64,000 nt of DNA. Source: Minisyncoccota bacterium. GTDB taxonomy: Bacteria > Patescibacteriota > Minisyncoccia > Phycocordibacterales > DATDWN01. The position numbers were made by a program, and so were the translations under genes. The notes under the pieces are model-generated. The model had not been told where the DNA came from, searched no databases, and saw nothing but the letters and a program-made list of their open reading frames with translations. How positions within the stretch are numbered: the stretch's first letter is position 1; the number at the start of each line of letters is the position of its first letter. The DNA is taken from contig JBAYWK010000001.1 of NCBI GenBank assembly GCA_041674105.1, positions 82,190 through 146,189 on the forward strand. Reading direction: 5' to 3'. Shown in pieces: positions 1 to 64,000 of this stretch.

Positions 1-368
1 ACAATAGCTGAGTTTGATTCTGGAGACCTGATCTCTTTAACATCTAATTTTATTTCACCTTCAGCTGAAAGTTTATTTTTTCGTATAAAAGAATTTATAT
101 CTTCTCTCAATTTTACTACACCGTCACCACTTCTACCGATAATCATTCCAGGACGAGATGTTTCTATTATTATTCTTAGAAACTTTTCTCCTCTTTCCAT
201 TTCAATATTACTTACATAGTTTCCTCTAAGTTTCTTTTCTAGATACCGTCTAAGCAAGACATCACTCTTTAGAAAATCCTTGTATTTACTTTTAACACCA
301 AACCAGCGAGATTTCCAATCTCTTATTATTCCTAGTCTATGTGAATATGGGTGAACTGTATGAGTCAT
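1..368 (-). CDS. rpsC: 30S ribosomal protein S3, N-terminal part. The gene runs off the window start.
   Basis: The minus-strand translation starts MTHTVHPYSHRLGIIRDWKSRWFG...IIGRSGDGV, which is the S3 KH domain. It lies directly downstream of rplV in the canonical order. Confidence 0.85.
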   Translation of the reverse strand, partial: MTHTVHPYSHRLGIIRDWKSRWFGVKSKYKDFLKSDVLLRRYLEKKLRGNYVSNIEMERGEKFLRIIIETSRPGMIIGRSGDGVVKLREDINSFIRKNKLSAEGEIKLDVKEIRSPESNSAI

Positions 369-376
369 AATAATTA

Positions 377-856
377 TTATTTTTTACTTGTTTTAAGTGA
401 ATCCTCAGATTTTGGTGTCACTTTAGGTTTTTTAACTTCTGTTTTTCCTTTTTTGTTTGAAGTTTCCTTTTTTGGCTCTTCTGATTCTTCTTTTGAAACT
501 TTTGTCTTTTTATTCTTTGAAACAACGGGGTCACCCAATTCTATATAGACAAGACTTGTTCTCTTTCTTATAGGGTGAGCACTCCCTCTAGCAGCTGGTA
601 TTCTCCTGTATAGAGTTTTACCTTCATTTACTGTAATAGATTTAACAATAAGATCTTCTGTGGGTATTTCAAGATTTTTTGCATTAGCCACAGCAGATAA
701 AACCAAATTTTTTAAAGGATTTGTAGCTTTTTTAGTCACAAAATCCAATTGGACCAAAATATCAGAAACTCTTTTTCCTCTAATCAAATTAGCTACCAAT
801 CGCATTTTACGAGGTGACTGTCTAAAATTTGAAAGTGTAGCGGATACTTTTGTCAT
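377..856 (-). CDS. rplV: 50S ribosomal protein L22 with a Lys-rich C-terminal tail.
   Basis: The ORF translation has L22 hallmarks (MTKVSATLSNFRQSPRKMRLVANLIRGK...). It sits between rpsS and rpsC. Confidence 0.9.
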   Translation of the reverse strand: MTKVSATLSNFRQSPRKMRLVANLIRGKRVSDILVQLDFVTKKATNPLKNLVLSAVANAKNLEIPTEDLIVKSITVNEGKTLYRRIPAARGSAHPIRKRTSLVYIELGDPVVSKNKKTKVSKEESEEPKKETSNKKGKTEVKKPKVTPKSEDSLKTSKK

Positions 857-865
857 AATAATTTA

Positions 866-1204
866 TTATTTTTTAACAGTGTCTGACTTAGCTGCCTTTG
901 CCGCTGTTATTTCTGCTTCTTTTTTCTTCTGCTCTAACTCCTTTTGCATCTTACCTCCGTGTTTAGTAAATTTCTTTGTAGGAGAAAACTCACCTAGTCT
1001 GTGACCAATCATATCTTCACTTACCAAAACTTCAATGTGACTTTTTCCGTTGTGAACACCAAATTTGAATCCAACCATTTCAGGAGAAATGACACAGGCT
1101 CTTGACCAAGTCTTAATAACCCCAGTTTCTTCTGGTTTTTTTCCTACAATTTTCTTTATTACTCTTTCGTCCACATAAGGACCTTTCTTGGATGATCTTG
1201 TCAT
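866..1204 (-). CDS. rpsS: 30S ribosomal protein S19.
   Basis: [15 protein letters not shown]...GHRLGEF is conserved S19. The start was moved to the internal ATG at 1204; the ORF-finder extension MVFVLKIK is not conserved. Confidence 0.9.
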
Positions 1205-1286
1205 TTTAATTTTCAAAACAAAAACCACATTGTTCGTGGTATGAAGATACCCCAGACAAAAATGTATAAGAGACTAAAACTCTTAT

Positions 1287-1315
1287 GTGAGCCTTATACT
1301 ACACAAAACAGTATT
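1287..1315 (-). promoter_or_regulatory. sigma70-like promoter for rpsS-rplV-rpsC (TTGACA-17-TAGTAT).
   Basis: The minus-strand sequence reads ggTTTGACAttaaatactgttttgtgTAGTATaag, about 85 nt upstream of the rpsS ATG. Confidence 0.5.
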
Positions 1316-1379
1316 TAATGTCAAACCTTTTTTGGTCACTATTCTGACTATCTTATTCCAGCTAAAATAGACAAAAAAA

Positions 1380-1620
1380 GGCCCTACTGCATTGGTTACG
1401 CAATAGGTGCCTTATACCCATACTTTGACATCCGAGGGTTTTACGGACAACTCCGGAGCCTTGACCAGAGATTGACGCTTTTGGATCATTCACATCATAC
1501 TTTTCCCTCCTTTCTTGGAAAAATATTCGCCGGCCACCAGGCCGGTGTAGTCGCCGCCCAGTGCATTAGCGCTCGCGCAATGAAGCCAAGTATTCCCTGT
1601 ATTCTTCCATCGTCTTAAAA
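1380..1620. ncRNA. GC-rich island of about 55% GC inside the 600-bp gap of the S10 operon. It is a candidate structured RNA or leader of unknown class.
   Basis: GC content rises sharply against the 33% background and there are several local hairpins, for example ccctactgcattggttacgcaataggtgcc. No ORF of 60 aa or more is present and no match to RNase P, tmRNA or SRP motifs was recognisable by eye. Confidence 0.3.
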
Positions 1621-1824
1621 TAAAAAACTTGACCCGAAATAACTACCGTCATCTTCTTGTCCTTTCCTGGCAGTCTCCTTTGTTCCTTATTTAGGAGACC
1701 ATTCTACATATACCTTAGCATATTCTTACAAAATTGTCAAATAAATTGTATAAAAATAATTAAAATATACCTGAGTAGAGCCATATTCTAATAAAAACCA
1801 CCCCCTATAGAGTGATTTTTTGTT

Positions 1825-2325
1825 TTACAATCCCCTTTCTTTTCTCCTAGCCCTTAAAGTTCTGTGATCTTCTTCTATTTGATCTCGTATTTCCTCCCAA
1901 GAATCAACTTCATATTTTATTGTATTTTCTTGAGATACTTTCAAATCTTCATTTGTTAAATCATACTGTTCCCATTCATTAGTTTCAGGGTTTAAAGCTT
2001 TTATCCAAGCATGATCAACAGAGTCCAGAGTCTCACCATGTATAAGTTTAACTTTAAAACCCAAAAGACGAAGTGCTTCTGCTGAGATATTTACAATCGC
2101 ACCACAACTTTTCATTCCTTTCTTATATACTTCTTCTGCCGAAGTAAATCTTGATTCTATTATACTTTTTGGCTGGTAAGTAGATGAAAGTGATTTCATG
2201 CGACTGTTTACGCCTTCTTGTATAGCCAACATAATATCCGGCAAGCTTTTATACTTTTCACTTATTTCAGTAGCTAATTCACTTACTGATTCCGGAATAT
2301 ATTTCTCTTCTTTAAACTTTTCCAT
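1825..2325 (-). CDS. Transglutaminase-like (papain-fold) cysteine peptidase domain protein.
   Basis: Cys-His-Asp elements are present: GMKSCGAIVNISAEALRLLGFKV ... DHAWIKA ... QYD. This is typical of the transglutaminase-like superfamily. Confidence 0.5.
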   Translation of the reverse strand: MEKFKEEKYIPESVSELATEISEKYKSLPDIMLAIQEGVNSRMKSLSSTYQPKSIIESRFTSAEEVYKKGMKSCGAIVNISAEALRLLGFKVKLIHGETLDSVDHAWIKALNPETNEWEQYDLTNEDLKVSQENTIKYEVDSWEEIRDQIEEDHRTLRARRKERGL

Positions 2326-2329
2326 ATTT

Positions 2330-2737
2330 TTATCCTTGTTTTATTAATTCAACCAATTTCTCTCTTGCTTCTTCAACAGTTTTCACTACATTTCCAGCTT
2401 TTTTAATAAACTCAATAGACCACTTTGGATTTCTTTCCTCTTTCCAAATTATTATAAGTTTATTACAAGTATCACCTGGATTATTGGTGTTATTTGCCAA
2501 AAAATACCCAATTTCTACCCATGTGGCTTCTGAAGGTGCAACACCAGGATTTGCCACCAAATACTCGCAATCTTTAACAGCTTTCAAATCATCAGGGAAA
2601 AAAGTATCCGGTGAGGCCTGATCAGAATCAAATTCCCAATCATAAATATCACATCCTGGAATATTTTTAAAATTTTCTTTCCAGTTATTTTCATATTCAT
2701 TAGGCTGACCAGCTAGATAAATTTTTATTTTTTCCAT
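2330..2737 (-). CDS. Nucleoside 2-deoxyribosyltransferase-like protein, probably nucleoside salvage.
   Basis: N-terminal KIYLAG and the motif SEATWVEIGYFLA match the IYLAGP / DsGTafELGyA signatures of the NDT family. Confidence 0.55.
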   Translation of the reverse strand: MEKIKIYLAGQPNEYENNWKENFKNIPGCDIYDWEFDSDQASPDTFFPDDLKAVKDCEYLVANPGVAPSEATWVEIGYFLANNTNNPGDTCNKLIIIWKEERNPKWSIEFIKKAGNVVKTVEEAREKLVELIKQG

Positions 2738-2748
2738 ATTATTCTAAT

Positions 2749-3345
2749 TTATTCCTTAGATTTAAGATATACAGTTAAATATTTTTCTTCTAAATTATTT
2801 TTTAATCTTGTTCCTAATGTATCTTTACCTGTTCTAAAGTGTTTACCGTCCTCAACATGAGCTCCACCAACAATAACAAAATATTTGCCCGGATTTTCCT
2901 GATAGTAATTATTAATATTATCAGACATATCCTCGTCCCGTGACTCACCTCTTAAAAAATAATAGCCGTGTTCAGATTTGGTTTTATACTCATCTATAGC
3001 AACCTTAGAAGAATCGATGCAAATAACCGGTTTGCCCAATTCTTTTAGCTTATCTAACATTTTCAAAATACCCCTTATATCTTTACTTTCTTTCTGTGCT
3101 CCCAAAAAATACCTTTCTAGACTTTGATCAATCTCTCCTTTTTCCATATACAAATCTACAGAAGATTGATAGCTTACAGACAATTCTAAAAATAAACCTC
3201 TTATTTGATCTGAATGTTTATCTAAAACACAAATGATTTCTTCATCATGAGTGCCGTGAAAGTTTTCAGCCAAAACAACAATATCTGCTTTTTCAAAATA
3301 ATTTTCTAAAACCTGCTCTTGTTCTATTTTTGGAATTTGTTCCAT
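2749..3345 (-). CDS. EreA/ChaN/Tiki-superfamily-like protein.
   Basis: Two GxxH-type motifs (VVLAENFHGTHDEE and VIVGGAHVEDG) are spaced as in the Tiki/TraB/ChaN fold. The assignment is tentative. Confidence 0.4.
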   Translation of the reverse strand: MEQIPKIEQEQVLENYFEKADIVVLAENFHGTHDEEIICVLDKHSDQIRGLFLELSVSYQSSVDLYMEKGEIDQSLERYFLGAQKESKDIRGILKMLDKLKELGKPVICIDSSKVAIDEYKTKSEHGYYFLRGESRDEDMSDNINNYYQENPGKYFVIVGGAHVEDGKHFRTGKDTLGTRLKNNLEEKYLTVYLKSKE

Positions 3346-3348
3346 AAA

Positions 3349-4014
3349 TTACGGTTTAGATATTTCTATAATAATTTTATTAATATCTGGGAAATACTTT
3401 TCAAATATCTCTGATACTTTTTCTGAATTTTCCGGATCTCTCTGAATCCTCTTACTTTCAGGGAAAAATTTATCGATAATTAAATCCACCAACCTTTCCT
3501 TTACCCAATGTGTTATTTTATACTCTTTTATTAGAGGCTCAATGGTTAAATGTACAATCTCATGGGCTAGAGTAATAGTAAGTACTCTTTTTTGTTCAAT
3601 ATTAAGTTGAACATTATTTGGTAACCCATAACTACCCCCTGTTCCATATTTTGTAACACATACAAAATATTTATCTTGTAGTGGAAGATTTAGTGTTTTT
3701 AAACTTTCAAAAAATTTATCTTTTATTTCATCCCACTCTTTTATTATCAAATCCACTTCTTCTCTATATTTTTCTTGATCAAATTCAGCAGAAACTGCTT
3801 CTAAAATATCTTCCTTTTTTACCTTCTCATCTTTTTCTAATCTTTCTTGTATCAATTTAGGATACTTGGGCTTATAACCATTTTCCTTATACCAATGGTA
3901 TTTTTTAAGTGTACTAAAAACCCTTTCTTTTTCATCTTCTACAGAATAATCAAAAACAACCTCTATTTTTGGTTCAGCTTCTTTGTTATCTTGATTTTCT
4001 ATTAGCTTTTCCAT
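3349..4014 (-). CDS. Hypothetical protein with an HExxH zinc-metallopeptidase-like motif.
   Basis: The ORF is 221 aa and contains TITLAHEIVHLT. No wider family was recognised. Confidence 0.35.
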   Translation of the reverse strand: MEKLIENQDNKEAEPKIEVVFDYSVEDEKERVFSTLKKYHWYKENGYKPKYPKLIQERLEKDEKVKKEDILEAVSAEFDQEKYREEVDLIIKEWDEIKDKFFESLKTLNLPLQDKYFVCVTKYGTGGSYGLPNNVQLNIEQKRVLTITLAHEIVHLTIEPLIKEYKITHWVKERLVDLIIDKFFPESKRIQRDPENSEKVSEIFEKYFPDINKIIIEISKP

Positions 4015-4060
4015 ACATCTAGATTATACCAAAAACAAAACCCCTTGTGGGGGCTTTGTT

Positions 4061-4903
4061 TTATTTTCTCTTACCAACTTTTCTTCTAGAAACGATAAGT
4101 CTGTTTGAATATTTTTTAGGAGTTCTTGTCTTCTGTCCTTTTCCTGTAGGTCGTCCCCATTTAGAAACAGCTCTCCTTCTTCCTCTTCCTTGTCTACCCT
4201 CTCCTCCTCCGTGTGGGTGGTCTACTGGGTTTTGAGCAGTACCTCTAACTGTAGGTCTAATACCTAACCATCTTGATCTTCCGGCCTTTCCAAGATTTAC
4301 AAGCCTGTTTTCATCATTAGAAACTTCTCCGACTGAAGCCCATGCAGTTTCTTTAACCTTTCTGATTTCTGAAGATGGAAGTTTCAGATCAACAAGCCCG
4401 GCATCTTTTGCTACAACCTCTACGAAATTACCAGCTGACCTAGCAAGTTTTGCTCCACCTTTTGGTTTGATCTCTACATTGTAAACAAACGTACCTACTG
4501 TGATATTTTTCAAAGGAAGTCTATTTCCAGCTTTTACTTCAGCTGTTTCTGAGTTTACAAGTTTGTCTCCAACTGAAACACCTTTTGGTAAAAGAACATA
4601 TCTCTTTTCACCATCTCTGTACTGGGCAAGTCCGATGAAACCAGATCTGTTCGGGTCATACTCTACTGATTTTATAGTATAAGGAATATCAATTTTATTA
4701 TATTTAAAATCTACTTCTCTATAAAGTCTTTTGTGTCCACCTCCTTTATGTCTAGTAGTAAGTTTACCAGCATTATTTCTACCAACAGATCTTTTATAAC
4801 CCTTTGTTAGAGATTTTTCTGGTTTGGATTTTGTAAGTAAGCTACTATATCCTATAGTAGTCATATTTCTTCTTGATGGACTTGTTGGTTTATATCTTTT
4901 CAT
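4061..4903 (-). CDS. rplB: 50S ribosomal protein L2.
   Basis: The protein is strongly conserved with L2 (…RNNAGKLTTRHKGGGHKR…, GGGEGR…). Confidence 0.95.
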   Translation of the reverse strand: MKRYKPTSPSRRNMTTIGYSSLLTKSKPEKSLTKGYKRSVGRNNAGKLTTRHKGGGHKRLYREVDFKYNKIDIPYTIKSVEYDPNRSGFIGLAQYRDGEKRYVLLPKGVSVGDKLVNSETAEVKAGNRLPLKNITVGTFVYNVEIKPKGGAKLARSAGNFVEVVAKDAGLVDLKLPSSEIRKVKETAWASVGEVSNDENRLVNLGKAGRSRWLGIRPTVRGTAQNPVDHPHGGGEGRQGRGRRRAVSKWGRPTGKGQKTRTPKKYSNRLIVSRRKVGKRK

Positions 4904-4917
4904 AATATTTCTTTACC

Positions 4918-5202
4918 CTATTTCATTATGTCTATCTTTTCACCCTTTTTTATATAAATATAGGCCTTCTTGTAACCAGAGGAAACTCCTCTTTTACCTC
5001 TAACAATAACCTTTTTTGAAGGTATTGTGACTGTACTAACTTTTAAAGGCTTAACTTTGTACTGGTTTTGAAAAGCTTTTTCTATAAGAGTTTTAGTTGA
5101 GTTTGGAGCTACTTTGAAAACATAGACAGAATTCTCAGAAGAAACTGTGGCTTTCTCTGTAATATGGGGCATTATTAAAATTTTCGATAAGTCTGAATTC
5201 AT
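4918..5202 (-). CDS. rplW: 50S ribosomal protein L23.
   Basis: …IMPHITEKAT… is L23-like and the gene sits between rplD and rplB. Confidence 0.85.
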   Translation of the reverse strand: MNSDLSKILIMPHITEKATVSSENSVYVFKVAPNSTKTLIEKAFQNQYKVKPLKVSTVTIPSKKVIVRGKRGVSSGYKKAYIYIKKGEKIDIMK

Positions 5203-5207
5203 AATAT

Positions 5208-5933
5208 TTATTTAGACAATTTAGTTGATATAGAAGAAAGGCCTTTTTCTGGATTTTCAATAATAATATACTTGTAGTTCAAAATATCTACAGGATTTAT
5301 ATTTCTTATTTCATCAACTTCTACATTACCAAAATTGTTAAAACTTTTTTCAGTTGCCTGATTTTTAGATGAAAGAGAAATGTAAGCTGAGTTCTTTTTC
5401 TTTTTCAAAAGATCATTAAAACCTTTGATTCCAGAAAGAGAAGATAACACTTTACCAGCCTCTTTTGTTTTTGGTTCTGAAAAATTTAGTCCGTCAACAA
5501 AAAGAATCTGTCCTTTTTTATATTTTGCTGAAAGTATAGTATACAAAGCTTTGGCTTTCATTTTCTTGTTAACTTTCTTTGTATAATTTTTGTCGTTTCT
5601 TGGACCATGAGTAACACCTCCACCAACCCATATAGGTGACCTGTTAGAACCGTGTCTAGCTCTACCTGTACCTTTTTGTTTCCAAGGTTTTTTACCTCCC
5701 CCAGCAACTTCTCCTCTAGTTTTTGTATGAGCTATTAGATTTCTAGCTGAAGAAAGCATAGACACTGTTACTTGGTGAACCAAATCAGCATTCCAAGATA
5801 GACCAAAAACGGACCCAGGTAGAGTAATTTTTTTTACTTCTTTTCCAGATTGATTATACAAAGAAGCTTCCATAGAAACAGTTTTTGCTGTTTTTGATTT
5901 AGTTGTATCTTTTTTTATTTCTGTCTTTTCCAT
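5208..5933 (-). CDS. rplD: 50S ribosomal protein L4. An N-terminal extension is possible and the true start may be the internal Met.
   Basis: …KPWKQKGTGRARHGS…GGGVTHGPR… is the L4 core. Confidence 0.85.
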   Translation of the reverse strand: MEKTEIKKDTTKSKTAKTVSMEASLYNQSGKEVKKITLPGSVFGLSWNADLVHQVTVSMLSSARNLIAHTKTRGEVAGGGKKPWKQKGTGRARHGSNRSPIWVGGGVTHGPRNDKNYTKKVNKKMKAKALYTILSAKYKKGQILFVDGLNFSEPKTKEAGKVLSSLSGIKGFNDLLKKKKNSAYISLSSKNQATEKSFNNFGNVEVDEIRNINPVDILNYKYIIIENPEKGLSSISTKLSK

Positions 5934-5943
5934 ATTTTTATAC

Positions 5944-6555
5944 CTAAGCTTTTATTTCTACAACAGTTCCTCTTCTTCCTGCAATAGCCCCTCTTATAAA
6001 GACTTCTTTAGTTTCTGGGTTTATAGATACAATAGTTAAACTTTTTGTTGTTATCCTATCACTACCCATTCTTCCCGCCATTCTTTTTCCTTTTGCTACA
6101 CGACCTCCATCACGACCAGCTCCACCAATAGATCCTGCCTCTCTCTCTGAGTGTTTTTGGCCATGAGAACGAGGTCCTCCATGAAAACCATGCCTTTTAA
6201 CCACACCTTGAAATCCTTTTCCTTTAGAAATAGATGAAATTGTTACCATATCACCTGCTTTTAAAGAAGAAGCATCTATAGTATCACCAATGTTATAAAC
6301 TTTTCCTTCCTCTACTGGAATCTCAAAAAGGTACATATAGCTTCCACCTTTCATCTGACCTTTTAGAGGTTTATTTATGTTTTTTTCTTTTCTTTCTCCA
6401 AAACCAACTTGAATAGCAGAATAACCGTCTTTTTCTACAGTTTTTATCTGAGTAACAACCATATCTCCAGTTTTTACGACTGTAGCTGGGTGAACCACTC
6501 CTGACTCATCAAAAACCTGAGTCATATTCTGTTTTATTCCTAAAATAAATTTCAT
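5944..6555 (-). CDS. rplC: 50S ribosomal protein L3.
   Basis: …GKGFQGVVKRHGFHGGPRSHG… is the L3 signature. Confidence 0.9.
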   Translation of the reverse strand: MKFILGIKQNMTQVFDESGVVHPATVVKTGDMVVTQIKTVEKDGYSAIQVGFGERKEKNINKPLKGQMKGGSYMYLFEIPVEEGKVYNIGDTIDASSLKAGDMVTISSISKGKGFQGVVKRHGFHGGPRSHGQKHSEREAGSIGGAGRDGGRVAKGKRMAGRMGSDRITTKSLTIVSINPETKEVFIRGAIAGRRGTVVEIKA

Positions 6556-6865
6556 AAAAATCTAAGTGACGATTTGCGGACAGTAATGAGAAAGGTATCC
6601 TCAACATTGCCCTTCGCTAGTCACCAAAAAAACTTTTTTGACGATTTGGCTATACTATCAGATATCCTTTTTTAAATCAAGTGGCTATATATACTTACTA
6701 TATAGTTATATAATTAAAAACAACTTTCCGAAGAAAGTTGGTTTATGTGGTGTCAGATGCAAGCATCTGATGAAAGAACAGTTGTAGAAATGTTAGTTTT
6801 AAGTTGTGGAGAGAAGTGACCTAGGTCTCTTCTCAAGAACTCATTACCTTTATTACTACATTTAG

Positions 6866-6896
6866 AGTATAATCCTCTCGGCTTTTATTGTCAAAC
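6866..6896 (-). promoter_or_regulatory. sigma70-like promoter (TTGACA-17-TATACT) that launches a 300-nt structured leader into rplC.
   Basis: The minus strand reads gtgtTTGACAataaaagccgagaggatTATACTctaaatg. The leader from 6556 to 6860 contains several hairpins, for example caactttccgaagaaagttg. Confidence 0.45.
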
Positions 6897-6925
6897 ACTA
6901 ACCTGTGGATAACTTAATATAGCAA

Positions 6926-6953
6926 AAAACTGCCACTGGCAGTTTTTTGAAAG
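6926..6953 (-). terminator. Intrinsic terminator after the 92-aa ORF; it is bidirectional.
   Basis: aaaaaactgccactggcagttttttg is a perfect stem flanked by A and T runs. Confidence 0.6.
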
Positions 6954-6958
6954 AACAA

Positions 6959-7237
6959 TCAATCTGTTTTTACTACATAATAAGTATACTTATCTTTCCA
7001 AATTCTAGCAGATTCTTCGACTACTGGTTTAGCCTCAGGATTTAAAGATGTGACACAATTAACCCACTCCTCCGATGTAGTAATGCCTACCACAATAGCC
7101 CTTTGATCTGGAAATACTCTCTCAAAATGATCCGTGATTCCTTTTATTACCTCCCCTACTTGATGTCTAGGATTCCAAGTTATCTGGTCTCCTGTTTCGT
7201 CTTTAGTATTCCAAGATGCAATAACCAACTGTGACAT
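6959..7237 (-). CDS. Hypothetical 92-aa protein inserted between rpsJ and rplC.
   Basis: The ORF is bracketed by two strong hairpin terminators. No family was recognised. Confidence 0.45.
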   Translation of the reverse strand: MSQLVIASWNTKDETGDQITWNPRHQVGEVIKGITDHFERVFPDQRAIVVGITTSEEWVNCVTSLNPEAKPVVEESARIWKDKYTYYVVKTD

Positions 7238-7264
7238 AAAACCTCCTCAAGAGATACTACCACC

Positions 7265-7304
7265 TACAAATACAAAAACCACCCGAAGGTGGTTTTTGTA
7301 TTTG
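7265..7304 (-). terminator. Intrinsic terminator downstream of rpsJ and repeat A1.
   Basis: acaaatacaaaaaccacccgaaggtggtttttgtatttgt has a GC stem ccacc/ggtgg followed by a T-run on the minus strand. Confidence 0.65.
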
Positions 7305-7305
7305 T

Positions 7306-7380
7306 AAGGATTTTTGTTTGAGTTCAAGGCGCCAAGTTTTGTTTTTGACCAAGGTGTATAAAAATACTCCGCGGGAGAAA
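7306..7380. repeat. Repeat family A, copy 1, lying 3' of rpsJ.
   Basis: It shares ttcaaggcNcNaagttttgttt and a 30-nt identical core gaccaaggtgtataaaaatactccgcggga with copy 2 at 15774..15868. Confidence 0.7.
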
Positions 7381-7425
7381 ACAAAACAAGCAACGCAGAA
7401 ATCGAACAAAAAGACTACAAATAAA

Positions 7426-7824
7426 CTACATTATTTTCACGTCGATATTAACTCCTGACGGTAAATTCAAATTTGTTAGAGATTCCATAATTTTTGGAGT
7501 AGGATTTAGGATATCAATGAGCCTCTTATGAACCCTCATCTCAAATTGCTCTCTAGCATTCTTGAAGACAAAAGAAGATCTGTTTACAGTATATTTCTTT
7601 ATTTCAGTAGGTAATGGGATAGGTCCTAAAACTTTGGCATCGTATCTAAGAGCTGTATCCATTATCTGCTTTACAGAAAGATCCAATATCTTGTATTCAT
7701 AAGCTCTAACTCTAATACGAAGTTTAGATATTACATCTGTTTTAGCAGAAGCTTTAGGTGTAGCTACTTTAGTGCTTGGCTTTTTTGCAGTCTTTTCTTT
7801 TGTTTCCTTTTTTGTTGTTACCAT
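7426..7824 (-). CDS. rpsJ: 30S ribosomal protein S10 with a Lys/Thr-rich N-terminal extension.
   Basis: …[13 protein letters not shown]…GPIPLPT…[15 protein letters not shown] is conserved S10. Confidence 0.85.
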
Positions 7825-7882
7825 TTTATTTTATTAAAACTTCCATAATTTGGATGAAATCAGAAGTGGCAATTTGGAAGCT

Positions 7883-9079
7883 TTAGGCTACGATTTTTGT
7901 TACAACTCCCGCACCCACAGTCTTACCTCCCTCTCTGATGGCGAATTTTGTTTTCTCTTCCAAAGCGACAGGAGCTACTAGCTTCACATTGAATGTAACT
8001 GTGTCTCCTGGCATAACCATTTCAACACCTTCATTCAATGTCACATCTCCTGTAACATCAGTTGTTCTGATGTAGAATTGTGGCTTGTAACCAGAGAAGA
8101 ATGGTGTATGTCTTCCTCCTTCTTCTTTCTTCAAAATATAAACCTCGGCTGTAAATTCTGTATGAGGAGTCACAGATTTTGGTTTAGCTAAAACTTGACC
8201 TCTATGAATGTCTTCTTTTTTAGCACCTCTTAGAAGTATTCCGGCGTTGTCTCCGGCTAGACCCTCTTGAAGAGATTTATTGAACATTTCAATACCTGTA
8301 ACTGTATATTTAGCTGTATCTTTAAGTCCGACACATTCTATTTCTTCACCAACCTTAACAGTACCTCTTTCAATTCTTCCTGTTACTACAGTTCCTCTTC
8401 CTTCAATAGAGAAGATGTCTTCAACTGGCATAAGGAAAGGTTTCTCTACATCTCTCTCAGGAATTGGGAAGTAAGTATCCAAAGCATTAGCAAGTTCTAA
8501 AACTTTTTGTGCCCAAGGATCAGTGTTGTCTGCAGATTCCAAAGCTTTTAGACCAGAACCTCTTATAACAGGAGCCTCTTTTCCATCAAAACCTTGTGCT
8601 GTAAGAAGATCTCTGACCTCCTCCTCAACCAAATCAATAAGGTCATTATCGTCAACCATATCACATTTGTTTAGAAATACTATTATTTTTGGCACACCAA
8701 CTTGTTTTGCCAAAAGAACATGCTCTCGAGTCTGAGGCATCACACCATCTGTAGCTGCAACCACAAGCACAGCACCATCCATCTGAGCGGCACCAGTAAT
8801 CATGTTTTTAATATAATCAGCGTGACCTGGAGCATCCACGTGAGCATAGTGACGTGTTGGTGTCGTATACTCGTTGTGAGACAAAGCAATAGTAATACCC
8901 CTTGCTTTTTCTTCTGGAGCTGAGTCAATAGCATCAACTCCTTTTAGTTTCGCTGAATAACCTTCTCCAGCACGAGCTAATACATTTAACATAGCTGCTG
9001 TTAAAGTAGTCTTTCCGTGGTCTACGTGACCAATTGTTCCCACATTTATGTGTGGTTTTGAACGATCAAAATCTGCCAT
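7883..9079 (-). CDS. tuf: Elongation factor Tu.
   Basis: The gene starts at [25 protein letters not shown]. The ORF-finder N-terminal 42 aa are an upstream read-through and were trimmed to the ATG at 9079. Confidence 0.95.
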
Positions 9080-9204
9080 AAAATTTAATTTAATTAATTT
9101 AATAATTGTAAAAGTATAGCCCTCGAGAACACATGAATATACTCTGACAACTATCACCAATAAAGGTTTCTTATAAATAAGCGCCCAAAGACGCGGTAAC
9201 CACA

Positions 9205-9233
9205 ATATTAGACAAAAAGCAAAAAATAGTCAA
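9205..9233 (-). promoter_or_regulatory. sigma70-like promoter for tuf (TTGACT-17-TAATAT).
   Basis: The minus strand reads tacTTGACTattttttgctttttgtcTAATATtgtgg. Confidence 0.5.
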
Positions 9234-9254
9234 GTAAAAGGCTCTTCTAAAAGA

Positions 9255-9542
9255 CTAAGCTAAAATAACTTCTTTTACTTTTTCTTTTTCTTCTTTTGCT
9301 AAAGAATCAAATGTAGGAATTTTGCCTTTCAAAAAAACTAAAACATCCTGAGGAGTTGTGTTATCTTCATCTAAAAGAAGATCAAACTCATCTTGTTCTT
9401 TTTCAGATAGAATATCTAGAGATCTAACCAAAATTGCTTGATACAATATATGACCAATACGGTCAACCATCTCCACCTGCTTATCGTGGTCGAGAGATCC
9501 CAGTTTCCATTCAGTTATTACTTCTTTTGATAAATTTATCAT
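9255..9542 (-). CDS. Hypothetical 95-aa acidic protein.
   Basis: The ORF is compact and abuts the 1156-aa gene with a 9-bp spacer. No family was recognised. Confidence 0.45.
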   Translation of the reverse strand: MINLSKEVITEWKLGSLDHDKQVEMVDRIGHILYQAILVRSLDILSEKEQDEFDLLLDEDNTTPQDVLVFLKGKIPTFDSLAKEEKEKVKEVILA

Positions 9543-9551
9543 ATTATTTTT

Positions 9552-12500
9552 TTAGTTTTTTAATAAATGACTTATATTTTCAAAAATATTAGTTTTTGAT
9601 GCTTTAAGTGCTCTCTCGTAAACATTATCAGAAGACCACCAAGAGCCTTCCACTCCTTCATCCAATAAAACCTGCGATCCTTTTTCTGTAATTATTCCAC
9701 TAGCAAAATGTTTGCCATTTAAATATAAATCTGTTTTACCAATTTCATTTGAGACATCTGTTACTGTTTGTATAACCCCTCCTTCAAAAGGAAGTTTGGC
9801 CGGTAAATAGCCTACATTTTTATACCCTTCTACCATCTTATCCATTGCTATATTGAATGCTTTTCTAACTTCTGTGTATACTTTACCCTCTTGGAGTTTA
9901 TCAGCTAAAGCCATAGGATATGCTCCTGGTTTAGGGTCTGAGATCTCTTCCGCTATAGCTTGATTATCATAAACTAGAACTTTTTTACCTTCTAAATCAG
10001 CCAAGCCCACAGTGTGGTTGTCTACGACAAGATTATCTAAAGAAGAAAAAGGTTTACCTCCTATTTCTATAATTTTTGTTTTAGTTTCTATATTTTCTGG
10101 AATATTTGAAATATTTTCCTGTGGAACATCTGGTATTTTGACTTTGCCAGAATCCATATCCACATCCATTGGAGCGGTCTTGCCAATGTATTCCCTTGGC
10201 ACAACTTCTCCTTCAGAATTTATTATCTTACCTTCAAATGAAGATACTTGACCTTTTTGTGAATCAAACAAAACATCTTTATTTCCGTTTAGATGCTCGT
10301 AACTTAAATTACCTTTACTATCTAAAGCCAAAGACTCCCCTTTTAGACCCGCCCCACTTAATTTGTGTTCTGGGTCATACATTCCAAACTCCTCAGCAAG
10401 TTTAGTTGATGGAGTTTCTACGAAGTGTTTTAGATTTTCTGGAACTTTGGCTACATTTCCATATTTTTCCAAAATCTTACCCTTCATTTCATCAAAAGTT
10501 TTTATAAAACCTTTTGATGAAAGCTCTACTTCAACAGTTTCTGGCTTTGCCACTTCAGAAATATTTACTTTTGGAGGTACACTCTCGGCTTGAATAGAAG
10601 GTTTTGAAGTTGGCACATTTTCTGCAGAAACTTTGGCTCCTCCCGCACTAATACTTTCAATAGAATGAAGTAAGGCTCCTGAAGCGACACTTGTTCCTAT
10701 ACCTGCACCCACCATAGCACCCGCTTTCCACAATAATTGTCTTTTCTTTTTGTCTTTTTCACTCTCATAAAAATCTCTGGCTTGTTTTTCTTTTTCAGCA
10801 AAATTATCTTCTGATATATCAGTACCATACTTATTTAAAAATCCTTCTTTTAATTTAGTATTATTTTTATCAAATTTATTTTGCAAAGCCCTACCTGCAA
10901 ATTGAGAAGTTGCTGCTCCCGCTGCTGCCCTCGCAACCCTATATCCTCCATAAGCAGCTACCCCAGCTAAAGGAAGTGCACCAAAAGCAAATGCTCCTGC
11001 TGTAACCAAAGTTGAGGATAGAGCTATTCTTGTAGCTGGATGTAATTTTTGCCATTTTTCCAGAGTTTTAGATAAAATTCCCTTCTCCAAAGGAGGCCTG
11101 CCAGATTCCATTACTTTATTGAATTTATCCATCTCTTGCTCTAAGGCTTTAACCAAATCTTCATTAAAAGAATATTCTCTTGTTTCAGCCGTAATAGCGC
11201 CAGTTAAAATAACTTCTTCTTTTTTTAAACCCTTAGCAAACAAATATCTAGATTTCTCTTTTTTTGCTTCTATATATACTCTCTCTAAACCTTTTAGTTC
11301 TTCTGGAATCTCATCTGATTTTGGCATTTGTTTTTCTACACCCAAATCAAACATTGCTTTAGCAAAAACATTTTTCTTCTGCCTGTGTTTATTCAAGAAT
11401 TCTTTCTTAGCAGAAGCATAATCCTCACGAGCTTTATCCAAGTTTATATCTATTTGTTCAGCTTTTTTAAAAAGTTCTTCAAAGTCATCTACTTCTGTTT
11501 TTTTAGAATTTTCCGGAATAAAAGGAGGAGCTATAATAGTTTCAGCTTTTATATCCAAAATTTGAGGTTCTTTTTGTGCAGGTTTTTCCTGCGGAGGTTT
11601 GGGAGATATAACCTCAGTTGGATTAACAGCCGGTATTTCATCTCTAGCACTTTTATCATTAATATCCTCTTTTGGTGTATAAAATTGGCCAACTTTATCT
11701 AAATCAATCTTTTCTTGCTCCTCCTTTGATATATCTACCACAGGGTATACTCCCCTATCATATAAAGGATCAAACTCTCTTGTACTCTCTTTTGTTTCTT
11801 CGTCTATAACAAAAGATCTTCTTGATTCTCTAGTTTCTTCATCGGGTAAGACTGGGATTTCAAATTGAGAAAGTTTGTTCAACTCTTCATTTTCTTTCAA
11901 GCCAGCAAGGTGATACATCAAATCTTTTTGATCGATATCTATTATTTTTAAATTAAAAGCATCATTTATTTCAGATCTAATCTCATTAAAAGATCTGGCA
12001 AAATCAATACCTTTATGTAGAGGAATAATACTCTCGGATTTTGGTAGACTTTTTTCAATATAATCGAAAAGATAGTTTTTTACTTCACCTAAACTCTTTT
12101 CTTTTGATTCTCTTTGATTGTTCAAAATATCAAAGGAAGGCTCTTTTTTTTCTTGCTCCTCCTTTGATATATCTACCACAGGGTATACTCCCCTATCATG
12201 TAAAGGATCAAACTCTCTTGTACTCTCTTTTGTTTCTTCGTCTATAACAAAAGATCTTCTTGATTCTCTAGTTTCTTCATCGGGTAAGACTGGGATTTCA
12301 AATTGTTGTAACTTTTCAGAATTAAACTCCTTTTTTTGTTCTGCGTATTTTTCATTAGACTCTTTTTCAATATCCTTAACTGTTTTTATAAAAGAATTAT
12401 CTAGCTCTGATTCTGACTCCACTTTTTTTACTGTGAATAAGGGTAAGGGGGAGCTCAATTCTTCAACTATTACATAATCACCTGCTATCTTTTTAACAGT

Positions 12501-13022
12501 GTAAACTTTATTGCTTACTGTCCAAACAACTTTGTCTCCTTTATTAAAATCTAATTTTTCTTCTTCAATTTTAGAAATAGGAATCTTCACCCCTTCTTCT
12601 AAAGGCAACCCCAGGATAGACATCATCTCTCTTTTTTGCTCCTTAGACACAAAGTCAGCCGAGAGGCTGTCTATAAACTTCTCTGCCCCTTCCCTATCTT
12701 TGATATACTGAGCATCAAAAACTAAATATTTTTTATAAGGATTTTCTGGCAGTTTTATTTGTAAATAATTTTTTAGTTCCTTTATAGAACCATCATTTAT
12801 CTCATTATTCTCCACTCTGGTATGCTCGGCAAGTGAGTTCATAGAAAGGTGATGAACATCTTCTTCTTCCACAACAAGTTCTATATCTGAAGGATTTTTA
12901 AATTTTGGGCCATCATACATAGTTTCTATTCTTTCAAGAGAATTCTTTTCAGAAGTTTCTTCTGGAGCGAGTTTAATATCTTCTGTTAGTTTATTATCAA
13001 ATTGTGACGAAAACCTAGGCAT
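9552..13022 (-). CDS. Giant 1156-aa hypothetical protein with charged low-complexity stretches, an internal duplicated 55-aa module and Gly/Ala-rich hydrophobic segments. It is inserted between fusA and tuf.
   Basis: A single intact ORF carries QFEIPVLPDEETRESRRSFVIDEETKESTREFDPL[H/Y]DRGVYPVVDISKEEQEK twice. Segments with GxxxG-like pattern (AGAFAFGALPLAGVAAYGG, AGAMVGAGIGTSVASGALL) may be membrane-embedded. Confidence 0.6.
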   Translation of the reverse strand: MPRFSSQFDNKLTEDIKLAPEETSEKNSLERIETMYDGPKFKNPSDIELVVEEEDVHHLSMNSLAEHTRVENNEINDGSIKELKNYLQIKLPENPYKKYLVFDAQYIKDREGAEKFIDSLSADFVSKEQKREMMSILGLPLEEGVKIPISKIEEEKLDFNKGDKVVWTVSNKVYTVKKIAGDYVIVEELSSPLPLFTVKKVESESELDNSFIKTVKDIEKESNEKYAEQKKEFNSEKLQQFEIPVLPDEETRESRRSFVIDEETKESTREFDPLHDRGVYPVVDISKEEQEKKEPSFDILNNQRESKEKSLGEVKNYLFDYIEKSLPKSESIIPLHKGIDFARSFNEIRSEINDAFNLKIIDIDQKDLMYHLAGLKENEELNKLSQFEIPVLPDEETRESRRSFVIDEETKESTREFDPLYDRGVYPVVDISKEEQEKIDLDKVGQFYTPKEDINDKSARDEIPAVNPTEVISPKPPQEKPAQKEPQILDIKAETIIAPPFIPENSKKTEVDDFEELFKKAEQIDINLDKAREDYASAKKEFLNKHRQKKNVFAKAMFDLGVEKQMPKSDEIPEELKGLERVYIEAKKEKSRYLFAKGLKKEEVILTGAITAETREYSFNEDLVKALEQEMDKFNKVMESGRPPLEKGILSKTLEKWQKLHPATRIALSSTLVTAGAFAFGALPLAGVAAYGGYRVARAAAGAATSQFAGRALQNKFDKNNTKLKEGFLNKYGTDISEDNFAEKEKQARDFYESEKDKKKRQLLWKAGAMVGAGIGTSVASGALLHSIESISAGGAKVSAENVPTSKPSIQAESVPPKVNISEVAKPETVEVELSSKGFIKTFDEMKGKILEKYGNVAKVPENLKHFVETPSTKLAEEFGMYDPEHKLSGAGLKGESLALDSKGNLSYEHLNGNKDVLFDSQKGQVSSFEGKIINSEGEVVPREYIGKTAPMDVDMDSGKVKIPDVPQENISNIPENIETKTKIIEIGGKPFSSLDNLVVDNHTVGLADLEGKKVLVYDNQAIAEEISDPKPGAYPMALADKLQEGKVYTEVRKAFNIAMDKMVEGYKNVGYLPAKLPFEGGVIQTVTDVSNEIGKTDLYLNGKHFASGIITEKGSQVLLDEGVEGSWWSSDNVYERALKASKTNIFENISHLLKN
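11712..11877. repeat. Intragenic direct repeat, copy a, about 165 bp.
   Basis: It is almost identical (1 mismatch seen) to 12150..12315 within the same ORF. Confidence 0.8.
12150..12315. repeat. Intragenic direct repeat, copy b, about 165 bp.
   Basis: See copy a at 11712..11877. Confidence 0.8.
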
Positions 13023-13061
13023 ATATACCTAATATAATATCTTCTTTAAACCTATTAAGCA

Positions 13062-13092
13062 ATAAAAAATCTCCACTTTTAGTGGAGATTTT
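13062..13092 (-). terminator. Intrinsic terminator downstream of fusA.
   Basis: aaaaaatctccacttttagtggagatttttt is a hairpin plus T-run. Confidence 0.65.
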
Positions 13093-13098
13093 TTATTA

Positions 13099-15240
13099 TT
13101 AACTTCTAGATTCTATAATCTGTTTTTCAATATTTGGTGGAACCACCTCGTAGTGATCAAAATGCATAGTGACAGACCCTCTTCCCTGAGTCATAGAGCG
13201 AATGTCTGTAGTATATCCAAACATTTCTGATAGAGGAACTTTTGCATGAATAACTCTAAGCTGGCCTCTTTCATCCATACCTTCTATCTGACCTCTCTTT
13301 CCTGAAAGTGAACCTGTTACATCTCCCATAAACTGCTCTGGCATTATAGCCTCTACTTTCATAATAGGTTCTAGAATAACAGGTCTAGCTTTTTTAGCGG
13401 CCTCTTGAAATGCTTGAGAAGCAGCAATCTTGTAAGCAATTTCAGATGAGTCCACATCATGATAAGAACCGAAAGTAAGCTCACAAGAAATATTTACCAT
13501 TTTGTAACCAGCTACAATACCTCTATCCATCGCTTCTTTAACTCCTTTTTCTACAGCAGGTATAAACTCCTGAGGAATAACTCCTCCTTTTATAGAATCT
13601 ATAAACTCAAAGTCATCATAACGACTAACATTTTTGGGTATTTTCGCTCCTTCAGGCAAATCTTCCATTCTCTTTATAGAAAGTTTTACGTGACCATACT
13701 GACCTTTACCTCCAGTTTGTTTAATATATTTATGTTCAGCTTCAGCACTTCCCAAAATAGTTTCTCTGTAAGCTACCTGAGGCTTACCAACATTTGCTTC
13801 CACAGTAAACTCTCTTTTCATTCTATCTATCATAATCTCTAGATGTAGCTCACCCATACCTGAAATGATAGTCTCTCCTGTCTCACTATCAGAAGACACT
13901 CTGAAAGTAGGATCTTCGTCTGAAAGTTTTTTTAGCGCCATACCCATTTTTTCCTGATCGGCTTTTGTTTTTGGTTCTATTCTCAGAGAAACAACTGGTT
14001 CGGCAAACTTAATAGGATCTAGAATGATAGGATTGTTTTCGTCACAGAAAGTGTGGGAAGTTTTTGCATTTTTAAGCCCAACAGCAGCTGCAATCTCTCC
14101 AGCAAAAACTTTTTTTACTTCTTCTCTATCATTAGCTTGAAGTCTGACAATACGTCCAAGTCTTTCTTTTTCTCCTGTGGTTGCATTATATATATATGAA
14201 CCAGACTCTATTGTTCCAGAATAAACTCTAAAGAAAGTAAGCTGACCAACGAAAGGATCTGTCTGTAATTTGAAAGCCAAAGCAGCAAAAGGTTCTGAAT
14301 CAGAAGCTTTTCTTTCTATTTCCTCTCCTGTGACAGGGTCGTGACCTTTTACTGGTGGAATATCTAGAGGAGAAGGAAGATAATCTATAACAGCGTCTAA
14401 TATAAGTTGAACTCCTTTATTTTTCAAAGCTGTTCCTGTAAAAACTGGGAAAAAATTATTTTCTATAGTAGCTTTTCTGATAACTTTCTTCATTGCCTCT
14501 ATCCCTGGTTCTACCCCATCTAAATACGCAGACATCATTTCGTCATCATACTCAACCACCTTCTCAACAAGTTCTGCTCTATATTTTTTGGCATCTTCTA
14601 AATAAGCTTCTGGTATATCTTTTTCCTTAATCTCAACACCCATAGGACCTTCAAAATAATAAGCTTTCATTTTCAAAAGATCTATAACAGCTTCAAAGTT
14701 AGCTTCCTCACCAATAGGAATTTGCATCCTAACTGCATTTTTATTTAATCTTTCCAAAATAGACTGGTAAGATCTTTCAAAAGATCCTCCCGTTCTATCT
14801 AGTTTATTTATAAAACAAAGTCTAGGAACATGATATTTGTCTGCTTGTCTCCAAACTGTTTCTGATTGAGGCTCCACTCCAGCAACACCATCAAATACCA
14901 CAACTCCACCATCCAAAACTTTTAGAGATCTTTCAACCTCTACAGTAAAGTCCACGTGACCCGGTGTATCAATAATATTGAATCTATGTCTCAAAGAAAT
15001 ATCTGCTCCCATATATGTAGGGTTCCAAAAACATGTGATAGCGGCGGCAGTTATGGTGATACCTCTCTCTCTTTCCTGTTCCATCCAGTCTGTCACGGCG
15101 GCTCCATCGTGTACTTCACCAATCTTGTGTGACATACCTGTATAGTACAAAATACGCTCTGAAGTTGTTGTTTTACCGGCATCAATGTGAGCAATGATAC
15201 CAAAGTTTCTAACTCTATCTAATGGATAATCTCTGTTCAT
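13099..15240 (-). CDS. fusA: Elongation factor G.
   Basis: The 713-aa protein starts …[18 protein letters not shown]… and carries the full EF-G domain set. Confidence 0.95.
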
Positions 15241-15402
15241 AAAATTAAGCAGACAAATAATAATAAATAAAAATTCAGCTCAAAAAAGATTTGTTCCGAA
15301 TACCCCACACTATATACTAAAATGTATTTTGGGGCAATATAGTTTTTGACTACGTTATTGACTTCTGGTCAAATCTAAGTAGTCTTTATTTTGGAGGAGT
15401 TT

Positions 15403-15714
15403 ATGACACTAAAAAAAAGTGCACTGTCGGAGTATGGGCATCTGAGCCCGTGGGAGTTTTTTACAAAAGAAAGGCTTTTAAGGCAAACCAGTAATACTAG
15501 AAGTATCGGGCAGATGATAGCACTGCTTGGCACAAACACAGGCAGACTTGGTATAAAACCTTTTTATTTTATTTGTCAGTGCAGAGGTATCTGCACAATA
15601 AAAGATATTATTGATTACATAAAAAAAGGAAAAAATCTTAGTAGTCTTCCGGGGATGGGCAGAAAGACAGCCAAAGTTTTCATGTCTATCCTATACGAGG
15701 AAGGACTTTTATAA
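15403..15714 (+). CDS. Small helix-hairpin-helix protein resembling the RNA polymerase alpha C-terminal domain. It is encoded antisense between rpsG and fusA.
   Basis: A GGAGG Shine-Dalgarno lies 6 nt before the ATG at 15403; the ORF-finder start was a TTG at 15391. The C-terminus SLPGMGRKTAKVFMSILYEEGLL resembles alpha-CTD NLGRKSLEEVK..LEELGL. The gene has its own downstream hairpin terminator. Confidence 0.45.
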   Translation: MTLKKSALSEYGHLSPWEFFTKERLLRQTSNTRSIGQMIALLGTNTGRLGIKPFYFICQCRGICTIKDIIDYIKKGKNLSSLPGMGRKTAKVFMSILYEEGLL

Positions 15715-15721
15715 AGACACC

Positions 15722-15754
15722 AAAAAGGACTGGTTTACCCAGTCCTTTTTTAAT
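15722..15754. terminator. Bidirectional intrinsic terminator.
   Basis: aaaaaggactggtttacccagtcctttttt. It ends the HhH gene on the plus strand and the rpsL-rpsG transcript on the minus strand. Confidence 0.65.
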
Positions 15755-15773
15755 TTCGTTTGTTTTTGTTTTA

Positions 15774-15868
15774 ATTCAAGGCACGAAGTTTTGTTTATTA
15801 GGATTTTTGAAAAATTTCTAGGCTAATATGAGCATTGTGACCAAGGTGTATAAAAATACTCCGCGGGA
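15774..15868. repeat. Repeat family A, copy 2, lying 3' of rpsG.
   Basis: The core is the same as at 7306..7380, with a 40-nt insertion between the two conserved blocks. Confidence 0.7.
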
Positions 15869-15914
15869 ATAAGCGAAGTATTCAACAAAGAAATTTTTCA
15901 AAAAGACAATAGAC

Positions 15915-16385
15915 TTACCAAGCAAGATGAGCAAAAGCCTTATTAGCCTCAGCCATTTTGTGAGTATTTTCTCTCTTCTTTACAGCTTCACCTTCACCTT
16001 TTGAGGCTAGCATTATTTCTTCAGCAAGTTTTTCAGCCATTTCTACTCCTTTTCTTGCTCTAGCAGCATCAACTATCCATTTCATAGAAAGGTAGTTTCT
16101 TCTCTCTGGTCTAACTTCTCGAGGAATTTGGTAATTTGCACCTCCGACTCTTCTAGATCTTACCTCCATAACAGGTCCTGTATTTTTCAAAGCTGTATCA
16201 AAAATCTCCATTACATCCTCTACCTTTGCTTTTTCTTTTAATTTATCAAAAGATTTGTAAACTATTTTTCTAGCAGTTTCTTTTTGACCTCCAATCATTA
16301 CATAGTTAACGAACTTGGAAACTTTGTCCGAGTTGTAGATATGATCTGGTTTTACTATATTTCTATTTGTTACTTTTCTTCGCAT
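15915..16385 (-). CDS. rpsG: 30S ribosomal protein S7.
   Basis: MRRKVTNRNIVKPD… is conserved S7. Confidence 0.95.
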   Translation of the reverse strand: MRRKVTNRNIVKPDHIYNSDKVSKFVNYVMIGGQKETARKIVYKSFDKLKEKAKVEDVMEIFDTALKNTGPVMEVRSRRVGGANYQIPREVRPERRNYLSMKWIVDAARARKGVEMAEKLAEEIMLASKGEGEAVKKRENTHKMAEANKAFAHLAW

Positions 16386-16390
16386 ATATA

Positions 16391-16807
16391 TTATTTAGAA
16401 GCTTTAGCTTTTTTAGTACCGTATTTGCTACGACCTTTTTTTCTTTTATCTACTCCTGTAGCATCAAGCAATCCTCTGACCACTGTATATCTAAGACCGA
16501 CATCTCTTACTTTACCCCCTCTCAAAACTACCACTGAGTGCTCTTGAAGTGTGTGTCCCATTCCTGGAATATAAGCAGTCACTTCATAACCATTGTTTAG
16601 TCTTACTCTAGCGATTTTTCTAATAGCTGAGTTTGGCTTCTTTGGAGTTTTTGTTGTAACTTTTGTACAAACGCCTCTTTTGAAAGGAGATGAATAACGA
16701 ACAGGTCTATTTTTAATACTATTAAAACCACGAGTCAAAGCCACAGAATGTGGCTTTGCTTTTGCTTTACTCCTCTTTCTTTTTATTAACTGATTGATTG
16801 TTGACAT
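16391..16807 (-). CDS. rpsL: 30S ribosomal protein S12.
   Basis: [16 protein letters not shown]…[10 protein letters not shown]… is conserved S12. Confidence 0.95.
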
Positions 16808-16901
16808 TGGACAATACTCTAATATGTTTTAAAAAAAAATGCAAGCTAGTGCTTGCAAATAAAAGGGCTCGCAACCCATAAAAGACTTTAGTAAAATAAA
16901 A

Positions 16902-16928
16902 AACCGGTACTTTATAAGAGTACCGGTT
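16902..16928. terminator. Hairpin terminator-like element.
   Basis: aaccggtactttataagagtaccggtt is a perfect 10-bp stem. Confidence 0.5.
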
Positions 16929-16939
16929 AACTGCTTGCA

Positions 16940-17095
16940 GGATTTTGCCGTACACTCTCTCTCACCTGGTTTTTGTTGAGAGAGTGTTGTGGTCATCTGC
17001 TGACCACTCAAGGATTTGTGGGGGCAGGTAATCCAATCAAAGCCCCCAGGCGCATGCGCGAAAACGGCGACGCCCTTCCTCGATATCTACACTAT
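16940..17095. ncRNA. GC-rich structured segment upstream of rpsL. It is a candidate leader or small RNA of unknown class.
   Basis: Nested hairpins are cactctctctcacc/tgagagagtg, tggtcatctgctgacca and tgggggc…gcccccagg. GC is locally above 50%. Confidence 0.3.
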
Positions 17096-17156
17096 ATCCT
17101 AGCATACTATGAAAAATTTGTCAAATGGAATTTAACGAATACCAAAAAACCTATAT

Positions 17157-17771
17157 TTATAGCCCTGTTCCAGTAATGAAAGAAAATAGAAAATAAACTA
17201 CAGGGATCATAAACTGCCACAGAAAAAATACAAAGAAAAGAAGAACGAAAATACCATTTCTCTCCAAAAAATTTCTTACAGAAACCATATTACGAGGAAG
17301 TAGGGAAAACAAAATTTTTGAACCATCCAAAGGAGGAATGGGGATTAGATTAAAAACAGCCAATATAAGGTTTATAAAAACAATAATAGTAGCGATAAAA
17401 ACAAAACCACTACCTAGAGAAGCCAGTATTCCAAACCTCAGGAGAAGACCAAATACTAAAGCCAGAGATATGTTTGAAAGAGGTCCAGCAAAAGCCACTA
17501 TGGCCTCTCCCCACTTCTGATTTCTTAAATTATAGGGATTGAAAGGTACAGGTTTTGCCCATCCTATTATAAAACCACCGAAAAGATAGGAAATAGTTGG
17601 TAGTATTATAGAACCAAATAAGTCCAAGTGAACTAAAGGGTTTAGAGAAAGTCTACCTTGAAACTTGGCTGTGTTGTCCCCCTGTAAATACGCAGCATAA
17701 CCATGAGAAACCTCATGAATAATAACTGAGAATATGAGTACGGCTATTTGAAATATAAATTGTGTGTCCAT
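17157..17771 (-). CDS. Site-2 protease family (peptidase M50) membrane metalloprotease.
   Basis: HEVSHGY forms the HExxH motif inside a TM helix, and NLIPIPPLDGS is the characteristic LDG motif. Confidence 0.8.
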   Translation of the reverse strand: MDTQFIFQIAVLIFSVIIHEVSHGYAAYLQGDNTAKFQGRLSLNPLVHLDLFGSIILPTISYLFGGFIIGWAKPVPFNPYNLRNQKWGEAIVAFAGPLSNISLALVFGLLLRFGILASLGSGFVFIATIIVFINLILAVFNLIPIPPLDGSKILFSLLPRNMVSVRNFLERNGIFVLLFFVFFLWQFMIPVVYFLFSFITGTGL

Positions 17772-17814
17772 ATTTTTATTAAAACACCTCTTAAAATCTC
17801 TTTCTCAGCAACAT

Positions 17815-17890
17815 AATTTTAGGGCACACCATAAGTCTTGTTAGACTTTGGCTCAATCTCGCGCCGTCGCGCTCCGAAGTCCCTAAAATT
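17815..17890. repeat. Repeat family B, copy 1, a 76-nt element with a 10-bp terminal inverted repeat.
   Basis: aattttaggg…ccctaaaatt encloses an internal hairpin aagtcttgttagactt and a GC core ctcgcgccgtcgcgctccgaag. An inverted copy lies at 24393..24468. Confidence 0.75.
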
Positions 17891-17931
17891 ATAATGAGAG
17901 AGCGGAGTTTTTTAACAAAACCACATCGAGT

Positions 17932-18020
17932 GTATATGTTTTCTGAAACATTGCGAGCGCGACGGCACGAACACGAGGAATTTTTCAGTAGAAAAATATC
18001 CGTTTTCAGAAAACATATAC
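17932..18020. repeat. 17-bp perfect inverted repeat in the rpmB 5' region that encloses a B-like GC core.
   Basis: gtatatgttttctgaaa … tttcagaaaacatatac. The 55-nt loop contains gagcgcgacggcacga, related to the family-B core. Confidence 0.6.
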
Positions 18021-18121
18021 CGAGATGGGGATTTTGTTATATTAAAAAGCTAAGACGGTTTGAAAATATAAGTACAAAATTGTTTGCTTTTTATAACACT
18101 TATGGTAACATACTTATCACT

Positions 18122-18364
18122 ATGGCAAAAACATGTCCAATAACAAATAAGGGGTCAAAAATGGGAGGTGGCTACTCGAACAGAACTCGTGCCACTCAAT
18201 TTAACCCTACAGGAATGAAAAGAAAATATCCAAATCTTCAAAAAAAGAAGATTTTTATACCTGAGCTAAACAAAAGTATCTCTCTTGAACTTTCTACAAA
18301 AGCGATCAAGACAATCCAAAAAAACGGAGCCTACGCCACACTAAAAAAAGCAAAACTAATTTAA
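18122..18364 (+). CDS. rpmB: 50S ribosomal protein L28.
   Basis: MAKTCPITNKGSKMGGGYSNRTRATQFNPTGMKRKYPNLQKKK… is L28-like. The ORF-finder ORF from 17894 fuses a non-coding leader onto it. Confidence 0.85.
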   Translation: MAKTCPITNKGSKMGGGYSNRTRATQFNPTGMKRKYPNLQKKKIFIPELNKSISLELSTKAIKTIQKNGAYATLKKAKLI

Positions 18365-18402
18365 AAAAATAACCGACAGAAATATCTGTCGGTTATTTTT
18401 TT
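18363..18402. terminator. Bidirectional intrinsic terminator between rpmB and the convergent MBL-domain gene.
   Basis: aaaaaataaccgacagaaatatctgtcggttattttttt. Confidence 0.65.
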
Positions 18403-18521
18403 AATTGTTTATAAATAGTAGAAAACAAAAACTCCCAATCCTTTACACATATATTATAGCAAATCTGAACACATTTGTCAAATAAAACATTGCATTTTCT
18501 ATATTAAGGTTAGAAATAAGC

Positions 18522-19394
18522 TTACTTTACCAAACGCAAATTATTACCATCAGAAATGAAAGTTATGGTTCCTAATTCATAAGTAGCCAGTATTTCTGTC
18601 TTATATTTTTCCAAAATATCCAACACTTCTTTATGTGGATGCCCATATCTACTATTTTTTTCTGCTGAAATAATCGTATACTCTGGAGAAACAGCTGATA
18701 CAAACAAATCCGAAGAACTTGTCCTAGATCCATGATGTCCGGCTTTTAAAATATCACTGTCTAGACCTCCCTTGTCTAAAGAAATAAGATAATTTTCAAT
18801 ACTCTGTGGAGAATCACCTGTCAGCATTACAGAAGTATTTCCATACACAAGCTTGGAAACAATAGAACCATCATTTGAATTTAAACCTGAAATATCTCTG
18901 TCCGGAAAAAGAATCTCTATATATGCCCCTCCACCGATATCTACTATCTGACCTCTTCTAGCTAAAACTTTTGGAATTTTTTTGTCAGCGATCTTCTTTT
19001 CCAAAAAAGTGTACGATTGTGTTTCGGAAGATGCACCTGCCTCAATGACAACCTTTACACTATATTTGTCGAGTAATGAAGCAAACCCTTCATAGTGGTC
19101 TTTGTCTGGGTGGGTAATAATAATGGCGTCCAAACTCCTATCATACCAAGGTATTTGTTTTGATATTTCTCTCATTATAAATTTATTTGGACCTCCATCT
19201 ATTACAACCTGAACACCTGTTGGAGATTCTATAAAAATGGAATCTCCTTGTTCTACATTCAAAAAAGACACAGTTAAAAACCCTTCTCTGTTTTCATTTA
19301 CGGCTACATACCAAAGAAAAAAGCTGATAAAAACTAAAAAAATAAGTAAATACCATTTTAGGCCACGAAATATTTGGAGGGTTCTATCTTTCAT
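18522..19394 (-). CDS. comEC: ComEC/Rec2-type metallo-beta-lactamase domain protein, encoded as a stand-alone C-terminal module.
   Basis: An N-terminal TM anchor is followed by HPDKDH … GHHGS MBL motifs typical of the ComEC C-terminal domain. Confidence 0.7.
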   Translation of the reverse strand: MKDRTLQIFRGLKWYLLIFLVFISFFLWYVAVNENREGFLTVSFLNVEQGDSIFIESPTGVQVVIDGGPNKFIMREISKQIPWYDRSLDAIIITHPDKDHYEGFASLLDKYSVKVVIEAGASSETQSYTFLEKKIADKKIPKVLARRGQIVDIGGGAYIEILFPDRDISGLNSNDGSIVSKLVYGNTSVMLTGDSPQSIENYLISLDKGGLDSDILKAGHHGSRTSSSDLFVSAVSPEYTIISAEKNSRYGHPHKEVLDILEKYKTEILATYELGTITFISDGNNLRLVK

Positions 19395-19460
19395 ATGTTA
19401 TATTATATAGACAATTTATCATTTAGATAAGACTGTATTACAAGTTTAACCTAAAAAAAT

Positions 19461-20051
19461 ATGAAGAAATTTGAAGAAAAAAAATTTAATATAGGAGAAT
19501 TGAAAGGATTTTCAGTTAAATCCATTGAGGAACATTTGAAACTTTATGCCGGATATGTAAAACATTCAAACCTTATACTAGAAAAAATAGAAGAAATGAA
19601 AGAAGATTCTGAGAAAAACGCCTACGCTCTAGCCGAAGTAATGAGAAGATTTGGATTTGAATACAATGGAATGAGAAATCACGAAATTTATTTTGATTCT
19701 CTTTCTGGTGGAGCCTCTGCCATTTCAGACGGTGAATTGAAAAAACAAATAGAAAAAGATTTTGGTTCGTTTGATGGATGGCTTGCATCTTTAAAATCAA
19801 TCGCAGCGACTCGTGGTGTAGGATGGGCAATGCTTTACTTTGATAGAAAAGATAAAAGACTTCTAAATACTTGGGTGGACGAGCAACATATAGGACAGCT
19901 CCAAGACTGTACACTCATACTTGGACTTGATATGTGGGAACACTCTTTTGTTTATGACTATCAACCAAGCGGAAAGAAACAATACATTGAAGACTTCTTT
20001 GAAAACCTAAATTGGTCAAAAGTAGAAGAGAATTTCAAAAATGCGAAATAA
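19461..20051 (+). CDS. sodA: Fe/Mn superoxide dismutase family protein. Its N-terminal His motif is divergent.
   Basis: The C-terminus is GWAMLYFD…LILGLDMWEHSFVYDYQ…NLNWSKVEE, i.e. the D-x-WEH metal-ligand block. The N-terminal HHxKHH is replaced by EEHLKLY. Confidence 0.65.
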   Translation: MKKFEEKKFNIGELKGFSVKSIEEHLKLYAGYVKHSNLILEKIEEMKEDSEKNAYALAEVMRRFGFEYNGMRNHEIYFDSLSGGASAISDGELKKQIEKDFGSFDGWLASLKSIAATRGVGWAMLYFDRKDKRLLNTWVDEQHIGQLQDCTLILGLDMWEHSFVYDYQPSGKKQYIEDFFENLNWSKVEENFKNAK

Positions 20052-20076
20052 AATTTAAAAAATAAATGACTAGCTC

Positions 20077-21546
20077 CTAAGTGGAGCTAGTTTTTTTAAT
20101 CCACCAGAAAATTATTCCGTAAATTAAAAATACTATAATCGGAGAAAATGATGGGATAGTGATGGAGCCAAAAGGAACTTTGTCTGCTACTTGCACAATA
20201 AATAATTGATACTTTAAAAGCAAAAAGGTTAAAACTCCCGGAATAAAAGCAATGTAGATTGATATAAATCCTAAGATACCAGTTATAAACCCTAAAAGCA
20301 TTGTTAGAGGAATAAAGGCTAGAATAAAAAGATTGGCCGGCAGAGAAACAAAAGAAAGTGTCCCTATGGAATACAGTATATATGGTAAGACAAAAATCTG
20401 AGCTGATACTGTAGAAGAAACTATTTCTCGCATTCCAAATCTCTCTGTCACAAATGAAAACTTTTTAGACAAAATGGGTGAAAGAAAAATAAGTCCTGAT
20501 GTGGCTAAGACAGAAAGCTTGAAGGACGGATCAAAAGCTAAAATGAGAGGGTTCCATAAAATCATAAAGACCACTGTGGCAAAAAGGACTTTGGCCGTGT
20601 TATGTTCTCTGTTTGTTTTTTCCAAAAATAATACTAAAAGAATCATTACTCCAGCCCTGACAGCCGAAGTTCCCGCCCCAGAAAGAATAATAAAAAGAAT
20701 TATCCCAAAAACTCCAGACAAAAGAGATATTTGTCTAGGTAAAAAATAAAGTGAAGACATTATACTTTTTGCCACTATGGCAATATTGTAACCAGATAAA
20801 ACAACTATATGAGAAACTCCAACTCTATTAAATTTATCAAGTAAATCTTTTCCTAGAGATCTTTTTGCACCAAGCAAAAGCCCACCCAAAAGAGAGCTCT
20901 CTGGTTCTGGTATAACTTTTTCTATTGAAGCGGTAAACAAAGATTTAATTTTAAAGAGATTTCTTTTTAGAAAATCACCGTTTTGACTTGAAATAAGTTT
21001 TGCTTGTGTAAACGGTGCTGTATACCATATACCTTTTGACCTGAGATAGCCTGGGTAATTAAAAATTCTTCCTTCGTTGCCTTCAAAACTTTCTACCTCT
21101 TCCAGATTTAAAGACAGAGATAATTTATCACCATATTTATACTCTGGATAAATAGAAACTACAGCTATTATTTTTTCATTTACTGTCGTGGTAGCTACCC
21201 CATCAAAAACTGAACTTAGTCTCACCGTAAGTCTGGTGCTATTCTCCCGAACATCTGGCTCGTCTGCTACAATACCTTCGGCTACTATTTTTCTATCTAA
21301 AAAAGAACTAAGCTCGGATTGTTTATAGACTCCAGAAAAGTAAATTCGGGTTAGGCCTAAAATAAATCCGGAAATAAATAAAATAAGACATATAAGAAAA
21401 ACTGAAATATCTTTTGGAGCAAAAATTCTGTAAACAAGAATTAAAAAAATTAAAACAAAAAGCGCAAGCATTGAGCTTGCACCTATCCATATATAGGAAC
21501 CAAAGGAGACCCCTAAAATAAATCCTATTGTTATTGAAAAAATCAT
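20077..21546 (-). CDS. comEC: ComEC/Rec2 competence-channel membrane domain protein, the N-terminal module.
   Basis: The protein has many TM segments and …GVSHIVVLSGYNIAIV… is the competence-domain signature. Confidence 0.7.
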   Translation of the reverse strand: MIFSITIGFILGVSFGSYIWIGASSMLALFVLIFLILVYRIFAPKDISVFLICLILFISGFILGLTRIYFSGVYKQSELSSFLDRKIVAEGIVADEPDVRENSTRLTVRLSSVFDGVATTTVNEKIIAVVSIYPEYKYGDKLSLSLNLEEVESFEGNEGRIFNYPGYLRSKGIWYTAPFTQAKLISSQNGDFLKRNLFKIKSLFTASIEKVIPEPESSLLGGLLLGAKRSLGKDLLDKFNRVGVSHIVVLSGYNIAIVAKSIMSSLYFLPRQISLLSGVFGIILFIILSGAGTSAVRAGVMILLVLFLEKTNREHNTAKVLFATVVFMILWNPLILAFDPSFKLSVLATSGLIFLSPILSKKFSFVTERFGMREIVSSTVSAQIFVLPYILYSIGTLSFVSLPANLFILAFIPLTMLLGFITGILGFISIYIAFIPGVLTFLLLKYQLFIVQVADKVPFGSITIPSFSPIIVFLIYGIIFWWIKKTSST

Positions 21547-22229
21547 AAACTCAATTCACTAAATTCTTTTATTATATTCTCCTCATCTTCTGGCGAAGAA
21601 GTTTTTTTAAATTTTGCTTTTGATTTTCCAGAAACCCTTCTTTTACACTCATCCCAAGTTTTGTGAATCTGAATATTTCCATCCAGCATACTGACATAAG
21701 AATAGGCTTTGGATTTACTTTTTTTCTTTATTCCTTCTTTTTTTATATCAATGGTCAAATTTATTCCATATCTTTCACGCGATCCTTTATACAAAACGGC
21801 CGGACTACCGTCAGCAAAAGAAGTTGCGATAACATCACACCTTTCATTTGGAGCTATACCTGAGTGTCCTTTTAAAAGTTGCCAATCTATAATTCTTTTA
21901 TTTATCAAGACAAGCATTTTTTCCCATAAATCACGATTTAAAACATCTTCTTTTTGAGAAGTCTTCCAATCATTTCTCTGCCAACCGTAAACCCACCTTG
22001 TACTCCCCGAAAGGACATACAGAGAATCTGTATATATAGTCATCTCTCTTTCTCTCCGTGATAGAGAGCTCAGAGCTTCTATAACGGCAGTAAGTTCCAT
22101 ACGGTTATTTGTGGTGTTATCTTCTCTACCACCGAGTTCGGTAACCATATCATCTGTGGCTACTATACTACCCCATCCACCTCTACCCGGATTTCCTCTA
22201 GAAGATCCATCTGTAAATATTGTAATCAT
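21543..22229 (-). CDS. rnhA: Ribonuclease HI with a C-terminal hybrid-binding (HBD / RNase H1 N-terminal-like) domain.
   Basis: The catalytic core is IFTDGSSRGNPG…MEL…YTDS…KGHSG…NERCD. The C-terminus AYSYVSMLDGNIQIHKTWDECKRRVSGKSKAKFKK matches the HBD consensus fYaV..G…tW.EC…V.g…A.FKKF. The gene overlaps the comEC start by 4 bp. Confidence 0.8.
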   Translation of the reverse strand: MITIFTDGSSRGNPGRGGWGSIVATDDMVTELGGREDNTTNNRMELTAVIEALSSLSRREREMTIYTDSLYVLSGSTRWVYGWQRNDWKTSQKEDVLNRDLWEKMLVLINKRIIDWQLLKGHSGIAPNERCDVIATSFADGSPAVLYKGSRERYGINLTIDIKKEGIKKKSKSKAYSYVSMLDGNIQIHKTWDECKRRVSGKSKAKFKKTSSPEDEENIIKEFSELSL

Positions 22230-22246
22230 AAAATTATTATAACAAA

Positions 22247-23959
22247 TTAATATATGTCTACGATGCGAAGTCTTAATTCTGGAAAATTTCTAAAAACAGA
22301 TTTCTCCAAAGTAGCCACTAAGTTTATTTTTAAACCTTTCTCTAATTTTTTTTCAAAACTATCTGGACCTTGAAAAAAAGCTATGGCTATGACATCTTTA
22401 TTGTCTGATTTTTTAAATTTAATTTCTAAATGATTTTTTTCTTTACCAAATTGTTTCACATCAAATATTTCTATGTTTTCCAAAAGAAACTGTGGCTTAG
22501 GATTTTCAAAACCAAAAGGAGAAAATTTTTCTATGTTTTTGTATGTTTTCCAATTTATATCTTCCAAAAATATTTTTCTATCAATTGAAATTTCTTCTTC
22601 ATCATTATTTTCCTCTAGAAGGACAAAAGCTTCATTTAGTCTATCTTCTAGTGTATGAATCTTTTCGACATTAACCGAGAAACCCCCAGCTCCCTTGTGA
22701 CCGCCAAAGTCTATAAAAACATCTTTTACCTTTTCCATAAGAGAAACAATATTTATTTTTCCTCCTGAGCGACAAGATCCTTTTATAATAGAATCTCCAT
22801 TTACCCCTTCTCTACCCCAAATAAAGACTGGTCTTCCATGCTCATCTGAGAAACTGTTTGCAACAAGACCCAAAAGAGATGGTTTCCATTCTGGATTTCC
22901 CAAAACTAAAACATGTTTCATATCCTCATTTCTATTTTCTATTTTTTTCTTTATCTCTTTTATCATTGATGCCACAAGTCCTTTTCTTTCATTATTTTTT
23001 TCATCCAAATGTTTTGCATATACACCAGCCTCCACTTCATCTGTGGTAGATAAAAGCTTGAAAGCATCCGAAGGTATACCCATGCGGCTTGCTGCATTTA
23101 TTCTAGGGGTCACCATAAAAGCAATATCATCTTCTGTAATGGTTGTTTGATTTATTTTTACAAGAGAAAGTAATTTTAAAAGTCCCGGTCTTTTAGATTT
23201 TCTAAAAACCTTTAATCCATAAAAAGCCAACACTCTATTTTCCCCCAAAAGAGGAACCATGTCAGACAGGGTCGCTAGTCCAACCATATCCAAAAACCAT
23301 TTTTCATAACCTTCTGGAAAATCTATTTTTGGATGTTTTGCTAAAGCCTGAACAACTTTGAAAATAACCCCTGACCCACACAACATTTTTTCTGGATAAA
23401 GACAGCCTTTTTGTTTTGGATTTATGATAGCAAAAGCTTTAGGAATTTTTTCTCCCGGTAAATGATGATCTGTAATAATAACATCTATTCCAATACTTTC
23501 TGCATGGTCTATTTCTTTGTCATCTGTTATTCCGCAATCTATAGTTACCAAAAGTTTCACATTTTTAGAAACCAAATAATCTAGGGCTTCGTTGTTTAAA
23601 CCAAACCCCTCTTCATTGCGAAGAGGAATATAAGAAATTATATTTGGATAATTTATTTTTTTAAAAAAATCACTGAACACAACAGAACCTGGAATTCCAT
23701 CTGCATCATAATCTCCATAAATAGCAATTGTTTCATTTTTTTCTATAGCATCAACAATCCTACCCACAGCCTTCTCCATATCTTTCAAAAGAAAAGGGTT
23801 ATGAATATCTTCTTCATAATTTGGATTTAAAAATTTTTCTGCGGTCTCAAAATCTTTAATGCCTCTAGAATATAATAGCTCTTGAACTAAGGGTTCATAC
23901 GCCTTCAGATTTTCAGCAACTTTTTTTGGGACAGCTTTCCGAATAGCATATTTTTTCAT
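22247..23959 (-). CDS. recJ: Single-stranded-DNA-specific exonuclease RecJ (DHH/DHHA1).
   Basis: IAIYGDYDADGI … TIDCGITD … ITDHHLPGE are DHH motifs. Confidence 0.85.
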   Translation of the reverse strand: MKKYAIRKAVPKKVAENLKAYEPLVQELLYSRGIKDFETAEKFLNPNYEEDIHNPFLLKDMEKAVGRIVDAIEKNETIAIYGDYDADGIPGSVVFSDFFKKINYPNIISYIPLRNEEGFGLNNEALDYLVSKNVKLLVTIDCGITDDKEIDHAESIGIDVIITDHHLPGEKIPKAFAIINPKQKGCLYPEKMLCGSGVIFKVVQALAKHPKIDFPEGYEKWFLDMVGLATLSDMVPLLGENRVLAFYGLKVFRKSKRPGLLKLLSLVKINQTTITEDDIAFMVTPRINAASRMGIPSDAFKLLSTTDEVEAGVYAKHLDEKNNERKGLVASMIKEIKKKIENRNEDMKHVLVLGNPEWKPSLLGLVANSFSDEHGRPVFIWGREGVNGDSIIKGSCRSGGKINIVSLMEKVKDVFIDFGGHKGAGGFSVNVEKIHTLEDRLNEAFVLLEENNDEEEISIDRKIFLEDINWKTYKNIEKFSPFGFENPKPQFLLENIEIFDVKQFGKEKNHLEIKFKKSDNKDVIAIAFFQGPDSFEKKLEKGLKINLVATLEKSVFRNFPELRLRIVDIY

Positions 23960-24004
23960 AAGGTCTATTTTAGCACAAATCTAATATGTTATAATTTAAT
24001 AATT

Positions 24005-24364
24005 ATGAAAGATTGTATATTTTGCAAAATTGTTTCAGGAGAAATTCCATCTTATAAAGTTTATGAGGATGAAAATTTTTTGGCCTTTTTAGATATTCAC
24101 CCTCAATCCCCCAGTCATGTTCAGGTCATACCAAAAGAACACTATAGGTGGGTTTGGGATGTGCCAAATGCTGGAGAATATTTTGAGGTTGTAAAAAAAA
24201 TAGCAAAGGCACAAATGAAAGCTTTTCAAACAGATTGGATACTTTCAAAAATAGTTGGTGATGAAGTGGAGCATGCCCATATCTGGGTTTTTCCAAACTC
24301 AGAAGTTTCTGGAGACAAAATGAACTTTGAAGAAAACAAAAATAAAATTATTGAGAGTTTGTAG
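24005..24364 (+). CDS. HIT-family (histidine triad) hydrolase.
   Basis: CIFCKIVSGEIPS … VEHAHIWVFP is the HxHxHxx motif. Confidence 0.8.
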   Translation: MKDCIFCKIVSGEIPSYKVYEDENFLAFLDIHPQSPSHVQVIPKEHYRWVWDVPNAGEYFEVVKKIAKAQMKAFQTDWILSKIVGDEVEHAHIWVFPNSEVSGDKMNFEENKNKIIESL

Positions 24365-24392
24365 TTATATAAAAACTTCATTGAGTCATTAC

Positions 24393-24468
24393 AATTTTGG
24401 AGACTTCGGAGCGCGACGGCGCGAGATTGAGCCAAAGTCTAGCAAGACTTATGGCGTGCTCCAAAATT
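24393..24468. repeat. Repeat family B, copy 2, inverted relative to copy 1 and lying between the convergent HIT and pgk genes.
   Basis: Its reverse complement aligns with 17815..17890 over about 76 nt. The TIR is aattttggag…ctccaaaatt, carrying compensatory substitutions relative to copy 1. Confidence 0.75.
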
Positions 24469-24495
24469 GTGATGAGGAGAAAGAAGTTTTTATGA

Positions 24496-25620
24496 CTACC
24501 TCTCCAACGCTTCCATACCCGGTAAAGTTTCATTGACTAGAAAATCAAGCATAGCTCCACCTCCGGTTGAAACAAAAGTAAATTTATCTGAAAGTTCCAA
24601 TTTATTTATAGAAGCAACAGTATCTCCTCCGCCCACTATTGTCTCCCCAGAACAATTTGAAATTATTTCTGCAAACTGTTCTGTTTTATCTGAAAAACCT
24701 ATCTCATAATTTCCAACTGGACCATTCCAAATGATAGTTTGTGCTGTAGCAATGATGTTTTTTAATTGCTCCAATGTCTCTATACCAGCATCCACTATAG
24801 TTTCATTTTTTTCTACTTCGTTTGATTTTTTAAAAGAAACTTCACCTTTTTCATTTGTAACAGTGACATCTACAGGAACAACTAGTTTCTTATTTTGTAA
24901 TTTTTCTTTTATACCAAACTCTCCTTCTGATACAAGTGATTTACCTATTTCAAAGCCCATCTCTTTATATATATTGTGAGCCAAAGCTCCACATACAAAA
25001 ACTGTATCTGCTTTTTCTAAATATTTTTCTATCAAAGGTATCTTTGTATCAAATTTTGCTCCACCTAAAATAAATACAAAGGGTTTCTTCGGATTAAATG
25101 CTTTGGATAAGTTTTCTATTTCTTGTTTTAAAAGAATTCCGCCAAAATGTGGCAAAAATTCCGGAACAGAAACAATAGATGCATGCTTTCTGTGACTGAC
25201 AGCAAAAGCATCATTTACATAAATGTCAGCCATTTGAGCAAGTTTTTTAGCAAAATCTTTATCATTTTCTTTTTCGCCAGGATTTATCCTAAGATTCTCA
25301 AAAAGAAGAACTCCACCATTTTCCATTTTTGTGATCTTTGCTATAGCTTCTGGAGTAAAATAACTTTCTGAAAAATCCAAAGGTAAAAACCCATTCAAAT
25401 ATTTCCACATCGGTAAAAGTGTTTTTGAATCTTTGCCTTCACAATGAGAAATTATTATAGTTTTTGCTTTTCTAGCTCTCAAAAAATCCAGTGTTTCTAT
25501 AACTCTTTCTAGTCTATAAGTATCTTTAACCTGCCCTTCTATAACAGGAACATTCAGATCAAGTCTTAATAAAATTATCTTTCCCTCTAAATCTTTTTCG
25601 TCTACTATGTATTTAATCAT
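24496..25620 (-). CDS. pgk: Phosphoglycerate kinase.
   Basis: Conserved throughout; the C-terminal …GGGDTVASINKLELSDKFTFVSTGGGAMLDFL is diagnostic. Confidence 0.95.
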   Translation of the reverse strand: MIKYIVDEKDLEGKIILLRLDLNVPVIEGQVKDTYRLERVIETLDFLRARKAKTIIISHCEGKDSKTLLPMWKYLNGFLPLDFSESYFTPEAIAKITKMENGGVLLFENLRINPGEKENDKDFAKKLAQMADIYVNDAFAVSHRKHASIVSVPEFLPHFGGILLKQEIENLSKAFNPKKPFVFILGGAKFDTKIPLIEKYLEKADTVFVCGALAHNIYKEMGFEIGKSLVSEGEFGIKEKLQNKKLVVPVDVTVTNEKGEVSFKKSNEVEKNETIVDAGIETLEQLKNIIATAQTIIWNGPVGNYEIGFSDKTEQFAEIISNCSGETIVGGGDTVASINKLELSDKFTFVSTGGGAMLDFLVNETLPGMEALER

Positions 25621-25623
25621 AGG

Positions 25624-26394
25624 CTATATAGTTTCTATATCTTTTATAAGTTCTACAAAATTTTTATAATTCAAACTTTCTCTACCTATTAAAAGTCCAT
25701 GAACAAAACCATCCACTATAATAGATTTTGCATTTTCTAATGTGACAGACCCACCATAAAGAATCTTTATATCATCACCAAGTATTCCATATATTTCTCT
25801 TAATATTTTTCTTATAAAAATAGACATCTCGTGTATATCTTGAGAACTCATAGCTTCTTTACCTCCAATAGCCCAAACAGGCTCATAAGCAATAATTATA
25901 TTGTCTATATTTTTCTTTGAAACATCTTTCAAAGATAGAGTTATTTGTTTTTTTATAAAAGAAAGATATTCACCTTGAGCATCTCTAGAATTTTCACCTA
26001 TACATATTATTACTTTAAGTCCGGAATTTATTGAGCTTATAACTTTTTTATTGACCATTTCATCCGTATCTCCCAGTTTCCTTTTCTCTGAATGTCCTAA
26101 AATCGTATAACTTACACCAAACTGCTTCACCTGAATTGGACTTATTTGTCCTGTAAAAGAACCTACTGATTCATAAAAAATATCTTGAGCTCCAAGACTT
26201 ATTTGTTTATTAGATATATTTTTTAATGCATCTAGATAAACAAAAGGAGGGCAGATAACAACTTCTGTTCTTTTTACTCTTAAAACACCTCTTTTAACAG
26301 AACTTGCAATCTTTTTAGCCTCAGAAACTGTTACTGGATTCATTTTCCAGTTGCCCACAATCAGATTTTTTATCCTTTTTTTCATATTTATCAA
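25624..26394 (-). CDS. tpiA: Triosephosphate isomerase.
   Basis: VGNWKMN, ILGHSEKR and IAYEPVWAIG are all present. Confidence 0.9.
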   Translation of the reverse strand: MINMKKRIKNLIVGNWKMNPVTVSEAKKIASSVKRGVLRVKRTEVVICPPFVYLDALKNISNKQISLGAQDIFYESVGSFTGQISPIQVKQFGVSYTILGHSEKRKLGDTDEMVNKKVISSINSGLKVIICIGENSRDAQGEYLSFIKKQITLSLKDVSKKNIDNIIIAYEPVWAIGGKEAMSSQDIHEMSIFIRKILREIYGILGDDIKILYGGSVTLENAKSIIVDGFVHGLLIGRESLNYKNFVELIKDIETI

Positions 26395-26582
26395 TTATAC
26401 CAGACAATTGGCCAAATCAACTTACTCAACAAAACCTATATCTCGGTATATTTTAATAAAAACCTTCAGATTTGTATGAAATCCGACGTGAGAGTTTTAT
26501 AATTTGAAGAGCTTTATTTAAATAAAGTGATGAAAATTCTAAAACTTGGAGCGAGGAGTTCGCCAAATCTGAAGGTTTTTGC

Positions 26583-28043
26583 CTACCGAACCTCTTCCCA
26601 AGATATAATCTCATACTGATCCGAGGTTAAAGGAAAACTTGGAGGAGGACCGTACAAGAGGTTTGCGTCATATATAATCTCCCTTATGTCATAACCTGTA
26701 CCATCTGTATAAGAAAAACCATACCTTCCGTTACTTGCTATCATCCCATATAAAGTTATTGAATTTCTTGTATAACCAGTACCACAAGCTGAATTATAAT
26801 AATGCCTACCGACCCTGCCATTTTGAGCAACTAAAGCGGCGTCAATCCTTAAATCTGTATCGCTTTTTAATCCAACATTTATATTTCCTTGAGATATAAG
26901 AGATAGAACATCTCTGCCGTCATAATATGTATAAAGTAAATCATCATTTACAATAATAGCCGGTCTATTGTTTACATTATCTGGGAACCTTCCCGCTGCT
27001 ATTGTTAACCTCTTATTTTGTATTATACCATCTACCCATAAATCATCTTCAACAAAAACCACCCCATTTGCAGGCATAGAATAATTGGCTACAAAAGTCT
27101 GCCCATTGCTTCTTATACTCCAAATGCCCCAATCATCTTGACTATAACTACAGGATCCTGAAACATTTTCTAATCTTGTCACCTTATATACATCAAAAGT
27201 TCCATTTGTTTTTAAAACTATATGGTAACCAAGTGACCCTGAACTAGATATATACTTGCCATTCGACTGAGCTTTAGTTTTCATTTGAGAAATGTCCGTC
27301 GTAAGACCAACAAAATCTACAGCAGGTACAGGAAAAATCCTGCCGGCCACAAATATACCGGATCTACTTGGAACAGAATTTGGAGGAGCTTCAGCCGAGC
27401 GGAAATTATCATTTGTCCCTGTTTGAGGGGGAGGATTGATGTGGGTATGAACAGCAAACTCCTCTCCTCCAGTATGGTCAGGATCATCTGCAGTTGTCTT
27501 GCTACTAGATACAACATTGTAAGCTATCCCATCAAAACGAATACCTCCATTTGAGTGAATAGGTCCATAGACTTCGGTACCTTCTCCAAAACGCATGTAA
27601 TCATTAGCAACTACGGCATATTTTGCTAAAGATGGTATAGCCATCCTAACAACAATAGAGCGGTGTACAGAAGGATCCGAATCAACTTTACCCGTAGATT
27701 TTATAGTTACTATAGTAAAACCTTCTGGCGGAGGGGTTACTTCTAAAGTAAAAGTCCCTATCTTTGTACCATTTTTATCAAAAAAATCGTGAATATAAGG
27801 ACCAGGAAGTCCTGTTCCGTCTTTATAATCACTAGGAGAATGAGCCAAGTGCCATCTATAATAATCAATACCAGCTTCGGCTATTTGGAGAGCTTGCTCC
27901 CTTTTAGATGAAAGTCTGGAAGCTTTTATATTTACAGAAGCCCAACTTATGAGAGCTCCTATCATTATTATGGATATTGTTCCAAAAATAAGAGCTTGAA
28001 TTAAGAAACTTCCCTTATTTTTTTTAAAAGAATTGCTTTTCAT
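26583..28043 (-). CDS. PilX-like large minor or pseudopilin, type IV pilus.
   Basis: An N-terminal hydrophobic pilin-like helix QALIFGTISIIMIGALISW is followed by the AEAG motif of the PilX N-terminal family. Confidence 0.5.
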   Translation of the reverse strand: MKSNSFKKNKGSFLIQALIFGTISIIMIGALISWASVNIKASRLSSKREQALQIAEAGIDYYRWHLAHSPSDYKDGTGLPGPYIHDFFDKNGTKIGTFTLEVTPPPEGFTIVTIKSTGKVDSDPSVHRSIVVRMAIPSLAKYAVVANDYMRFGEGTEVYGPIHSNGGIRFDGIAYNVVSSSKTTADDPDHTGGEEFAVHTHINPPPQTGTNDNFRSAEAPPNSVPSRSGIFVAGRIFPVPAVDFVGLTTDISQMKTKAQSNGKYISSSGSLGYHIVLKTNGTFDVYKVTRLENVSGSCSYSQDDWGIWSIRSNGQTFVANYSMPANGVVFVEDDLWVDGIIQNKRLTIAAGRFPDNVNNRPAIIVNDDLLYTYYDGRDVLSLISQGNINVGLKSDTDLRIDAALVAQNGRVGRHYYNSACGTGYTRNSITLYGMIASNGRYGFSYTDGTGYDIREIIYDANLLYGPPPSFPLTSDQYEIISWEEVR

Positions 28044-28048
28044 TTTAT

Positions 28049-28681
28049 TTATAAATTGTTTTTAAGATTTCTTAAATTCACTTGAGAAGTTCCTATCATT
28101 TCTCCGGGAGGCATATTTGGATCTTTATCTATTATAACAGTAACTTTGACCAATCTTATGTCTGTAATAGGAACAGGTTGCGACAGTGGGACCGAATTTC
28201 CATTGTAAAACTCTGAATAATACTGAAATATGGGTAAGGTAGAACTAGAAACTATATCTGACACTAGTGTGGATACCTTTTCATTTGAAACTGAGTAAAC
28301 CAAAGGGTTACCCGAAGGAGTTATCACTCCTTTTTTTAATTTTCCATTACTCAAAAAATATCTGACTCTCTCTTTCAGTCCTGTACCATAGAGGTCGCTA
28401 TAAAAAATAATTTCTGATGTGCCTGCGACTCCTATCGGATAACCGCCAACACTTGAGGTCTCTGCTTTTCTAAGTTCAGAAACCATAATTTTTGTAACAT
28501 GCCTTAAATCTAATTGGGCAGATAAGTTATTATGCAAATTAGTGTTTAATCTAAAGATATCTCTCTGAAAAGTGGTTACTGTAACAGTCAGAATACTTAT
28601 AATAAAAATACTTATCAAAAGCTCTATTAGAGTAAACCCTTTATTTATTTGTTTATTATTTTTTATAAAATTTATAAACAT
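28049..28681 (-). CDS. Type IV pilin-like protein with a prepilin N-terminal methylation motif.
   Basis: GFTLIELLISIFIISIL is a class III signal. Confidence 0.6.
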   Translation of the reverse strand: MFINFIKNNKQINKGFTLIELLISIFIISILTVTVTTFQRDIFRLNTNLHNNLSAQLDLRHVTKIMVSELRKAETSSVGGYPIGVAGTSEIIFYSDLYGTGLKERVRYFLSNGKLKKGVITPSGNPLVYSVSNEKVSTLVSDIVSSSTLPIFQYYSEFYNGNSVPLSQPVPITDIRLVKVTVIIDKDPNMPPGEMIGTSQVNLRNLKNNL

Positions 28682-28685
28682 TATT

Positions 28686-30485
28686 TTAATTTGGAATTAA
28701 CACTACTGTCTGACTTTGCCAATTATTTGAAATATCTACAGAAACATCTTGTGACTCATAGCCCACCTTAGAAAGAGATAGGGTATATCCCCCACTTGGA
28801 AGTGATGAAAAATATACTTGACCAGGAGGAGTACAAGAAGAAGTAAAAGTAAAAGCTATATCGGATATATTTGGTGTTGTCGCAATAGAAGATGAAAATA
28901 AACTTATTTTATATCTCAAATATCGTGAATTTGAATGAGATGAATGTAAGTTTTTATCCAAAGAAGTGTAATAACTACTTCCTGTACCGTCTGGGCCAAT
29001 AAAATTCCAAGTTCCACCGTCATTATTTGTGGCTATCTGAACACGGATAGGTTCTGGGTCACTTGGATTGTTCACTGGTTGACCTGTTGGGTTCCAATAC
29101 AAATTATTTAGATTACTAGAAACCCCCAAATCAAAAGAAGAAGAAGTGATTTCTCCATTAAGAACATATTCTCCAAATATTTTTTTCAAAGTAATATCTC
29201 CAGCAGGATTATTGACCTCTAAATTACCATCTGATAACAAATATCTTGTTAAATCCGTAGAGGTAGCTTGGCCTGAACCGGAAGACCAATCTGTCTGCAC
29301 TTTAAAACCTTGTCCTGTTATTTTTGATTCATCAAATCCGGTTTTAGATAATCTGACAGAAACATCAGAGAGAGGTAAGCCAGTAACGCTATCTTTGACG
29401 ATCACTAAAAGAGTTTTTGGATCTTTTGGTTCAACTATTAAGCTAAGATCCGTAGTGCTATTTGGTTCTATGAGCAAAGGAGCTATTGGGTTATACCCTA
29501 TCAGGTCATAGTTACTATCATTTAGTAATATAGAATATGTATCCCATTCTATATTATTTAAACTGTTCAAACCGCTAGAGTTTGTTTGTCCATTATAAGA
29601 ATATTTGATTATATCTGGAGAAGTCCCGATAAGTTTTGAACCCAAAACACTAAAACCAACGTTAGAAACATCTGAACAAGTATTTGTTTTTGAATAAACA
29701 TTTATCGTGCTCAAACGATCTATAACAAAACTAACCTGAGTAACTTGCCCGACCAATACGGTTGCATATGGTTTTGTAGGATTTGGGTTGGGTATGCTAG
29801 TAGGGTAAGTTTTGTCTGTAGAATAACCGGCTTTTGTGACTGTCACTTCATAAGCTTCAGCTCCAGGAGGAGCATCAACAATCTGCAACAAACCTTGATT
29901 ATTTGTAACATCATCTATAGAAATTGGAGGATTTATAAGATTGTTCTCAATATGAACCAAAGCTCCTTGTATAGGATTGCCGTAAGCATCAAAAACTTTA
30001 ATAAACAAAGCTCCGTTTGTAGATGCTGTCTCTAAATTTTTTGGCGAAACCCTTGTCGTCACAGCAATTGGAGTAAAGTTTTTACATAAAGAACAATCTA
30101 CCTCAATTTCCACAAGTTTATAATCTGCTGGAGAAAGATCATTTGGACTTCCCCCAAATGTACCATCAAAAGGATCGTCAACATTTCTAACTGTGGTCAA
30201 AACAGAAAAATTATAATCTCCTCTTTTTAAATTTTGACTATAGGTCAAAATCCCAGTTGGAATACTCCCACTTACTCCAACATCTGAATAAGATAAATTT
30301 CTTATTATTTCAAATTGTTCATTTACTAAATCTGTAGCTACTATCTTTGCCTCACTAGCCCTCACAACATCAAAAATAGAAATGTAGCTACTATAAACAG
30401 AAACAATGATTACCAGAAAAACAGCTACACCGACAATAAGTTCAACTAAAGTAAATCCTTTTTTGTTTTTTGGTAATCTAATCAT
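28686..30485 (-). CDS. Large type IV minor pilin (599 aa) with a prepilin N-terminal motif.
   Basis: KGFTLVELIVGVAVFLVII is followed by a Ser/Thr/Asn-rich extracellular region. Confidence 0.6.
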   Translation of the reverse strand: MIRLPKNKKGFTLVELIVGVAVFLVIIVSVYSSYISIFDVVRASEAKIVATDLVNEQFEIIRNLSYSDVGVSGSIPTGILTYSQNLKRGDYNFSVLTTVRNVDDPFDGTFGGSPNDLSPADYKLVEIEVDCSLCKNFTPIAVTTRVSPKNLETASTNGALFIKVFDAYGNPIQGALVHIENNLINPPISIDDVTNNQGLLQIVDAPPGAEAYEVTVTKAGYSTDKTYPTSIPNPNPTKPYATVLVGQVTQVSFVIDRLSTINVYSKTNTCSDVSNVGFSVLGSKLIGTSPDIIKYSYNGQTNSSGLNSLNNIEWDTYSILLNDSNYDLIGYNPIAPLLIEPNSTTDLSLIVEPKDPKTLLVIVKDSVTGLPLSDVSVRLSKTGFDESKITGQGFKVQTDWSSGSGQATSTDLTRYLLSDGNLEVNNPAGDITLKKIFGEYVLNGEITSSSFDLGVSSNLNNLYWNPTGQPVNNPSDPEPIRVQIATNNDGGTWNFIGPDGTGSSYYTSLDKNLHSSHSNSRYLRYKISLFSSSIATTPNISDIAFTFTSSCTPPGQVYFSSLPSGGYTLSLSKVGYESQDVSVDISNNWQSQTVVLIPN

Positions 30486-30514
30486 AATTAAAATCTGAAA
30501 CCAAAATATAAAAA

Positions 30515-31729
30515 CTACAGAGCATCTGCAAGAGAGTAAGTTGGAGCAAGCATTGATATAGCAAAAATACCCACGGCAGTTCCTATGACGATCATAAGTA
30601 AAGGCTCTATAACTGATGAAAGATCTTTTGTTTTTTGATCTACTTCTTCTTCATAAAAAGTAGCTACTCCTAAAAGCATTTCTCCTATCTTTCCAGTTTC
30701 CTCACCCACAGAAACCATTTCACCAACAAACAACGGGTACAAATTATCGTGAGAAAGAAATATATTGGAAATCTGTTCTCCTTTTTCTATAGCGGTTTCT
30801 ATTTCTGTCAAAACATTTTTATAATAAGAGTTTTGAATAACCTCTTTTGTAACCCCTATAGCAACAACAATATCTACTCCAGAAGAAATCAATGATGATA
30901 AAGTCCTAGCCGTACGAGCAGAATTCATTTGCTTTACCATCTCACCTATTATTGGAATACGTAGAGAGACTGTATCCAACATTATTTTCCCCATATTTGT
31001 TCTAAACCACAGAACTAGACCCACGATTAAAGCTAAAGTGCCCAATATGACAAAAAGAAAATAACCTTTGAGAAAATTACTAATCATAATAATTATTCTG
31101 GTAGACAAAGGTAGCTCAACACCAAGACCTGTAAAAGTCTCAGTCAAAGTAGGCACCATATAAACCATCATAAGCACAGCTATGACAATCATAAGTGAAA
31201 ATATAACAGCTGGATACATCATAGCTCCCTTAATTTTTTTAGTTAAAAGATATGTCTTCTCCATCTGCATACTGATATTTTTCAAAGCCAAAGAAAGATT
31301 TCCCGACTCTTCTCCAGCACTTACCATAGAAACAAATAATGTAGAGAAAATTTTTGGATGTCTAGACATTGAATCACTCAGAGTGTTTCCTTTACTTAAA
31401 GAATCCTGAAGATCGGCCAGAGTCTTTTTTAATGTTCCTTTTTTAGCTTGTCTTTCCATAATAGAAAGACCTCTAGTTATTGGAAGTCCTGCATCTATCA
31501 TTTGACTTAAATTTCTAGCAAAAACTATTTTATCGTGCATCTTAACAGAACTAAACAAAGAGATTTCCATTCTAAAAGAGAAAGCTTTTTTAGAGACTTC
31601 TCTGACAGAAACAACTCTGTCTCCCCTATCTTTTATCAACTCATAAACTTCATACTTATTACCAAACTCAACAGTATCCTCTACTGTGTTTCCTTCTTCA
31701 TCTATAGATTTGTAATAAAATAATGCCAT
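30515..31729 (-). CDS. pilC: Type IV pilus assembly platform protein PilC (GspF family).
   Basis: Two T2SF-like repeats with three TM segments in the canonical layout. Confidence 0.85.
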   Translation of the reverse strand: MALFYYKSIDEEGNTVEDTVEFGNKYEVYELIKDRGDRVVSVREVSKKAFSFRMEISLFSSVKMHDKIVFARNLSQMIDAGLPITRGLSIMERQAKKGTLKKTLADLQDSLSKGNTLSDSMSRHPKIFSTLFVSMVSAGEESGNLSLALKNISMQMEKTYLLTKKIKGAMMYPAVIFSLMIVIAVLMMVYMVPTLTETFTGLGVELPLSTRIIIMISNFLKGYFLFVILGTLALIVGLVLWFRTNMGKIMLDTVSLRIPIIGEMVKQMNSARTARTLSSLISSGVDIVVAIGVTKEVIQNSYYKNVLTEIETAIEKGEQISNIFLSHDNLYPLFVGEMVSVGEETGKIGEMLLGVATFYEEEVDQKTKDLSSVIEPLLMIVIGTAVGIFAISMLAPTYSLADAL

Positions 31730-31734
31730 AAAAA

Positions 31735-33489
31735 TTATTCTGATATAACACGCAAGACTTCTTCTATTGTTGTAACTCCTTGAACAGCTTTAAATATACC
31801 GTCCTCTAGCATTGTCAACATACCTTCTGACTCTGCCTGCTTTTGAATATCATCGGAAGTACCATTCTTTATAATTATTTCTTTTATTGCTGGAGAAACT
31901 TTTAAAACTTCATGAATTCCAATTCTACTCAAATACCATTCTTCAGCTGGGACATTTTTCTTTGGCCTCCAAAAATAAACATCTGCCCATTTATCAGATT
32001 TATTTATTATTTTTTCTTCTTTTAAGACATCTAATATTTTGTCTAGGTTAACAGATTTACCCAAAGTTTTTATTTCTGATTCTGTTAACTGGTATTTTTC
32101 TTTTTGATCAGAGAGTCTTCTTATAAGTCTCTGGGCAATAATTATATTTATTGTAGAAACAAGCAAGAAAGGCTCGACCTTCATATCCATAAGTCTTGGT
32201 ATAGCTCCAGCCGCAGAGTTTGTGTGCAGAGTTGAAAGAACTACGTGACCAGTAAGAGAAGCGTTCACAGCAAGAGAGGCTGTCTCATTATCTCGAATCT
32301 CACCGACCATAATAATATCTGGGTCTTGTCTAACTAAAGTCCTCATACCGTTAGCAAATGTAAAATTAATATCTGGTCTAACTTGAGTTTGATTTATTCT
32401 TTTCATCTGATACTCAACAGGATCCTCTATTGTAGAAATGTTTACATCTGGAGTATTTAAAATATCCAAAATAGTATATAAAGTTGTAGTTTTTCCAGAG
32501 CCAGTTGGACCTGTAGTCAAAATCATACCCGTAGTAGATTTTAGAGATTTATGTATCCTCTCCAAACCTTCACCATGAAAACCAAGCCCCTCTAAAGTAA
32601 AGCCTGACACGGTTTCCCTAAGGAGTCTCATAACAGTTTTTTCTCCATAATAAGTCGGTAGTGTAGAAACACGAAAAGAAACTTTTTCCCCATTCATATC
32701 TATTTTAAAACGACCATCTTGTGGAAGTCTTTTTTCATCCAACTTTAAACTAGATAGGACTTTTATTCTGGCTGTAATACTAGAAGAAACATTTTTGGGT
32801 AAAATCATAGCATCGTGGAGTATTCCATCTATTCTATATCTAACCAAAAGTTCATTCTCTTGTGGCTCTATATGAATATCAGACGCATCTTGTAAAATTG
32901 CGTGTTTCAAAAGAGTATCTACAATACGAACAACAGGGACATCATCTGCCCTCTTCTTGAGATCTTGTTCTGAAACATCTTCCTCGGAATTTTCATCTGG
33001 AATACTTTTTAGAGAAATAACATCCTTTTGTATCAACTCCCCAAACTCAGCTTTCAAACTTTTCTGATACTGCAAAAGAACATTCTTCATTGACTCACTA
33101 TCTGTCAGTCTGGGAAGAATTTTTAGACCAACTTTTTTCTTTACAAAATCAATAGCAGTCAAATCCTCTGTATCAAGCATAGCGACCTCTAGAGAAGAGT
33201 CTGTTTTTTTGAAAGCCACGATATTGTGATTTCTAGCAATTGGCTCAGGAATAAGAGATAAAACCTCGAAAGGAATCTTTTCTAATTTTAAATCAACAAA
33301 AGGAATACCCAAAATATAAGCTTGCATTCTCCTTAAATCATTTTCAGTAAGTTTCCCGTCATTTACCAAAAGCTTCCCAATACTCTCTCCAGAATCTTTA
33401 TGTTTTTTTTCGGCATCCAAAACATCGGCTCTTGAAACAAGGCCTGAATCTAAAATAAAATCTTTTAATTGTGATTCTTCAATGTGCAT
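31735..33489 (-). CDS. pilB: Type IV pilus assembly ATPase PilB (GspE family).
   Basis: An N-terminal GSPII_E_N domain is followed by a Walker A GPTGSGKTTTLY and a His box. Confidence 0.9.
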   Translation of the reverse strand: MHIEESQLKDFILDSGLVSRADVLDAEKKHKDSGESIGKLLVNDGKLTENDLRRMQAYILGIPFVDLKLEKIPFEVLSLIPEPIARNHNIVAFKKTDSSLEVAMLDTEDLTAIDFVKKKVGLKILPRLTDSESMKNVLLQYQKSLKAEFGELIQKDVISLKSIPDENSEEDVSEQDLKKRADDVPVVRIVDTLLKHAILQDASDIHIEPQENELLVRYRIDGILHDAMILPKNVSSSITARIKVLSSLKLDEKRLPQDGRFKIDMNGEKVSFRVSTLPTYYGEKTVMRLLRETVSGFTLEGLGFHGEGLERIHKSLKSTTGMILTTGPTGSGKTTTLYTILDILNTPDVNISTIEDPVEYQMKRINQTQVRPDINFTFANGMRTLVRQDPDIIMVGEIRDNETASLAVNASLTGHVVLSTLHTNSAAGAIPRLMDMKVEPFLLVSTINIIIAQRLIRRLSDQKEKYQLTESEIKTLGKSVNLDKILDVLKEEKIINKSDKWADVYFWRPKKNVPAEEWYLSRIGIHEVLKVSPAIKEIIIKNGTSDDIQKQAESEGMLTMLEDGIFKAVQGVTTIEEVLRVISE

Positions 33490-33644
33490 GGTGCTTTCAG
33501 ATTTTAAGTTTTTTCATCGTCCTCGATTTTTATAAAAAACTAAAATCTTATATTATGTAATCTTGTTTTTATTATATCAAAAAAACAAAAACTAAACTTA
33601 AATAATGTGTATAAATTAATAACTTTCTAAAAAAATTATGTGAT

Positions 33645-33673
33645 TTGACAAAATTGTCCTGATTTGATAATAT
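33645..33673 (+). promoter_or_regulatory. sigma70-like promoter for nusA (TTGACA-17-TAATAT).
   Basis: tgatTTGACAaaattgtcctgatttgaTAATATatac. A small hairpin plus T-run (cgcccaacggcgggctaatttttt) lies in the leader. Confidence 0.5.
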
Positions 33674-33783
33674 ATACAGGTATTTGATATGAAGTTCGCC
33701 CAACGGCGGGCTAATTTTTTACCAAAAATTAGGATTCGATAAAAATTAGAAAGCGTTAGTTAAAAGTCTGCAACAAAAATATT

Positions 33784-34932
33784 ATGTCTGATTTAAAAGT
33801 AATAAACTCTGTGTTGACCCAACTTGAAGAAGAAAGGGGCATACCACAAGAAAAAATAATAGAAGCAATAGAAATGGCTCTAGCCACTGCCTATAAAAAA
33901 GAGTATGGCAAAAAAGGTCAGATTGTTAGGGCTAAATTTGACCTAAATACAGGAAAAACTGAAATGTTTCAGGTTAAAATTGTAGTAGATGAATCTACTG
34001 TAGTAATAGACCCTGAAGATGATGTTGAAATACCGGAAGATAAAACTATCTATAACCCAGAACACCACATAATGATTGTGGATGCTAGAAGAATAAAAAA
34101 GGATGTTGAGCTAGGTGAAGAAATGATTTTTCCACTAGAACCTTATGATGATTATGGAAGAATTGCTGCTCAAACAGCAAAACAAGTAATTATGCAAAAA
34201 ATAAGAGAGGCTGAGAAAGTTTCTGTCTTAGGTGAATACGGAAAAAAAGAAGGTGAAATTGTTTCCGGAACAGTCCAAAGAATAGAAAGAGGTAATATTT
34301 TCGTTGATATGGGCCGTGCCACAGGTATACTCCCCTACGAAGAACAAATACCAGGTGAAAGATTTGGTCAAGGAGAAAGAATAAGAGCTTATCTTTATAA
34401 AGTTGAAGAAAATATAAAAGGAATATTCCTTAGACTTTCTAGATCTCACCCTAAATTCCTAGAGAAACTCTTTGAAACAGAGTCTCCTGAAATAGCCAAC
34501 GGAACTGTGGTTATAAAATCTATCGCTAGAGAAGCAGGTAGTAGAACAAAAGTAGCTGTTTACTCAGAAGACGAACATATTGATCCTGTTGGATCTATGG
34601 TTGGCCAAAGAGGAGTCAGGGTAGCTACAGTAATGAGCGAAATAGGTGGAGAAAAAATAGACATCATAGAATGGTCAGAAGATCCTAAAAAATTCATAGA
34701 AGATGCTCTTTCTCCTGCAAAAATACTATCTGTTGAACTAGATGAGGTTGAAAAACAAGCTCATATAGAGGTTTCAGAAGACCAGCAATCTTTAGCTATT
34801 GGTAAAGGAGGTCAGAATGTCCGCCTAGCAGCCAAATTAACTGGTTGGAAGATAGATATAAAATCTTTAGCGTCAGAGATAAAAGATAAAGAAGAAAAAA
34901 AAGATTATTCCACTGAAGATTCAGACGAATAA
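33784..34932 (+). CDS. nusA: Transcription termination/antitermination factor NusA.
   Basis: An N-terminal NusA domain is followed by S1 and two KH domains (…IGKGGQNVRLAAKLTGWKIDI…). Confidence 0.9.
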   Translation: MSDLKVINSVLTQLEEERGIPQEKIIEAIEMALATAYKKEYGKKGQIVRAKFDLNTGKTEMFQVKIVVDESTVVIDPEDDVEIPEDKTIYNPEHHIMIVDARRIKKDVELGEEMIFPLEPYDDYGRIAAQTAKQVIMQKIREAEKVSVLGEYGKKEGEIVSGTVQRIERGNIFVDMGRATGILPYEEQIPGERFGQGERIRAYLYKVEENIKGIFLRLSRSHPKFLEKLFETESPEIANGTVVIKSIAREAGSRTKVAVYSEDEHIDPVGSMVGQRGVRVATVMSEIGGEKIDIIEWSEDPKKFIEDALSPAKILSVELDEVEKQAHIEVSEDQQSLAIGKGGQNVRLAAKLTGWKIDIKSLASEIKDKEEKKDYSTEDSDE

Positions 34933-34983
34933 TATACTTTTCGATAAATAATTTGTATACTAAGTGAACTAACATTAAAAAAT

Positions 34984-35496
34984 ATGAATTTACTAAAAGA
35001 TATACCTGCTGGAACAGTGGATGAAATGAATGTCATAGTAGAAATACGAAAAGGTTCTCATAATAAATATGAAATAGACAAACAAACTGGCCTAATCGCT
35101 CTAGACAGGGTTTATCACACCACCCAAGATACACCTTTTGATTATGGTTTTGTTCCTCAAACACTATGGGAAGACGGCGACCCCTTGGATGTCATAATCC
35201 TAACAACCTACCCATTAGATATTGGAATATTAGTAAAGGTTCGTCCAGTTGGACTAATGGATATGATAGATTCTGGAGAAGGAGATGCAAAAATAATAGC
35301 AGTGCCTGTATCTGATCCAAGATGGAATGATACAAAAGACCTAAGTGACATAAATAAACATATATTAAAAGAAATGGAGCATTATTTTACAACTTACAAA
35401 ATGCTTCAAGGCAAAGAGGTCATCATAAAAGGATTTGAAAACAAAGAGTCTGCTAAAAAAGCCTTTGAAAAAGCTATTCTTGCCTACAAGAGCTAA
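34984..35496 (+). CDS. ppa: Inorganic pyrophosphatase (family I).
   Basis: …EIRKGSHNKYEIDKQTG…DGDPLDV… are present. Confidence 0.9.
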   Translation: MNLLKDIPAGTVDEMNVIVEIRKGSHNKYEIDKQTGLIALDRVYHTTQDTPFDYGFVPQTLWEDGDPLDVIILTTYPLDIGILVKVRPVGLMDMIDSGEGDAKIIAVPVSDPRWNDTKDLSDINKHILKEMEHYFTTYKMLQGKEVIIKGFENKESAKKAFEKAILAYKS

Positions 35497-35596
35497 ATAA
35501 ACTAAGAGGAAAAGAATACAAAAAACCCGTAAAGCATCTTTTGCTTGCGGGTTTTTAGGTGTATAATGTATATATTAACAGGTAAGCACGAAAATA

Positions 35597-36283
35597 ATGA
35601 AAATAATAATATCTTATGCATTAATTTCTTCTTTCATACTGTTTGGGTATGCCGGTTTTACCTATGCACAAGCGGATGTGACAGTTCAAACACAAACAGA
35701 AGTTAAAGATGGAGAAGAATTGAAATTTAGGAATGAATCCAGTGGTAGTGCATCTGTCAAAGCAAGGGCAGAACAAGAGAGAAAAGACCGACTAGAGCAG
35801 AAAAAAGCTGATTTTGCTGAGAACCAACAAGAAAGAAAAACTGAAAATCAAGAAAAAAAGGATGAAGTGAAAAAAGATAAAGTGGAGAGTAGAGAAACTT
35901 TAATAAAATTGAGAATGGAAAGTCATTTAAAACTTATAGTAGCTAGGTTTGAAGCCACAATAGAAAGACTTGGAAATATTATAGGAAGAGTTGAAAGTCG
36001 TATAAATAAAATGAAAGAAAATGGAGAAAATACAGAAAAAGCTGAAGCTTCTATTGTAGTGGCGAAAGAAAACCTACAGGAAGCAAAAGATTCTTTGGTA
36101 ATATTTAAAAATTCTGTAAATGCTGAAATAGGAACTCCAGCAGAAACACCTCTTGGAACAAAAATCTCTGAAATGAAAAAGCTCACAGAAGAAACAAAAA
36201 ATTATCTGAGAGAAAGCCACCAAGCAACGGTTCAGGCAGTAATTTATCTAAAGGCATCATCTACAGTAGAAACAACAAATTAA
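35597..36283 (+). CDS. Secreted coiled-coil hypothetical protein.
   Basis: A signal peptide MKIIISYALISSFILFGYAGFTYAQA is followed by a charged heptad-rich sequence. Confidence 0.45.
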   Translation: MKIIISYALISSFILFGYAGFTYAQADVTVQTQTEVKDGEELKFRNESSGSASVKARAEQERKDRLEQKKADFAENQQERKTENQEKKDEVKKDKVESRETLIKLRMESHLKLIVARFEATIERLGNIIGRVESRINKMKENGENTEKAEASIVVAKENLQEAKDSLVIFKNSVNAEIGTPAETPLGTKISEMKKLTEETKNYLRESHQATVQAVIYLKASSTVETTN

Positions 36284-36305
36284 TCATATAAGTAATAAAA
36301 ATATT

Positions 36306-36593
36306 ATGGAAGAAAACAAATCATCTATAGGGTCTATAATAGGAACAATCATAATAATCGCTTTGATTATTTTGGGAGGTTTGTATTTCTGGGGTAAAAA
36401 AATAGAAAACTCAAGAAATGCACAAGAACTAACATCAGAAGATGTAATGACTGACGAAGAAATAGCTGCTGAGTCAGACTCAATAAAACAAACAAACTCT
36501 TCTGACAGTATTCAATCTATAGAAACAGACCTGTCAGCAACGAATATAGATAATATTGATGCTGAACTAAATAGCCAAGCAGAACTACAATAA
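36306..36593 (+). CDS. Small single-pass membrane hypothetical protein with an acidic tail.
   Basis: The TM helix is IGSIIGTIIIIALIILGGLYFW. Confidence 0.4.
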   Translation: MEENKSSIGSIIGTIIIIALIILGGLYFWGKKIENSRNAQELTSEDVMTDEEIAAESDSIKQTNSSDSIQSIETDLSATNIDNIDAELNSQAELQ

Positions 36594-36708
36594 TCTTAGT
36601 TACAGAAAAAAAGCAAAAAACACTCGTCATGAGTGTTTTTTGTTATACTTGCAAACAAACGGTCATTATTATAAAGTGAGCAAGTATTTAGACTTAGAAT
36701 ATAAAATT

Positions 36709-37782
36709 ATGTCACAAAGAAACTATACCAATATAAAATTAAATCCCCTACCAGAAAGAGAACTTGAAATTGTCGGATCTATTACTCTTGAAAAAATGAA
36801 CTCTGCCAGAGAAGAAGCTTTGAAAAAAATAGCCTCTAGCGTAGAAATAGATGGTTTTAGAAAAGGAAATGCCCCTATATCTGTGGTAGCTCAAAAAGTC
36901 GGTGAAATGAAAATACTAGAAGAAGCAGCTGAATCTGCTCTAAATGATGAATACCCTAAAATACTAGAGGAAAACAACATAGATGCAATAGGTAGACCAG
37001 AAATAACCATCACAAAAATAGCTCCTCAAAATCCACTGGAATTTAAAATAAAAACTGCCTTGATGCCTGAAATAAAACTGCCTGACTACAAAAAAATATC
37101 AAAAGAAGAATCAAACAAAAAACTAGAAAAAGTGGAAGTTTCAAATTTTGAAGTAGACGATATGATTTTAAATATCAGAAAAAATGTTTATCACCAAATG
37201 CTCCATCAAAATGAAGGTTTACATGAGCACGACCACAGCCACGGAGAAATAAAAGAGGAAGACCTACCAGAAATGAACAGTGATTTCCTAAAAATGATTG
37301 GTGATTTTAAAGATGTAGAAGATTTAAAAGTAAAAGTTAAAGAAAGTCTGGTCCAAGAAAAAGAACTGAAAGAAAAAGATAAGAAAAGAATAAATCTTCT
37401 TGAAAACATAATTGAAAAAGCAACTATAGAGATGCCGAAAATAATTATAGAAGGAGAATTGGATAAAATGATGGCTCAATTTAAAGATGACTTAGCTGGA
37501 TCCAATATCCTCCTAGAAGAATACCTGAAACAAATAAAGAAAACTGAAGAAGATTTAAGATCTGAGTGGAAAGAAACTGCTGTAAAAAGAGCAAAATCCC
37601 AAATAGTCTTAAACACAATCGCTAAAGAACAAGGTATAAAACCAGAAGAGGAAGATATAAAAAAAGAAATGGAACATATACTTTCTCACCACAAAGATGC
37701 AGAAAGATTTCGTGTCAGAATGTATGTAGAGACATTTATGACCAACGAGCTTGTGTTTAAATTTTTGGAGGAAGGAAAATAA
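36709..37782 (+). CDS. tig: Trigger factor lacking the central FKBP/PPIase domain.
   Basis: The ribosome-binding N-domain GFRKGNAP is joined directly to a C-terminal chaperone arm. The start was moved to the ATG at 36709 (MSQRNYT…). Confidence 0.75.
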   Translation: MSQRNYTNIKLNPLPERELEIVGSITLEKMNSAREEALKKIASSVEIDGFRKGNAPISVVAQKVGEMKILEEAAESALNDEYPKILEENNIDAIGRPEITITKIAPQNPLEFKIKTALMPEIKLPDYKKISKEESNKKLEKVEVSNFEVDDMILNIRKNVYHQMLHQNEGLHEHDHSHGEIKEEDLPEMNSDFLKMIGDFKDVEDLKVKVKESLVQEKELKEKDKKRINLLENIIEKATIEMPKIIIEGELDKMMAQFKDDLAGSNILLEEYLKQIKKTEEDLRSEWKETAVKRAKSQIVLNTIAKEQGIKPEEEDIKKEMEHILSHHKDAERFRVRMYVETFMTNELVFKFLEEGK

Positions 37783-37783
37783 T

Positions 37784-38491
37784 TTACCTCCCCAAAAGAA
37801 ACAAAGTAGCTACAGCCACGCTAGCAGTCTCTCCCCTTAGAACAAGAGATCCAAGAGAAAATATTTCTATTTTTTTATCCTTAAACATTTTTATTTCTTC
37901 TTCAGAAAATCCTCCTTCAGGACCAACAAAAATAAGAAAAGATCCTTCTCTATCTATAACTTCCCTATCGAGTAGCAAACCTTCAGGATGAAGGGCGATT
38001 ACATTTTGAAAATCAGACAAAAAAGAACTGTCTAAAAAATCTTTTAGATTCATAGGCTCGTTTACCATAGGTACATCACCCCTTCCAGATTGTTCAGAAG
38101 CTTCAAGAGCTATTTTTTTCGCTCTAGCAATATTTAAATTTTTCTTCTCACTTCTTTCAGAAATGATAGGTTGTATGAAAGAAACACCAAGTTCTGTAGC
38201 TTTTTGTATGACGAGTTCTATGTTCTCTTTTTTCAGAAGTGAAATAGCTAATCCGACACATCTAGAAATTTTTGGAGTTTTCTTTTTTGAAACAATAGTC
38301 AGGGTCGCGCCCAAATTCCTTAGACTAGAAATAAAAGCTAGATAATCATAACCAGAGCCATTAAAAACAACCACCTGACTACCGACGTTGTATCGAAAGA
38401 CATTTTTCCATTGATGGACAAGGTCTTTGTCGGTAATATCAACAGTTTCTCCTTCTATTTGTTTATCTATGTAAAACCTATGTAATCTCAT
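37784..38491 (-). CDS. rsmE: 16S rRNA (uracil1498-N3)-methyltransferase RsmE.
   Basis: MRLHRFYID… PUA-like N-terminus followed by a SPOUT domain. Confidence 0.8.
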   Translation of the reverse strand: MRLHRFYIDKQIEGETVDITDKDLVHQWKNVFRYNVGSQVVVFNGSGYDYLAFISSLRNLGATLTIVSKKKTPKISRCVGLAISLLKKENIELVIQKATELGVSFIQPIISERSEKKNLNIARAKKIALEASEQSGRGDVPMVNEPMNLKDFLDSSFLSDFQNVIALHPEGLLLDREVIDREGSFLIFVGPEGGFSEEEIKMFKDKKIEIFSLGSLVLRGETASVAVATLFLLGR

Positions 38492-38536
38492 TAAAAATAG
38501 CTTACGTCAAATAAAGATAAAAGAAAAGCCTGAGGT

Positions 38537-38562
38537 GTGACAACCTCAGGCATAATACAAGG
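38537..38562 (-). terminator. Intrinsic terminator on the minus strand, just upstream of the rsmE start.
   Basis: gcctgaggtgtgacaacctcaggc is a 9-bp perfect stem, followed on the minus strand by ttttcttttatc. Confidence 0.6.
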
Positions 38563-38860
38563 AGTATAACAACTCCGAGTTATAGAAAATAGAAGGACCT
38601 TGATCTCTAGAGATGCCCGTTGCCGTTTATCTGAGGAGATACCTTCCTCCTTCCCCCTCCTAGGTGATTTGCTCCCGAGTCACCCATTCCTTCAGAGCGG
38701 TGACTGTGGCACTCGTTTCCTTTATTGTAGATACTCAAAATGACGTTGCACCCAGGACGCCTACACCTCCTTCCTTCTTTTTGAGTAATACAAGCACCCT
38801 TCTTCGAAAAAAGCTCAGGTCTTACTGACATTGTTTTCCTTTCCTTCTAAACTATAAACC
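38563..38860 (-). ncRNA. Candidate structured non-coding RNA of about 300 nt, class undetermined.
   Basis: The GC-enriched segment carries nested hairpins (gggcatctctagagatc, gggtgactcgggagcaaatcacc), ends at a strong minus-strand terminator, and has no conserved ORF. The 74-aa ORF at 38607..38831 is Cys/Arg-rich and is probably spurious. Confidence 0.35.
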
Positions 38861-38978
38861 TTTTTAAAATTTATTGTCAAATATAAAATTGCCTAAAATG
38901 TTTTTTCTGTTATACTCATATAATAGTTAACAAGTAAACAATTGATTAAATTTTAACAAAATAACAAATAATAAAGAC

Positions 38979-39551
38979 ATGTTGATACCTACAGTAATAG
39001 AAAAATCACAATTTGGGGAGAGAGCATATGACATATTCTCTCGCCTACTTCGTGAAAATATAATTTTCCTAGATGGACCAATAGACGACCACACAGCAAA
39101 CCTAGTAATAGCTCAGCTTTTATTCCTACAATCAGAAGATCCTAAAAAAGATATTTCTTTTTATGTAAACTCTCCAGGAGGATCTGTTTCTGCTGGACTA
39201 GCTATAGTAGACACAATGAACCACATAAAAAATGATGTTTCTACTGTTTGTGTAGGAATTGCTGCTTCTATGGGAGCTATCATACTTTCTGCTGGTAAAA
39301 AAGGAAAAAGGTTTGCGTTGCCAAATGCTGAAGTAATGATCCACCAACCTCTACTTAGGGGTCTTGAGGGACAAGCTTCAGATATTGAGATATCTGCTAG
39401 AAATATAATAAAAACTAGAGAAAATTTATACAAAATGCTCTCAAAAAATACAGGTCAGACTCTTTCAAAAATAGAAAAAGATGCAGACAGAGACTTCTTT
39501 ATGTCAGCCGAAGAATCCAAAAAATACGGAATTATAGACAAGATACTTTAG
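38979..39551 (+). CDS. clpP: ATP-dependent Clp protease proteolytic subunit.
   Basis: …[18 protein letters not shown]…[13 protein letters not shown]…[10 protein letters not shown]… carries the Ser-His-Asp triad context. Confidence 0.95.
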
Positions 39552-39728
39552 TTGTAGTATAGTCTAAGTATTATTGATTTTAATTTTATAACTGACAGTT
39601 TTAGTTTTTACCGATATTACCGACCAATCTAGAAACCACCGTAAGACAGAAACAAACCAAGATTCAATTTTTGATATAAACCGATAAGTTTTTAGACAAA
39701 ATCCGAAACGGGCAGTTATTACGAACAT

Positions 39729-41258
39729 ATGTCATTAAATATAGTAATGCTCTTTGTGGGTATTGCGATAGCAGCCGGTATTATACTAGGATATTATCTC
39801 CGTATACTTATCTCTCTGTCTCGCAAAGGCTCAATGGAGCTTAGGATAAAACAGATGGAGCTCCTTGCTAAAGACAAAGAGCAGACCATCATAGAAGAAG
39901 CTGAGAAGAAAGCCGAGGAAATAATAAAAGAGGCTAGAGGCGAAATAAAAGAAAAAGAGGAAAAGAATAAGAAAACAGAAGAAAGACTCATCAAAAAAGA
40001 GGAGCTTTTAGACCATAGACAAACAGATATAGACAAAGAGGTTGATGAAATAAAAAAGAGAATAGAAGAAATAAAAACCATTAGAGAGCATGCTGATAAA
40101 CTAGAAAAACAAAAACAAGAAGAACTACATAAGATTGGAAAACTGTCATCTGAAGAAGCCAAAGAAGAAATCTTTAAAATAGTGGAAAAGGAATCCGAGG
40201 AAAATATTATGACCAGAATGAAAAAACTGGAACTTTTGGGAGAAGAAACTTTGGAGCAAAAAGCTAAATCTATACTAGCTACATCTATTCAAAGACTGGC
40301 AAACTCTGTAACTTCAGATATGATGACTTCCCATGTTGCAATAGCTAGTGATGAGATAAAAGGTAAGGTTATAGGAAAAGAAGGTAGAAATATAAAAGCT
40401 TTTGAGAGAGCCACTGGTGTAGAGGTTATTGTAGACGATACACCCGGATCTATTACAATTTCATCTTTTGACCCTGTCCGTAGACAAATAGCTAAAGTAG
40501 CTCTAGAAAAACTCATCGCCGACGGTAGAATACAACCAGCTAAAATAGAAGAGATTGTTCAAAAAGCAGAAGACGATATAAACAAAATTATAAAAGAAAA
40601 AGGAGAACAAGCCGTCTATGAGACTGGTGTTTTGGGTCTAGACCCAAAAATAGTTTCTATTTTGGGAAGACTTCATTTTAGGACAAGCTACGGACAAAAC
40701 GTCTTGGCCCACTCTATAGAAATGAGTCACTTAGCCGGAATGATAGCTGAAGAGATTGGTGCAAATGTTATGGTGGCAAAAGCTGGAGCCCTAGTCCACG
40801 ATATAGGAAAAGCTGTTGACCATGAGGTTTCCGGTACTCATGTAGAAATTGGAAGAAGGATCCTCCAAAAATTTGGTGCAGATGAAGCTATTATAAAAGC
40901 AATGCAATCTCACCACGAAGAATACCCTTATGAAACAATAGAATCTATTATTGTTCAGACTGCCGACGCTATATCTGGAGGCCGTCCAGGAGCTAGAAGA
41001 GACAGTATAGAAAACTACCTAAAAAGATTATCCGACTTAGAAGCCGTAGCTAGCTCGTTTTCAGGTGTAGAAAAAGCTTATGCTCTACAAGCAGGTAGAG
41101 AAATAAGGATATTTGTTAACCCAGGAGAGATTTCTGATCTTGAATCAAAGAAAATGGCCAGAGATATTGCTATCAGAATTGAAAAAGAACTAAAATATCC
41201 GGGTGAAATAAAAGTCTTGGTTATCAGAGAATCTAGAATCATAGAATTTGCACGATAA
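39729..41258 (+). CDS. rny: Ribonuclease Y.
   Basis: An N-terminal TM helix is followed by a coiled coil, a KH domain (GKEGRNIKAFE) and an HD domain (HSIEMSHLAG…VHDIGKA). Confidence 0.9.
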   Translation: MSLNIVMLFVGIAIAAGIILGYYLRILISLSRKGSMELRIKQMELLAKDKEQTIIEEAEKKAEEIIKEARGEIKEKEEKNKKTEERLIKKEELLDHRQTDIDKEVDEIKKRIEEIKTIREHADKLEKQKQEELHKIGKLSSEEAKEEIFKIVEKESEENIMTRMKKLELLGEETLEQKAKSILATSIQRLANSVTSDMMTSHVAIASDEIKGKVIGKEGRNIKAFERATGVEVIVDDTPGSITISSFDPVRRQIAKVALEKLIADGRIQPAKIEEIVQKAEDDINKIIKEKGEQAVYETGVLGLDPKIVSILGRLHFRTSYGQNVLAHSIEMSHLAGMIAEEIGANVMVAKAGALVHDIGKAVDHEVSGTHVEIGRRILQKFGADEAIIKAMQSHHEEYPYETIESIIVQTADAISGGRPGARRDSIENYLKRLSDLEAVASSFSGVEKAYALQAGREIRIFVNPGEISDLESKKMARDIAIRIEKELKYPGEIKVLVIRESRIIEFAR

Positions 41259-41370
41259 AAGATACAACTAGTCAATATATTGCTTTAAAGAACCCTTGGT
41301 ATATAATACTTTAATAGTAGATAGTTATTAGTCGATGGGTTATTAATCAATTTTTAAAACAATTTTCACC

Positions 41371-41643
41371 ATGAATAAAGCATCAATTGTAGAAGCGGTC
41401 CACGCAAAACTTGGAGGAACAAAAGTTTCTGCAGAAGAAGTAGTAGATTTAGTTATAGATTCTATTATTTCTACCCTTAAAAAAGGAGGAGAAGTTTCAA
41501 TTGCAGGACTTGGTATATTTTCAACAAAACTAAGAGCCGCAAGACAAGCTAGAAACCCTAGAACAGGTGAGACTATTTCAGTCCCATCTATGAAGGTTCC
41601 AAAATTTAGAGCAGCTAAAGGTCTAAAAGATGCTGTAAAATAA
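41371..41643 (+). CDS. hup: DNA-binding protein HU.
   Basis: MNKASIVEAVHAKLG…GFGTF…RNPRTGE… is conserved HU. Confidence 0.9.
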   Translation: MNKASIVEAVHAKLGGTKVSAEEVVDLVIDSIISTLKKGGEVSIAGLGIFSTKLRAARQARNPRTGETISVPSMKVPKFRAAKGLKDAVK

Positions 41644-41677
41644 GAATTTTAGACATTTGAGTACAAACAACTTAAAA

Positions 41678-41702
41678 ACCCCGATAGGGGTTTTTAAGTT
41701 GG
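41678..41702. terminator. Intrinsic terminator after hup.
   Basis: aaaaaccccgataggggttttt. Confidence 0.7.
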
Positions 41703-41721
41703 GTAGAGTTTTTAATATAAC

Positions 41722-42204
41722 TTAAAATTTATTTATCTCTTCTTTAGTAAGATTAATTGTGATTGGTGTAGTTTTTTTATTTATTCCTTCCATATTCTTA
41801 CATGTCACGATAACTATAAGAGCACCAAATGAAATTATTACAAGAGAACTAAGTGTTTTGTACTGTACATCTTTATCTTTAATCACTTCCCAAATAGATA
41901 GTACACCCAACAAAGCAAGAATCGAAACAGAAACTATCAGTAAAAAAACTGTTACTTTACGAATTTCGGTCCATACAGGACTGGGTTTTTCTTCAATATC
42001 ACTACTGTTTTTATAACTATTGATAATATGGTCACCTGCCGCTATGATTATCATTGACACAATAGCAAGTAAACCTAATGTTTTAAATGATTTCCATATT
42101 ACATCTTCACCAAATACATCCCAAACTCCCATAATTGATATTAATGATAAAACTGCTACTGCAAATATAAAGAAGTAGGCAGACGCACTTTTTATTGATT
42201 TCAT
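41722..42204 (-). CDS. Hypothetical membrane protein with 4-5 TM segments.
   Basis: Hydrophobic segments are present; no family was recognised. Confidence 0.45.
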   Translation of the reverse strand: MKSIKSASAYFFIFAVAVLSLISIMGVWDVFGEDVIWKSFKTLGLLAIVSMIIIAAGDHIINSYKNSSDIEEKPSPVWTEIRKVTVFLLIVSVSILALLGVLSIWEVIKDKDVQYKTLSSLVIISFGALIVIVTCKNMEGINKKTTPITINLTKEEINKF

Positions 42205-42246
42205 GGGTTTATTATAAACAACTATATTTATAAAGTCTATTGGTCG

Positions 42247-42867
42247 TTATCCACTTGATTTAGGGTGCGACTTAGAGAGGATGTTAGAACTGTATTTTTG
42301 AACAATTACAAAAGTTGTAAAATTTTGAGTGTCGTCTTGTAAATTTTTAGCCATAATTTCTAGTCCGTAATTTTCTGCTAATATTTCTGGGCCAATGACA
42401 GCTATGTCGTCTCCCAGCTTATCTTTTGATAGCTCCTCCGCAATTTTTGCATGATCAATCATCTCACCTGTTCCTATTATTTTTTCTAAGTCTGGAAATA
42501 ATTTTTGAATATTTAATTTACACTGTTTAAATCCTTGAGGATGAGCCATTATCTTTTTAATATCACTGTTTCCAGCTTTCTTTTTTCTCATGAGAAAATG
42601 AGCGATGGGAAATCTATACCAATCAGTAATTTCAAATTTATATTTACCAAGTTCTGCCGCTGTTTCTTCCACCAACCCACCTAAAGTATTATAAATTCCA
42701 AACTGTCCTAAATCTATCTCCCTATTTTCAAGAGATGATAAGACATTTTTGGTTGTATGTAAAAACTGAATTTCAAAATCATTTAGATTGTGTTCATTTG
42801 CATATTTAAGCCAACCTTGATGGTTAAAACTACCTTTCCCTCCCTGTATACCAACTTTTTTATTCAT
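42247..42867 (-). CDS. Prephenate dehydratase (PDT) domain protein without an ACT domain.
   Basis: …MAHPQGFKQCKLNIQKLFP… and AVIGPEILAENYGLEIMAKNLQDDTQNFTTFVIV match PDT motifs. Confidence 0.6.
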   Translation of the reverse strand: MNKKVGIQGGKGSFNHQGWLKYANEHNLNDFEIQFLHTTKNVLSSLENREIDLGQFGIYNTLGGLVEETAAELGKYKFEITDWYRFPIAHFLMRKKKAGNSDIKKIMAHPQGFKQCKLNIQKLFPDLEKIIGTGEMIDHAKIAEELSKDKLGDDIAVIGPEILAENYGLEIMAKNLQDDTQNFTTFVIVQKYSSNILSKSHPKSSG

Positions 42868-42978
42868 ACTAAAATCTTACCATGGTTCTTAGATCCCGTC
42901 CGGATAAAAATAAAGTTATAATTATGACTCTATCTTTTTCGATGCGTGAGATATTGAATGAAATTGGAACCGAGTCTA

Positions 42979-43596
42979 TTAATGTAACCTGTCAACCTCC
43001 CAAACCCTGCCAAAAATACTCCATCGTTCTAATATTTCTTTTTTACTTAATTTCATAAAATATCTATTATCTTCAGTCATCCTTTCATAATTTAAATGAG
43101 GAACCTTGTGAGTATCAAAAACATACAGATTATCTTCGTCATATCCATACACAAACATCACGTGATCCAATAAGCCAAAAAATCCTAGGGATATGTCTAT
43201 TCCTGTAGCAGATCCATTTTCAATATTATGTTCAATTATTTTGATAGCATTATCGTAAGTCATCCTAGAAAACAATATGGATTCAAAAAAATCAAAAAAA
43301 TCATTTATCATGTGACTATTTATCTTCAGAACTAGATCATTTTCTTTTAAAAACCCAGGAAGCTTATAGAATTGTAACTGAGTCCACGCTAAAAATGCCG
43401 GCAAAGAAAAACCAAACGAATTAGATCTTTCTATTTCCACTATACTGCAATCTATAGGGTTAAATTTTCTAGGTAGATAGTAATTAAGAGCGTAATACAT
43501 AAAATCTCTACCGCATTTATTTTTAACAGTAGCACCATTGATTTTTTCTCTTTGGACAAAACCAGTACTATTTATTTCAACAGGTAAAGAAATCAT
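42979..43596 (-). CDS. Papain-fold (C39-like / BtrH-like) cysteine peptidase domain hypothetical protein.
   Basis: Cys (KCGRDFMYYALNYY), His (LDHVMFVYGYDED) and Asp are spaced as in Peptidase_C39-like domains. The assignment is tentative. Confidence 0.35.
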   Translation of the reverse strand: MISLPVEINSTGFVQREKINGATVKNKCGRDFMYYALNYYLPRKFNPIDCSIVEIERSNSFGFSLPAFLAWTQLQFYKLPGFLKENDLVLKINSHMINDFFDFFESILFSRMTYDNAIKIIEHNIENGSATGIDISLGFFGLLDHVMFVYGYDEDNLYVFDTHKVPHLNYERMTEDNRYFMKLSKKEILERWSIFGRVWEVDRLH

Positions 43597-43637
43597 TATT
43601 AAATTATATCAAAAACAGATTCTAACTAGTACGTTTT

Positions 43638-43657
43638 TGTGCGGGTAGGGAGAATCG
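43638..43657. repeat. 20-bp direct duplicate of the 3' end of tRNA-Gly (att-like core).
   Basis: tgtgcgggtagggagaatcg is identical to the 3' terminus of the tRNA-Gly genes at 43826 and 48155. It lies 168 bp from the intact tRNA-Gly(UCC). Confidence 0.75.
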
Positions 43658-43825
43658 GTCAGGAATAATTTTGATTCCGTCGAATCAAAATTTTCACGAC
43701 CCTGACTCGCGACCCATCGTGCTCGATGGGTACCCCGCTCCGTCTTTCGATTCTCTACGCAAAGCCATACTATGGCTTTGCTCTAACCGCATAAGCGAAA
43801 AGCGCCCTAAGGTGCCTTTCGTCTG

Positions 43826-43896
43826 TGCGGGTAGGGAGAATCGAACTCCCGTATACTGCTTGGAAGGCAGTCATTCTACCACTAAACTATACCCGC
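43826..43896 (-). tRNA. tRNA-Gly (anticodon UCC).
   Basis: A 71-nt cloverleaf GCGGGUAUAGUUUAGUGGUAGAAUGACUGCCUUCCAAGCAGUAUACGGGAGUUCGAUUCUCCCUACCCGCA has a 7-bp acceptor and the T-loop GUUCGAUUC. Confidence 0.85.
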
Positions 43897-43945
43897 AAAT
43901 TTAAAACATAGTTAATATATCAAAAAAAACCGTCCTCTGCAATTT

Positions 43946-44130
43946 AGAGCCTATCTCCAATCTCGCATCAGAATAAAATGCCAAAATTTTCAGGCAAAAA
44001 TCAAACTGGAAGCCGAAGTGTATTGATATACAATAAGGATGAAGTGAAGGTTTTTGACGGAAATTTTGCTATTTTAACTAATGAGCTATATTCTTAGCTC
44101 TTTTTTGTGTCGAGATTGGAGATAGGCTCT
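43946..44130. repeat. 20-bp perfect inverted repeat pair enclosing about 145 bp that contain a 39-codon ORF and a hairpin terminator.
   Basis: agagcctatctccaatctcg (43946-43965) pairs with cgagattggagataggctct (44111-44130). The inner ORF at 43978..44097 encodes MPKFSGKNQTGSRSVLIYNKDEVKVFDGNFAILTNELYS. The hairpin gagctatattcttagctc is followed by a T-run. Confidence 0.6.
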
Positions 44131-44150
44131 ATGATGATATAATACTAAAT

Positions 44151-45302
44151 ATGTTAACTAATCTTATAAAAATTAGTTTATTTTTTTCTCTAGCTATACT
44201 TGTATGGTTTATATATCCTAGAGAAGTAAATAAAAACCTACCTGTAGTAGGAGAAGAATTGAAGATAGAATTCCCCGAAGAAACCTTTGATACAGACACA
44301 GTTTTAGAAGAAAAAGTTAAAACTGAAAACCAAACAAAAGAAGAAAATAAAGCTAAACCTACTGTAGAAAAAATTGAAGTAGTGTCGAAAAAAACTTCGT
44401 CAGATAACCAAAATCCAGTAAACTCAGAACAACCAAAAAATACCAACTCAACAAAAGAGTCGGGAGATTTTGTAGAATTGAATGAGAAATCCAGAAAATC
44501 AATCGTAAATATCTTGTGTAAAACAAATGGAAATGACCTTTCTACTATTACAGGCACAGGAGTTATCATAGATCCTCGTGGAATAATCCTTACAAATGCT
44601 CATATAGGACAATACTTCCTTTTGAAAGATTTTAAATTCAAAAACTTTGTAGAATGTACTATTCGCACAGGAGAACCTGCTTATCCAAAATACGAAGCTG
44701 AGCTAGTATATATTTCTCCAGAATGGGTAGAGGCAAACAAATCAATACTAACGGAAGAAAATCCTAAAGGCACAGGCGAATATGATTTTGCTTTTCTTAG
44801 AATAACCAAGGCTATAGATGGAACCGTACTACCTTCATTTGATTATATAAAACCTGACACAAGAGAAATAATAGATGAAGGAGAACCTGTCTTACTAGCC
44901 TCCTACCCTGCCGGATTCCTTGGAAGTATTTCTGTTATCCAAGGACTATACATAACCAGTGCAGTCACAACTGTTCAAAAAATATTTACATTTAAAGAGA
45001 CAACTATTGATTTACTTTCAGTTGGAGGAACTGTTTTGTCACAAAAAGGATCTTCAGGTGGAGCCGTAATAGACCGATACGGTAAACTTATTGGTCTAAT
45101 TTCTACAAGTTCAGATGGAGACACCACAAGTGAAAGAGACCTACGAGCTATCACAATGACTCATATAAACAGAAGTTTAAAAGAGTCTTTTGGTGGTTTA
45201 AACTCTTTCCTTGGTCTAAATATGGAAACTACAGCAGACATTTTCAAAAAAACACTCTTCCCTTCCCTTTCACAACTTATAATAAATGAATTGAAAAAAT
45301 AA
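44151..45302 (+). CDS. Trypsin-like (S1/HtrA-like) secreted serine protease without PDZ domains.
   Basis: A signal anchor is followed by His (ILTNAHI), Asp (DFAFLRI) and Ser (GSSGGAV) catalytic motifs. Confidence 0.75.
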   Translation: MLTNLIKISLFFSLAILVWFIYPREVNKNLPVVGEELKIEFPEETFDTDTVLEEKVKTENQTKEENKAKPTVEKIEVVSKKTSSDNQNPVNSEQPKNTNSTKESGDFVELNEKSRKSIVNILCKTNGNDLSTITGTGVIIDPRGIILTNAHIGQYFLLKDFKFKNFVECTIRTGEPAYPKYEAELVYISPEWVEANKSILTEENPKGTGEYDFAFLRITKAIDGTVLPSFDYIKPDTREIIDEGEPVLLASYPAGFLGSISVIQGLYITSAVTTVQKIFTFKETTIDLLSVGGTVLSQKGSSGGAVIDRYGKLIGLISTSSDGDTTSERDLRAITMTHINRSLKESFGGLNSFLGLNMETTADIFKKTLFPSLSQLIINELKK

Positions 45303-45377
45303 TTAGACTTCTTTAAAAAATAGATAAAATTGTGCTAGTTAGAGAAATTTTTAACGACAGAGATATATGGTAATTGT

Positions 45378-45505
45378 GAAAAACTTAACAGTTTGGATGA
45401 AGTCCTAGGCGGATAAGAAAAATAATTTGAGCCTGCCTTGGATGCGCAGGCTCAAATTATTTTTTGAAATCCAACAACGGAATTCGCCAAACTGTTAAGT
45501 TTTTA
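45378..45505. repeat. Repeat family C, copy 1, a 127-nt element with an 18-bp terminal inverted repeat and an inner 12-bp palindrome.
   Basis: gaaaaacttaacagtttgg…ccaaactgttaagttttt. The inner palindrome is atttgagcctgc-cttggat-gcaggctcaaat. The 3' edge overlaps the stop codon of the minus-strand RNHCP gene. Confidence 0.8.
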
Positions 45506-45811
45506 TTTAAAATTTTTACCATTCTCAGAACTTATCTGAACTATCATCTGAAAATTATCCTCTTTAACAGCCTTATTTGGCTTCTCTAGACCACATTTAG
45601 TGCATTTGTGTATGATTGTGTACTCTTTACCTTTTTTCTCAATTCTGATGGGTTCCATCATACCAAAACAAACAGACTCTCTGTCCCCTGGGTCAATGTC
45701 TACATGTTTAGACCAAAGACAATTTGGACAATGGTTTGTATAACCTGTACCTAAAACCTCGGTTCCGCACTTCTCGCAAACAAAATTTTCTTTTGTACGT
45801 TTGAAAGTCAT
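45503..45811 (-). CDS. RNHCP-domain zinc-ribbon protein.
   Basis: CEKCGTEV…TNHCPNCLWSKHVD…CTKCG. Confidence 0.6.
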   Translation of the reverse strand: MTFKRTKENFVCEKCGTEVLGTGYTNHCPNCLWSKHVDIDPGDRESVCFGMMEPIRIEKKGKEYTIIHKCTKCGLEKPNKAVKEDNFQMIVQISSENGKNFK

Positions 45812-45839
45812 ACTAGTTTTTATATAAATATCAAAAATA

Positions 45840-46946
45840 TTATTCTTTTCTGCTCCACTTCATTTTATCAGAAGCCTTAAACATTTCCGAATCATTCTCA
45901 CCTTCTACAAGTTCATATATTTTAAAAGAATCTGAGTTTACTTCACTTATAATAGAATTATACTCTTCAGGGTCTATATATAGATTGTCCTCAGTGTCTA
46001 TGTATGGATTATAAATATCATCCAAGTATCTTTTCACATAATCTAAGTGGTTTACCCCATAAATAAAAGCTATTTTTCTGTGCCCTCCCATAGATAATTC
46101 TTGAATTGACCTAGCTAATTTTAAATCTCTAGCTCTCTCAGTCATCATACCTTTACGAAAATTAACATTTTCTTCTTCTACTTTTTCCATTGTTGTCTGT
46201 GGAGGAGATTCAGTCAATTTATCAGCTGATACAGCTACGGCAAGCCCTGTTACAGATAAAAACATTCCTTCCAAAAAAGATCTTCGGCTAATTGGTTCTT
46301 TAAAATCTTTAATGAACTTAGCTACTCCAGATAGAGTCAATGCTATAGACCCTGTATACAACCCTAATTTTTTTAAATTTGCTATTTTTTGATCATTTTC
46401 TTCTGCCATTTTAGAAAAGAAATAATCATCTTGTAATATACCTTCGGTATTCTTACTCCATCTTATATCAGCTGTTGCCATCTCCTTTCCATACTTAGCG
46501 GCCAAGAGTTCTACTTCATGATGAAAAACCCCCATATTAGAAACTCTTTCATATTTTAGATACATTTGTCTGAGTTGTTCTAGATTATAATTTTCATTAT
46601 ATTTTGATCTAATTTTTTTTAACTCTTCAATTTGTCCTTTACTATAAACACCTTGAGCTTCTGGAGCAAATTCATTTATGATGATATCACTATTTTTAAT
46701 AGATTCTTCTATTTTATCTCTAAAATAAAGAAATGTTTCTGGTACATGACTTACACCGATAGCCACAATTTCTGTTTCATTAAATTTCCAATTTTCAATT
46801 TTAAAACTAGCTTCAATTTCTTCTTGTGTGTATAGAGGATTTTCTTTAATTTCGTTATCAAACTCAATAGAATGTTGACTTACTTTTTCAAAGATATTTT
46901 CTTTGTTCTCATTACTATCATTAAATTGTTCAAATTTAATTTGCAT
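45840..46946 (-). CDS. TraB/PrgY/GumN (Tiki superfamily) family protein with central TM helices.
   Basis: IVAIGVSHVPETF and GGHRKIAFIYGVNHLDYV resemble the GTxH / GxxH motifs of the TraB family. Confidence 0.5.
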   Translation of the reverse strand: MQIKFEQFNDSNENKENIFEKVSQHSIEFDNEIKENPLYTQEEIEASFKIENWKFNETEIVAIGVSHVPETFLYFRDKIEESIKNSDIIINEFAPEAQGVYSKGQIEELKKIRSKYNENYNLEQLRQMYLKYERVSNMGVFHHEVELLAAKYGKEMATADIRWSKNTEGILQDDYFFSKMAEENDQKIANLKKLGLYTGSIALTLSGVAKFIKDFKEPISRRSFLEGMFLSVTGLAVAVSADKLTESPPQTTMEKVEEENVNFRKGMMTERARDLKLARSIQELSMGGHRKIAFIYGVNHLDYVKRYLDDIYNPYIDTEDNLYIDPEEYNSIISEVNSDSFKIYELVEGENDSEMFKASDKMKWSRKE

Positions 46947-47001
46947 GCTTATATTTTAGCAAATTCCTTCAATTGCGCATTATTTTCTTAATTTTCATCT
47001 T

Positions 47002-47050
47002 GTCGGGGCGCCGAGAATCGAACTCGGGCCACATCCCTTCGGGCCACAGA
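47002..47050 (-). repeat. Partial duplicate of the 3' half of tRNA-Pro (variable region, T-arm and acceptor 3' strand).
   Basis: On the minus strand the sequence is …GUGGCCCGAGUUCGAUUCUCGGCGCCCCGAC. It differs from the intact tRNA-Pro by 1-2 nt. Confidence 0.7.
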
Positions 47051-47084
47051 AACATAATATGTTTCTGGAATTATTTGAAACTAG

Positions 47085-47157
47085 GTCGGGGTGCCGAGAA
47101 TCGAACTCGGGCCGCATGTTCCCAAAACATGAATACTACCTCTATACTACACCCCGA
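47085..47157 (-). tRNA. tRNA-Pro (anticodon UGG).
   Basis: CGGGGUGUAGUAUAGAGGUAGUAUUCAUGUUUUGGGAACAUGCGGCCCGAGUUCGAUUCUCGGCACCCCGA. The anticodon loop is UUUGGGA. Confidence 0.85.
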
Positions 47158-47185
47158 CGCAATTTCAAATAATTCCCCAAAAATG

Positions 47186-47210
47186 CATACTACCTCTATA
47201 CTACACCCCG
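47186..47210 (-). repeat. Partial duplicate of the 5' half of tRNA-Pro (acceptor 5' strand, D-arm and anticodon 5' stem-loop).
   Basis: On the minus strand the sequence is CGGGGUGUAGUAUAGAGGUAGUAUGCAUUUUUGGGG…. Confidence 0.7.
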
Positions 47211-47253
47211 AATATAACAATTAGAAGTCTACCATAAATAATATAAATAACAA

Positions 47254-47664
47254 TTACAAGATAATATCTTCTAACATATCTATATCTAAAAGGTTTTTTT
47301 CTTTATCCAAATAGACAGTAATCACATCAAACTGCCAATCTGTTTCATCTGAAACATCTTTTTCTAGTAAATAAGACTGGATTATTCTACTCAGTCTTTG
47401 TAGTTTCCAAGGATGAATATTGTCTTCAGGCCTATATTCATCCTTATTATTCAAATACCCTATTTCACGGGAAACAGTTTTAACTTCAATAAAATGAATA
47501 ACCTCCCCTTTTTTGACAATAATATCTATCTCTCCCCATTTTTTATAATAGTTTCTTTCTATCACTTTGAAACCTTTGTCCTTTATAAATTTACAAGCAA
47601 GATCCTCTCCTTTTACACCTACAATCTGTCTATCTGTTGGATTTTTAATATCCTTGTTATACAT
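47254..47664 (-). CDS. YraN-family (UPF0102) PD-(D/E)xK endonuclease-like protein.
   Basis: …VGVKGEDLACKFIKDKGFKVIERNYY…GEIDIIVKKGEVIHFIEVKT…. Confidence 0.75.
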   Translation of the reverse strand: MYNKDIKNPTDRQIVGVKGEDLACKFIKDKGFKVIERNYYKKWGEIDIIVKKGEVIHFIEVKTVSREIGYLNNKDEYRPEDNIHPWKLQRLSRIIQSYLLEKDVSDETDWQFDVITVYLDKEKNLLDIDMLEDIIL

Positions 47665-47906
47665 GAAACTATTTGTTTAGGTTTAACTTACCCTAAAGTA
47701 TAGCAAATCAAGCCAGGAATTGGCCATTAAGTTTCATGTATAACACTTTAGAGTTTTCACGTGAAACACTTATGTATTTCATTAAAAAAGGACACTAAGA
47801 AAGGCTGTCTGTTTTTGATAAAGCTATATTCAAAGCCATATAATGTTTAATAGACTTAGCGCTTCTCTTATAAGTCTTAAAACTCAAGATCTTGTCCTTA
47901 ATACAC

Positions 47907-47927
47907 ATTTCCACAGGGTTATCCACA
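47907..47927 (+). promoter_or_regulatory. Tandem DnaA-box-like sites (TTTCCACA next to a perfect TTATCCACA) in a 450-bp AT-rich non-coding region.
   Basis: acacatttccacagggTTATCCACAtatatatgg. Other perfect TTATCCACA sites lie at 6904-6912, 50363-50371 and 62968-62976, all intergenic. Confidence 0.35.
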
Positions 47928-48154
47928 TATATATGGTAATATGTTGCATAATACTAGTTCTCGAGATTACGAGATTTGACTAAAACAAAGGTTTTTTTAA
48001 AGAGATTAGGAAATAAGAGATAAATTATAATATAAGATTATAAAGGACATTTGAGTAAGGAGAACCGAAGCTAAGATAATTTCCTCGACGTCTAAGGGAG
48101 AATGAGTCACAAAAGTATAGTCTTAAAATGATTCGCGTTTTAATCCTTATTTTG

Positions 48155-48225
48155 TGCGGGTAGGGAGAATCGAACTCCCGTCTCATCCTTGGCAAGGATG
48201 TGTTCTACCACTAAACCATACCCGC
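48155..48225 (-). tRNA. tRNA-Gly (anticodon GCC).
   Basis: GCGGGUAUGGUUUAGUGGUAGAACACAUCCUUGCCAAGGAUGAGACGGGAGUUCGAUUCUCCCUACCCGCA. Confidence 0.85.
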
Positions 48226-48412
48226 GAACTTGATTATTATACACGAGCAAAAAATAAAAACAAAATTGGAAGATCTTGTGGTCACAAGTAATTTTGGTTC
48301 CGTATAACCAAAATTCTTTCGACCCCACTTCGCCTGTTTTTCTGGTTAAAAACATGGCTCCGGCCGGCACAAGTATCAAAAAACATGGAGCAGTCCATAT
48401 TTTTCTGTCTTG

Positions 48413-48484
48413 TGCCCCCGCCAGGAATTGAACCCAGATCAACGGTTCCGAAGACCGCTACTTTATCCGTTAAGCTACGGGGGC
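48413..48484 (-). tRNA. tRNA-Arg (anticodon UCG).
   Basis: GCCCCCGUAGCUUAACGGAUAAAGUAGCGGUCUUCGGAACCGUUGAUCUGGGUUCAAUUCCUGGCGGGGGCA. Confidence 0.85.
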
Positions 48485-48569
48485 AATACTAATATCATAT
48501 ATGTTTTCAAACTGGTTTACTAGTAGTAGCTTTATAAAATATAGCTAAAATGATAGTATTATTTTTGAT

Positions 48570-50042
48570 ATGAATAAGAATTTCAACATACCAAAAGAGG
48601 TTTCATATGTAACAGAAGAGCTAGAAAAGGCTGGTTTTGAGGCTTTTCTGGTAGGTGGGTGTGTTAGAGACCTTATCTTAGGTAAAAAACCTAAAGACTG
48701 GGATGTTACAACAAACGCAACCCCCGAAGAAATTTCTCCGATATTTAAAGATACTTTTTATGAAAATGACTTTGGAACTGTTGGTATAGTGAATGAAGAT
48801 GTAGATGACCCTAGTCTAAAAGTTATAGAAGTAACTCCTTACAGGGTAGAATCAGGTTATTCAGATAATAGACATCCTGACAAAGTTAGTTTTAGCCAAA
48901 ATATAGAGGATGATCTACAAAGAAGGGACTTCACAATGAACGCTCTTGCATATTCTGTCCTTGATAAAAAACTTGTTGACCTTTATAAAGGACAGGATGA
49001 TATAAAGGACAAAATAATAAGAACGGTAGGGAAGCCGGAGGAAAGATTTAAAGAAGACGGCCTTAGAATACTCAGGGCTGTTAGATTTCAATCTGAGCTA
49101 GGATTTGAAATAGAAAAAGAAACAGAAAAAGCTATTCTAGAGAATTCTAATTTACTAAAGAACATATCTAAAGAGAGAATAGGGGAGGAATTTACAAAAA
49201 TTATTATGTCAAACTCTCCTATGCTAGGAATCTCTAAAATGAAGAGTTTGGGTATACTAGAGTATGTCGTACCTGAATTATTAGAATCTATTGGTGTAGA
49301 GCAAAATAAGGCCCATTCATACGATGTCTGGGAGCATCTACTTAGATCTGTTCAACATTCTGCCGATAAAAAATACCCTTTGGAAATAAGGTTGTCTGCC
49401 TTGTTTCATGATATATCCAAACCTCACAGTAGGAGATGGGGTAAGGAACAAAGCCAATGGACTTTCTACGGACATGAGGTCATTGGTTCACGTGTAACAA
49501 AAAAGATACTAGAAAGATTAAAATATCCAAAGAAAGTAATAGATAAAGTATCTAAGATGGTTAGATGGCATATGTTTTTCTCTGATACTGAGCAAATAAC
49601 CCTTTCTGCTGTGAGGAGAATGATTGTTAATGTCGGTAGGGAGAATATATGGGACCTGATGGATCTAAGGATATGTGACCGAATAGGAACAGGTAGACCC
49701 AAAGAAGACCCTTACAGATTGAGAAAATACCATTCTATGATAGAAGAAGCCCTTAGAGATCCTATATCTGTTGGAATGTTAAAAATAGATGGAAAAAGAA
49801 TAATGGATGTTACACATGTAACACCCGGACCTAAAATAGGGTATATGCTGCACGCTCTACTAGAAGAAGTTCTAGACGACCCAACAAAAAATACAGAGGA
49901 TTATCTTGAAAATAGAACACTGGAGCTTATAAATATGAGTGAAACTGATCTTAGAAAGCTTGGTGAGGAAGGTAAAAAGACCAGAGAAGAGTTGGATGAG
50001 GAGGAGATAAAGGAAATACGCAAGAAACACTGGGTTAAATAA
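48570..50042 (+). CDS. cca: CCA-adding enzyme / poly(A) polymerase-family tRNA nucleotidyltransferase with an HD domain.
   Basis: The head domain is FLVGGCVRDLILGKKPKDWDVTT and the HD motif is LFHDISKP. Confidence 0.85.
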   Translation: MNKNFNIPKEVSYVTEELEKAGFEAFLVGGCVRDLILGKKPKDWDVTTNATPEEISPIFKDTFYENDFGTVGIVNEDVDDPSLKVIEVTPYRVESGYSDNRHPDKVSFSQNIEDDLQRRDFTMNALAYSVLDKKLVDLYKGQDDIKDKIIRTVGKPEERFKEDGLRILRAVRFQSELGFEIEKETEKAILENSNLLKNISKERIGEEFTKIIMSNSPMLGISKMKSLGILEYVVPELLESIGVEQNKAHSYDVWEHLLRSVQHSADKKYPLEIRLSALFHDISKPHSRRWGKEQSQWTFYGHEVIGSRVTKKILERLKYPKKVIDKVSKMVRWHMFFSDTEQITLSAVRRMIVNVGRENIWDLMDLRICDRIGTGRPKEDPYRLRKYHSMIEEALRDPISVGMLKIDGKRIMDVTHVTPGPKIGYMLHALLEEVLDDPTKNTEDYLENRTLELINMSETDLRKLGEEGKKTREELDEEEIKEIRKKHWVK

Positions 50043-50411
50043 TAAAAAAAACCGCTCAATCATGAGCGAAGTTTAGGGATCGCAATGATTAGAGACGGTT
50101 TGGGTAAAAGTATTACTCAGTAAGATATTAGTACGGATACAATATCGCAAAAATTAAAAATAGTAGATAAAAATGAGGATATTTTGATCTTCTATACCAA
50201 TAAAAACCAAATAATCTTTTAAGTAGAGGCCCTGCAGAGCCAAAAGTACACTATACACTATGCTTTTTAAAGAACAAATATCATTTTTGTCCGGGGTTTA
50301 TCGGACATCAATGAAGATCTGAGGTTATTATAGCAACCATAAAAGACTAGTAAAGGACTACCTTGTGGATAACTGTCTTATATAAAAAATATATAGGACA
50401 TTTAATGTCTT

Positions 50412-51215
50412 TTATATATTCAGATTTATATTTAACTCAACAGGACAGTGATCAGATCCCATGACTTTAGGTAAAATATTCGAACTTTTTATTTTTTTCA
50501 ATAGTTTTTTGCTAGTAAAAAAATAATCTATTCTCCAACCAACATTCCTTGCTCTAGCATTGGCCCAATGTGTCCACCAAGTATAGTGACCATTACCTTT
50601 TGTAAATAATCTGAAAGTGTCTGTAAAACCATTCTCTATTATTTTATCTATTCCAAGCCGTTCTTCTTTTGTAAAACCATGCTCTTCTTCATTTTGTTTT
50701 GGGTTTGCTAAATCATCTTCTGTATGTGCAACATTTAAATCACCACAAAAAATTACAGGCTTACTTTTTTCAAGATTATTTACATATTCTAGAAAAGCCG
50801 GATCCCATTTTTTGTGTCTCAAAGAAAGTCTGCTCAAATCGCCTTTGGAGTTTGGGGTATAGACAGTCACTAAATAAAACCCAGAATACTCAGCTGTCAA
50901 AACCCTTCCTTCTTTGTTTGGATCTCCGTACTGATCCTTTTCAATTTTATATTTTTTAACTATGTCTTCTGGAAAATTGGATGAAACTGAAATAGGTTTT
51001 TTCTTACTGAAAATAGCCGTGCCACTATATCCCGCCTTGTCCGCTGAGTTCCAATATTCTTCATAATCTTTCAAATCAACTTCATTTTGATCCTGCTTGG
51101 CTTTGGTTTCTTGGAGACATATTATGTCTGGGTCTATTTCTTTGAGAAAGGGGACGAAGAGTCCTTTTTTATTAACTGCTCTTATTCCATTTACGTTCCA
51201 AGAAATTATTTTCAT
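50412..51215 (-). CDS. xth: Exodeoxyribonuclease III (AP endonuclease).
   Basis: MKIISWNVNGIRA…DIICLQETK…SDHCPV. Confidence 0.9.
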   Translation of the reverse strand: MKIISWNVNGIRAVNKKGLFVPFLKEIDPDIICLQETKAKQDQNEVDLKDYEEYWNSADKAGYSGTAIFSKKKPISVSSNFPEDIVKKYKIEKDQYGDPNKEGRVLTAEYSGFYLVTVYTPNSKGDLSRLSLRHKKWDPAFLEYVNNLEKSKPVIFCGDLNVAHTEDDLANPKQNEEEHGFTKEERLGIDKIIENGFTDTFRLFTKGNGHYTWWTHWANARARNVGWRIDYFFTSKKLLKKIKSSNILPKVMGSDHCPVELNINLNI

Positions 51216-51251
51216 TTTTTTATATTATCACAATTATTCTGCTTAATTGTT

Positions 51252-52184
51252 TTATTCTCCCTTACTATGAAACTTTTTATGAATATCCTTTAAATGCTTA
51301 TCTGTAACATGAGTGTATATCTGTGTTGTTCCAATATTAGCATGACCCAAAAGGGCTTGGACGGAGCGGAGGTCTGCGCCGTTGGATAAAAGGTCTGTGG
51401 CAAAAAGATGTCGCATCATATGGGGAGTAACTTTTTTTGATATTCCAGCCTTTATTGCCAATTGTTTTACTATTCTTTCTACTGATCTCTTTGTCAAACC
51501 CATATCTTCTCCCTTTCTAGAAATCTTTTTTGGAGAATTTAGAGAAACTTTTATAAATAAAGCATCGTCCATATCTTTTCTTTTTGATAAATAATCTTTT
51601 AGGACTCTTTTTGCTTTGTCAGAAATGAAAACAACACGAACCTTTCCACCTTTTCCACGAATAGATATTTCATCGGAGTGAAGATCTATATCTCTAGGTA
51701 AGGCACACAGCTCAGAGACACGAAGTCCTGTTGAAAAAAGAAGCTCCAGTATAGCTCTATCTCTGAAATTCTTTAAATCATTTCCAGAAGGAGAAGAGAG
51801 TAGCCTTTTGAGCTCTGTATCGGTTATCAAATCCAAGGATCTTTCGGAGACTTTTGCCAGCTCAATCCTCTCGGCTGGTAAAGTTTTGACTTCCTGCCTA
51901 GCCATATATTTTAGAAACGCTCTGAGAGCTATCAAATAATAGTTTTGAGTCTTTCTGCTGAGTGTTTCATTTAGTTTTCCTAAATTTTTTAAAGGCTGTC
52001 TGTTTAGCCAAAGACGAAACTCTCTGACGGAGGTATCAGTGATATCAGAAGGGGAGTCTTTCTTTAAGTAATCCAGGAAACGAGTCAAATATCTATCGTA
52101 GTTTTCAACAGTTTTAACAGAACGACCTCTTTCTATTTCTATATATTCGAGAAATTGTTGTTTTAATTGTTTAAGAGAAGCCAT
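51252..52184 (-). CDS. Tyrosine recombinase XerC/XerD-like.
   Basis: The C-terminal catalytic motifs are …HMMRHLFATDLLSNGADLRSVQALLGHANIGTTQIYTHV. The start was trimmed to the MASLKQ Met. Confidence 0.85.
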   Translation of the reverse strand: MASLKQLKQQFLEYIEIERGRSVKTVENYDRYLTRFLDYLKKDSPSDITDTSVREFRLWLNRQPLKNLGKLNETLSRKTQNYYLIALRAFLKYMARQEVKTLPAERIELAKVSERSLDLITDTELKRLLSSPSGNDLKNFRDRAILELLFSTGLRVSELCALPRDIDLHSDEISIRGKGGKVRVVFISDKAKRVLKDYLSKRKDMDDALFIKVSLNSPKKISRKGEDMGLTKRSVERIVKQLAIKAGISKKVTPHMMRHLFATDLLSNGADLRSVQALLGHANIGTTQIYTHVTDKHLKDIHKKFHSKGE

Positions 52185-52293
52185 ATTACTAAAAGTATAC
52201 CACAAAACCGTGTCGCACAATATTTTTGATCTCAAAAGAAGCTTTTTTAATAGATATTGCAAAAAATAGTCATTTATGCTATTCTCTACAGAC

Positions 52294-52560
52294 ATGCTTG
52301 CAAAAACAAAGAAATCAAGAATAATCAAGGAAGTACAGGTTCATGACACCGATACTGGCTCTCCTGAGGTTCAAATAGCTATTCTAAATAAGCGCATAGA
52401 CGAGCTTGCTTCTCATTTAAAGAAAAATAACAAAGATAACCACTCAAGAAGAGGTTTACTCCAAATGGTGGCTGATAGAAAGACTCATATGAAGTATCTA
52501 GAAAAGAAAAATCCAAAAAGATACAGTGCTCTTGTAAAAAAGCTAGGTTTGAAGAAATAG
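52294..52560 (+). CDS. rpsO: 30S ribosomal protein S15.
   Basis: MLAKTKKSRIIKEVQVHDTDTGSPEVQIAILNKRIDELASHLKKN…. Confidence 0.9.
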   Translation: MLAKTKKSRIIKEVQVHDTDTGSPEVQIAILNKRIDELASHLKKNNKDNHSRRGLLQMVADRKTHMKYLEKKNPKRYSALVKKLGLKK

Positions 52561-52673
52561 ATTTCAAAAAACAGGCCGAAAAGCTTGTTTTTTGTTTTAA
52601 GAGGCATAAAGAGGTACTATTAACATATAATTTTTAGTAAATTAAAACTTATTTTATTATTAAATAAAACATT

Positions 52674-53216
52674 ATGGCAGTAATTAAACACAAAAACCAA
52701 AGGGTTGGAATTTTTATAGATACACAAAACCTTTATCACACAGCTAGACATATATATGGAGCAAAAGTTAATTTTGACCAAGTTGTCAAAGATACTCTGG
52801 CTGGTAGATTTTTAATACGAGCAATTGCTTATGTTATAACCACAGAAAGTGGTGAAGAAAAAAGTTTCTTTGAAGCTTTAGGTAAAGCTGGTATAGAAAC
52901 TAAAACAAAAAACTTACAAATATTCTCAGGTGGAGCTAAAAAAGCGGATTGGGATGTTGGTCTAGCGGTAGATGCTATAAAAATGGCTCCGAAACTAGAC
53001 GCTATAATACTGGTAACAGGAGACGGAGATTTTGTTCCTCTTGTAGAATACTTAAAGATAAATGAAGGTTGCCAAGTAGAAGTAGTTTCTTTCGGCAGAT
53101 CTTCATCAGCTAAACTTATAGAGGTTTGTGATGATTTTATAGATTTAGATAAAAACGCAAAGAAATACCTAATGAACCAACCTAGGAGAGGTAAAAAAGA
53201 GGAGGCTACTAAATAA
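52674..53216 (+). CDS. NYN-domain (LabA-like) putative ribonuclease.
   Basis: …VGIFIDTQNLY…ILVTGDGDFVPLVEY… matches NYN motifs. Confidence 0.7.
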   Translation: MAVIKHKNQRVGIFIDTQNLYHTARHIYGAKVNFDQVVKDTLAGRFLIRAIAYVITTESGEEKSFFEALGKAGIETKTKNLQIFSGGAKKADWDVGLAVDAIKMAPKLDAIILVTGDGDFVPLVEYLKINEGCQVEVVSFGRSSSAKLIEVCDDFIDLDKNAKKYLMNQPRRGKKEEATK

Positions 53217-53311
53217 TAGATTGGTAAAAACTAAAAACTGACAGGCAAAGTCAGTTTTTAGTTGGTTTAAATAAATTTAATTTGATAAAATAAAGAATAA
53301 GCTCCTTTATT

Positions 53312-54205
53312 ATGGAAAAAGAAAAAGTAGAAAATCTAAATGATAATATATCGAAAACAGCTCCTCCTGTTTATTCTAAACAAAAACTTAAAGCCCTGAG
53401 AACATACCAAGGAGATATGCAAGAACTTATCTCTGAAACAAATGCTTCTGTCGCGACCATTGCTATAGCAGAACAAAAAAGGAAAGTCGAGAAGAATTTT
53501 AAAGAAGAAGTCCAAAAATATGAAGTTAAAAACAAATTTCTGGTTGTTTTAGGTATCACTTTGTTTATATTAGGAATAATAACAATAGGAACTGTTTATT
53601 TCTTTCAATCAAGAGGAACCGAGGTGGTATCTGAAACGGATAAGACAATCGTCGCTTTCTCTGAAAAGAAACCTATCATTACAAATACAAGACAAAGTGT
53701 TGTTTCCGAAATAGGAACTCAAATAAAAGACTGGGATATGCCGGCAAATTCTGTTTTATTTTTAGATTTTACAGACTCTATGGAAAATATAATTCCATCT
53801 AACGTAGAAAAGACCATCCCTCTAATCGGACCAACTATTCCACCAAATCTTCTAAGAAGTTTAAAAAATGATTATATGGTGGGAATATACTCTTTTGACA
53901 AGAATGTTCCTTTTATAATTCTAAAATCCAATGATTTTGGGATAAGTTTTTCAGGAATGCTTAAATGGGAAGAAACTATTTTGAAAGATTTAGATTTTAT
54001 GTTTAATCTAGAAGGGGATACTTCCGAATACACTTTCCAAGATGAGTCTTTTAAAAATAAAGACCTCCGAATAGTGAAGAATAAAGAAAGGCAAACTGTA
54101 TTTCTTTATTCATTTTTAGATAGGGAAACAATCCTTATCACCTCTAACGAAGACGCTTTCAACGCCCTACTTGGAAAATATGTAAACAGTAAAATGGTAC
54201 GCTAA
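53312..54205 (+). CDS. Membrane-anchored hypothetical protein.
   Basis: A single TM helix KFLVVLGITLFILGIITIGTVYFF is present. No family was recognised. Confidence 0.45.
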   Translation: MEKEKVENLNDNISKTAPPVYSKQKLKALRTYQGDMQELISETNASVATIAIAEQKRKVEKNFKEEVQKYEVKNKFLVVLGITLFILGIITIGTVYFFQSRGTEVVSETDKTIVAFSEKKPIITNTRQSVVSEIGTQIKDWDMPANSVLFLDFTDSMENIIPSNVEKTIPLIGPTIPPNLLRSLKNDYMVGIYSFDKNVPFIILKSNDFGISFSGMLKWEETILKDLDFMFNLEGDTSEYTFQDESFKNKDLRIVKNKERQTVFLYSFLDRETILITSNEDAFNALLGKYVNSKMVR

Positions 54206-54247
54206 AAATTGATTGATTTACTATATATTTGGTGGTAAAATTGGGGT

Positions 54248-54610
54248 ATGGAACTAGATGTAAAACATTTTAAAGAGCTTTTAGAAAAAGAAAAAACAAC
54301 TTTAGAAAAAGAACTTAAAACCGTAGGGAGAAGAAACCCAGATAATCCTACTGATTGGGAAGCTACTGAGCCGGATATGGGTTCAACAGGAGCAGATATG
54401 AACGAAGTCGCTGATTCAATGGAAGAATTCGGAAACAATAAAGGAATTCTAGACCAACTTGAAGCGAGACTATGGGAAGTAAACAAAGCCCTAAAGAAAA
54501 TAGAAGAGGGAACATATGGAATATGTGAGGTATCTGGAGAACAAATAGAACTAGATAGACTAGAAGCAAATCCTGCTGCGGCGACAAACAAGGCTCATAT
54601 GAATGACTAA
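54248..54610 (+). CDS. DksA/TraR-like protein lacking the Cys4 zinc finger.
   Basis: A coiled-coil N-terminus is followed by a C-terminal GTYGICEVSGEQIELDRLEANPAA that resembles the DksA C-terminal region, with only one Cys. Confidence 0.45.
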   Translation: MELDVKHFKELLEKEKTTLEKELKTVGRRNPDNPTDWEATEPDMGSTGADMNEVADSMEEFGNNKGILDQLEARLWEVNKALKKIEEGTYGICEVSGEQIELDRLEANPAAATNKAHMND

Positions 54611-54618
54611 ACAAAAAT

Positions 54619-56181
54619 ATGAGCGTCTCAAAAGTGTACAGTAGCCAGACAAGTTTCCTAGACGCTCAAATAATTGATATTGAAGTAGATCTTTCAAAAG
54701 GTCTACATTCTTTTTCTATTGTTGGCTTAGCAAATAAATCTGTAGATGAATCAAAAGACAGGGTTTCTGCTTCAATAAAAAATTCTGGCTTTAAATCTCC
54801 AAAAAATAAAAATCAAAAAATAGTAGTATCCCTAGCTCCGGCTGACATAAAAAAGGAAGGGCCTCTTTTTGACTTGCCTATAGCTATTGCTTATCTTATT
54901 GCCTCCGGAGATATTAAAGCAGATACTCAAAAAAGGCTTTTTGTAGGAGAATTGTCTTTAGATGGAAAGTTAAGAAAAATAAAAGGAGCTCTGCCCATTA
55001 CCAAGAAAGCAAAATCTTCTGGTTTTACAGAAATCTTTCTACCGAAAGAAAATGCTGATTAAGCTTCTACTATAAAAGGTATTAAAATATACGGAGCCGA
55101 TAATCTTTCAGAGGTTTTGGGGCACATAAATGAAACAAAAGATGATGCAGAAAATGAAATAATACCAAAATTTACCATAGAACCTCATATTAAAAATAAA
55201 GATTTAGAAAAAACGAGGGAAATAGATATAGATTTTTCTGACGTAAAAGGACAAGAATCTGCCAAAAGAGGACTAGAAATAGCTGCAGCTGGTGGACACA
55301 ACATAATAATGTATGGACCTCCTGGAACAGGAAAGACTATGCTTGCTCGTGCCTTTACACATCTTTTACCCCCTCTTTCTTTTGACGATATGTTGGAAGT
55401 GACTTCTATCTATTCTATAGGAGGCGAGCTTCAAGATAGCCTGGTAAAACATCCACCTTTTAGATCTCCACATCACACAGCTTCTTATGTTTCGTTGGTA
55501 GGAGGAGGGAGTAATTTGAAACCCGGAGAAGTTACATTGGCTCATAAAGGGGTGTTATTTTTAGATGAACTACCAGAATTTGATACAAAAGTTTTGGAAA
55601 CTTTAAGGCAACCTTTGGAAGATAGGTTTGTGACTATTTCAAGAGCAAAAGGAAGTGTAAAATACCCAGCAGACTTTATTTTGATTGCCACAATGAATCC
55701 TTGCTCTTGTGGAAATTATGGAATAAAAGGAAAAGAATGTACTTGCTCAGCGGTCCAATTGGAAAGATACAAAAGAAAACTCTCTGGACCTATCGTTGAT
55801 CGTATAGATATGTGGGTAGAAGTTTCCTTAATAGAACACGAAAAATTAACAGACCCTAGAAACAAACACACTGAAACAAAGATAATAAAAGATAGAGTTT
55901 TAAAAGCCAGAGAAGGACAACAAAAAAGACATAGTAAAATTGGTATAAAAAGCAGGACAAATGCTGAATTATCTTCAAAAGAGTTAATTGAGCATATAAA
56001 ACTCTCAGATAATATAAAAAATATTTTAAATGAATCAGCTAAAAAACTAGACCTGTCTGCCAGGGTCTACCATCGCATAATAAAAATAGCTAGAACAATA
56101 GCCGACTTGGACGAAAGCGACGAAGTAAAAGAAAGTCATATTTTAGAAGCTATACAATACAGACCAAAGAAGTATTTGTAG
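54619..56181 (+). pseudogene. comM: Mg-chelatase-like AAA+ protein YifB/ComM interrupted by a single in-frame TAA at 55060-55062.
   Basis: The N-terminal Lon-like segment (54619..55062) and the AAA+ segment (55117..56181) are in the same frame. Translating through the TAA gives …LPKENAD*ASTIKGIKIYGADNLSEVLGHINE…, which is continuous with the ComM family. Confidence 0.7.
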
Positions 56182-56183
56182 TA

Positions 56184-56678
56184 CTAAAAATCTTTTAGAG
56201 TTTTGATAATATTTTCAACCTCTTCATAACCAGGTAAAAAACTGTAGTTGTATCTAGGAGCAGTAGCAAAAACATAATTTTCATTTTCTCCTCTTTTCGT
56301 TGGGCCAATAGGCGCTGCTGTAGGATATGTTGCAAAATTATTTGACTCCCATTCGCTCCACCTCGCTTTAGTAAATATCTGAATTGGTATATCCATTGTG
56401 GGATTTTCTTCTGTCCAATTTGGATTACGCAACACAACCTCAAAACCTGTGCCTTTACCAGAGCCTTCTGTTATTGGGCCGGATGTAGCTGTGTAACCTT
56501 CCCATGATTTAGTAAGGTATAAAGTAAAACCAAACTCTTCATTTTTATAAATTAAATTATTATTTACTATTTCTTTTTGCCTGTTGTCTTTTGAATTATT
56601 TTTGTTTTGATATAAGCAAAAACCCAAAGAAAAAATGGTTGCAAGAATTAATATGACTAATAGTATTGTTTTTTTCAT
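56184..56678 (-). CDS. Putative secreted protein or lipoprotein, hypothetical.
   Basis: A signal peptide with the lipobox-like LGFC is present. Confidence 0.45.
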   Translation of the reverse strand: MKKTILLVILILATIFSLGFCLYQNKNNSKDNRQKEIVNNNLIYKNEEFGFTLYLTKSWEGYTATSGPITEGSGKGTGFEVVLRNPNWTEENPTMDIPIQIFTKARWSEWESNNFATYPTAAPIGPTKRGENENYVFATAPRYNYSFLPGYEEVENIIKTLKDF

Positions 56679-56735
56679 AATTTTTTGAATTATTAAATTT
56701 ATAATCTTTAGGATTTTTGTTTCAGTTCGAAGTAC

Positions 56736-56862
56736 GAAAAACTTAACAATTTGGATGAAGTCCTAGGCGGATAAGAAAAATGATTTGAGCCTGCCTTGGA
56801 TGCGCAGGTGAAAATTATTTTTTGAAATCCAACAACGGAATTCGCCAAACTGTTAAGTTTTT
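56736..56862. repeat. Repeat family C, copy 2.
   Basis: About 93% identical to 45378..45505. The 3' edge again overlaps the stop codon of a minus-strand gene, the M23 peptidase. Confidence 0.8.
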
Positions 56863-56864
56863 AT

Positions 56865-57878
56865 TTAGAAGGGGTTTTTTCCTCCTCTAACCTCAAAGTG
56901 CAAATGTATTCCAGTAGATTTTCCTGTACTACCCATATATCCAATAGTATCACCTTGGCTTACTTTTTGACCAACGCTTATTGCTGTATTATTTAAGTGG
57001 CCGTACAAAGTCTGAGTTCCATTTGAATGCTTAATAACGATATAAGAACCATAACCCCCATTCCATCCTGAGTTTTTTGAAATAATGACTTCTCCGTCTG
57101 CCGCGGCCATAATCTTGGCATTCAAATAAGAAGCTAGATCTACTCCATTATGACCATGTATTCCCTGAGTCCTTACTCCTCCAACTATAGGTCTTATAAA
57201 ATAACCTGATACAGAAACACTCCCAGATGAAGTTTTAGTATAAAAGCTTGAAGAAGATGTTGTGGTTTTAGTACTTACAGCCAATATTTCACCATCTGGT
57301 ATAAAAATCTTATCCCCAATAGCTATTTTTGAATCTTTTGCTAGATTATTATATTGAAGTATTTCTTCTAGATCACCACTATATTTTTTGGCAATACCTT
57401 GCAAAGTGTCTCCGGACTTAACGGTATGATTTATACCTGATATAGGTAGTATAACAAGCTCTTGTCCAGGGGATATTTGGGTTCCCTTAAGATCGTTTGC
57501 CCAAATAATTGTATTCGTATTTACATTAAAAATCTTAGCTATATCTGAAAGCTTATCTCCTTCACGAACAACATAAACACTAATCTGTCCGTTGTTATAA
57601 ACATATTCTTTACTATCGTAGGGTGTATGAGCTTCTAAAAAAAGAGATGACTCATCTATTATAGAAACGGTTTCTGAAGTAGAAGAAGCTAAAGGTGCTA
57701 CCGCTGCCTGCAAAAGAGCCATATTTTGAGAGTTTGGGTTATTTGTTTCCAAGGCAGAAACATTTGAAGAAAATAAATCTTTTACTACAGAAAAAAAACC
57801 CGCTTCCACAGAAAGAGGTACTATTGCGGATAAGGCAAATATAGAGAAAAACGCAAATCGTGCCTTTATGTTCACCAA
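56865..57878 (-). CDS. Peptidase M23 family protein with two LysM domains.
   Basis: The LysM domains are YVVREGDKLSDIAKIF and HTVKSGDTLQGIAKKY. The M23 motifs are HNGVDLA and GSTGKSTGIHLHFEV. It has a TTG or GTG start. Confidence 0.8.
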   Translation of the reverse strand: MVNIKARFAFFSIFALSAIVPLSVEAGFFSVVKDLFSSNVSALETNNPNSQNMALLQAAVAPLASSTSETVSIIDESSLFLEAHTPYDSKEYVYNNGQISVYVVREGDKLSDIAKIFNVNTNTIIWANDLKGTQISPGQELVILPISGINHTVKSGDTLQGIAKKYSGDLEEILQYNNLAKDSKIAIGDKIFIPDGEILAVSTKTTTSSSSFYTKTSSGSVSVSGYFIRPIVGGVRTQGIHGHNGVDLASYLNAKIMAAADGEVIISKNSGWNGGYGSYIVIKHSNGTQTLYGHLNNTAISVGQKVSQGDTIGYMGSTGKSTGIHLHFEVRGGKNPF

Positions 57879-58129
57879 ATGATTGCTTAATCCCTTCTCG
57901 GCCTTAGTTAGACCTTGAATGTTTTTCAGACCGTCGCAAGGATTTGGATCCTTTTTATTTTCTAAAATAAGTTAAAAATTAAACAATATTCTGAATTTCA
58001 GTATATTTATAGCCATATATACTATAAACTAAAACCTTATCTGTACAGGATACATTATATAGATATTTATATATAAATCAACAAGCAATCCACAGCGAAG
58101 GGAAAATATCCGTATGATATACTTGACCA

Positions 58130-60067
58130 GTGGAATATCTAAAATCTCTAAATAATGAACAAAAAGAGGCCGTCCTTTCCACCGAAGGACCTGTTTGTAT
58201 AGTTGCCGGAGCAGGAGCTGGTAAAACCAAAACTGTAACTTACAGAATATTCCACCTTATAAAAAAAGGTGTCCTTCCAGAAAATATACTAGCCATAACT
58301 TTCACAAATAAAGCAGCTAAAGAAATGAAAGAGAGGGTTTTTTCTTTGATGAAAGAAAATAACTTGAACCTGAATACAAAACCTCATATAAGTACCTTCC
58401 ACTCGCTGGGAGTATCAATAATAAGACAAAACCATAACGCCCTAAATGTATCTAAAAACTTTACTATTTTTGATAAAACAGACCAAAAGAAAGCCGTAAA
58501 AGACGCTTGTGTAAGCATTGGTCTAGAACCAAAAGAGTATGTGGACAAAATTTCTCACATAATCTCAAACGAAAAAAATAATGGGAATGATTTGTCTTCA
58601 TATCTAGAGAAAACATCTTCAGACTATTTAAGTGAAGCTACAAAAAATGTGTGGACACTGTATGAAAAGGTTCTTCAAAAAGAAAAAGCTTTGGACTTTG
58701 ATGATTTACTTTTAAAAATAGTTCATTTATTTAAAAGAAACGAGGATATACTAGAAAAATATCAAAATTTCTATAAATATATCCATGTAGACGAGTACCA
58801 AGATACAAATAAGATTCAAAATGAGATAGTTGAACTGCTTGCTAGAAAGCTAAGAAATCTATGTATTGTTGGAGATACAGACCAAAATATATATAGCTGG
58901 AGAGGAGCTCAAATAAAAAATATGCTCCATTTTGAAAGAAAATATCCAGAGGTAAAAACTTTTTTTCTAGAACAAAACTATAGATCAACCAAAAAAATAC
59001 TCCTGGTCGCCAATAAAATTATTGAAAAAAATAGCTTTAGAATACCAAAAAAACTTTTCACAGAAAATGAAGACGGTGGAAATATAGGCTTATTTCAGGC
59101 CAGAAATGAAACAGATGAAGCTCATTTTATAGCCCTCAAATCTTTGGATTTGATAAATAACGGAGTTTCACCAAACCAAATAGCCGTACTTTATAGAGCA
59201 AACTTTCAATCTAGAGCTTTGGAAGAAGCTTGCATTGGCTACAATGTTCCTTATCAAATGATTGGAACAAAATTCTTTGAAAGAAAAGAAATTAAAGATG
59301 TTTTTGCTTATATAAAAGCATCTATTTTAGGGGAAACAACAAGTGATTTTGTCAGAGCTATTTCTGTTCCACCTAGAGGAATAGGAAAGACTACTATCCA
59401 CAAAATATTAAACAACGAAGAAGGGGCATTGCCTCCTTCCACCAAAATAAAAATAAAACAATTTAGAGAACTCCTTTCTGAATTTCAAAAAACTTTAACT
59501 ACCCAAAAACCAAGTGAAGCAATAAAATTTATAATAACCCAATCTGGTTTAGATAAAATGTACGATACGAAAAAAGAAGAGGATATGGAAAGATTGGAAA
59601 ACATTATGGAGCTCGTCTCTCTAGCTACCCATTATGACGAAATGCCTCCAGAAGATGCTATAAACCAATTTTTAACAGATGGAGCTCTTGTTTCAGACCA
59701 AGACAACATAGATGAAACCAAAGAGGGAATACACCTAATGACTGTTCATGCCTCAAAAGGTTTAGAGTTTGATTATGTTTTTGTCTGCGGTCTAGAAGCC
59801 GACCTATTTCCTCATAATAGATTTAACGAATCCAAAAAATCAGGAGAAGATTCTGAAGAAGAGAGAAGACTTTTCTATGTAGCTGTAACCAGAACGAAGA
59901 AGAAACTCTTTTTGACCTTTGCCCAAACTAGAACTATTTTTGGAACAACCCAAATAAATGCTCCATCAGAATTTCTAGAAGACATACCAGAAGAATATAC
60001 AGAAAAGGAAAGCTATGGCTCACAGCCCCTAAAAAGTCATAAAGTTCTATATAGTATTGACTTTTAA
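58130..60067 (+). CDS. pcrA: UvrD/PcrA-family ATP-dependent DNA helicase (GTG start).
   Basis: Walker A is VAGAGAGKTKT and helicase motifs I-VI are present. Confidence 0.85.
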   Translation: MEYLKSLNNEQKEAVLSTEGPVCIVAGAGAGKTKTVTYRIFHLIKKGVLPENILAITFTNKAAKEMKERVFSLMKENNLNLNTKPHISTFHSLGVSIIRQNHNALNVSKNFTIFDKTDQKKAVKDACVSIGLEPKEYVDKISHIISNEKNNGNDLSSYLEKTSSDYLSEATKNVWTLYEKVLQKEKALDFDDLLLKIVHLFKRNEDILEKYQNFYKYIHVDEYQDTNKIQNEIVELLARKLRNLCIVGDTDQNIYSWRGAQIKNMLHFERKYPEVKTFFLEQNYRSTKKILLVANKIIEKNSFRIPKKLFTENEDGGNIGLFQARNETDEAHFIALKSLDLINNGVSPNQIAVLYRANFQSRALEEACIGYNVPYQMIGTKFFERKEIKDVFAYIKASILGETTSDFVRAISVPPRGIGKTTIHKILNNEEGALPPSTKIKIKQFRELLSEFQKTLTTQKPSEAIKFIITQSGLDKMYDTKKEEDMERLENIMELVSLATHYDEMPPEDAINQFLTDGALVSDQDNIDETKEGIHLMTVHASKGLEFDYVFVCGLEADLFPHNRFNESKKSGEDSEEERRLFYVAVTRTKKKLFLTFAQTRTIFGTTQINAPSEFLEDIPEEYTEKESYGSQPLKSHKVLYSIDF

Positions 60068-60093
60068 CTATTTAAATGGTTTTATAGTTTAAT

Positions 60094-60873
60094 ATGCTTC
60101 CTAAAAAATCTCTTGGACAGAACTTTTTAATATCACCTTACCCTGTGTCAGACATTATAAAAACCTCTAACATAAAAAAGGGTGATGTTGTACTAGAAAT
60201 AGGGCCGGGTAAAGGTATTTTGACCTCATCTTTACTCCTAGCTGGAGCAGTTGTCTTCTGTGTAGAAAAAGACCGAGAGCTCATACCTTTTTTAAAAGAA
60301 AAGTTTAAAAAAGAAATAAAACAAAAAAGACTAAATATTTTGGAAGGAGATATCCTTTTGTTTGATATAGAAAAGACCTTGAAAGAGGACTACAAACTCA
60401 TAGCAAATATTCCATACTACATAACAGGGCAAATTATTCGTAAGTTTTTGGAAACAAAAAATAAACCAAAAGATATTGTTTTACTTGTTCAAAAAGAAGT
60501 AGCTGAAAGAATTGTGGCAAAAGATAAAAAAGAAAGTCTTTTGTCTATAAGTGTAAAATTTTATGGAAAACCTTTTTACATAAGGACTGTCTCCAAGGGT
60601 TCTTTTTTACCAAAACCAAAAGTTGATTCTGCTATTTTGCATATAAAAGATATTGATTCTAGCAAATCGAAAGATCTCGATAGTGAAAAGTTTTTTGAAA
60701 TTTTACACTTAGGCTTTGCTCATAAAAGAAAACAGCTCCTACCAAATTTGGCAAGAGTGTTTTCAAAAGAGAAGGCTTTGCAAGCTTTTTCCGAAATAAA
60801 TCTAAATCCTAAAACTAGACCGGAAAATCTTTTATTGGAAGATTGGATAAACCTATCTCGTAAACTAGTCTAA
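60094..60873 (+). CDS. rsmA: 16S rRNA (adenine1518/1519-N6)-dimethyltransferase KsgA/RsmA.
   Basis: SLGQNFLISPY…VLEIGPGKGILT. Confidence 0.9.
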   Translation: MLPKKSLGQNFLISPYPVSDIIKTSNIKKGDVVLEIGPGKGILTSSLLLAGAVVFCVEKDRELIPFLKEKFKKEIKQKRLNILEGDILLFDIEKTLKEDYKLIANIPYYITGQIIRKFLETKNKPKDIVLLVQKEVAERIVAKDKKESLLSISVKFYGKPFYIRTVSKGSFLPKPKVDSAILHIKDIDSSKSKDLDSEKFFEILHLGFAHKRKQLLPNLARVFSKEKALQAFSEINLNPKTRPENLLLEDWINLSRKLV

Positions 60874-60875
60874 TA

Positions 60876-62900
60876 CTATTTCAGTTGATTTAATTGTTCT
60901 TGAAGAAGACTAACTTGTGACAAAAGTACTGTTATTTGACTCTGAATATCCTGAACTTGCTTTGCAGTTAGAGCAACTTTTTGTGTAGAACCAGTGGTAC
61001 TTGTTTGAGTAGTTCCTGTAGAAGTTATAGTGACACCTTCAGATTTCTTTATAGTATTTACATTACTCATAAAGCTTTCTGGGCTGTTGTATCCACTATT
61101 AACAGCATACCCATAATATTTTCCTACTTCTTCGCTGTTTCTGTTTATAAACAGGAATCTGGCAAACTCGTCTTCACATCTCATAAAGCGTTGGGCCATA
61201 CCCCAGGTGTAAGCATTTCCATAGAAAGAAGCTGGATTATAAGCTCTTATATCTTTGAGATCTGTTGCTTCTCCGGGCTGTGCAGTGAGTGATACTCCAA
61301 GTAAACTCAAAACTTTCTCATGTCCAACTTTTGAAATTTTTTGATCTGTAAGAATCCAAGTGTCTCCTTTCTTCAAAAGAAGATTGTCTTCTGAATTTAT
61401 CCCTGATGTTTTCTCATATGGATTAAACCCAATATTTCCAAAATATATAGGAGTAGGAGCAGTAGCTACACCTCCGACATATGTTACTTCTGGACTATCG
61501 TACCAAAAACCTCTGTAATACTCACCTTGACTCGCAGATCTCAAGACACTTCCCAAATAAAACTTTGAGTCCTGTTGAGTTACACCAGTTGGAGATGTCC
61601 ACAAAGCACAAGATGTTGAATACGCTGGAACCTTGCTAGCTAATGGTTTTTCAAAAACTAGAGGTGTATACACTTGAGGAGTAAAAACAACTCCTGTACT
61701 GCCTGTATTTACACTTGTAGAACCTGTATTTGTGGTGCTTGTACACTTGGAATTCATGTAGTCTCTAGTGCTTTTGCCAAAATAACCAGTGCCTTGTGTC
61801 AAATTAACTGGTGTCAGTATTTGAGAAGTATACTTCTCTTGATATGCCACTACTCCAGCAAAAACTGTTTGATCGAATGAATTACTTTGAGAAGATAGGA
61901 GTCCTTCTGCAACAAGTCTGGCTGTCAGGTTTGTAACATCTAGACCTGTACTGCCAAGCTTTAAATCTGAGTTGAAAACATAACAAGCTGAATTTGTACC
62001 AGAAGAAGCACTTGTACCACCTGTAGTTGTTTGTGTACCAGTATTTGTATTCAAACCAATACTACCTATTGAACCCATTGACTTGTTGAAGTCATCAAAC
62101 AGAGAATCTACCAGTTTTCTGGCTAGATTTACAGGAGTATCTGAACCGACAGATGAGTTTGTAGTACTACTTCCGCCAGTAGAACCCGTGTTTGTTATCG
62201 GCTGTGTTGTAGGTGTTTGAGATGTTGAAGTTTGGCAAGAAGAATTTTCTACATTTTTCTTTATTTCATCAAGTGGCATATTTAAGTTAACGGTGCCGTC
62301 AATGCCTAATCTATAGGTCATCATATAACGTATAGTATTTAATCCTCCATAACATTCAAATTTTGGATTCCATAGATTTTCAAAAGCGTATTTGGCTATA
62401 TCGTCTCTACCAATCAAGAACCAATCTGCAAAAGCTTCAAGTGTGACAGCGGTATTATTGTTTCGCCCGTCATATAGTGTCCACGATCCGGGAGGAACAT
62501 TTCTTCCTGAATTTGAACCGCAAATTACATTTGTCACTCTTCCTGCAGCAATTTCTTGGAGAGGGCAACTTCCAGGGGTATTGTATATTTTAACATTTAG
62601 ACCTAGGAGTTCGGCTATTTTTCTACCACCAAAATCACTTAACCATCTGTTGTTTATAGTCCATTTTTGACCATTATCAACATTTGTCCCAGCCCAAGTG
62701 TCAAAAGGATCAGCCCCAAAGGAACCCCATCCATTTGGCATAGCAGCAGAAACACTTCCATCTGCATTTATGATTGGGTTACCCCAAACATAAGGTGTAC
62801 CTGTAAAGTTTGTAGCTGGATTAGACTGAGCCGAAGCGAAACTAAATACTCCGCAAAAAACAAAAATTGATAAAACTAACCTGTATAATATTTTTTTCAT
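60876..62900 (-). CDS. Secreted 674-aa protein with Thr/Ser/Gly-rich linkers, a PG_binding_1-like domain and a C-terminal coiled coil.
   Basis: A signal peptide is present. LGSTGLDVTNLTARLVAEGLL…FDQTVFAGVVAYQEKY resembles the putative peptidoglycan-binding domain. Confidence 0.5.
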   Translation of the reverse strand: MKKILYRLVLSIFVFCGVFSFASAQSNPATNFTGTPYVWGNPIINADGSVSAAMPNGWGSFGADPFDTWAGTNVDNGQKWTINNRWLSDFGGRKIAELLGLNVKIYNTPGSCPLQEIAAGRVTNVICGSNSGRNVPPGSWTLYDGRNNNTAVTLEAFADWFLIGRDDIAKYAFENLWNPKFECYGGLNTIRYMMTYRLGIDGTVNLNMPLDEIKKNVENSSCQTSTSQTPTTQPITNTGSTGGSSTTNSSVGSDTPVNLARKLVDSLFDDFNKSMGSIGSIGLNTNTGTQTTTGGTSASSGTNSACYVFNSDLKLGSTGLDVTNLTARLVAEGLLSSQSNSFDQTVFAGVVAYQEKYTSQILTPVNLTQGTGYFGKSTRDYMNSKCTSTTNTGSTSVNTGSTGVVFTPQVYTPLVFEKPLASKVPAYSTSCALWTSPTGVTQQDSKFYLGSVLRSASQGEYYRGFWYDSPEVTYVGGVATAPTPIYFGNIGFNPYEKTSGINSEDNLLLKKGDTWILTDQKISKVGHEKVLSLLGVSLTAQPGEATDLKDIRAYNPASFYGNAYTWGMAQRFMRCEDEFARFLFINRNSEEVGKYYGYAVNSGYNSPESFMSNVNTIKKSEGVTITSTGTTQTSTTGSTQKVALTAKQVQDIQSQITVLLSQVSLLQEQLNQLK

Positions 62901-62981
62901 AAAATTTAATTTAACAACCTGTTATGCACAGAATTATAACATTTTAATATTATTAAATATGTTATAATTATCCACATATTC

Positions 62982-63920
62982 ATGAAGGCTCCGACTCAAA
63001 AAACTATTTTTATACTCATTATTTGTTTAGCTTCTGTTTTTGCGGTGTGGATATTTAGTAAACAGACTAAAAAAATTGCCGAAAAGAACACAACTCTATC
63101 CGTTATTGAAACTCCTAAAAAAATAGATTCTGCTGATTCTGACGAGGATGACTTAGAAGATTGGATGGAAACCTTACTTGGAACAGACCCCCAAAACAAA
63201 GATACGGATGGAGATGGAACAGAAGATGGAAAAGAAGTCAGAGAGGGAAGAGATCCTAGAATAAAAGGGCCAAATGATAAAAATCCGTATATAATGAATA
63301 ATCTAGTAGCCCCAAGTAAAGCTACAACAACCAAAACAAGCCAAGATGATACACTGACAGATGAAGTTTCTAAAGATCTTTTAGGTAGATATATGCTACT
63401 TAAACAATCCGGAGGACAAATAAGTTCTGACCAAGCAGGTCAAATAGCTGAACTGAGTTTAGACAACCCAGACAACCAAATAAAAGGAGTTATTTACATA
63501 TCAAGTGACCTAAATATCACTAAAAATACTGACAAAGCAACAGCAGGAGCATACGAAAAAGCTTTTGAAGACAGCGTGAGTAGAAATTTCACAGGAAAAG
63601 TCGGCAGAGAACTGCTCATTTTGGAAGACTCTTTAAAACTTGAGGATGAGGAGGAAATAAAAAAACTTGACCCTATAATAGTTTATTATGAGAATTTTAT
63701 AAAAGAAATGACAAAGATTTCTGTCCCAATAGATGCTGTTGGTCTACATTTAGAAAGCATAAATAACGCAAGTCTAATGTTAGAACACATAAAAGCTATG
63801 CGTAAAATATATGAAGACCCTATTAGAGCTTTTATCGCCACTTCAACATACGGAGATGTCTTTGAAAACATAACTATTTCTGTCCAGAAACTTGACAAGT
63901 ATTTTGATTCGAAAAAATAA
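62982..63920 (+). CDS. Membrane-anchored hypothetical protein with a DxDxDG calcium-binding-like motif.
   Basis: A TM anchor is followed by DTDGDGTEDGKE. Confidence 0.45.
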   Translation: MKAPTQKTIFILIICLASVFAVWIFSKQTKKIAEKNTTLSVIETPKKIDSADSDEDDLEDWMETLLGTDPQNKDTDGDGTEDGKEVREGRDPRIKGPNDKNPYIMNNLVAPSKATTTKTSQDDTLTDEVSKDLLGRYMLLKQSGGQISSDQAGQIAELSLDNPDNQIKGVIYISSDLNITKNTDKATAGAYEKAFEDSVSRNFTGKVGRELLILEDSLKLEDEEEIKKLDPIIVYYENFIKEMTKISVPIDAVGLHLESINNASLMLEHIKAMRKIYEDPIRAFIATSTYGDVFENITISVQKLDKYFDSKK

Positions 63921-64000
63921 AACTTTTCAACACAGTTGGCTAGCTTTTAAAAGACATAGTGTTATATAATTGACCTATATAATACTATGTCTTTTTACAA

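Follow-up and report, generated by a model that had tools for sequence, protein, structure and literature searches.

Why does the junction between rplB and rpsS hold four nonribosomal genes in this genome? The S10-spc gene string is a textbook case of frozen gene order, and it serves as a syntenic block for placing CPR/Patescibacteria genomes in phylogenies. In the 64,000-nt stretch of DNA analyzed here (hereafter, the window), the ORF layout confirmed that four co-directional nonribosomal genes—g1 to g4—lie between rplB and rpsS, as a preliminary description had reported. The genes and their boundary signals are arranged as follows:

4061-4903, minus strand: rplB (L2), an ORF call and the last gene of the upstream unit rplC-rplD-rplW-rplB
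4031-4060, minus strand: intrinsic, bidirectional-type terminator directly 3' of rplB, AAACAAAGCCCC-CACAA-GGGGTTTTGTTTTT, flagged on the plus strand too
4023-4031, minus strand: extended -10-like TGgTATAAT, 8 nt before the g1 ATG, a candidate cargo-operon promoter
3349-4014, minus strand: g1, 221 aa, ORF call
2749-3345, minus strand: g2, 198 aa, ORF call
2330-2737, minus strand: g3, 135 aa, ORF call
1825-2325, minus strand: g4, 166 aa, ORF call
1793-1816, minus strand: terminator-like hairpin and T-run 3' of g4, ATCACTC-TATAGG-GGGTGGT-TTTT
1296-1324, minus strand: P3, TTGACA-17-TAGTAT, the predicted rpsS promoter
866-1204, minus strand: rpsS (S19), first gene of the downstream unit rpsS-rplV-...

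The four genes show operon-like packing, with spacers of 3 nt (g1/g2), 11 nt (g2/g3), and 4 nt (g3/g4). No ORF in the ORF list exceeds 48 aa between g4 and rpsS. The most likely rpsS start is the ATG at 1204, and the N terminus matches all homologs; the GTG at 1228 is not the start but belongs to a conserved leader hairpin, as its 3' arm. With rpsS starting at ATG 1204, the gap previously put at about 600 bp, which is indeed free of long ORFs, runs from 1205 to 1824 and measures ~620 bp. The GC content of the cargo is 31%, against 36-37% in the flanks.

The boundary signals recur in related loci. The terminator behind rplB is kept in L087 and L088 with a compensatory change, and these two loci show the same order—terminator, TGGTATAAT, 6 nt, ATG—ahead of a different first cargo gene. 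No Shine-Dalgarno sequence precedes g1, and the extended -10-like site could possibly yield a leaderless g1 mRNA. The hairpin behind g4 is kept in L087, L088, and L001, again with compensatory changes (CTCACC/GGTGAG; CCACCC/GGGTG). A separate rpsS promoter had been proposed, and P3 (1324-1296) bears this out with a 10/12 consensus match. Because a strong intrinsic terminator follows rplB, another follows g4, and transcription of rpsS has a promoter to itself, the cargo is probably a separate transcription unit, which argues against the suggestion that it was placed in the most highly expressed operon.

Is a wide rplB-rpsS junction peculiar to this genome? We surveyed the best 80 RplB matches, one genome per species (RplB identity 70-99%), with distances taken from tblastn end-points. 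Across 68 related genomes, the spacer ranged from 52 to 7,561 bp, with a median of ~850 bp, and was never shorter than 52 bp; it exceeded 200 bp in 56 of them. The rplC-rplD, rplD-rplW, rplW-rplB, and rpsS-rplV spacers each exceeded 200 bp in none or one of the genomes. An A-tract/GC-stem/T-tract hairpin lies within 90 nt 3' of rplB in 45/68 loci, and in 66/70 a TTGACx-N16-18-TAnnAT site occurs no more than 220 nt upstream of rpsS. The expectation that this junction is a few bases wide is thus inapplicable here: a wide junction is unusual for bacteria generally but not for this clade. By these predicted signals, the junction is an operon boundary across the Patescibacteria class Paceibacteria. 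If a class-wide fixed break, with cargo that varies from strain to strain, holds true, "ribosomal-block contiguity" is an unsafe test of assembly or binning error in this group.

What occupies the junction varies widely. None of the junctions of the 80 relatives contained homologs of g1-g4. When 162 junction ORFs, each 45 aa or longer, were clustered with six window proteins, 116 of the 168 had no match to any other; Pfam matches among the junction cargo included rplJ/rplL, TruD, MscS-like, DAGK, TatC, patatin, MazF, and MerR. Three independently assembled genomes of near-identical strains (sequencing runs SRR16642443, SRR27197515, and SRR15237805) carry homologs of g2-g4 at this junction, with cargo proteins 73-91% identical and homologous spacer DNA, so the insertion is real; almost everywhere else, the cargo is different. 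Even strains with 97-99% identical RplB differ in content. The L087/L088 junction carries g4 with a different nucleoside 2-deoxyribosyltransferase (NDT)-like gene and lacks g1 and g2, and L089 has g2-g3-g4 together with one further ORF.

The explanation that we consider probable is that rplB-rpsS is a true operon boundary and a clade-wide hypervariable cargo slot, filled here by a four-gene operon, a 28-aa gene, and a ~100-nt element. Transcription of rplC-rplD-rplW-rplB would stop at the intrinsic terminator right behind rplB, and that of rpsS-rplV-... would begin anew at a consensus sigma-70-type promoter of its own, behind which comes a structured leader. DNA between the flanks could then be gained, lost, or swapped without harm to ribosomal-protein expression. 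In other words, DNA would be exchangeable at the junction because both flanks are transcriptionally self-sufficient, and the site would therefore have become a clade-wide hypervariable cargo slot. The cargo operon, predicted to encode small cytoplasmic enzymes from four unrelated superfamilies, probably has its own extended -10 promoter and its own terminator. The 28-aa gene would have a separate promoter and terminator, and the conserved noncoding element, with its terminator, would be the third content of the slot. On this reading, the cargo would not be co-transcribed with its ribosomal neighbors, although the terminator behind rplB might be leaky, with partial co-transcription as a result. 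If the reading is true, the junction is a natural place to seek fast-evolving accessory functions of these episymbionts.

In favor of the cargo-slot reading, the pattern also fits what is seen elsewhere in the ribosomal supercluster, where insertions fall in inter-operon regions (PMC8046335). As in the ribosomal-cluster insertions described in 2019 (PMC6735719), unrelated genes sit between two transcription units and the flanking ribosomal gene order is kept; those insertions tend to precede further rearrangement (PMC6735719). Here, in contrast, the boundary, between rplB and rpsS, splits genes that Escherichia coli keeps in one S10 operon, and the break is present in every surveyed genome of a class-level clade, with 0.05-7.5 kb of cargo that is variable even between strains.

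How might the downstream half be controlled? P3 is followed by a structured region:

1205-1295, minus strand: rpsS 5' leader, comprising hp1, a U-rich conserved linker, hp2, hp3, and UUUUGUUUUG

Hairpin hp1 spans 1286-1266, hp2 (GGTAT/ATACC) 1251-1238, and hp3 (ACCAC-N7-GTGGT, a 5-bp stem) 1240-1224, with UUUUGUUUUG following at 1223-1214. In a MAFFT-based alignment of 24 sequences (A7), hp1 and hp3 showed double changes in 8/11 pairs, matched in 0 of 500 shuffles (the sequences are related, and the shuffle count does not equal a probability). The helix hp2, 86% paired and conserved, shows no covariation, is missing in four sequences, and overlaps hp3. A covariance model (R1) gave one match per locus at 29 loci, always before rpsS, and none elsewhere in 1.37 Mb. 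More broadly, 59/67 leaders have a hairpin and U-tract, compared with 3.4% of shuffles. The first leader hairpin starts ~2 nt past the predicted transcription start; it could equally be a 5' stabilizer or a terminator of the upstream unit. Rfam cmscan over 1200-1900 returned only noise at E values up to 10, leaving the leader without homology to a described family. We know of no ribosomal-protein leader described in this phylum, and this one may be such a leader. The best-studied point of comparison, the E. coli S10 leader, is an L4-interacting RNA that acts by transcription attenuation and translational repression (PMC3616713). Both are structured 5' leaders of multigene ribosomal-protein operons, with a hairpin and U-tract just ahead of the first start codon and a variable hairpin upstream. 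The rpsS leader differs in that it has no sequence or Rfam similarity to the S10 leader, precedes rpsS instead of rpsJ, and has a 5-bp stem, and its regulatory role is that of a candidate. If the class-wide break is real, the conserved rpsS leader is a candidate for the means by which ribosomal-protein stoichiometry is maintained in a split operon.

Between g4 and P3 lies a GC-rich island, and the possibility had been raised that it is a structured RNA. Its GC content is extreme, although it stands at 49.4% (1380-1620) and not at the 55% first given: the window averages 34%, and a value this high occurs in only 0.08% of 240-nt windows. The island and its surroundings are composite, combining a coding ORF of 28 aa with a pair of terminator hairpins and a conserved element of ~100 nt:

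1712-1740, minus strand: P1, promoter-like TTGACA-17-TAAGGT for the small ORF
1673-1699, minus strand: hairpin GTCTCCT...AGGAGAC in the 5' UTR of sORF28
1566-1652, minus strand: sORF28, an unannotated 28-aa protein gene, MTVVISGQVFYFKTMEEYREYLASLRER
1530-1545, minus strand: GC-rich terminator hairpin 3' of sORF28, CCGGCCTGGTGGCCGG then CGAATATTTT, the core of the GC island
1376-1478, minus strand: element C, a ~100-nt noncoding block with an intrinsic terminator (hairpin 1407-1383 and T-run) at its end

Although sORF28 is absent from the protein collection searched, its frame and stop codon are kept in L087 (33 aa) and L001 (31 aa) at a nucleotide identity of only 56-63%. With pS of 0.73-0.82 against pN of 0.28-0.36, the ORF is under purifying selection. 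P1 is kept in L087, L088, and L001 (TTGACA-17-TAGGAT/TAAGAT), the 5' UTR hairpin has compensatory changes in L001 (GATCTCC...GGGGATC), and the L087 equivalent of the terminator hairpin at 1530-1545 is CCGGCCCGATGGCTGG. Element C, with a possible -10 box (TATGAT, 1499-1494) upstream, differs by only two to three substitutions among the window, L087, L088, and L089, while its flanks diverge. No ORF within it is conserved (the L087 frame is disrupted), only its terminator is common to L001 and L113, and a metagenome pattern scan found a single L001-like locus. Element C is a candidate small RNA.

Could the whole island (~1380-1620) instead be a single structured noncoding RNA gene? The high GC content (49% against a 34% background), the near-invariance of element C in four strains without a conserved ORF, its terminal terminator, and its fold z-score of -2.97—mostly derived from that terminator—would fit. 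Yet the 3' end of protein-coding sORF28 (pS >> pN) takes up the 5' third of the island, two separate terminators divide it, and an Rfam search up to E 10 gave no match. The modules also occur independently: the sORF module occurs in L087 but not in L088 or L089. Element C occurs only in near-identical strains, which are too alike to yield covariation. We regard a single RNA gene as unlikely; the structured-RNA proposal is partly supported, the island being a mosaic.

A more inclusive scenario is conceivable but, in our judgment, doubtful. The rplB|rpsS split would be permanent in Paceibacteria, and an undescribed leader RNA, possibly an autogenous attenuator, would govern the downstream half; it would consist of the promoter, a 5'-terminal hairpin and U-tract, and, within this subclade, another covarying, terminator-like hairpin in competition with a conserved GGUAU/AUACC helix. 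The split would have created a standing cargo slot in which lineage-specific genes, a new microprotein of 28 aa, and element C, as a small RNA peculiar to the lineage, are expressed beside ribosomal genes.

What do the cargo genes encode? The earlier family guesses held at the superfamily level—zincin HExxH, EreA/ChaN/Tiki, NDT-like, and transglutaminase-like with Cys-His-Asp—and all four are ordinary small hydrolase or transferase folds with predicted enzymatic activity. The first, g1, is a predicted zincin-like HExxH (gluzincin-type) metallohydrolase of an uncurated Paceibacteria family. It has the zincin fold, and H151, E152, and H155 of the HExxH motif are invariant in 46 homologs, as is E173, which lies 18 residues past H155 (usual spacing 18-25) and is by sequence position a candidate third-ligand Glu; in these features it resembles gluzincin metallopeptidases. 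Searches of Pfam, NCBIfam, and PDB sequences gave no match to g1 other than scattered subthreshold ones (DUF5663, M48, and M78). The second, g2, is a minimal single-domain member of the EreA/ChaN/Tiki superfamily, which comprises erythromycin esterases, ChaN, Tiki, TraB/PrgY, and the toxin domains PMT-C1, RRSP, and HopBA1. It has the characteristic alpha/beta fold, but its 198 aa make it roughly half as large as an erythromycin esterase, and it falls below every Pfam cut-off (PF04187, 15.1 vs. 27.7 bits; PF05139, 14.1 vs. 26.4); its homologs reach E 1.3e-6 in a Pfam-family comparison. Residues E27, H30-G31, E54, R136, E138, G160, and H163 are invariant or nearly so and are candidates for the superfamily's His/Glu/Arg catalytic set, with its paired GxxH-type motifs.

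The third protein, g3, is a small NDT-like protein (NDT/MilB/BlsM superfamily) with putative glycosyl-transfer or N-glycosidase activity. Like that superfamily, which includes the CMP N-glycosidases MilB and BlsM, it has an E-x-G motif around the expected catalytic Glu, with E75 and G77 invariant, and its family profile matches MilB CMP N-glycosidase (4jen) at 2.5e-5; matches to NDTs (0.2) and BlsM are weak. Unlike the superfamily at large, g3 falls under the PF05014 cut-off (E 0.011, 16.3 vs. 28.8 bits), as do all relatives tested for PF05014/PF15891, and the family is very small, with 24 relatives among 1.8 billion representatives. The sole fusion seen, P0102, joins an NDT-like domain to an unrelated C-terminal domain. 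The fourth, g4, is a predicted transglutaminase-like cysteine peptidase/amidase-fold protein. Its Cys-His-Asp triad (C74, H105, and D122) is invariant in 21 sequences, its profile matches PNGase (2f4m) at 0.0018, and 13/20 homologs carry a precomputed PF01841 match; it differs from PF01841 enzymes in being a minimal, 166-aa stand-alone domain that scores 20.6 bits against a cut-off of 23.

Do these four genes act together as a single module, with a role in peptide processing or nucleoside salvage, that was inserted in the S10 operon for ribosomal co-expression? They are co-directional, lie 3-11 nt apart, and all have plausible hydrolase or transferase folds; g2-g3-g4 occur together in L089, and an NDT-like gene stands beside g4 in L087/L088. 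The NDT-like gene adjoins g4 in both L087 and the window although the two NDT-like proteins are only ~19% identical, which hints at a real functional pairing. Against a module, terminators lie behind rplB and g4 and rpsS has its own promoter, g1 and g2 are missing from the L087/L088 junction, and none of the four occurs at the junction in the 80 relatives. In more distant genomes, the homologs of each gene stand alone, in unrelated neighborhoods, and the four were never found all together beyond near-identical strains. PADLOC gave no credible match on the cargo (one marginal g2 match, JetB, E 0.0014), and we know of no system that combines these four families. The module proposal is, on this evidence, quite improbable.

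The insertion is very unlikely to be a mobile element, to be left over from a phage, or to have been horizontally acquired as an island. Its content differs between close strains and is slightly AT-richer than its flanks, as might be expected of such DNA, but we found neither an integrase nor a transposase, no direct or inverted repeats at the flanks, and no tRNA at the site; tblastn of the four proteins against 50,697 phage records returned nothing, and the named or source-labeled homologs of g1, g2, and g4 are Patescibacteria (g3 relatives carry no taxon labels). An assembly chimera or mis-join in this metagenome-assembled genome, for which the only argument is that genes at this junction are unlikely a priori, is refuted by the same architecture in three other assemblies from different sequencing runs and by a spacer at the site in all 68 relatives, and we give it practically no credence. 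Finally, homologs of g1 adjoin other ribosomal-cluster breaks in two of the three relatives examined, a position that may be noncoincidental.

How is the region between rplB and rpsS laid out? On the minus strand, gene order in the window is tuf, rpsJ, a gap with a 92-aa ORF, rplC, rplD, rplW, rplB, g1 to g4, an ORF-poor stretch, rpsS, and rplV. The four ORFs g1 to g4 are cargo—nonribosomal genes sitting in the rplB-rpsS junction—and are separated by 3, 11, and 4 nt (g1/g2, g2/g3, and g3/g4). This ORF layout confirms the preliminary description in placing four ORFs and a stretch free of long ORFs between rplB and rpsS. The rpsS start, which had been put at GTG 1228, is most likely ATG 1204 instead, matching the N-terminus of every homolog; the ORF-free stretch is therefore ~620 bp long.

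Features of the rplB-rpsS region, in window positions
4061-4903, minus strand: rplB
4060-4031, minus strand: hairpin directly 3' of rplB, AAACAAAGCCCC-CACAA-GGGGTTTTGTTTTT
3349-4014, minus strand: g1, zincin-like, 221 aa
2749-3345, minus strand: g2, EreA/ChaN/Tiki, 198 aa
2330-2737, minus strand: g3, NDT-like, 135 aa
1825-2325, minus strand: g4, transglutaminase-like, 166 aa
1816-1793, minus strand: predicted terminator 3' of g4
1740-1712, minus strand: P1, promoter-like TTGACA-17-TAAGGT
1699-1673, minus strand: 5' UTR hairpin after P1, with compensatory changes
1652-1566, minus strand: sORF28, MTVVISGQVFYFKTMEEYREYLASLRER
1545-1530, minus strand: predicted GC-rich terminator
1478-1376, minus strand: element C, including a predicted intrinsic terminator at 1407-1383
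Between element C and P3: poorly conserved spacer
1324-1296, minus strand: P3, predicted rpsS promoter TTGACA-17-TAGTAT

How widespread is an interrupted rplB-rpsS junction? A search with RplB retrieved 80 species-level genomes at 67 to 90% identity, all Patescibacteria and of the Paceibacteria / Zambryskibacteria-Taylorbacteria-Nomurabacteria type. Where both genes lay on the locus (68 genomes), the spacer measured 52 to 7,561 bp, with a median of ~850 bp; it exceeded 200 bp in 56 genomes and fell below 60 bp in one only. The junction had been thought to be only a few bases wide, which these spacers show to be false for this clade. Control junctions (rplC-rplD, rplD-rplW, rplW-rplB, and rpsS-rplV) exceeded 200 bp in 0 to 1 genomes each, and weaker second hot spots of more than 200 nt occur at rpsJ-rplC (26/74 genomes) and tuf-rpsJ (20/73). 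The contents of the junction vary greatly: when 168 proteins were clustered (six from the window and 162 from junction ORFs 45 aa or longer), 116 matched no other, and homologs of g1 to g4 were found in the rplB-rpsS junctions of 0/80 relatives. Among the 106 junction ORFs that reach 100 aa, Pfam recognizes families such as MscS-like, TruD, diacylglycerol kinase, TatC, patatin, MazF, and MerR, and junction ORFs of six genomes match rplJ/rplL. The rplB-rpsS junction is best read as a clade-wide operon boundary acting as a hypervariable cargo slot, a variant of the known pattern in which insertions into the ribosomal supercluster fall between transcription units (PMC8046335). Literature searches found no account, for Patescibacteria, of either an rplB|rpsS split or ribosomal-protein leaders.

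The six loci with rplJ-rplL matches (L035, L051, L055, L056, L060, and L076) carry rplJ-rplL (L10, L7/L12), an MscS-like gene, and other genes between rplB and rpsS, at about 9.5 to 12.5 kb in each locus, so a second ribosomal operon has relocated to the slot.

Is the insertion real? The preliminary description had raised an assembly chimera as a worry, should relatives lack homologous insertions. Exact-protein look-ups gave three more assemblies from separate sequencing runs, with ribosomal proteins 97 to 99% identical to those of the window. In the first, L087, rplB is followed by a different NDT-like gene of 117 aa, then by g4 (73% identical), a gap homologous to that of the window, and rpsS; L088 has the same arrangement without the small-ORF module; and L089 carries g2 (76%), g3 (91%), g4 (75%), an additional ORF of 126 to 138 aa, the gap's 3' portion, and rpsS. 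Because these three independent assemblies share the insertion and carry related junctions, a chimera is excluded. No repeats bordering the insertion were found, ARAGORN detected neither tRNA nor tmRNA in the gap, and tblastn of g1 to g4 against a phage collection returned zero matches for all four proteins. Conservation inside the spacer is very uneven: between L087 and the window, whose ribosomal proteins are 97 to 98% identical, element C, P3, and the leader are ~98% identical, sORF28 DNA only 58%, and the g4 protein 73%. This unevenness may reflect recombination or allele replacement.

We then asked which signals mark the boundary. The hairpin after rplB is also found in L087 and L088, there with a compensatory change, and most relatives have an A-tract/GC-stem/T-tract hairpin 3' of rplB with quite different stems. 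On the other side, 66/70 loci have a TTGACx-N16-18-TAnnAT promoter no more than 220 nt 5' of rpsS, even where the spacer is only 52 to 170 bp. The cargo gene g1 lacks a Shine-Dalgarno and starts 8 nt 3' of TGgTATAAT (4031-4023); the layout terminator-TGGTATAAT-6 nt-ATG is retained in L087 and L088 ahead of a different first gene. Read from sequence, this suggests a conserved cargo promoter yielding leaderless mRNA, and g1 may be leaderless. A recognizable Shine-Dalgarno is absent, and upstream regions are A/T-rich, in most genes (the rplB, rplC, rplD, rplW, rpsS, rplV, rpsJ, g1, and g2 starts were examined); orf92—the 92-aa ORF between rpsJ and rplC—and sORF28 do have Shine-Dalgarno sequences.

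What lies between the promoter and rpsS? A hairpin followed by a U-tract separates the -10 box from the rpsS ATG in 59/67 leaders, versus 3.4% of shuffled leaders, and the first hairpin begins a median of 9 nt past the -10 box, so that the predicted mRNA would open with it. In an alignment of 24 leaders from the window's subclade, hp1 (1286-1266) and hp3 (ACCAC-N7-GTGGT, 1240-1224, then UUUUGUUUUG) both covary: double changes occur in 8/11 pairs and 88.6% of cells are paired, values reached by 0/500 shuffles, while slid controls fall to 33 to 56% paired. RNAalifold on a MAFFT alignment recovered hp3 alone. A leader covariance model matched exactly once per locus, always just 5' of rpsS, in 29 loci, with zero matches elsewhere in 1.37 Mb. 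A terminator/antiterminator pair is speculative: the candidate antiterminator hp2, a conserved GGUAU/AUACC helix (1251-1238), shares positions with the 5' arm of hp3, but such a switch is weakened because hp2 does not covary and four sequences lack it. The closest functional analog is the S10 leader of Escherichia coli, in which L4 stimulates termination, at a hairpin ahead of rpsJ (PMC3616713); the two share no sequence relationship. Just as likely as such a role, the leader could be a 5' stabilizing stem-loop or could terminate transcripts that read through from upstream.

Do g1 to g4 form a functional module, as the preliminary description proposed? Their homologs are scattered in differing neighborhoods, which speaks against it. 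Homologs of g1 lie between a trypsin-like protease and ClpB (L081), immediately 5' of rpsN at another ribosomal-cluster break (L083, 8001-8630), and 3' of rplE, with several inserted genes in between and type IV pilus genes beyond (L085, 8001-8672); the latter two genomes therefore have a broken spc operon as well. Those of g2 adjoin TfoX and a sigma factor (L090) or lie near Fic and trigger factor (L147), a g3 homolog (70% identical) sits between a PD-(D/E)xK protein and RecR, and g4 homologs in L092 to L094 are solitary. Just one adjacency recurs: in the closest strains an NDT-like gene lies beside g4, although the NDT-like proteins involved are only about 19% identical to each other. We regard no other pair as a candidate for a functional link.

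Searched as single sequences against Pfam, NCBIfam, and PDB, g1 to g4 gave subthreshold matches only, and their assignment needed family alignments and structure prediction; each adds a new member to a known superfamily. A profile of the g1 family had no match in PDB. The g3 family is tiny (24 representatives), with an invariant E-x-G motif; its profile matched MilB CMP N-glycosidase (2.5e-5) and, weakly, NDTs, all Pfam NDT matches being below cutoff. In g4, Cys74, His105, and Asp122 are invariant, most homologs carry PF01841, and the profile matched PNGase at 0.0018. Inspection revealed no signal peptides in the four proteins, and PADLOC defense models gave one marginal match (g2 to JetB, E 0.0014), none credible. 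A 371-aa protein (P0102) has a g3-like NDT domain, 52% identical over residues 9 to 134, fused to a ~235-aa uncharacterized C-terminal region with a faint winged-helix hint.

The 620-bp gap is modular, its modules occurring independently of each other in relatives. Its GC island, given earlier as 55% GC, measures 49.4% over 1380-1620. This is still extreme, as the window averages 34% and only 0.08% of 240-nt windows reach such a value. Rather than one structured RNA, the island is a composite of the sORF28 3' end, two terminators, and element C; Rfam, to which the preliminary description had looked, returned only noise at E up to 10 over 1200-1900 (leader and gap) and, at gathering threshold across the window, only four tRNAs at 43.8 to 48.5 kb. 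The frame and stop codon of sORF28 are kept in L087 and in a further relative (L001) at only 56 to 63% nucleotide identity, and pS (0.73 to 0.82) far exceeds pN (0.28 to 0.36), which together indicate a real but unannotated protein gene. A profile found no additional copies over 94 loci. The family (window 1566-1652; L087 8681-8782; L001 9559-9654) is weakly YHS-like, with Pfam similarity at E 0.08 for the L087 copy, a hint only; cysteine positions are not conserved.

Element C shows 2 to 3 substitutions across four strains between diverged flanks, has no conserved ORF, and is absent from more distant genomes. A metagenome scan for its terminator (AAGGCACC-N3-4-GCGTAACCAA) gave 51 loci, the number that chance predicts for 18 specified bases, with L113 the sole homolog. 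Element C, sORF28, and the rpsS leader are potentially new. A 43-aa ORF spanning element C (1362-1493) was rejected, its frame being broken in L087. Just 5' of element C (window 1494-1525; L087 to L089) is a strong AAGGAGG Shine-Dalgarno with a mini-ORF of 2 to 4 codons, reading ATG ATG TGA in the window, ATG ATC TGA in L088, and ATG GCT TGA in L089.

The rpsJ-rplC junction (6556-7425) is also interrupted, by orf92 (6959-7237), which has a strong GAGGAGG Shine-Dalgarno and no family match. Terminator-like hairpins flank it at ~7296-7274 and 6947-6924, TTGACA-17-TATACT (6894-6866) follows 3' of it, ahead of rplC, and homologs occupy the same position in two relatives (L021 and L031).

Follow-up and report, generated by a model that had tools for sequence, protein, structure and literature searches.

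The window, that is the whole 64,000-nt stretch analysed here, contains a series of minus-strand genes which ORF translation and Pfam identified as rpsL (16807-16391), rpsG (16385-15915), fusA (15240-13099), tuf (9205-7883), rpsJ (7824-7426) and rplC (6555-5944). An earlier note on this DNA had reported a 30-mer repeated at two of these genes. We found that the 30-mer, GACCAAGGTGTATAAAAATACTCCGCGGGA, occurs exactly at 7347-7376 and 15839-15868 on the plus strand, with 0 occurrences expected by chance; the window held no third match at up to 3 mismatches, and 100 shuffles gave 0. A second box, TTCAAGGCNCNAAGTTTTGTTT, is present at 7323-7344 and 15775-15796 (chance expectation 0). On the gene (minus) strand, each 30-mer copy comes immediately after the gene concerned, rpsJ or rpsG, and a hairpin and T-run lie beyond it (7265-7306 and 15722-15750), which confirms the place that had been claimed for them, after a ribosomal protein gene and before a hairpin terminator. 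The description of the sites was accurate but incomplete, since the 30-mer is the apex of a hairpin of ~125 nt. The features of the two sites are as follows.

7426-7824, minus strand: rpsJ, ribosomal protein S10 with an N-terminal extension (PF00338), abutted by element A1
7299-7423, by position the 3'-UTR of minus-strand rpsJ, matched by the covariance model on the plus strand: element A1, a complete hairpin of ~125 nt
7347-7376: A-type apex of A1 (the 30-mer), read on the plus strand as GA-CC-AA-GG-U-GUAU-AAAA-AUAC-U-CC-GC-GG-GA
7322-7336: basal 5' box of A1, GTTCAAGGCGCCAAG, containing the P2 helix half TTC (alignments)
7390-7402: basal 3' box of A1, GCAACGCAGAAAT, containing the P2 helix half GAA (alignments)
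7265-7306, bidirectional: terminator-like short hairpin after A1, a 19-bp perfect stem with A/T-run flanks
15915-16385, minus strand: rpsG, ribosomal protein S7 (PF00177), abutted by element A2
15793-15914: element A2, a complete long hairpin, 0 nt after the rpsG stop codon
15839-15868: A-type apex of A2, identical to the A1 apex
15787-15829: insertion in A2, 41 nt relative to the orthologous L013 copy (alignment, inverted repeat)
15774-15788: orphan ancestral 5' box ATTCAAGGCACGAAG, outside the present A2 hairpin
15722-15750, bidirectional: terminator-like hairpin after A2, conserved in L013

A1 begins 2 nt past the rpsJ stop codon, and the 3' arm (7299-7306) of the terminator hairpin that follows it is also part of its outer stem. 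Covariance model R1 scored A1 at 111.7 bits (7308-7415) and A2 at 111.6 bits (15801-15907). At both sites and on both strands one long hairpin was obtained (z of -4.4 to -7.8 relative to shuffles; for A1, -5.4 on the minus strand and -7.8 on the plus strand). Alignment of A1 with A2 extended the homology far past the 30-mer and showed an insertion of ~40 nt at site 2. This insertion provides a new 5' arm (15804-15819), which pairs perfectly with 15889-15904, and a new 5' box at 15815-15830; apart from it, site 2 and the L013 copy are orthologous over their whole length. The box that the earlier note described as preceding the 30-mer is present at site 2, but as an orphan shifted by 41 nt relative to L013, because the inserted sequence now serves as the 5' arm and the old 5' box has come to lie outside the hairpin.

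The unit of the family is an imperfect hairpin of ~125 nt, described here on the window plus strand (the model strand). Its outer and inner stems vary, whereas the basal boxes and the apex are conserved. The outer stem is followed by a short helix, P2 (UUC/GAA). The basal part consists of a 5' segment of 20-21 nt and a 3' segment of 21 nt, with conserved RAGGCGYGAGC and GCAACAAAGAAAU, and is followed by an inner stem of 4-11 bp and the apex, GA-CC-AA-GG-U-GUAU-loop-AUAC-U-CC-GC-GG-GA. In the modelled fold, the CCGCGG-containing core, which had been suggested to bind protein or RNA, forms conserved internal loops at the tip of the hairpin and would fit a recognition site. All instances folded into one long hairpin, far better than shuffles. 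In a MAFFT alignment of 7 sequences, 88.1% of cells were paired compared with 45-59% when the partner was slid, and 16 pairs were changed on both sides compared with 8.0 +/- 1.7 in shuffles (0/500). The corresponding values for 10 sequences, an alignment that took in copies found without the core pattern, were 88.7% versus 44-61% and 18 pairs versus 8.4 +/- 1.6 (0/500). Compensatory changes affected 17 of 38 pairs in an alignment of the B and C types described below, which also has an invariant U.G. Also, the apical helices covary in relatives, where GG/CC is replaced by GA/UC or GC/GC, and GUAU/AUAC by GUAG/CUAC or GUAC/GUAC. Because covariation exceeds that of shuffles and is also present inside the apical helices, the pairing of the hairpin is under selection. 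No conserved ORF runs through the apex in any frame. A protein-coding reading (plus-strand frame TKVYKNTPRE; TKAYRDTPRE in a GC-rich copy) was rejected, as L015 and L019 have stops in it and indels in the loop put it out of frame; AKVYADTPRE matches in Marinobacterium were chance matches inside a histidine-kinase gene.

R1, which gave ~112 bits on both A sites, also yielded weaker full-length plus-strand matches elsewhere in the window (56746-56854, 45387-45496, 26466-26572 and 43973-44077). The first three of these are hairpins of ~125 nt that have the basal boxes in common (GUCCUAGGCGGAUAAG, CCAACAACGGAAUUCGCC) and carry different apexes. The further members found in the window are listed here.

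45379-45504: element B1, A-family basal module with the B-type apex GAGCCUGCCUUGGAUGCGCAGGCUC (R2, 134.9 bits)
56737-56862: element B2, paralogue of B1 in an unrelated context (R2, 135.3 bits)
26457-26581: element C1, A-family basal module with a C-type apex (R2, 96.9 bits)
7840-7882: remnant in the tuf-rpsJ spacer, outer arms and basal box TTTGGATGAAATC kept and the middle deleted (alignment with L013 and L015)
43973-44077: possible degenerate A-like relative, apex GAAGUGUAU-UGAU-AUACAAUAAGG (R1, 19.3 bits, E ~0.06-0.16)

B1 and B2 are 96% identical over 135 nt. B1 overlaps by 2 nt the stop codon of an RNHCP-domain gene (45503-45811, minus strand), B2 begins 2 nt past the stop of an M23/LysM peptidase gene (56865-57878, minus strand), and C1 lies 1 nt past the stop of a 486-aa unknown gene, upstream of tpiA. 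The B1 outer stem (AAAAAC.../...GUUUUU) is formed by arms 45379-45396 and 45487-45504, which pair at 18/18 positions. B1, B2 and C1 have a T-run at the plus-strand end and stems flanked by an A-run and a T-run; these window copies are probably themselves the terminators. A second model, R2, was seeded with B and C types only, yet it detects two A-type copies from outside its seed, in L010 (49.8 bits) and in L005 (46.4 bits), and so confirms the homology of the A, B and C types. It found no further copy in the window and missed 43973-44077, a weak candidate for an A-like relative. The 64-kb window has 5 clear copies, 1 remnant and 1 doubtful copy, and L015 has 5 copies in 20 kb. Copies are 121-128 nt long with a GC content of 31-53%, and A, B and C apexes occur on one kind of base; base and apex types recombine. 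The view that the outer stems are old terminator stems with the core inserted in the loop was rejected: the B1 and B2 outer stems are common to different loci, and for the B and C types the outer stems can be aligned across genomes. A sliding-window folding census of long hairpins gave new candidates without the boxes and many weak folds in coding regions. Besides, a hairpin of ~91 nt at 47655-47745, with perfect 16-bp outer arms (TGTTATACATGAAACT / AGTTTCATGTATAACA), was observed without the basal boxes of the family.

Public genomes and metagenomes were scanned with a pattern whose loop and mismatch positions were free; invariance at the 20 core positions that it fixed is partly circular, which does not apply to the flanking boxes and the model-based matches. 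An orthologue of site 1 was found in L004, a close relative, a copy upstream of rpsL in L005 (a 'Nomurabacteria' MAG) and a copy after rpsG in L009, a GC-richer relative. In L010 a copy fills the intercistronic gap between pepP and the gene of a membrane protein, its end lying 20 nt short of the following start codon. A contig of ~70% GC (L011 + L008, 49-nt overlap) has a copy between a B12-binding regulator-like gene and an AraC-like gene, homologues of which are convergent and 2 nt apart. Pattern matches L006, L007 and L012 were chance matches inside coding regions. We also took 20-kb neighbourhoods of the str/S10 operons from relatives whose S7 is 92-79% identical. In L013, L015 and L019 the orthologous place after rpsG has an A-type copy, its apex diverged, and in L015 and L019 a B-type copy follows fusA. 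Behind tuf, L013 has a C-type and L015 an A-like copy; L015 has further copies after rpmB and upstream of rpsL. R1 and R2 scans of the L017 str/S10 neighbourhood found no copy. Homologues occur in relatives, in a second CPR class and in a high-GC organism, so that the repeat extends well past a local duplication, the case that the earlier note had set as its refutation. Its suggested tie to ribosomal or translation genes was not supported as a specific one, as homologues follow genes for an M23 peptidase, an RNHCP-domain protein, the 486-aa unknown protein, pepP and, in the GC-rich genome, regulators. Two minor observations concern the relatives. In L015 a HicA/HicB toxin-antitoxin pair (7554-7989) lies directly beside a hairpin element (8017-8137) and rpmB. 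Also, the window S7 is labelled 'Candidatus Paceibacterota' by NCBI and the contig of the relative with 92% S7 identity 'uncultured Candidatus Saccharibacteria' (L004/L013 compared with the window); probably one of these labels is in error.

The gap between stop codon and hairpin base was -5 to +10 nt, with a median of ~1 nt (15 elements). Most of the elements have a short intrinsic-terminator-like hairpin behind them; such short terminators follow A1, A2, the rpsG and rpsJ copies of L013, the rpsG, fusA and tuf copies of L015 and the fusA copy of L019. By position, the elements would be transcribed in the mRNA sense as the 3'-UTR of the upstream gene. Of the 3'-UTR processing or termination element proposed previously, what was supported is an element of the 3'-UTR between stop codon and intrinsic terminator. 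The model strand is antisense to the abutting gene in 11/11 independent stop-abutting copies, including the GC-rich copy, the end of which overlaps the stop of the AraC-like gene; the only copy in opposite orientation, upstream of rpsL, abuts no stop codon. A test of the elements for GC skew and replication orientation was confounded by gene orientation.

Sites differ in occupancy between genomes. At the fusA 3' site an element is present in L015 and L019 but in neither the window nor L013, and one short downstream terminator is common to the window, L013 and L019. In the tuf-rpsJ spacer, L013 has a complete C-type copy and L015 an A-like one, whereas the window has a remnant. Near-identical paralogues, occupied and empty sites, the remnant and module swaps demonstrated spread and turnover of the family by duplication, module recombination, insertion and deletion. 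The elements appear to be, or once to have been, mobile because near-identical paralogues are found in unrelated contexts, the fusA 3' site is either occupied or empty, and L017 is without a copy. No consistent direct repeat indicative of target-site duplication was detected at the fusA 3' site (occupied versus empty) or in the flanks of B1, B2 and C1, where AT-rich sequence would mask a 2-nt TA duplication. No transposase or RAYT-like gene adjoined any copy among the Pfam-labelled neighbours in the stretches examined. The rpsG-3' copies are retained in the orthologous place in 5 genomes. Their identity is 54-62%, slightly above that of rpsG 4-fold sites (45-67%), and is concentrated in blocks between covarying stems; the apex of the L013 copy shows a compensatory GG/CC to GC/GC swap. 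The A apex of L005 is identical at 29/30 positions although S7 identity with the window's host is 61%, and the A apex is also present in the high-GC organism.

An Rfam 15 scan of the window at gathering thresholds reported 4 tRNAs only, and permissive Rfam scans of A1, A2 and B1 gave spurious sub-threshold matches only. Viral contigs, phage records and plasmid records had no match, and the literature searched described no such repeat family and no such structured or non-coding RNA in CPR. Within Rfam, the phage and plasmid collections and this literature, the family is previously undescribed and uncatalogued. It has much in common with ERIC and with MITEs such as Correia, RUP and Nezha (PMC3184786), which are imperfect palindromes of ~105-160 bp that form one long RNA stem-loop, are extragenic and co-transcribed with flanking genes, occur in multiple copies without an internal transposase, differ in presence between related genomes and are conserved in sequence across genera. 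Most of the features by which MITEs are recognised (PMC3184786) were found here: inverted arms flanking a core, small size (for MITEs <200 bp, up to ~400), absence of a transposase gene, a plurality of copies, signs of present or past mobility and folding into a long stem-loop as RNA. Outer arms are complementary in every copy, and their sequences differ between distant copies. Unlike ERIC and MITEs, however, the family has no sequence similarity to them, no demonstrable duplication of TA or another target, and CPR hosts; its outer arms vary and its centre is conserved, the reverse of classical TIR logic, and it has interchangeable apex modules and abuts stop codons in strict orientation.

REPINs persist for long periods and maintain their hairpins by compensatory changes. 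Stop-codon-proximal REPs are said, in work of Liang, Rudd and Deutscher from 2015, to affect translation. REP, BIME and REPIN sequences resemble the family in being mosaic (modular) extragenic palindromes of 3'-UTRs and intercistronic regions. REPs, however, are 20-40 nt long, G+C-rich, have a conserved 5' tetranucleotide and are tied to RAYTs, whereas the elements here are single AT-rich hairpins of ~125 nt with no Y1 transposase among their Pfam-labelled neighbours. REP elements are reported to increase the stability of the mRNA that lies upstream of them (Stern et al. 1988, as cited in PMC3184786). The pneumococcal BOX element is likewise modular (boxA/B/C), and SPRITE is a repeat of ~105 nt that looks like a Rho-independent terminator, comparable with the B and C copies of the window. 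Both are unrelated in sequence and host, and differ from the A types, which lack a T-run and are followed by a separate terminator. A1 and A2 are not intrinsic terminators themselves, since their long stem ends without a U-run and a separate short terminator lies behind it; B1, B2 and C1 do carry U-runs after the stem and may act as terminators. The RPEs of Rickettsia are palindromic repeats of 105-146 bp that persist in reduced genomes, but they often lie in frame inside genes, whereas no coding insertion and no conserved frame was seen here. In phage T7 early mRNAs, hairpins between cistrons are processed by RNase III, and cleavage leaves a protective 3' stem. The T7 hairpins are similarly long, irregular, double-stranded structures with internal loops between genes. 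They are not a repeated mobile family, however.

With regard to the strand on which the elements might function, the model strand folds better in 15/15 elements, by ~9 kcal/mol. It carries two conserved tandem G.A loops and the invariant U.G, 74% of its unpaired positions are purines, and it has 31 Shine-Dalgarno-like 5-mers versus 1 on the mRNA-sense strand. G.U pairs in the non-A types numbered 28 on the model strand versus 5 on the mRNA sense. In the A types G.U versus A.C was balanced in the alignment (9 versus 7), and a strand call from G.U pairs was discarded as not decisive; the A-type MFE folds had 14 G.U pairs on the model strand versus 21 on the mRNA sense. The sigma-70 scan called no promoter-like site preceding the elements on the model strand. 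We infer that only insertions which place the pyrimidine-rich, weaker-folding strand in the mRNA are tolerated beside a stop codon.

Our best explanation, to which we assign a probability of roughly 0.5, is that the elements are a modular multi-copy family of extragenic palindromes in a CPR/Patescibacteria clade, forming REP/ERIC/MITE-like hairpins at mRNA 3' ends. Copies between stop codon and terminator, or between cistrons, would be transcribed with the 3'-UTR of the upstream gene. The long stem would most likely be a 3'-end structure, acting as a barrier to 3'-to-5' exonucleases and/or as an RNase III-type processing site, and would in this way determine how stable the upstream cistron is, whatever the stability of its neighbours. 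Because the base of the stem abuts the stop codon, a terminating ribosome would presumably have to unwind it in part. Selection keeps the pairing and certain loop sequences, as covariation and block conservation show, and the orientation rule would presumably reflect selection against a purine-rich, Shine-Dalgarno-like, stronger-folding strand in the mRNA. Several observations stand against this explanation. No target-site duplication could be established in the AT-rich flanks, the stretches examined showed no transposase or RAYT-like gene, and the outer stems of distant copies lack the conservation that classical TIRs would have. It is the strand opposite the mRNA that has the traits usual in functional RNAs. 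Also, the apex and basal loops are conserved far beyond what would be expected of a neutral selfish repeat: the apex is kept at 29/30 positions at 61% S7 identity, and the rpsG-3' copies are kept across genomes near 4-fold saturation. This points to a sequence-specific function, for which a simple exonuclease barrier would have no need.

It is possible, if doubtful, that the elements are instead a dedicated, non-mobile structured RNA of the 3'-UTR, whose apex and basal loops form a protein or RNA platform, conceivably one that couples translation termination, mRNA decay or localisation, and whose repeat-like behaviour is secondary. Conservation blocks separated by covarying stems, the near-identical apex of distant hosts (29/30; S7 61%), orthologous retention after rpsG in 5 genomes, the compensatory GG/CC to GC/GC swap in a close relative and a stem base that always abuts the stop codon all agree with such an RNA. 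Yet the apex is interchangeable (A, B and C on one base), so that no single apex is essential, copies were lost without replacement (L017; the fusA 3' site of the window), host genes are heterogeneous and the conserved RNA-like features lie on the non-mRNA strand. Rather doubtful, too, is a new functional class of structured RNA, located in the 3'-UTR or in an antisense RNA, whose tandem-G.A apex and basal loops would recognise a widely distributed putative partner; in its 3'-UTR form its action would be coupled to translation termination at the abutting stop, and its conservation would span several CPR lineages and reach at least one high-GC bacterium. It is unlikely that the elements are a small-RNA gene in their own right, or a cis-antisense RNA, read from the window plus strand opposite rpsJ and rpsG. 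Such an RNA would account for the better plus-strand fold (~9 kcal/mol, 15/15 elements), the G.U counts of the non-A types (28 versus 5), the tandem G.A loops, invariant U.G wobble and A-rich loops, and the plus-strand T-run that ends the B and C copies of the window. Nevertheless, the elements have no promoter-like site before them on that strand, where A1 and A2 are instead directly preceded by a terminator hairpin. L010 leaves no room for a promoter, A-type G.U counts favour the mRNA sense (14 versus 21), and the energy gap stems in part from the conserved apex, so that the copies do not give independent values of it.

Quite unlikely is a reading in which the hairpin works as single-stranded DNA for an HUH/Y1-type (RAYT- or IS200/IS605-like) or other recombinase, with the loops serving for recognition and effects on mRNA being incidental. 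REP and IS200/IS605 systems provide a precedent (PMC3184786). The strand-asymmetric conserved features and strict orientation would be explained in this way, as would the occupied and empty sites, the near-identical paralogues and the pairing kept with balanced G.T and A.C in the A types. The template strand of genes co-oriented with replication is not the lagging-strand template. The better-folding strand here is the transcription template and, for such genes, presumably not the lagging-strand template, which argues against this reading, as do the lack of such an enzyme gene beside any copy and the length of the elements (~125 nt), much greater than that of REP or IS200-end hairpins. Finally, it is very improbable that the elements are an antisense promoter (TTGACC...TATAAAAAT) firing into rpsJ and rpsG, as the earlier note had also considered, or a ribosomal protein autoregulatory site that mimics rRNA. 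The words TTGACC and TATAAA do occur on the plus strand, but 8 nt apart instead of 16-18, and the sigma-70 scan called no site on either strand, at 7345-7365 or 15837-15857. Likewise, two copies follow ribosomal protein genes, but others follow non-ribosomal genes (peptidase, RNHCP, pepP, unknown and regulator genes, the last in a GC-rich context), and the element lies 3' of the genes and not in a leader.

CPR/Patescibacteria genomes are very small and streamlined, and the organisms are almost impossible to study genetically; a multi-copy, modular hairpin family would provide a handle on post-transcriptional control and genome plasticity in this group. The family sits in the stop-to-terminator gap of the most highly expressed genes (rpsG, rpsJ, fusA, tuf and rpmB), and models R1 and R2 could seed a new entry for an RNA or repeat family. 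Interest would rise if the apex and basal loops proved to be a recognition platform, or if an opposite-strand RNA exists.

For annotation it matters that the rpsG-fusA and rpsJ-rplC junctions are expanded and variable and interrupt operons commonly taken as contiguous. In this clade, rpsG-fusA is a hypervariable junction (window 15241-15914, L013 10472-11100, L015 10472-11026, L017 10472-18268, L019 10472-12641, L009 203-2062) and looks like an insertion hot spot inside the str operon. In the window it contains an opposite-strand ORF of 107 aa with a weak, sub-threshold helix-hairpin-helix match; ORFs in the relatives are of 101 aa (L013), 1077, 921 and 462 aa (L017), 90 and 131 aa (L019) and 236 and 139 aa (L009), with none in L015. 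The rpsJ-rplC gap measures 870 nt (6556-7425) and includes a 92-aa ORF (6959-7237, minus strand) without a Pfam match and absent from the close relative L004. A strong sigma-70-like promoter (6894 to 6866, TTGACA-17-TATACT) is followed, upstream of rplC, by a hairpin and T-run (6740 to 6721), an arrangement that may be a leader or attenuator of an rplC operon with its own promoter. The fusA-tuf interval (9552-13022) has a 1156-aa ORF without a Pfam match but with an internal direct repeat of 158 nt, 99% identical (11710-11867, 12148-12305); homologues of 957-1300 aa occupy the matching position in relatives, each followed by a DUF5663-like gene of ~95 aa.

Other repeats were also observed in the window. 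A separate GC-rich repeat, GGCTCAATCTCGCGCCGTCGCGCTCCGAAGTC, occurs directly at 17850-17881, inverted at ~24403-24434, inside a 90-nt hairpin (24386-24475), and in part at 17955-17970. A doubtful 156-aa ORF overlaps the region 17850-18030, which is strongly structured; this repeat may represent another repeat or RNA family. At 47059-47211, tRNA-Pro (47084-47156) is located within 35-nt inverted repeats, and its 3' half is duplicated downstream with 92% identity (47119-47157 versus 47173-47211). Other partial tRNA-like duplicates are found at 46988-47036 and 43635-43657.

Follow-up and report, generated by a model that had tools for sequence, protein, structure and literature searches.

A large, apparently undescribed family of hairpin repeats with a conserved three-way-junction tip in Patescibacteria

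Rickettsia palindromic elements (RPE) are palindromic sequences of about 100–150 nt without a known transposase. They occur in intergenic regions and also in frame within essential genes, where they are read through. ERIC/IRU sequences of enterobacteria are imperfect palindromes of about 127 nt, confined to transcribed intergenic regions and conserved over their whole length. Repeats of the REP/BIME/REPIN type are hairpins as well. REPs are 20–40 nt long, species-specific and extragenic, have a GTAG 5′ of the stem and RAYT (Y1 HUH) transposases, and are thought to be recognised as single-stranded hairpins. MITEs, for example, Correia/NEMIS, have conserved terminal inverted repeats matching a parent IS and a defined target-site duplication. 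The byp elements and GC clusters of yeast mitochondria are GC-rich palindromic mobile modules, and byp elements are skipped by the ribosome.

The window, that is, the whole 64-kb stretch of DNA analysed here, is AT-rich (about 31–36% GC) and holds three copies, A, B and C, of a palindromic element. They are irregularly spaced and two are adjacent. A and C occupy the 350-nt spacer between the divergent genes of an M50 peptidase and rpmB, and B fills the spacer between the convergent genes of a HIT-family protein and pgk. All four are housekeeping genes, and the PGK protein matches that of a 245-kb contig labelled Candidatus Paceibacterota with 100% identity. The earlier note on this DNA had correctly placed one copy (A) between divergent and the other (B) between convergent genes. 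The features are as follows.

17157–17771, − strand: M50 peptidase gene
17793–17912, + strand: copy A, full palindromic element, long form, subtype 2, one arm of the 120-nt inverted repeat I1
17815–17890, + strand: inner 76-nt unit of A, a 10-bp inner stem (aattttaggg/ccctaaaatt) around the three-way-junction core (sequence)
17829–17851, + strand: P2 hairpin of A, CCA[U]AAGUCU-UGUU-AGACUUUGG, with a bulged U (predicted fold)
17861–17872, + strand: P3 mini-hairpin of A, GCGC-CGUC-GCGC, within the conserved core (pattern search, fold)
17914–18038, − strand: copy C, full element of type 1 (the commonest subtype), abutting A, upstream of rpmB (covariance model)
17932–17948, no strand assigned: first arm of the perfect 17-bp inner stem of C (sequence, predicted fold)
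17955–17971, − strand: core 17-mer of C, TTCGTGCCGTCGCGCTC, with 2 mismatches (pattern search)
18004–18020, no strand assigned: second arm of the perfect 17-bp inner stem of C (sequence, predicted fold)
18122–18364, + strand: rpmB
24005–24364, + strand: gene of a HIT-family protein
24371–24490, − strand: copy B, full palindromic element, long form, subtype 2, the other arm of I1
24393–24468, − strand: inner 76-nt unit of B (sequence, A/B alignment)
24409–24425, − strand: core 17-mer of B, exact (pattern search)
24411–24422, − strand: P3 of B (sequence, pattern search, fold)
24431–24455, − strand: P2 of B (sequence, fold)
24496–25620, − strand: pgk

The repeat had been described as a 76-nt unit at 17815–17890 and, in reverse orientation, at 24393–24468. 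Both positions are correct and the unit is real, but it covers no more than the interior of a longer hairpin, because the similarity runs to about 120 nt (17793–17912 vs. 24371–24490). Over this length A and B are 84% identical or complementary, by repeat finder and by the mean column identity of the alignment. They share the GC-rich core that had been noticed, an exact 17-mer CTCGCGCCGTCGCGCTC at 17858–17874 (+) and 24409–24425 (−), with zero occurrences expected from 100 shuffles. Of the six differences between the inner units, four make up two compensated pairs (A-T to G-C and G-C to A-T), the paired substitutions AGGG/CCCT versus GGAG/CTCC of the earlier note. A third compensated pair (T-A to C-G) is located 2 nt outside the 76-nt unit, so that three inner-stem pairs have changed on both sides. 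Each of the two copies is predicted to fold as a single long branched hairpin, with z-scores of −5.4 (+ strand) and −4.6 (− strand) for A and of −7.2 and −7.8 on the two strands for B.

The perfect 17-bp inverted repeat on the rpmB side, which had been taken for a separate structure, is real and represents the inner stem of the full member C. Its layout is that of A and B: a long stem, an AU-rich hairpin and then the GC core. A covariance model of the family scored A with 77.6 bits (17801–17896), B with 84.1 bits (24387–24482) and C with 81.8 bits. The next-best match is an ordinary hairpin with 21 bits, so the window has exactly three members. A and B are probably recent paralogues, copied as entire 120-nt hairpins, and C is probably an independent insertion of a different subtype. 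The arm of A carries a perfect TATAAT with TTAAAA 16 nt upstream, on the better-folding strand.

The extent of the family was studied with the exact core 20-mer TCGYGCCGTCGCGCTCSSAA in one genome per bacterial or archaeal species. Among these species-representative genomes, at least 119 loci with 123 matches were found. About 100 of the 123 listed matches are in low-GC Patescibacteria and share the whole flanking architecture; the surrounding structure is missing from 22, which are in GC-rich DNA from unrelated bacteria. The named host lineages all belong to the Parcubacteria/Paceibacteria: Nomura-, Taylor-, Yonath-, Niyogi-, Colwell-, Adler-, Yanofsky- and Moranbacteria, Minisyncoccia and RAAC4_OD1_1. 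Many host MAGs are labelled Saccharibacteria; this label appears unreliable, and the taxonomy of MAGs is imperfect. Among the matches listed, several genomes have 3–6 exact-core copies each.

The covariance model was built from 92 copies. The initial set had been collected by the exact 20-mer, which inflates the conservation of the core. Searched in the family loci, taken as 8-kb segments, the model revealed 22 further copies with imperfect cores in the same Patescibacteria loci, about one per 30 kb; a stretch of 8 kb can hold as many as three copies. From this density, we estimate a few tens of copies per Patescibacteria genome. Family members score 42–103 bits. A viral control of 100 loci with a chance 16-mer (0.92 Mb) gave one weak match of 30 bits, and a 24-mer of type 1 had no match in 2.9 million viral contigs. 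A chance GC-rich motif was rejected: the bare 16-mer is abundant in GC-rich viral contigs, yet these loci fail the covariance model.

Rfam provided no match to the element in the window at the gathering threshold, no relevant match around A and C at E ≤ 10, and no match on either strand of eight loci with type 1 copies at E ≤ 1. A tRNA, a tmRNA or a known RNA family was therefore rejected, ARAGORN and Rfam scans being negative. The only tRNAs of the window are located at 43.8–48.5 kb. A full-text literature search, of partial coverage, found no description of such a palindromic element of Patescibacteria. A, B and C belong to a large family of hairpin repeats, apparently undescribed, that is widespread in Patescibacteria. 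The repeat extends far beyond the two copies from which it was noticed, and compensatory changes recur in other genomes.

The common architecture is a long variable stem of 12–55 bp capped by a three-way junction, with a median element length of about 112 nt (range about 64–166). The junction comprises an AU-rich hairpin, which has a YUGCUR loop and a single bulged base, a GC mini-hairpin of 4–5 bp with the loop CGUC, and conserved joining strands (CAC, CUCGUGCU or CUCAAUCU, and CUCCSAAG). The strand carrying CTCGCGCC was defined as sense strand. Its consensus starts with the variable 5′ arm, CAC, P2 (GGA[U]AUUUUUC-UGCU-GAAAAAUUCC) and the joining strand UCGUGCU. It continues with P3 (GCGC-CGUC-GCGC), CUCCSAAG, one nucleotide and a 3′ arm complementary to the 5′ arm. 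In type 2, represented by A, B and copies at three other loci (L130, L203 and L244), P2 is RCCA[U]AAGUCU-UGYU-AGACUUUGGC and the joining strand is UCAAUCU. In a minority of copies, including A, B and C, an outer stem and an internal loop are also present, and this long form often bears CTC[GAC] in its two arms (20 of 92 copies vs. 4 of 92 for the complementary motif).

The arms differ nearly completely between copies, even within one genome; about 8–10 bp beside the core are semi-conserved (TTTTnnAGnG/CnCTnnAAAA). Many arms are perfect duplexes of 20–31 bp with a sequence unique to the copy. Arms acting as guide-like spacers around a scaffold, comparable to TIGR arrays, were considered and rejected, because copies occur singly at dispersed sites and the two arms of a copy are paired.

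Covariation was strong. Across the 92 copies, standard pairs occupy 87% of the pair cells versus 65% in shuffles, and 572 cells have changed on both sides versus 180, with none of 500 shuffles reaching the observed value. Pairing dropped to 41–55% when the partners were slid by 1–3 columns. Changes on both sides affect 14 of 14 P1 pairs and 10 of 10 P2 pairs, including a fully GC-rich P2, and 93% of the P2 cells are paired across the family. P3 does not vary among the copies collected by the exact 20-mer, and those found by the model show its covariation (GGCC/GGCC, GGCU/AGCC, GCAC/GUGC and GGCGC/GCGCC). The earlier view that the stem and not the sequence is maintained thus gains strong backing from the family. 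The paired changes alone are no proof of selection on an RNA stem, because templated correction of a palindrome during replication can also yield them.

The two strands are not equivalent. Arm mismatches on the sense strand include 174 pyrimidine–pyrimidine, 85 A·C, 24 G·U and 21 purine–purine oppositions. As a consequence of this bias, the complementary strand carries G·U wobbles and tandem G·A pairs (CGAG/CGAG). With RNA parameters, 83 of 91 copies fold better as the complement of the sense strand; with DNA parameters, 85 of 91 do so, and with the arms folded alone, 71–74 of about 90. The copies are not fully independent, which overstates p-values for these counts and leaves the direction clear. 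The strand most likely to fold would be 5′-CUUGGGAGCGCGACGGCGCGAGCACGAGG...CCGUGC-3′, with a better fold in about 80–90% of copies. A relation of orientation to the replication strand was not significant, with 54 versus 38 copies by local GC skew.

Copies were observed in every gene arrangement. Among 64 intergenic copies, 13 are between convergent and 11 between divergent genes; beside co-directional genes, 22 have the orientation of the genes and 18 the opposite one. Within ORFs, 9 copies are sense and about 12–15 antisense. Pooled over the transcribed contexts, this amounts to 31 sense and about 30 antisense copies. The element mostly fills the intergenic spacers tightly, with 0–30 nt to the neighbouring genes. 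This placement, together with the copies inside ORFs and a terminator scan without any site at both window loci, agrees with the earlier statement that the repeat is not simply a terminator.

About 20% of the copies are located within long ORFs, which stay open and in frame throughout the element, without stop codons. An insertion in PheT is present at the identical site in four genomes and one in TsaD likewise in four. The insertion in Dus is shared at the identical site by two genomes, with differing subtypes and reading frames. Other hosts are GlmM, PcrA/UvrD, an AddA-like helicase, IscS, MPG and a MutY-like glycosylase; all these hosts count as essential or housekeeping genes. The core is open in five of its six reading frames and distinct insertions use distinct frames, so the encoded peptide is not the conserved entity. 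In an alignment, TsaD has an insertion of 22–24 amino acids relative to homologues without the element. Candidate read-through peptides of in-ORF copies are GSATARARGIFQQK and HGYFSAEK. Ten intergenic copies with tight flanks lie between distinct genes that are each complete, for example, RecR and GrpE, GreA and LysS, Rpe and Fba, or RecJ and RNase H. Read-through is a simpler account than ribosome bypass, because the frames within ORFs are open and the intergenic copies part complete genes. An intron-like, split-gene or bypass element was rejected on these grounds.

The turnover of the element was followed with the covariance model in four syntenic contigs with a PGK identity of 80–92%. The two spacers compare as follows.

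Window: B in the pgk–HIT spacer; A and C in the rpmB–M50 spacer
L242 (92% PGK identity), pgk–HIT spacer: no copy recognised by the model; an arm remnant of C type and a diverged copy with an expanded P3
L242, rpmB–M50 spacer: no copy; the spacer has 137 nt
L244 (80%): a different palindromic element in the pgk–HIT spacer; one copy in the rpmB–M50 spacer, at another position and in another orientation
L245 (80%): two copies in the pgk–HIT spacer, one of C type; the contig ends before the rpmB–M50 spacer

Either spacer thus holds zero, one or two copies across the syntenic contigs, and in the rpmB–M50 spacer the orientation varies. The C unit found after pgk in L245 also occurs in L161 beside unrelated genes, nearly identical including its arms and with a nested insert of 76 nt. 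The recJ–rnhA spacer carries a copy in L237 and has only 17 nt in the window. In Parcubacteria, most TsaD homologues carry the insertion, some with an intact core peptide GSATARARGIFQQKNIR, some decayed; some homologues are without it. One close pair of tsaD alleles was compared at the DNA level and differs by 66 nt. In the shorter allele, which is nested among relatives with the insertion, the outer arms remain and TCCGT is left of the core sequence; this allele is therefore probably a secondary deletion and not a virgin site. The 66-nt difference had raised the idea that the arms are an inverted duplication of target DNA, which is not demonstrable if the ‘empty’ allele is a deletion.

A target-site duplication, for which the earlier note had proposed a test, was not borne out as a general feature: 5-mer direct repeats at the flanks are weakly enriched (12 vs. 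6.0 ± 2.2) and mostly consist of the CTCG motif. None of the copies has TA on both sides, and no terminal inverted repeats are conserved across copies. Among the 40 of 66 predicted ORFs of the window that were scanned, no HUH or DDE transposase was detected; one ORF encodes an Xer-like tyrosine recombinase.

The core behaves differently from its surroundings. In the shared PheT and TsaD insertions, 56 nt of the core are 95–100% identical, versus 55–78% for the flanking coding DNA and 27–95% for the arms, which nevertheless still pair. The collection by an exact 20-mer accounts for only 20 of the 56 positions. Something holds the core constant in place. This requires selection, conversion from other copies or repeated re-insertion. 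The constancy is not universal, as decayed lineages exist.

The family is best explained as a DNA-level, non-autonomous mobile or selfish palindromic element akin to RPE, ERIC and REPIN, a reading that we regard as probable and well short of certain. Action at the DNA level follows from the unbiased orientation, the varying frames within ORFs and the intergenic copies that separate complete genes. Mobility is supported by the match of A and B at unrelated loci, the C unit beside different genes, the differences between relatives and the nesting. Of the three options in the earlier note (MITE, REP-like element, small structured RNA), a mobile or REP-like DNA element is favoured and a strand-specific small RNA is disfavoured, because the orientation relative to transcription is random. 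The element may be propagated and kept intact via a folded single-stranded form, which would be recognised by a putative trans-acting protein conserved in Patescibacteria. Judging from A and B, a hairpin can reach a new locus by being copied over its entire 120 nt, together with its outer arms. Rebuilding or correction of arms, for example, by intrastrand template switching, is suggested as well by the unique perfect arms of many other copies. The paired substitutions between A and B need not reflect RNA selection if arms are rebuilt in this way. Hairpin selection, intrastrand templated correction or both may keep the arms complementary.

Some observations speak against a mobile element. The lack of a transposase among the 40 scanned window ORFs counts against it, as does the lack of conserved terminal repeats and of a general target-site duplication. 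Covarying stems and conserved loops in a junction of three helices are what a functional structured RNA classically shows, and dead selfish copies within essential genes would not be expected to conserve their core in place. The sole ‘empty’ TsaD site looks secondarily deleted, so that a clean pre-insertion site was not obtained. A more specific and clearly less probable idea, which we advance tentatively, takes the three-way junction as the ligand of a putative Parcubacteria-wide protein and the family as a new structure-specific element, or else as a domesticated ssDNA or RNA signal. Such an element could move as whole hairpins or into the tips of hairpins, without terminal repeats or target duplications. 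Selection or conversion could actively preserve it, also within essential genes.

The main rival reading takes the element as a functional RNA motif acting in cis in the mRNA, as a 3′-end stabiliser, a bidirectional terminator or a processing site for RNase III or RNase Y, whose junction would be bound by a conserved RNA-binding protein. It would fit the conservation pattern of three covarying helices with conserved loops and junction strands. It would also fit the systematically higher stability of one strand, with its G·U and tandem G·A pairs, the many intergenic copies flanked by an A-run and a T-run at 0–30 nt from gene ends, and the position of B, which fills a spacer between convergent genes. 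The random orientation and the copies within ORFs do not fit. A terminator or processing site within TsaD, PheT or Dus would be harmful, and the 11 copies between divergent genes include A and C. The empty scan for simple terminators at the window loci and the lack of an Rfam match on either strand also count against it. We consider a cis-acting RNA rather unlikely.

A DNA site used by the host and bound by a protein, possibly a domesticated mobile element, could serve replication priming, chromosome organisation, recombination or recognition in DNA uptake. The shared copies, with a core more conserved than the essential coding sequence around it, are consistent with such a role. So are the spread over many Parcubacteria candidate phyla, the irrelevance of transcription orientation and the absence of the type 1 24-mer from the viral contigs. 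Against this stands the turnover: close relatives differ in presence or absence at identical loci, and the core is decayed or expanded in part of the shared copies (the TsaD variants; L242 vs. L245). The relation to GC skew is not significant, and merely three irregular copies, two of them adjacent, are found in 64 kb. A host site is thus unlikely, and the mobile element remains the preferred reading.

An independently transcribed small RNA gene with several paralogous copies is very improbable. The conservation pattern resembles that of a structured RNA, and the promoter-like sequence in the arm of A is perfect and on the better-folding strand; matches of this kind are commonplace in this AT-rich DNA, however (5 observed vs. 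2.2 expected). The arms are unique to each copy, which leaves no conserved promoter or terminator, about a fifth of the copies are inside ORFs, and Rfam had no match. A gene-specific regulatory leader of rpmB (ribosomal-protein autoregulation) together with an unrelated pgk hairpin has a negligible probability and was rejected: A and C are indeed within the spacer upstream of rpmB, but the closest relative L242 has no copy there, L244 has a single copy at a different position and orientation, and the same element is present at about 100 unrelated loci among the matches listed.

Patescibacteria represent a large share of bacterial diversity, and their tiny genomes are usually called poor in mobile DNA; the family shows otherwise. 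Essential enzymes, for example, TsaD, PheT and Dus, gain 20–40 amino acids from the element, whose core is kept more constant than the essential host genes themselves. Gene calls are inflated or split by it: rpmB was called with 111 or 156 amino acids instead of 80. Lineage-specific protein insertions that derive from the element risk being mistaken for functional domains. The element also provides a sequence marker for the Parcubacteria/Paceibacteria within the Patescibacteria. A conserved tip with freely varying arms is the reverse of the usual MITE layout and points to a putative structure-recognising factor.

MITEs resemble the family in being small, non-coding, multi-copy and palindromic, with a presence that varies between strains or relatives. 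The features that define them differ: neither conserved terminal repeats nor a fixed target-site duplication was detected in the Patescibacteria family. The byp elements and GC clusters share the GC-rich palindromes in AT-rich genomes, also landing in coding regions, but all in-ORF copies of the Patescibacteria element keep the frame open.

With REP, BIME and REPIN sequences, the family shares the short hairpin repeats that are maintained for a long time. The bulged stem base and the strand-specific folding are common to REPs and the ends of IS200/IS605. In contrast to REPs, the conserved part is the tip of the hairpin and not its foot. The GTAG motif is absent from the family alignment, the elements are 64–166 nt long with some 20% in ORFs, and no RAYT gene was found among the 40 of 66 predicted window ORFs scanned. 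ERIC sequences are similar in their conservation at the nucleotide level across genera, in both orientations, without a known transposase. Some ERIC copies have internal inserts of about 70 nt, comparable to those in three Patescibacteria loci (L131, L161 and L224). Unlike ERIC, the Patescibacteria element is also found inside ORFs and has variable arms.

The likeness to RPE, reportedly described by Ogata and colleagues in 2000, is closest. Both reside in small AT-rich genomes of host-dependent bacteria, and both are inserted in frame into essential genes and read through as an extra peptide; the ORFs are open through the Patescibacteria element. In both, old copies are common to species and are decaying. 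The differences concern lineage and sequence, which are unrelated, and the pattern of similarity, which extends over the whole length in RPE and is restricted to the tip in the Patescibacteria family. There, the core of shared copies stays 95–100% identical and the arms are nearly free. The family is an analogue of RPE and not a member, because its hosts are Patescibacteria. The Patescibacteria element belongs to no named family and works most like RPE.

Gene calls are inflated by the palindromic element. An open reading frame in the rpmB frame (window 17894-18364) runs through copy C, one of the two element copies between the M50 peptidase and rpmB genes, and reaches 156 aa versus 80. On L244, a contig of another genome (CAZKCA010000005.1), rpmB at 17600-17935 was called as 111 aa because the element is read through in frame. 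The element also overlaps a promoter-like motif and, in loci of other genomes (L195 and L129), adjoins RNA genes.

Features in or beside the element
Window 17888-17915, minus strand: promoter-like TTAAAA-16 nt-TATAAT, directed at the M50 peptidase gene
L195, 6825-6920 and 6955-7309: element copy and RNase P RNA gene
L129, 3173-3268 and 3295-3366: element copy and tRNA gene

The -10 box of the promoter-like motif falls within the arm of copy A, and copy B, located between the HIT and pgk genes, has TACAAT at the site equivalent to this TATAAT. Promoter-like matches are frequent in the AT-rich DNA of the window. The statement on RNA genes follows from the distance of the element copies in L195 and L129, about 27-35 nt, to the ends of the RNase P RNA gene and the tRNA gene.

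In four loci of other genomes (L161, L131, L224 and L149), element copies enclose a second insert, small and about 76-90 nt long.

Nested inserts within element copies
L161, 3020-3100: insert site
L149, 3792-3913: insert site
L224: insert site
L131, minus strand: insert of about 80 nt, separating the junction stems P2 and P3

The inserts of L161 and L131 have the sequence CCTTACAGGNNCAGTACAC in common. This nesting suggests that the element is the target of another small mobile module. In close relatives, the spacers that hold the element in the window are occupied by other palindromic elements with unrelated centres (L244, 11126-11290; L242, 8530-8580), one with the arms ...CATCGTCCTCGATTTTTATAAAAC.... 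Several hairpin-repeat families seem to be present in the L244 and L242 genomes.

The contig L244 is syntenic with the window, and the PGK proteins share 80% identity. The window organism is labelled Paceibacterota, unlike L244, and this close relationship makes the Saccharibacteria label of L244 doubtful. Many MAGs named 'uncultured Candidatus Saccharibacteria' look mislabelled.

The window contains further repeats and an apparently split gene.

Repeats and apparently split gene in the window
7343-7415 and 15835-15907: 73-nt repeat, 79% identical (TTTTGACCAAGGTGTATAAAAATACTCCGCGGGA...)
11710-11867 and 12148-12305: 158-nt direct repeat, 99% identical, copies 438 nt apart
45378-45512 and 56736-56870: 135-nt repeat in two copies, 96% identity
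47084-47156: tRNA-Pro gene, within the repeat region 47059-47211
54619-55062 and 55117-56181: ComM/YifB (Mg-chelatase-like) as two ORFs, 54 nt apart

Both copies of the 158-nt repeat are located inside a long ORF (9552-13022). The 73-nt repeat, which lies between genes at both of its sites in the region of the ribosomal genes, may represent a shared promoter or leader. The tRNA-Pro gene has a 35-nt inverted repeat on both sides and is followed by a 39-nt duplicate of the tRNA 5' part (92% identical); the repeats of this region look like what an old integration would leave as a scar. ComM/YifB appears divided between one ORF for the N-terminal part, which is ChlI/Lon-like, and another for the AAA+ part; possible causes are a frameshift, a disruption or an error in sequencing. 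A replication origin may be located at about 32000-34000, where the cumulative GC skew has its minimum and the gene orientation switches.

The 135-nt repeat is itself palindromic, with outer arms AAAAACTTAACAGTTTGG / CCAAACTGTTAAGTTTTT. Its inner hairpin has a loop, GCATCCAAG, similar to the junction of the element minus the core. The match to the covariance model of the element family was weak, at 21 bits. The repeat may belong to another palindromic repeat family or may be a core-less relative of the element.

Follow-up and report, generated by a model that had tools for sequence, protein, structure and literature searches.

The segment behind the tRNA-Gly(UCC) gene in the 64,000-nucleotide stretch of DNA analysed here (referred to as the window) is an intact member of a large family of structured elements linked to tRNA and tmRNA genes in Patescibacteria, and the 20-nt repeat of the tRNA end is an integral border of this element; both parts of this assignment are well supported. 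The family is apparently undescribed so far, since neither an Rfam family nor a description in the literature searched was found, and work outside the searchable library may be missed. The original prediction had offered two readings of the segment, either a remnant of an excised or deleted element or a miniature integrative element. The former is at variance with a full-length, conserved family member that has a structured, covarying core and was matched by the core covariance model (CM R1) from 43640 to 43758 with 95.5 bits (E=2.8e-24, model positions 1-122). The latter is the better of the two, as tandem, hybrid and decayed copies of the element exist.

The host of the window is a patescibacterial chromosome. 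The genes of the region would encode, as read from their translations, trigger factor, ClpP, RNase Y, HU, a Xer-like recombinase and a CCA-adding-type enzyme, and a prephenate dehydratase and a trypsin-like protease were assigned by Pfam. The tRNA-Gly(UCC) gene was placed at 43825/6-43896 on the minus strand by both ARAGORN and Rfam. By a repeat search of the window, the direct repetition of the last 20 nt of this gene, which had been predicted, was found to be exact (43638-43657 and 43824-43843, reading TGTGCGGGTAGGGAGAATCG on the plus strand). Its sequence in the direction of the tRNA is CGAUUCUCCCUACCCGCACA; it extends from C56 in the T-loop to the discriminator plus 2 nt, and thus consists of the last 18 nt of the tRNA and two trailer bases. 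The starts of the two 20-nt copies are 186 nt apart, so that 166 nt are enclosed rather than the 168 bp given at first. The 18-nt core of the repeat occurs three times in the window, the third occurrence being the 3' end of tRNA-Gly(GCC) at 48155-48172. Three 18-nt matches were reached by no shuffle (expected count 0.00), and a chance repeat was thereby ruled out. The 20-nt repeat, the 21-nt inverted repeat of the neighbouring cassette, the 39-codon ORF within that cassette and its terminator-like hairpin were all far above chance.

The 166-nt segment has a G+C content of 51-55%, against about 30% for the genome, and its fold in the window has an energy of -85 kcal/mol (z=-7.7). In this fold the distal repeat pairs with the 5' stretch GCGGUUAG ... 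GAGAAUCG, so the segment holds an inverted as well as a direct copy of the tRNA end. This inverted copy inside the segment, a defining feature of the element, was absent from the original prediction. Apart from a 77-codon ORF, which is on the opposite strand and overlaps the tRNA, the segment has only ORFs of 32-34 codons without coding signs. At the gathering threshold of Rfam 15, four tRNAs were matched in the window and nothing was returned for the core; at E<=10, the matches to the core within 43400-44400 were at chance level, the best being ceN48 with 17 bits against a cut-off of 70. No tmRNA or permuted tRNA was called in the window by ARAGORN. The parts of the element and of its neighbourhood are listed in the table.

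Table. Positions of the tRNA-linked element, its parts and neighbouring features in the window.
Feature	Position	Strand	Basis
tRNA-Gly(UCC), intact, CCA not encoded	43825..43896	-	ARAGORN; Rfam tRNA 74 bits
X1, tRNA-proximal 20-nt repeat copy, T-loop C56 to discriminator plus CA	43824..43843	-	Repeat and sequence search
S, terminator-like spacer hairpin CGAAAGGCACC-UUAG-GGCGCUUUUCG in the interval between tRNA and element	43796..43821	-	MFE fold; terminator scan
X'a, GCGGUUAG, acceptor 3' strand of the tRNA in inverted form, with one mismatch; supplies the 5' side of the outer closing helix	43783..43790	-	Sequence, fold, family alignment
P2, hairpin splitting the inverted arm into halves; loop GUA in the window copy	43759..43781	-	Fold, covarying pairs
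X'b, GAGAAUCGAA, tRNA nt 54-63 in inverted form, covering T-loop and T-stem 3' strand; supplies the 5' side of helix P3	43746..43755	-	
Conserved three-way-junction core	43658..43745	-	CM R1, pair counts, conservation
Core P4, GAC/GUC; internal loop GGA/GA	43742-43744 with 43704-43706	-	
Core P5, hairpin	43709-43738	-	
Core P6, long hairpin with conserved bulged A	43658-43702	-	
X2, distal 20-nt repeat copy; 3' strand of the closing helices	43638..43657	-	
Second, degenerate core copy between tRNA-Arg(UCG) and tRNA-Gly(GCC)	48280..48364	-	CM R1
Palindromic cassette, 187 bp, bounded by perfect 21-bp inverted repeats	43945..44131	.	Repeats, fold, spacing
39-codon ORF in the cassette	43978..44097	+	Open reading frame

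For the first genome scan the pattern GAGAATCG-N(75-105)-CGATTCTCCCTACCCGC was used, by which 25 loci were obtained, nearly all from Patescibacteria MAGs (Paceibacteria groups and Saccharibacteria); in most of them the homologous segment lay directly after a tRNA-Gly gene. To remove the bias of this first pattern, a core-only pattern was run on metagenomes, and at least 120 loci were listed, nearly all with strong model matches. With the core covariance model many added copies were detected in the genome-scan loci, after tRNA-Pro and tRNA-Arg genes. A copy census over all DNA retrieved was done by using nhmmer and ARAGORN, with the covariance model also being used, and the family was found to comprise at least about 150 copies on 147 contigs (covariance model and nhmmer). 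For 115 of the 150 listed copies there is a same-strand tRNA gene no more than 150 nt upstream; between them these tRNAs represent 37 anticodon species and every one of the 20 amino acids, and several of the remaining listed copies are placed after tmRNA genes. A copy was present at about 19% of the tRNAs that had not been used for locus finding, and at about one quarter of the remaining tRNAs the tRNA's own end was repeated, inverted or direct, around other cores, which include at least a type II (loci L018, L026 and L014) and a type III (L031, L004 and L077). Two viral scans gave no true match, none of the three viral-contig matches to the core-only pattern had a model match, and nothing was returned by BLAST against phages and plasmids. 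The degenerate copy at the second position in the window was matched with 39.3 bits (E=1e-8, model positions 15-105); its T-loop arms are absent and its closing helix is short. The window possibly holds a relic of the element besides this degenerate copy.

The copies have a common order of parts, that is, tRNA nt 56 to the 3' end, a terminator-like hairpin, the inverted copy, an optional hairpin, the core and the direct copy. The arms are the 3' end of whichever tRNA (or tmRNA) is upstream, for example Pro or Arg, while the core stays homologous. The direct repeat has a median length of about 19 nt (usually 19-22 nt, range 6-79 nt), tracking the tRNA end, and it starts exactly at C56 and runs to the tRNA 3' end in 61 of 115 listed copies. 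The 5' inverted arm ends in ...TCGAA in all cases, which is the complement of U54-A58. The boundary at C56, together with the use of tmRNA genes, upholds the att-type part of the tyrosine-integrase signature that had been predicted, but no integrase lies nearby; since none was found in or next to the approximately 150 listed copies, insertion by a tyrosine integrase is not shown.

From an alignment of 19 copies a consensus fold was obtained, in which compensatory changes were present in 18 of 27 pairs. When 117 distinct copies were used, standard pairs were formed in 96.1% of the cells, in comparison with 30-43% when the partners were slid, and changes on both sides were seen in 20 of 24 pairs; the observed scores were reached by no shuffle. 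The sense (tRNA) strand was more stable than the antisense strand in all of the 91 copies compared, by a mean of 8.9 kcal/mol, and G-U and A-C pairs numbered 16 and 4, respectively. The antisense strand was therefore rejected as the functional strand (91 to 0). Unpaired bases are conserved in the GGA/GA internal loop, in the G-rich entry to P6 and at an invariant bulged A, with part of this conservation coming from the search pattern itself, which does not apply to the bulged A. The P2 hairpin is present in 71 of 92 copies, and 38 of these 71 have a CUGC loop.

Several observations bear on insertion and recombination. The two direct copies differ from each other in 33 of 75 cases; of these 33, 24 show better pairing of the inverted arm with the copy on the tRNA side, 9 show equal pairing with both and none shows better pairing with the distal copy. 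Several copies that are good in other respects (L007, L017 and L011b) have a truncated distal copy or 3' arm. Of 76 spacers inside the unit, 41 (54%) hold a terminator-like hairpin, in comparison with 15 of 76 after the unit (20%) and 13 of 69 after element-less tRNAs (19%), so the flank of the distal copy looks like ordinary host DNA and the hairpin looks element-borne. Perfect tandem units occur at L136 and L022, and heterogeneous tandems, consisting of diverged copies or of different core types, at L010, L011, L082, L031 and L084. At L093 a Gly-type unit is flanked by the 5' strand of a Pro T-stem and by a Pro 3' end, and this hybrid junction points to a crossover inside the T-loop. Mosaic arms are present in L004 and L024, and at L008 an identical core stands behind Gly and Pro with different arms. 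It was also considered that gene conversion could mimic the terminator enrichment, the hybrid junction of L093 and the 24-to-0 result for the arms.

The median core identity was 0.61 within a contig and likewise 0.61 between contigs; the copies of one genome thus differ from each other as much as copies of different genomes do, L008 with its identical core behind Gly and Pro being an exception. Grouping of the cores by tRNA type was looked for and not found, and recent transposition is therefore rare. Neither an integrase nor a transposase was found in or beside the approximately 150 listed copies, and mobile-element genes do not recur nearby. When the Xer-like protein of the window was used as a tblastn query, only the syntenic housekeeping gene was recovered, 1.8-4 kb off, at 6 of 148 loci. 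The comparison of occupied and empty sites that had been proposed as a check was done for close relatives, and no junction-spanning empty site was found among the 148 loci; among distant relatives, occupancy is patchy. The loci did not combine an identical arrangement everywhere with a repeat found nowhere else, the picture that had been named beforehand for a fixed scar, and the earlier idea is accordingly not refuted.

The explanation favoured here, to which an even chance is given, is that the element is a miniature non-autonomous unit whose only cargo is a structured RNA and which undergoes recombination with the cognate tRNA at the T-loop/3' segment. The unit would consist of the tRNA-end copy, the hairpin, the inverted copy and the core, and would enter the cognate tRNA gene by recombination at the T-loop/3' segment. 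The tRNA would be restored by the unit's own tRNA-end copy, a terminator would be brought along with it, and the distal copy X2 of the window would be the original tRNA 3' end, displaced by the insertion. Recombination between the two direct copies would result in deletion or tandem amplification of the unit. Because no recombinase is encoded nearby, it would have to act in trans. The core would probably be transcribed by read-through from the tRNA and fold as RNA; a terminator-like hairpin, which frequently intervenes after the tRNA, speaks against such read-through. Such a recombining unit jointly explains why the repeats begin at C56, why tmRNA genes are used as well, why a terminator lies inside the unit, and how the tandem copies, the hybrid at L093 and the 24-to-0 result arose. 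It has difficulties of its own. Either a single recombinase must serve 37 tRNA sequences or there must be lineages that are each tRNA-specific, and the purine-rich loop and three-way junction resemble a functional RNA more than an att site. The lack of an integrase nearby, of an occupied/empty pair and of copies on phages or plasmids, as well as the old, diverged paralogues, also count against it.

The deep conservation and the absence of mobility genes are explained better by the main rival of the recombining unit, a tRNA-scaffolded small-RNA gene that stays in place, in which the three-way-junction core would be the functional part and would be clamped by a helix resembling the stacked acceptor and T-stems of the tRNA next to it. 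Such an RNA would be made together with the tRNA and excised by tRNA-processing enzymes, and its arms would be kept identical to the tRNA by gene conversion and shared constraints and not by insertion. The covariation, the conserved loop nucleotides, the preference for the sense strand in 91 of 91 copies and the high G+C content despite the AT-rich genome are in line with it, as are the position of P2 at the place of the D and anticodon arms of a tRNA and the age and divergence of the paralogues within a genome. The Gly and Pro copies of L008, with an identical core and different arms, are also as expected from gene conversion. We nevertheless consider a stationary gene possible but doubtful. 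None of 33 cases shows the inverted arm departing from the tRNA sequence in step with the 3' arm of the element, and the latter arm is truncated in the good copies named above (L007, L017 and L011b). The helix extends into the trailer (CACA/UGUG), so no free acceptor end is left, and a terminator-like hairpin separates tRNA and element in 54%. Such a gene does not sit well with the hybrid junction of L093 or with the heterogeneous tandems, and the same arms surround at least three unrelated cores.

That the inverted arm stays complementary to the tRNA despite a decayed distal copy (24 to 0) would also suit a cis-acting switch, in which this arm pairs either with the 3' half of the tRNA, the precursor being unfolded, or with the distal copy, the core being closed; the core would be the sensor, and the element would gate the maturation of the cognate tRNA. 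The spacer hairpin abuts both arms, so that tRNA end, hairpin and inverted arm form one continuous helix, and the element is built as a junction domain in which the closing helix has a second possible partner. Such a switch is improbable all the same: palindrome-internal gene conversion gives the 24-to-0 result neutrally, a folded tRNA is difficult to invade, terminator-like hairpins would mostly halt transcription ahead of the inverted arm, the tandem and hybrid copies are left unexplained, and the switch would be one without a known ligand or protein. Least credible, and very unlikely, is a scar at tRNA-Gly from the integration of a larger island or prophage of which nearly everything was lost afterwards. 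Direct repetition of a tRNA 3' end from the T-loop onward is indeed the classical att signature, but the enclosed 166 nt are a full-length family member, the same size and parts recur at about 150 listed loci, island genes are found at none of these listed loci, and a covarying structure is not expected in common among random deletion remnants.

Beyond the recombining unit as such, it is conceivable though unlikely that the 17-21-nt inverted arm, a perfect complement of the cognate tRNA's 3' end, is a guide by which the cognate tRNA gene or transcript is found through base pairing, either for T-loop insertion or as a switchable anti-tRNA. If it were an insertion guide, host enzymes alone would suffice, and the element would be a nucleic-acid-guided, protein-less mobile element that is retargeted via changed arms. 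If it were an anti-tRNA switch, the distal copy would be the lid and the three-way-junction core the sensor, and translation would be controlled per tRNA in Patescibacteria.

Genomic islands and prophages with tyrosine integrases insert in tRNA and tmRNA genes at the T-loop sublocation. The element resembles them in its tRNA and tmRNA targets, in the direct repeat from the T-loop to the 3' end, which stands at the far border of the bounded segment as for an integrase-type att site, in the intact tRNA, in its own terminator-like hairpin, in the tandem arrays of different units and in the hybrid junction of L093. It differs from them in its size of about 130-190 bp, without an integrase or any other gene (by tblastn at 148 loci, none coding for an integrase was found within or next to the element), in its internal inverted tRNA-end copy and conserved structured core, and in being present at 37 tRNA species in one phylum with no phage or plasmid copies. 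Folded single-strand recombination sites are known from integrons (attC) and from the CTX phage, whose attP is used by XerCD. With these sites the element has in common the compensatory conservation of structure over drifting sequence, the strand asymmetry, a stem imitating a double-stranded target, and, as proposed here, non-autonomy with a recombinase in trans. Unlike them it has no IntI and no dif-like or GTTRRRY crossover, its boundary lies after U55 and not at G|TT, and it is a three-way junction with conserved purine loops and not a simple bulged hairpin. Identity with integron attC or with IS200/IS605-type ends was rejected, since the boundary lies after U55 and neither at G|TT nor at a TAM, IntI, TnpA and TnpB are absent nearby, and Rfam gave no match to HEARO or IS605-orfB.

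MITEs, REPINs and Correia repeats are similar to the element in size, in having terminal inverted repeats, in their intergenic position behind genes, in foldability upon transcription and in lacking a transposase. By contrast, the inverted repeats of the element copy the adjacent host tRNA end and change with the tRNA, there is no short fixed target duplication, and the core is conserved across classes of the phylum. A MITE or REPIN identity of the tRNA-linked element was rejected, because there are no element-specific terminal repeats, the direct repeat is of variable length (6-79 nt), and no genome has many copies that are nearly identical (median core identity 0.61). The tRNA-scaffolded RNAs (tmRNA, YrlA, mascRNA, and tRNA-snoRNA or tRNA-miRNA dicistrons) share with it a closing helix like an acceptor stem stacked on a T-stem and a same-strand tandem arrangement with a tRNA, and processing by tRNA enzymes is conceivable. 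The element differs from tRNA-like RNAs in having no T-loop/elbow, in a helix that extends into the trailer, in giving no Rfam match and in mimicking the exact sequence of the upstream tRNA. Identity with a tRNA-like RNA (tmRNA, YrlA, viral TLS or mascRNA) was dismissed, the T-loop being replaced by an extended helix and a junction.

Group I introns inside tRNA genes of Patescibacteria are inserted in the anticodon loop and have a catalytic core of at least about 200 nt (PMC13011429, the nearest paper found). A group I intron was excluded here, since the tRNA is uninterrupted, the element lies 3' of it, the core is about 90 nt long and there was no Intron_gpI match. The defining nucleotides of the K-turn, the hammerhead and group II domain V appear, on comparison by eye, to misfit the GGA/GA loop and the junction. 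Cis-regulation of a downstream gene was rejected, as the neighbours are housekeeping genes and vary by locus.

Patescibacteria have tiny genomes with little spare DNA, and yet about one fifth or more of their tRNA genes, and the tmRNA gene as well, have this module, which is G+C-rich, about 150 nt in length (about 185 bp for the unit of the window), folded and built around copies of the tRNA's own end. The family would add a widespread class of structured RNA or DNA to a phylum with few known non-coding RNAs, and would account for many of the tRNA 3'-fragment calls in Patescibacteria genomes. It would also be a simple system for the question of how tRNA genes draw insertions yet stay undamaged. 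If it is true that the arms act as guides or switches, a new means to target or control individual tRNAs would be at hand.

The cassette next to the tRNA-Gly gene is read as an orphan MITE-like insertion that is unrelated to the tRNA-linked element. A perfect 20-bp inverted repeat around a mini-ORF had been predicted there; the repeat is real and perfect, and it is one base longer, with arms of 21 nt (43945-43965 and 44111-44131) that are 100% complementary and 145 nt apart. The cassette folds into a single long hairpin (z=-8.5). The 39-codon ORF with the translation given earlier is present and is accompanied by a terminator-like hairpin (44083-44100), which is followed by TTTTTTGT. This ORF was absent from the called genes by exact-protein look-up and was without a Pfam match, and the recommended search for homologues was negative in 5.8 billion proteins (with the query padded to 42 aa) and by tblastn at 149 loci. 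It is probably spurious and not a gene, so that of the predicted cassette the discrete, bounded insertion stands and the gene does not.

As is usual for MITEs, the cassette has perfect terminal inverted repeats and is lacking at the orthologous site; further copies and a target-site duplication were not found, a possible TA being inseparable from the palindrome ends. The search for other copies of the inverted repeat, also suggested beforehand, yielded none in the window even with 3 mismatches, and other copies of the cassette were found neither in the 149 loci, except for L002 of the same strain, nor in viral contigs. The spacer between tRNA-Gly and the protease gene measures 254 nt in the window and 71 and 57 nt in L020 and L003, respectively, which are distant relatives with a protein identity of 39-41%; subtraction of the 187 bp of the cassette from 254 leaves 67. 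The promoter of the protease gene is split by the cassette, which lies exactly between its conserved -35-like GCAATT and its TGnTATAAT. Further copies of the cassette would be recognised by TAGAGCCTATCTCCAATCTCG, and an empty site would read GCAATT...TGATGATATAAT.

Within the same kind of tRNA-derived arms, at least two further conserved cores, designated types II and III, were found, and in some cases these were arranged in tandem with the type I core. The type II core is represented by GAAGCCGUUCUCCC...GGGUACUGAAnCUGUAAG and the type III core by GGGAGGGGnCGG...AACCGUGGGUU. A hybrid arrangement was found in the locus L093, in which a fragment consisting of the 5' strand of the tRNA-Pro T-stem and the 3' end of tRNA-Gly is followed by a Gly-type element and then by the 3' end of tRNA-Pro, with an intact tRNA-Pro about 90 nt ahead of the whole. 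Among the copies on contigs with tmRNA genes, those of L102, L106, L107, L138 and L069 lie directly behind the tmRNA gene and have arms derived from its 3' end, and that of L135 is separated from the tmRNA gene by another element.

Coordinates of cores, element copies and associated tRNA features
Feature	Sequence	Position	Strand	Remark
Type II core	L018	2469-2600
Type II core	L026	3280-3447
Type II core	L014	6998-7184
Type III core	L031	4615-4790
Type III core	L004, L077
Hybrid junction	L093	1487-1760	minus
Element, tmRNA contig	L102	845-979
Element, tmRNA contig	L106	2353-2470
Element, tmRNA contig	L138	294-411
Element, tmRNA contig	L107	1143-1261
Element, tmRNA contig	L069	1395-1511
Element, tmRNA contig	L135	1578-1693
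Degenerate type I core	window	48280-48364	minus	covariance model, 39 bits
tRNA-Pro(UGG)	window	47084-47156	minus	inside the stretch 47002-47211

The degenerate core copy of the window is placed between tRNA-Arg(UCG) and tRNA-Gly(GCC), lacks T-loop arms, is closed only by a short helix (CUUGU/ACAAG) and carries a repeat of about 6 nt of the tRNA trailer; the same subtype was also present in the relative L009, behind its tRNA-Arg(UCG). The site behind tRNA-Gly(GCC) is occupied by the element in most relatives. Downstream of this tRNA in the window, GTGACTCATTCTCCCTTAGAC at 48090-48110 (minus strand) is similar to the usual element end, GTGACCGATTCTCCCTACCCGC, and may be the relic of a lost element; the covariance model of the core gave no detection at this position. 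Gene order around the tRNA-Arg/tRNA-Gly cluster was kept between the window (47254-52328) and L012, L019, L020, L021, L025 and L027. The conserved neighbourhood includes a CCA-adding-type enzyme gene adjoining the tRNAs, a YraN-like gene and, 2-4 kb from the cluster, a Xer-like recombinase gene (56-65% identity between genomes).

The tRNA-Pro(UGG) gene is flanked on the minus strand by second copies of its own 5' half (47173-47211, 92% identical) and 3' part (47002-47034, 94% identical), and its acceptor stem is lengthened by a 35-nt inverted repeat (47059-47093 and 47150-47184). When the two outer pieces were joined by eye, a plausible cloverleaf with the anticodon GGG was obtained. The stretch looks like a tRNA-Pro(GGG) gene whose anticodon loop is split by an insert of about 190 nt bearing the whole tRNA-Pro(UGG). 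The two genes are separate in L009.

Two Logan contigs of the same strain as the window, L001 and L002, both break between about 43805 and 43858, where sequence is common to tRNA-Gly(UCC), tRNA-Gly(GCC) and the element, so element sites may be frequent break points of short-read assemblies. Ahead of both protein genes flanking the tRNA-Gly(UCC)/element region, an extended -10 box (TGATATAAT) was found (44135-44153 and 43594-43611), and leaderless mRNAs are suggested in the source organism because this box ends 7 nt before the ATG in both genes.
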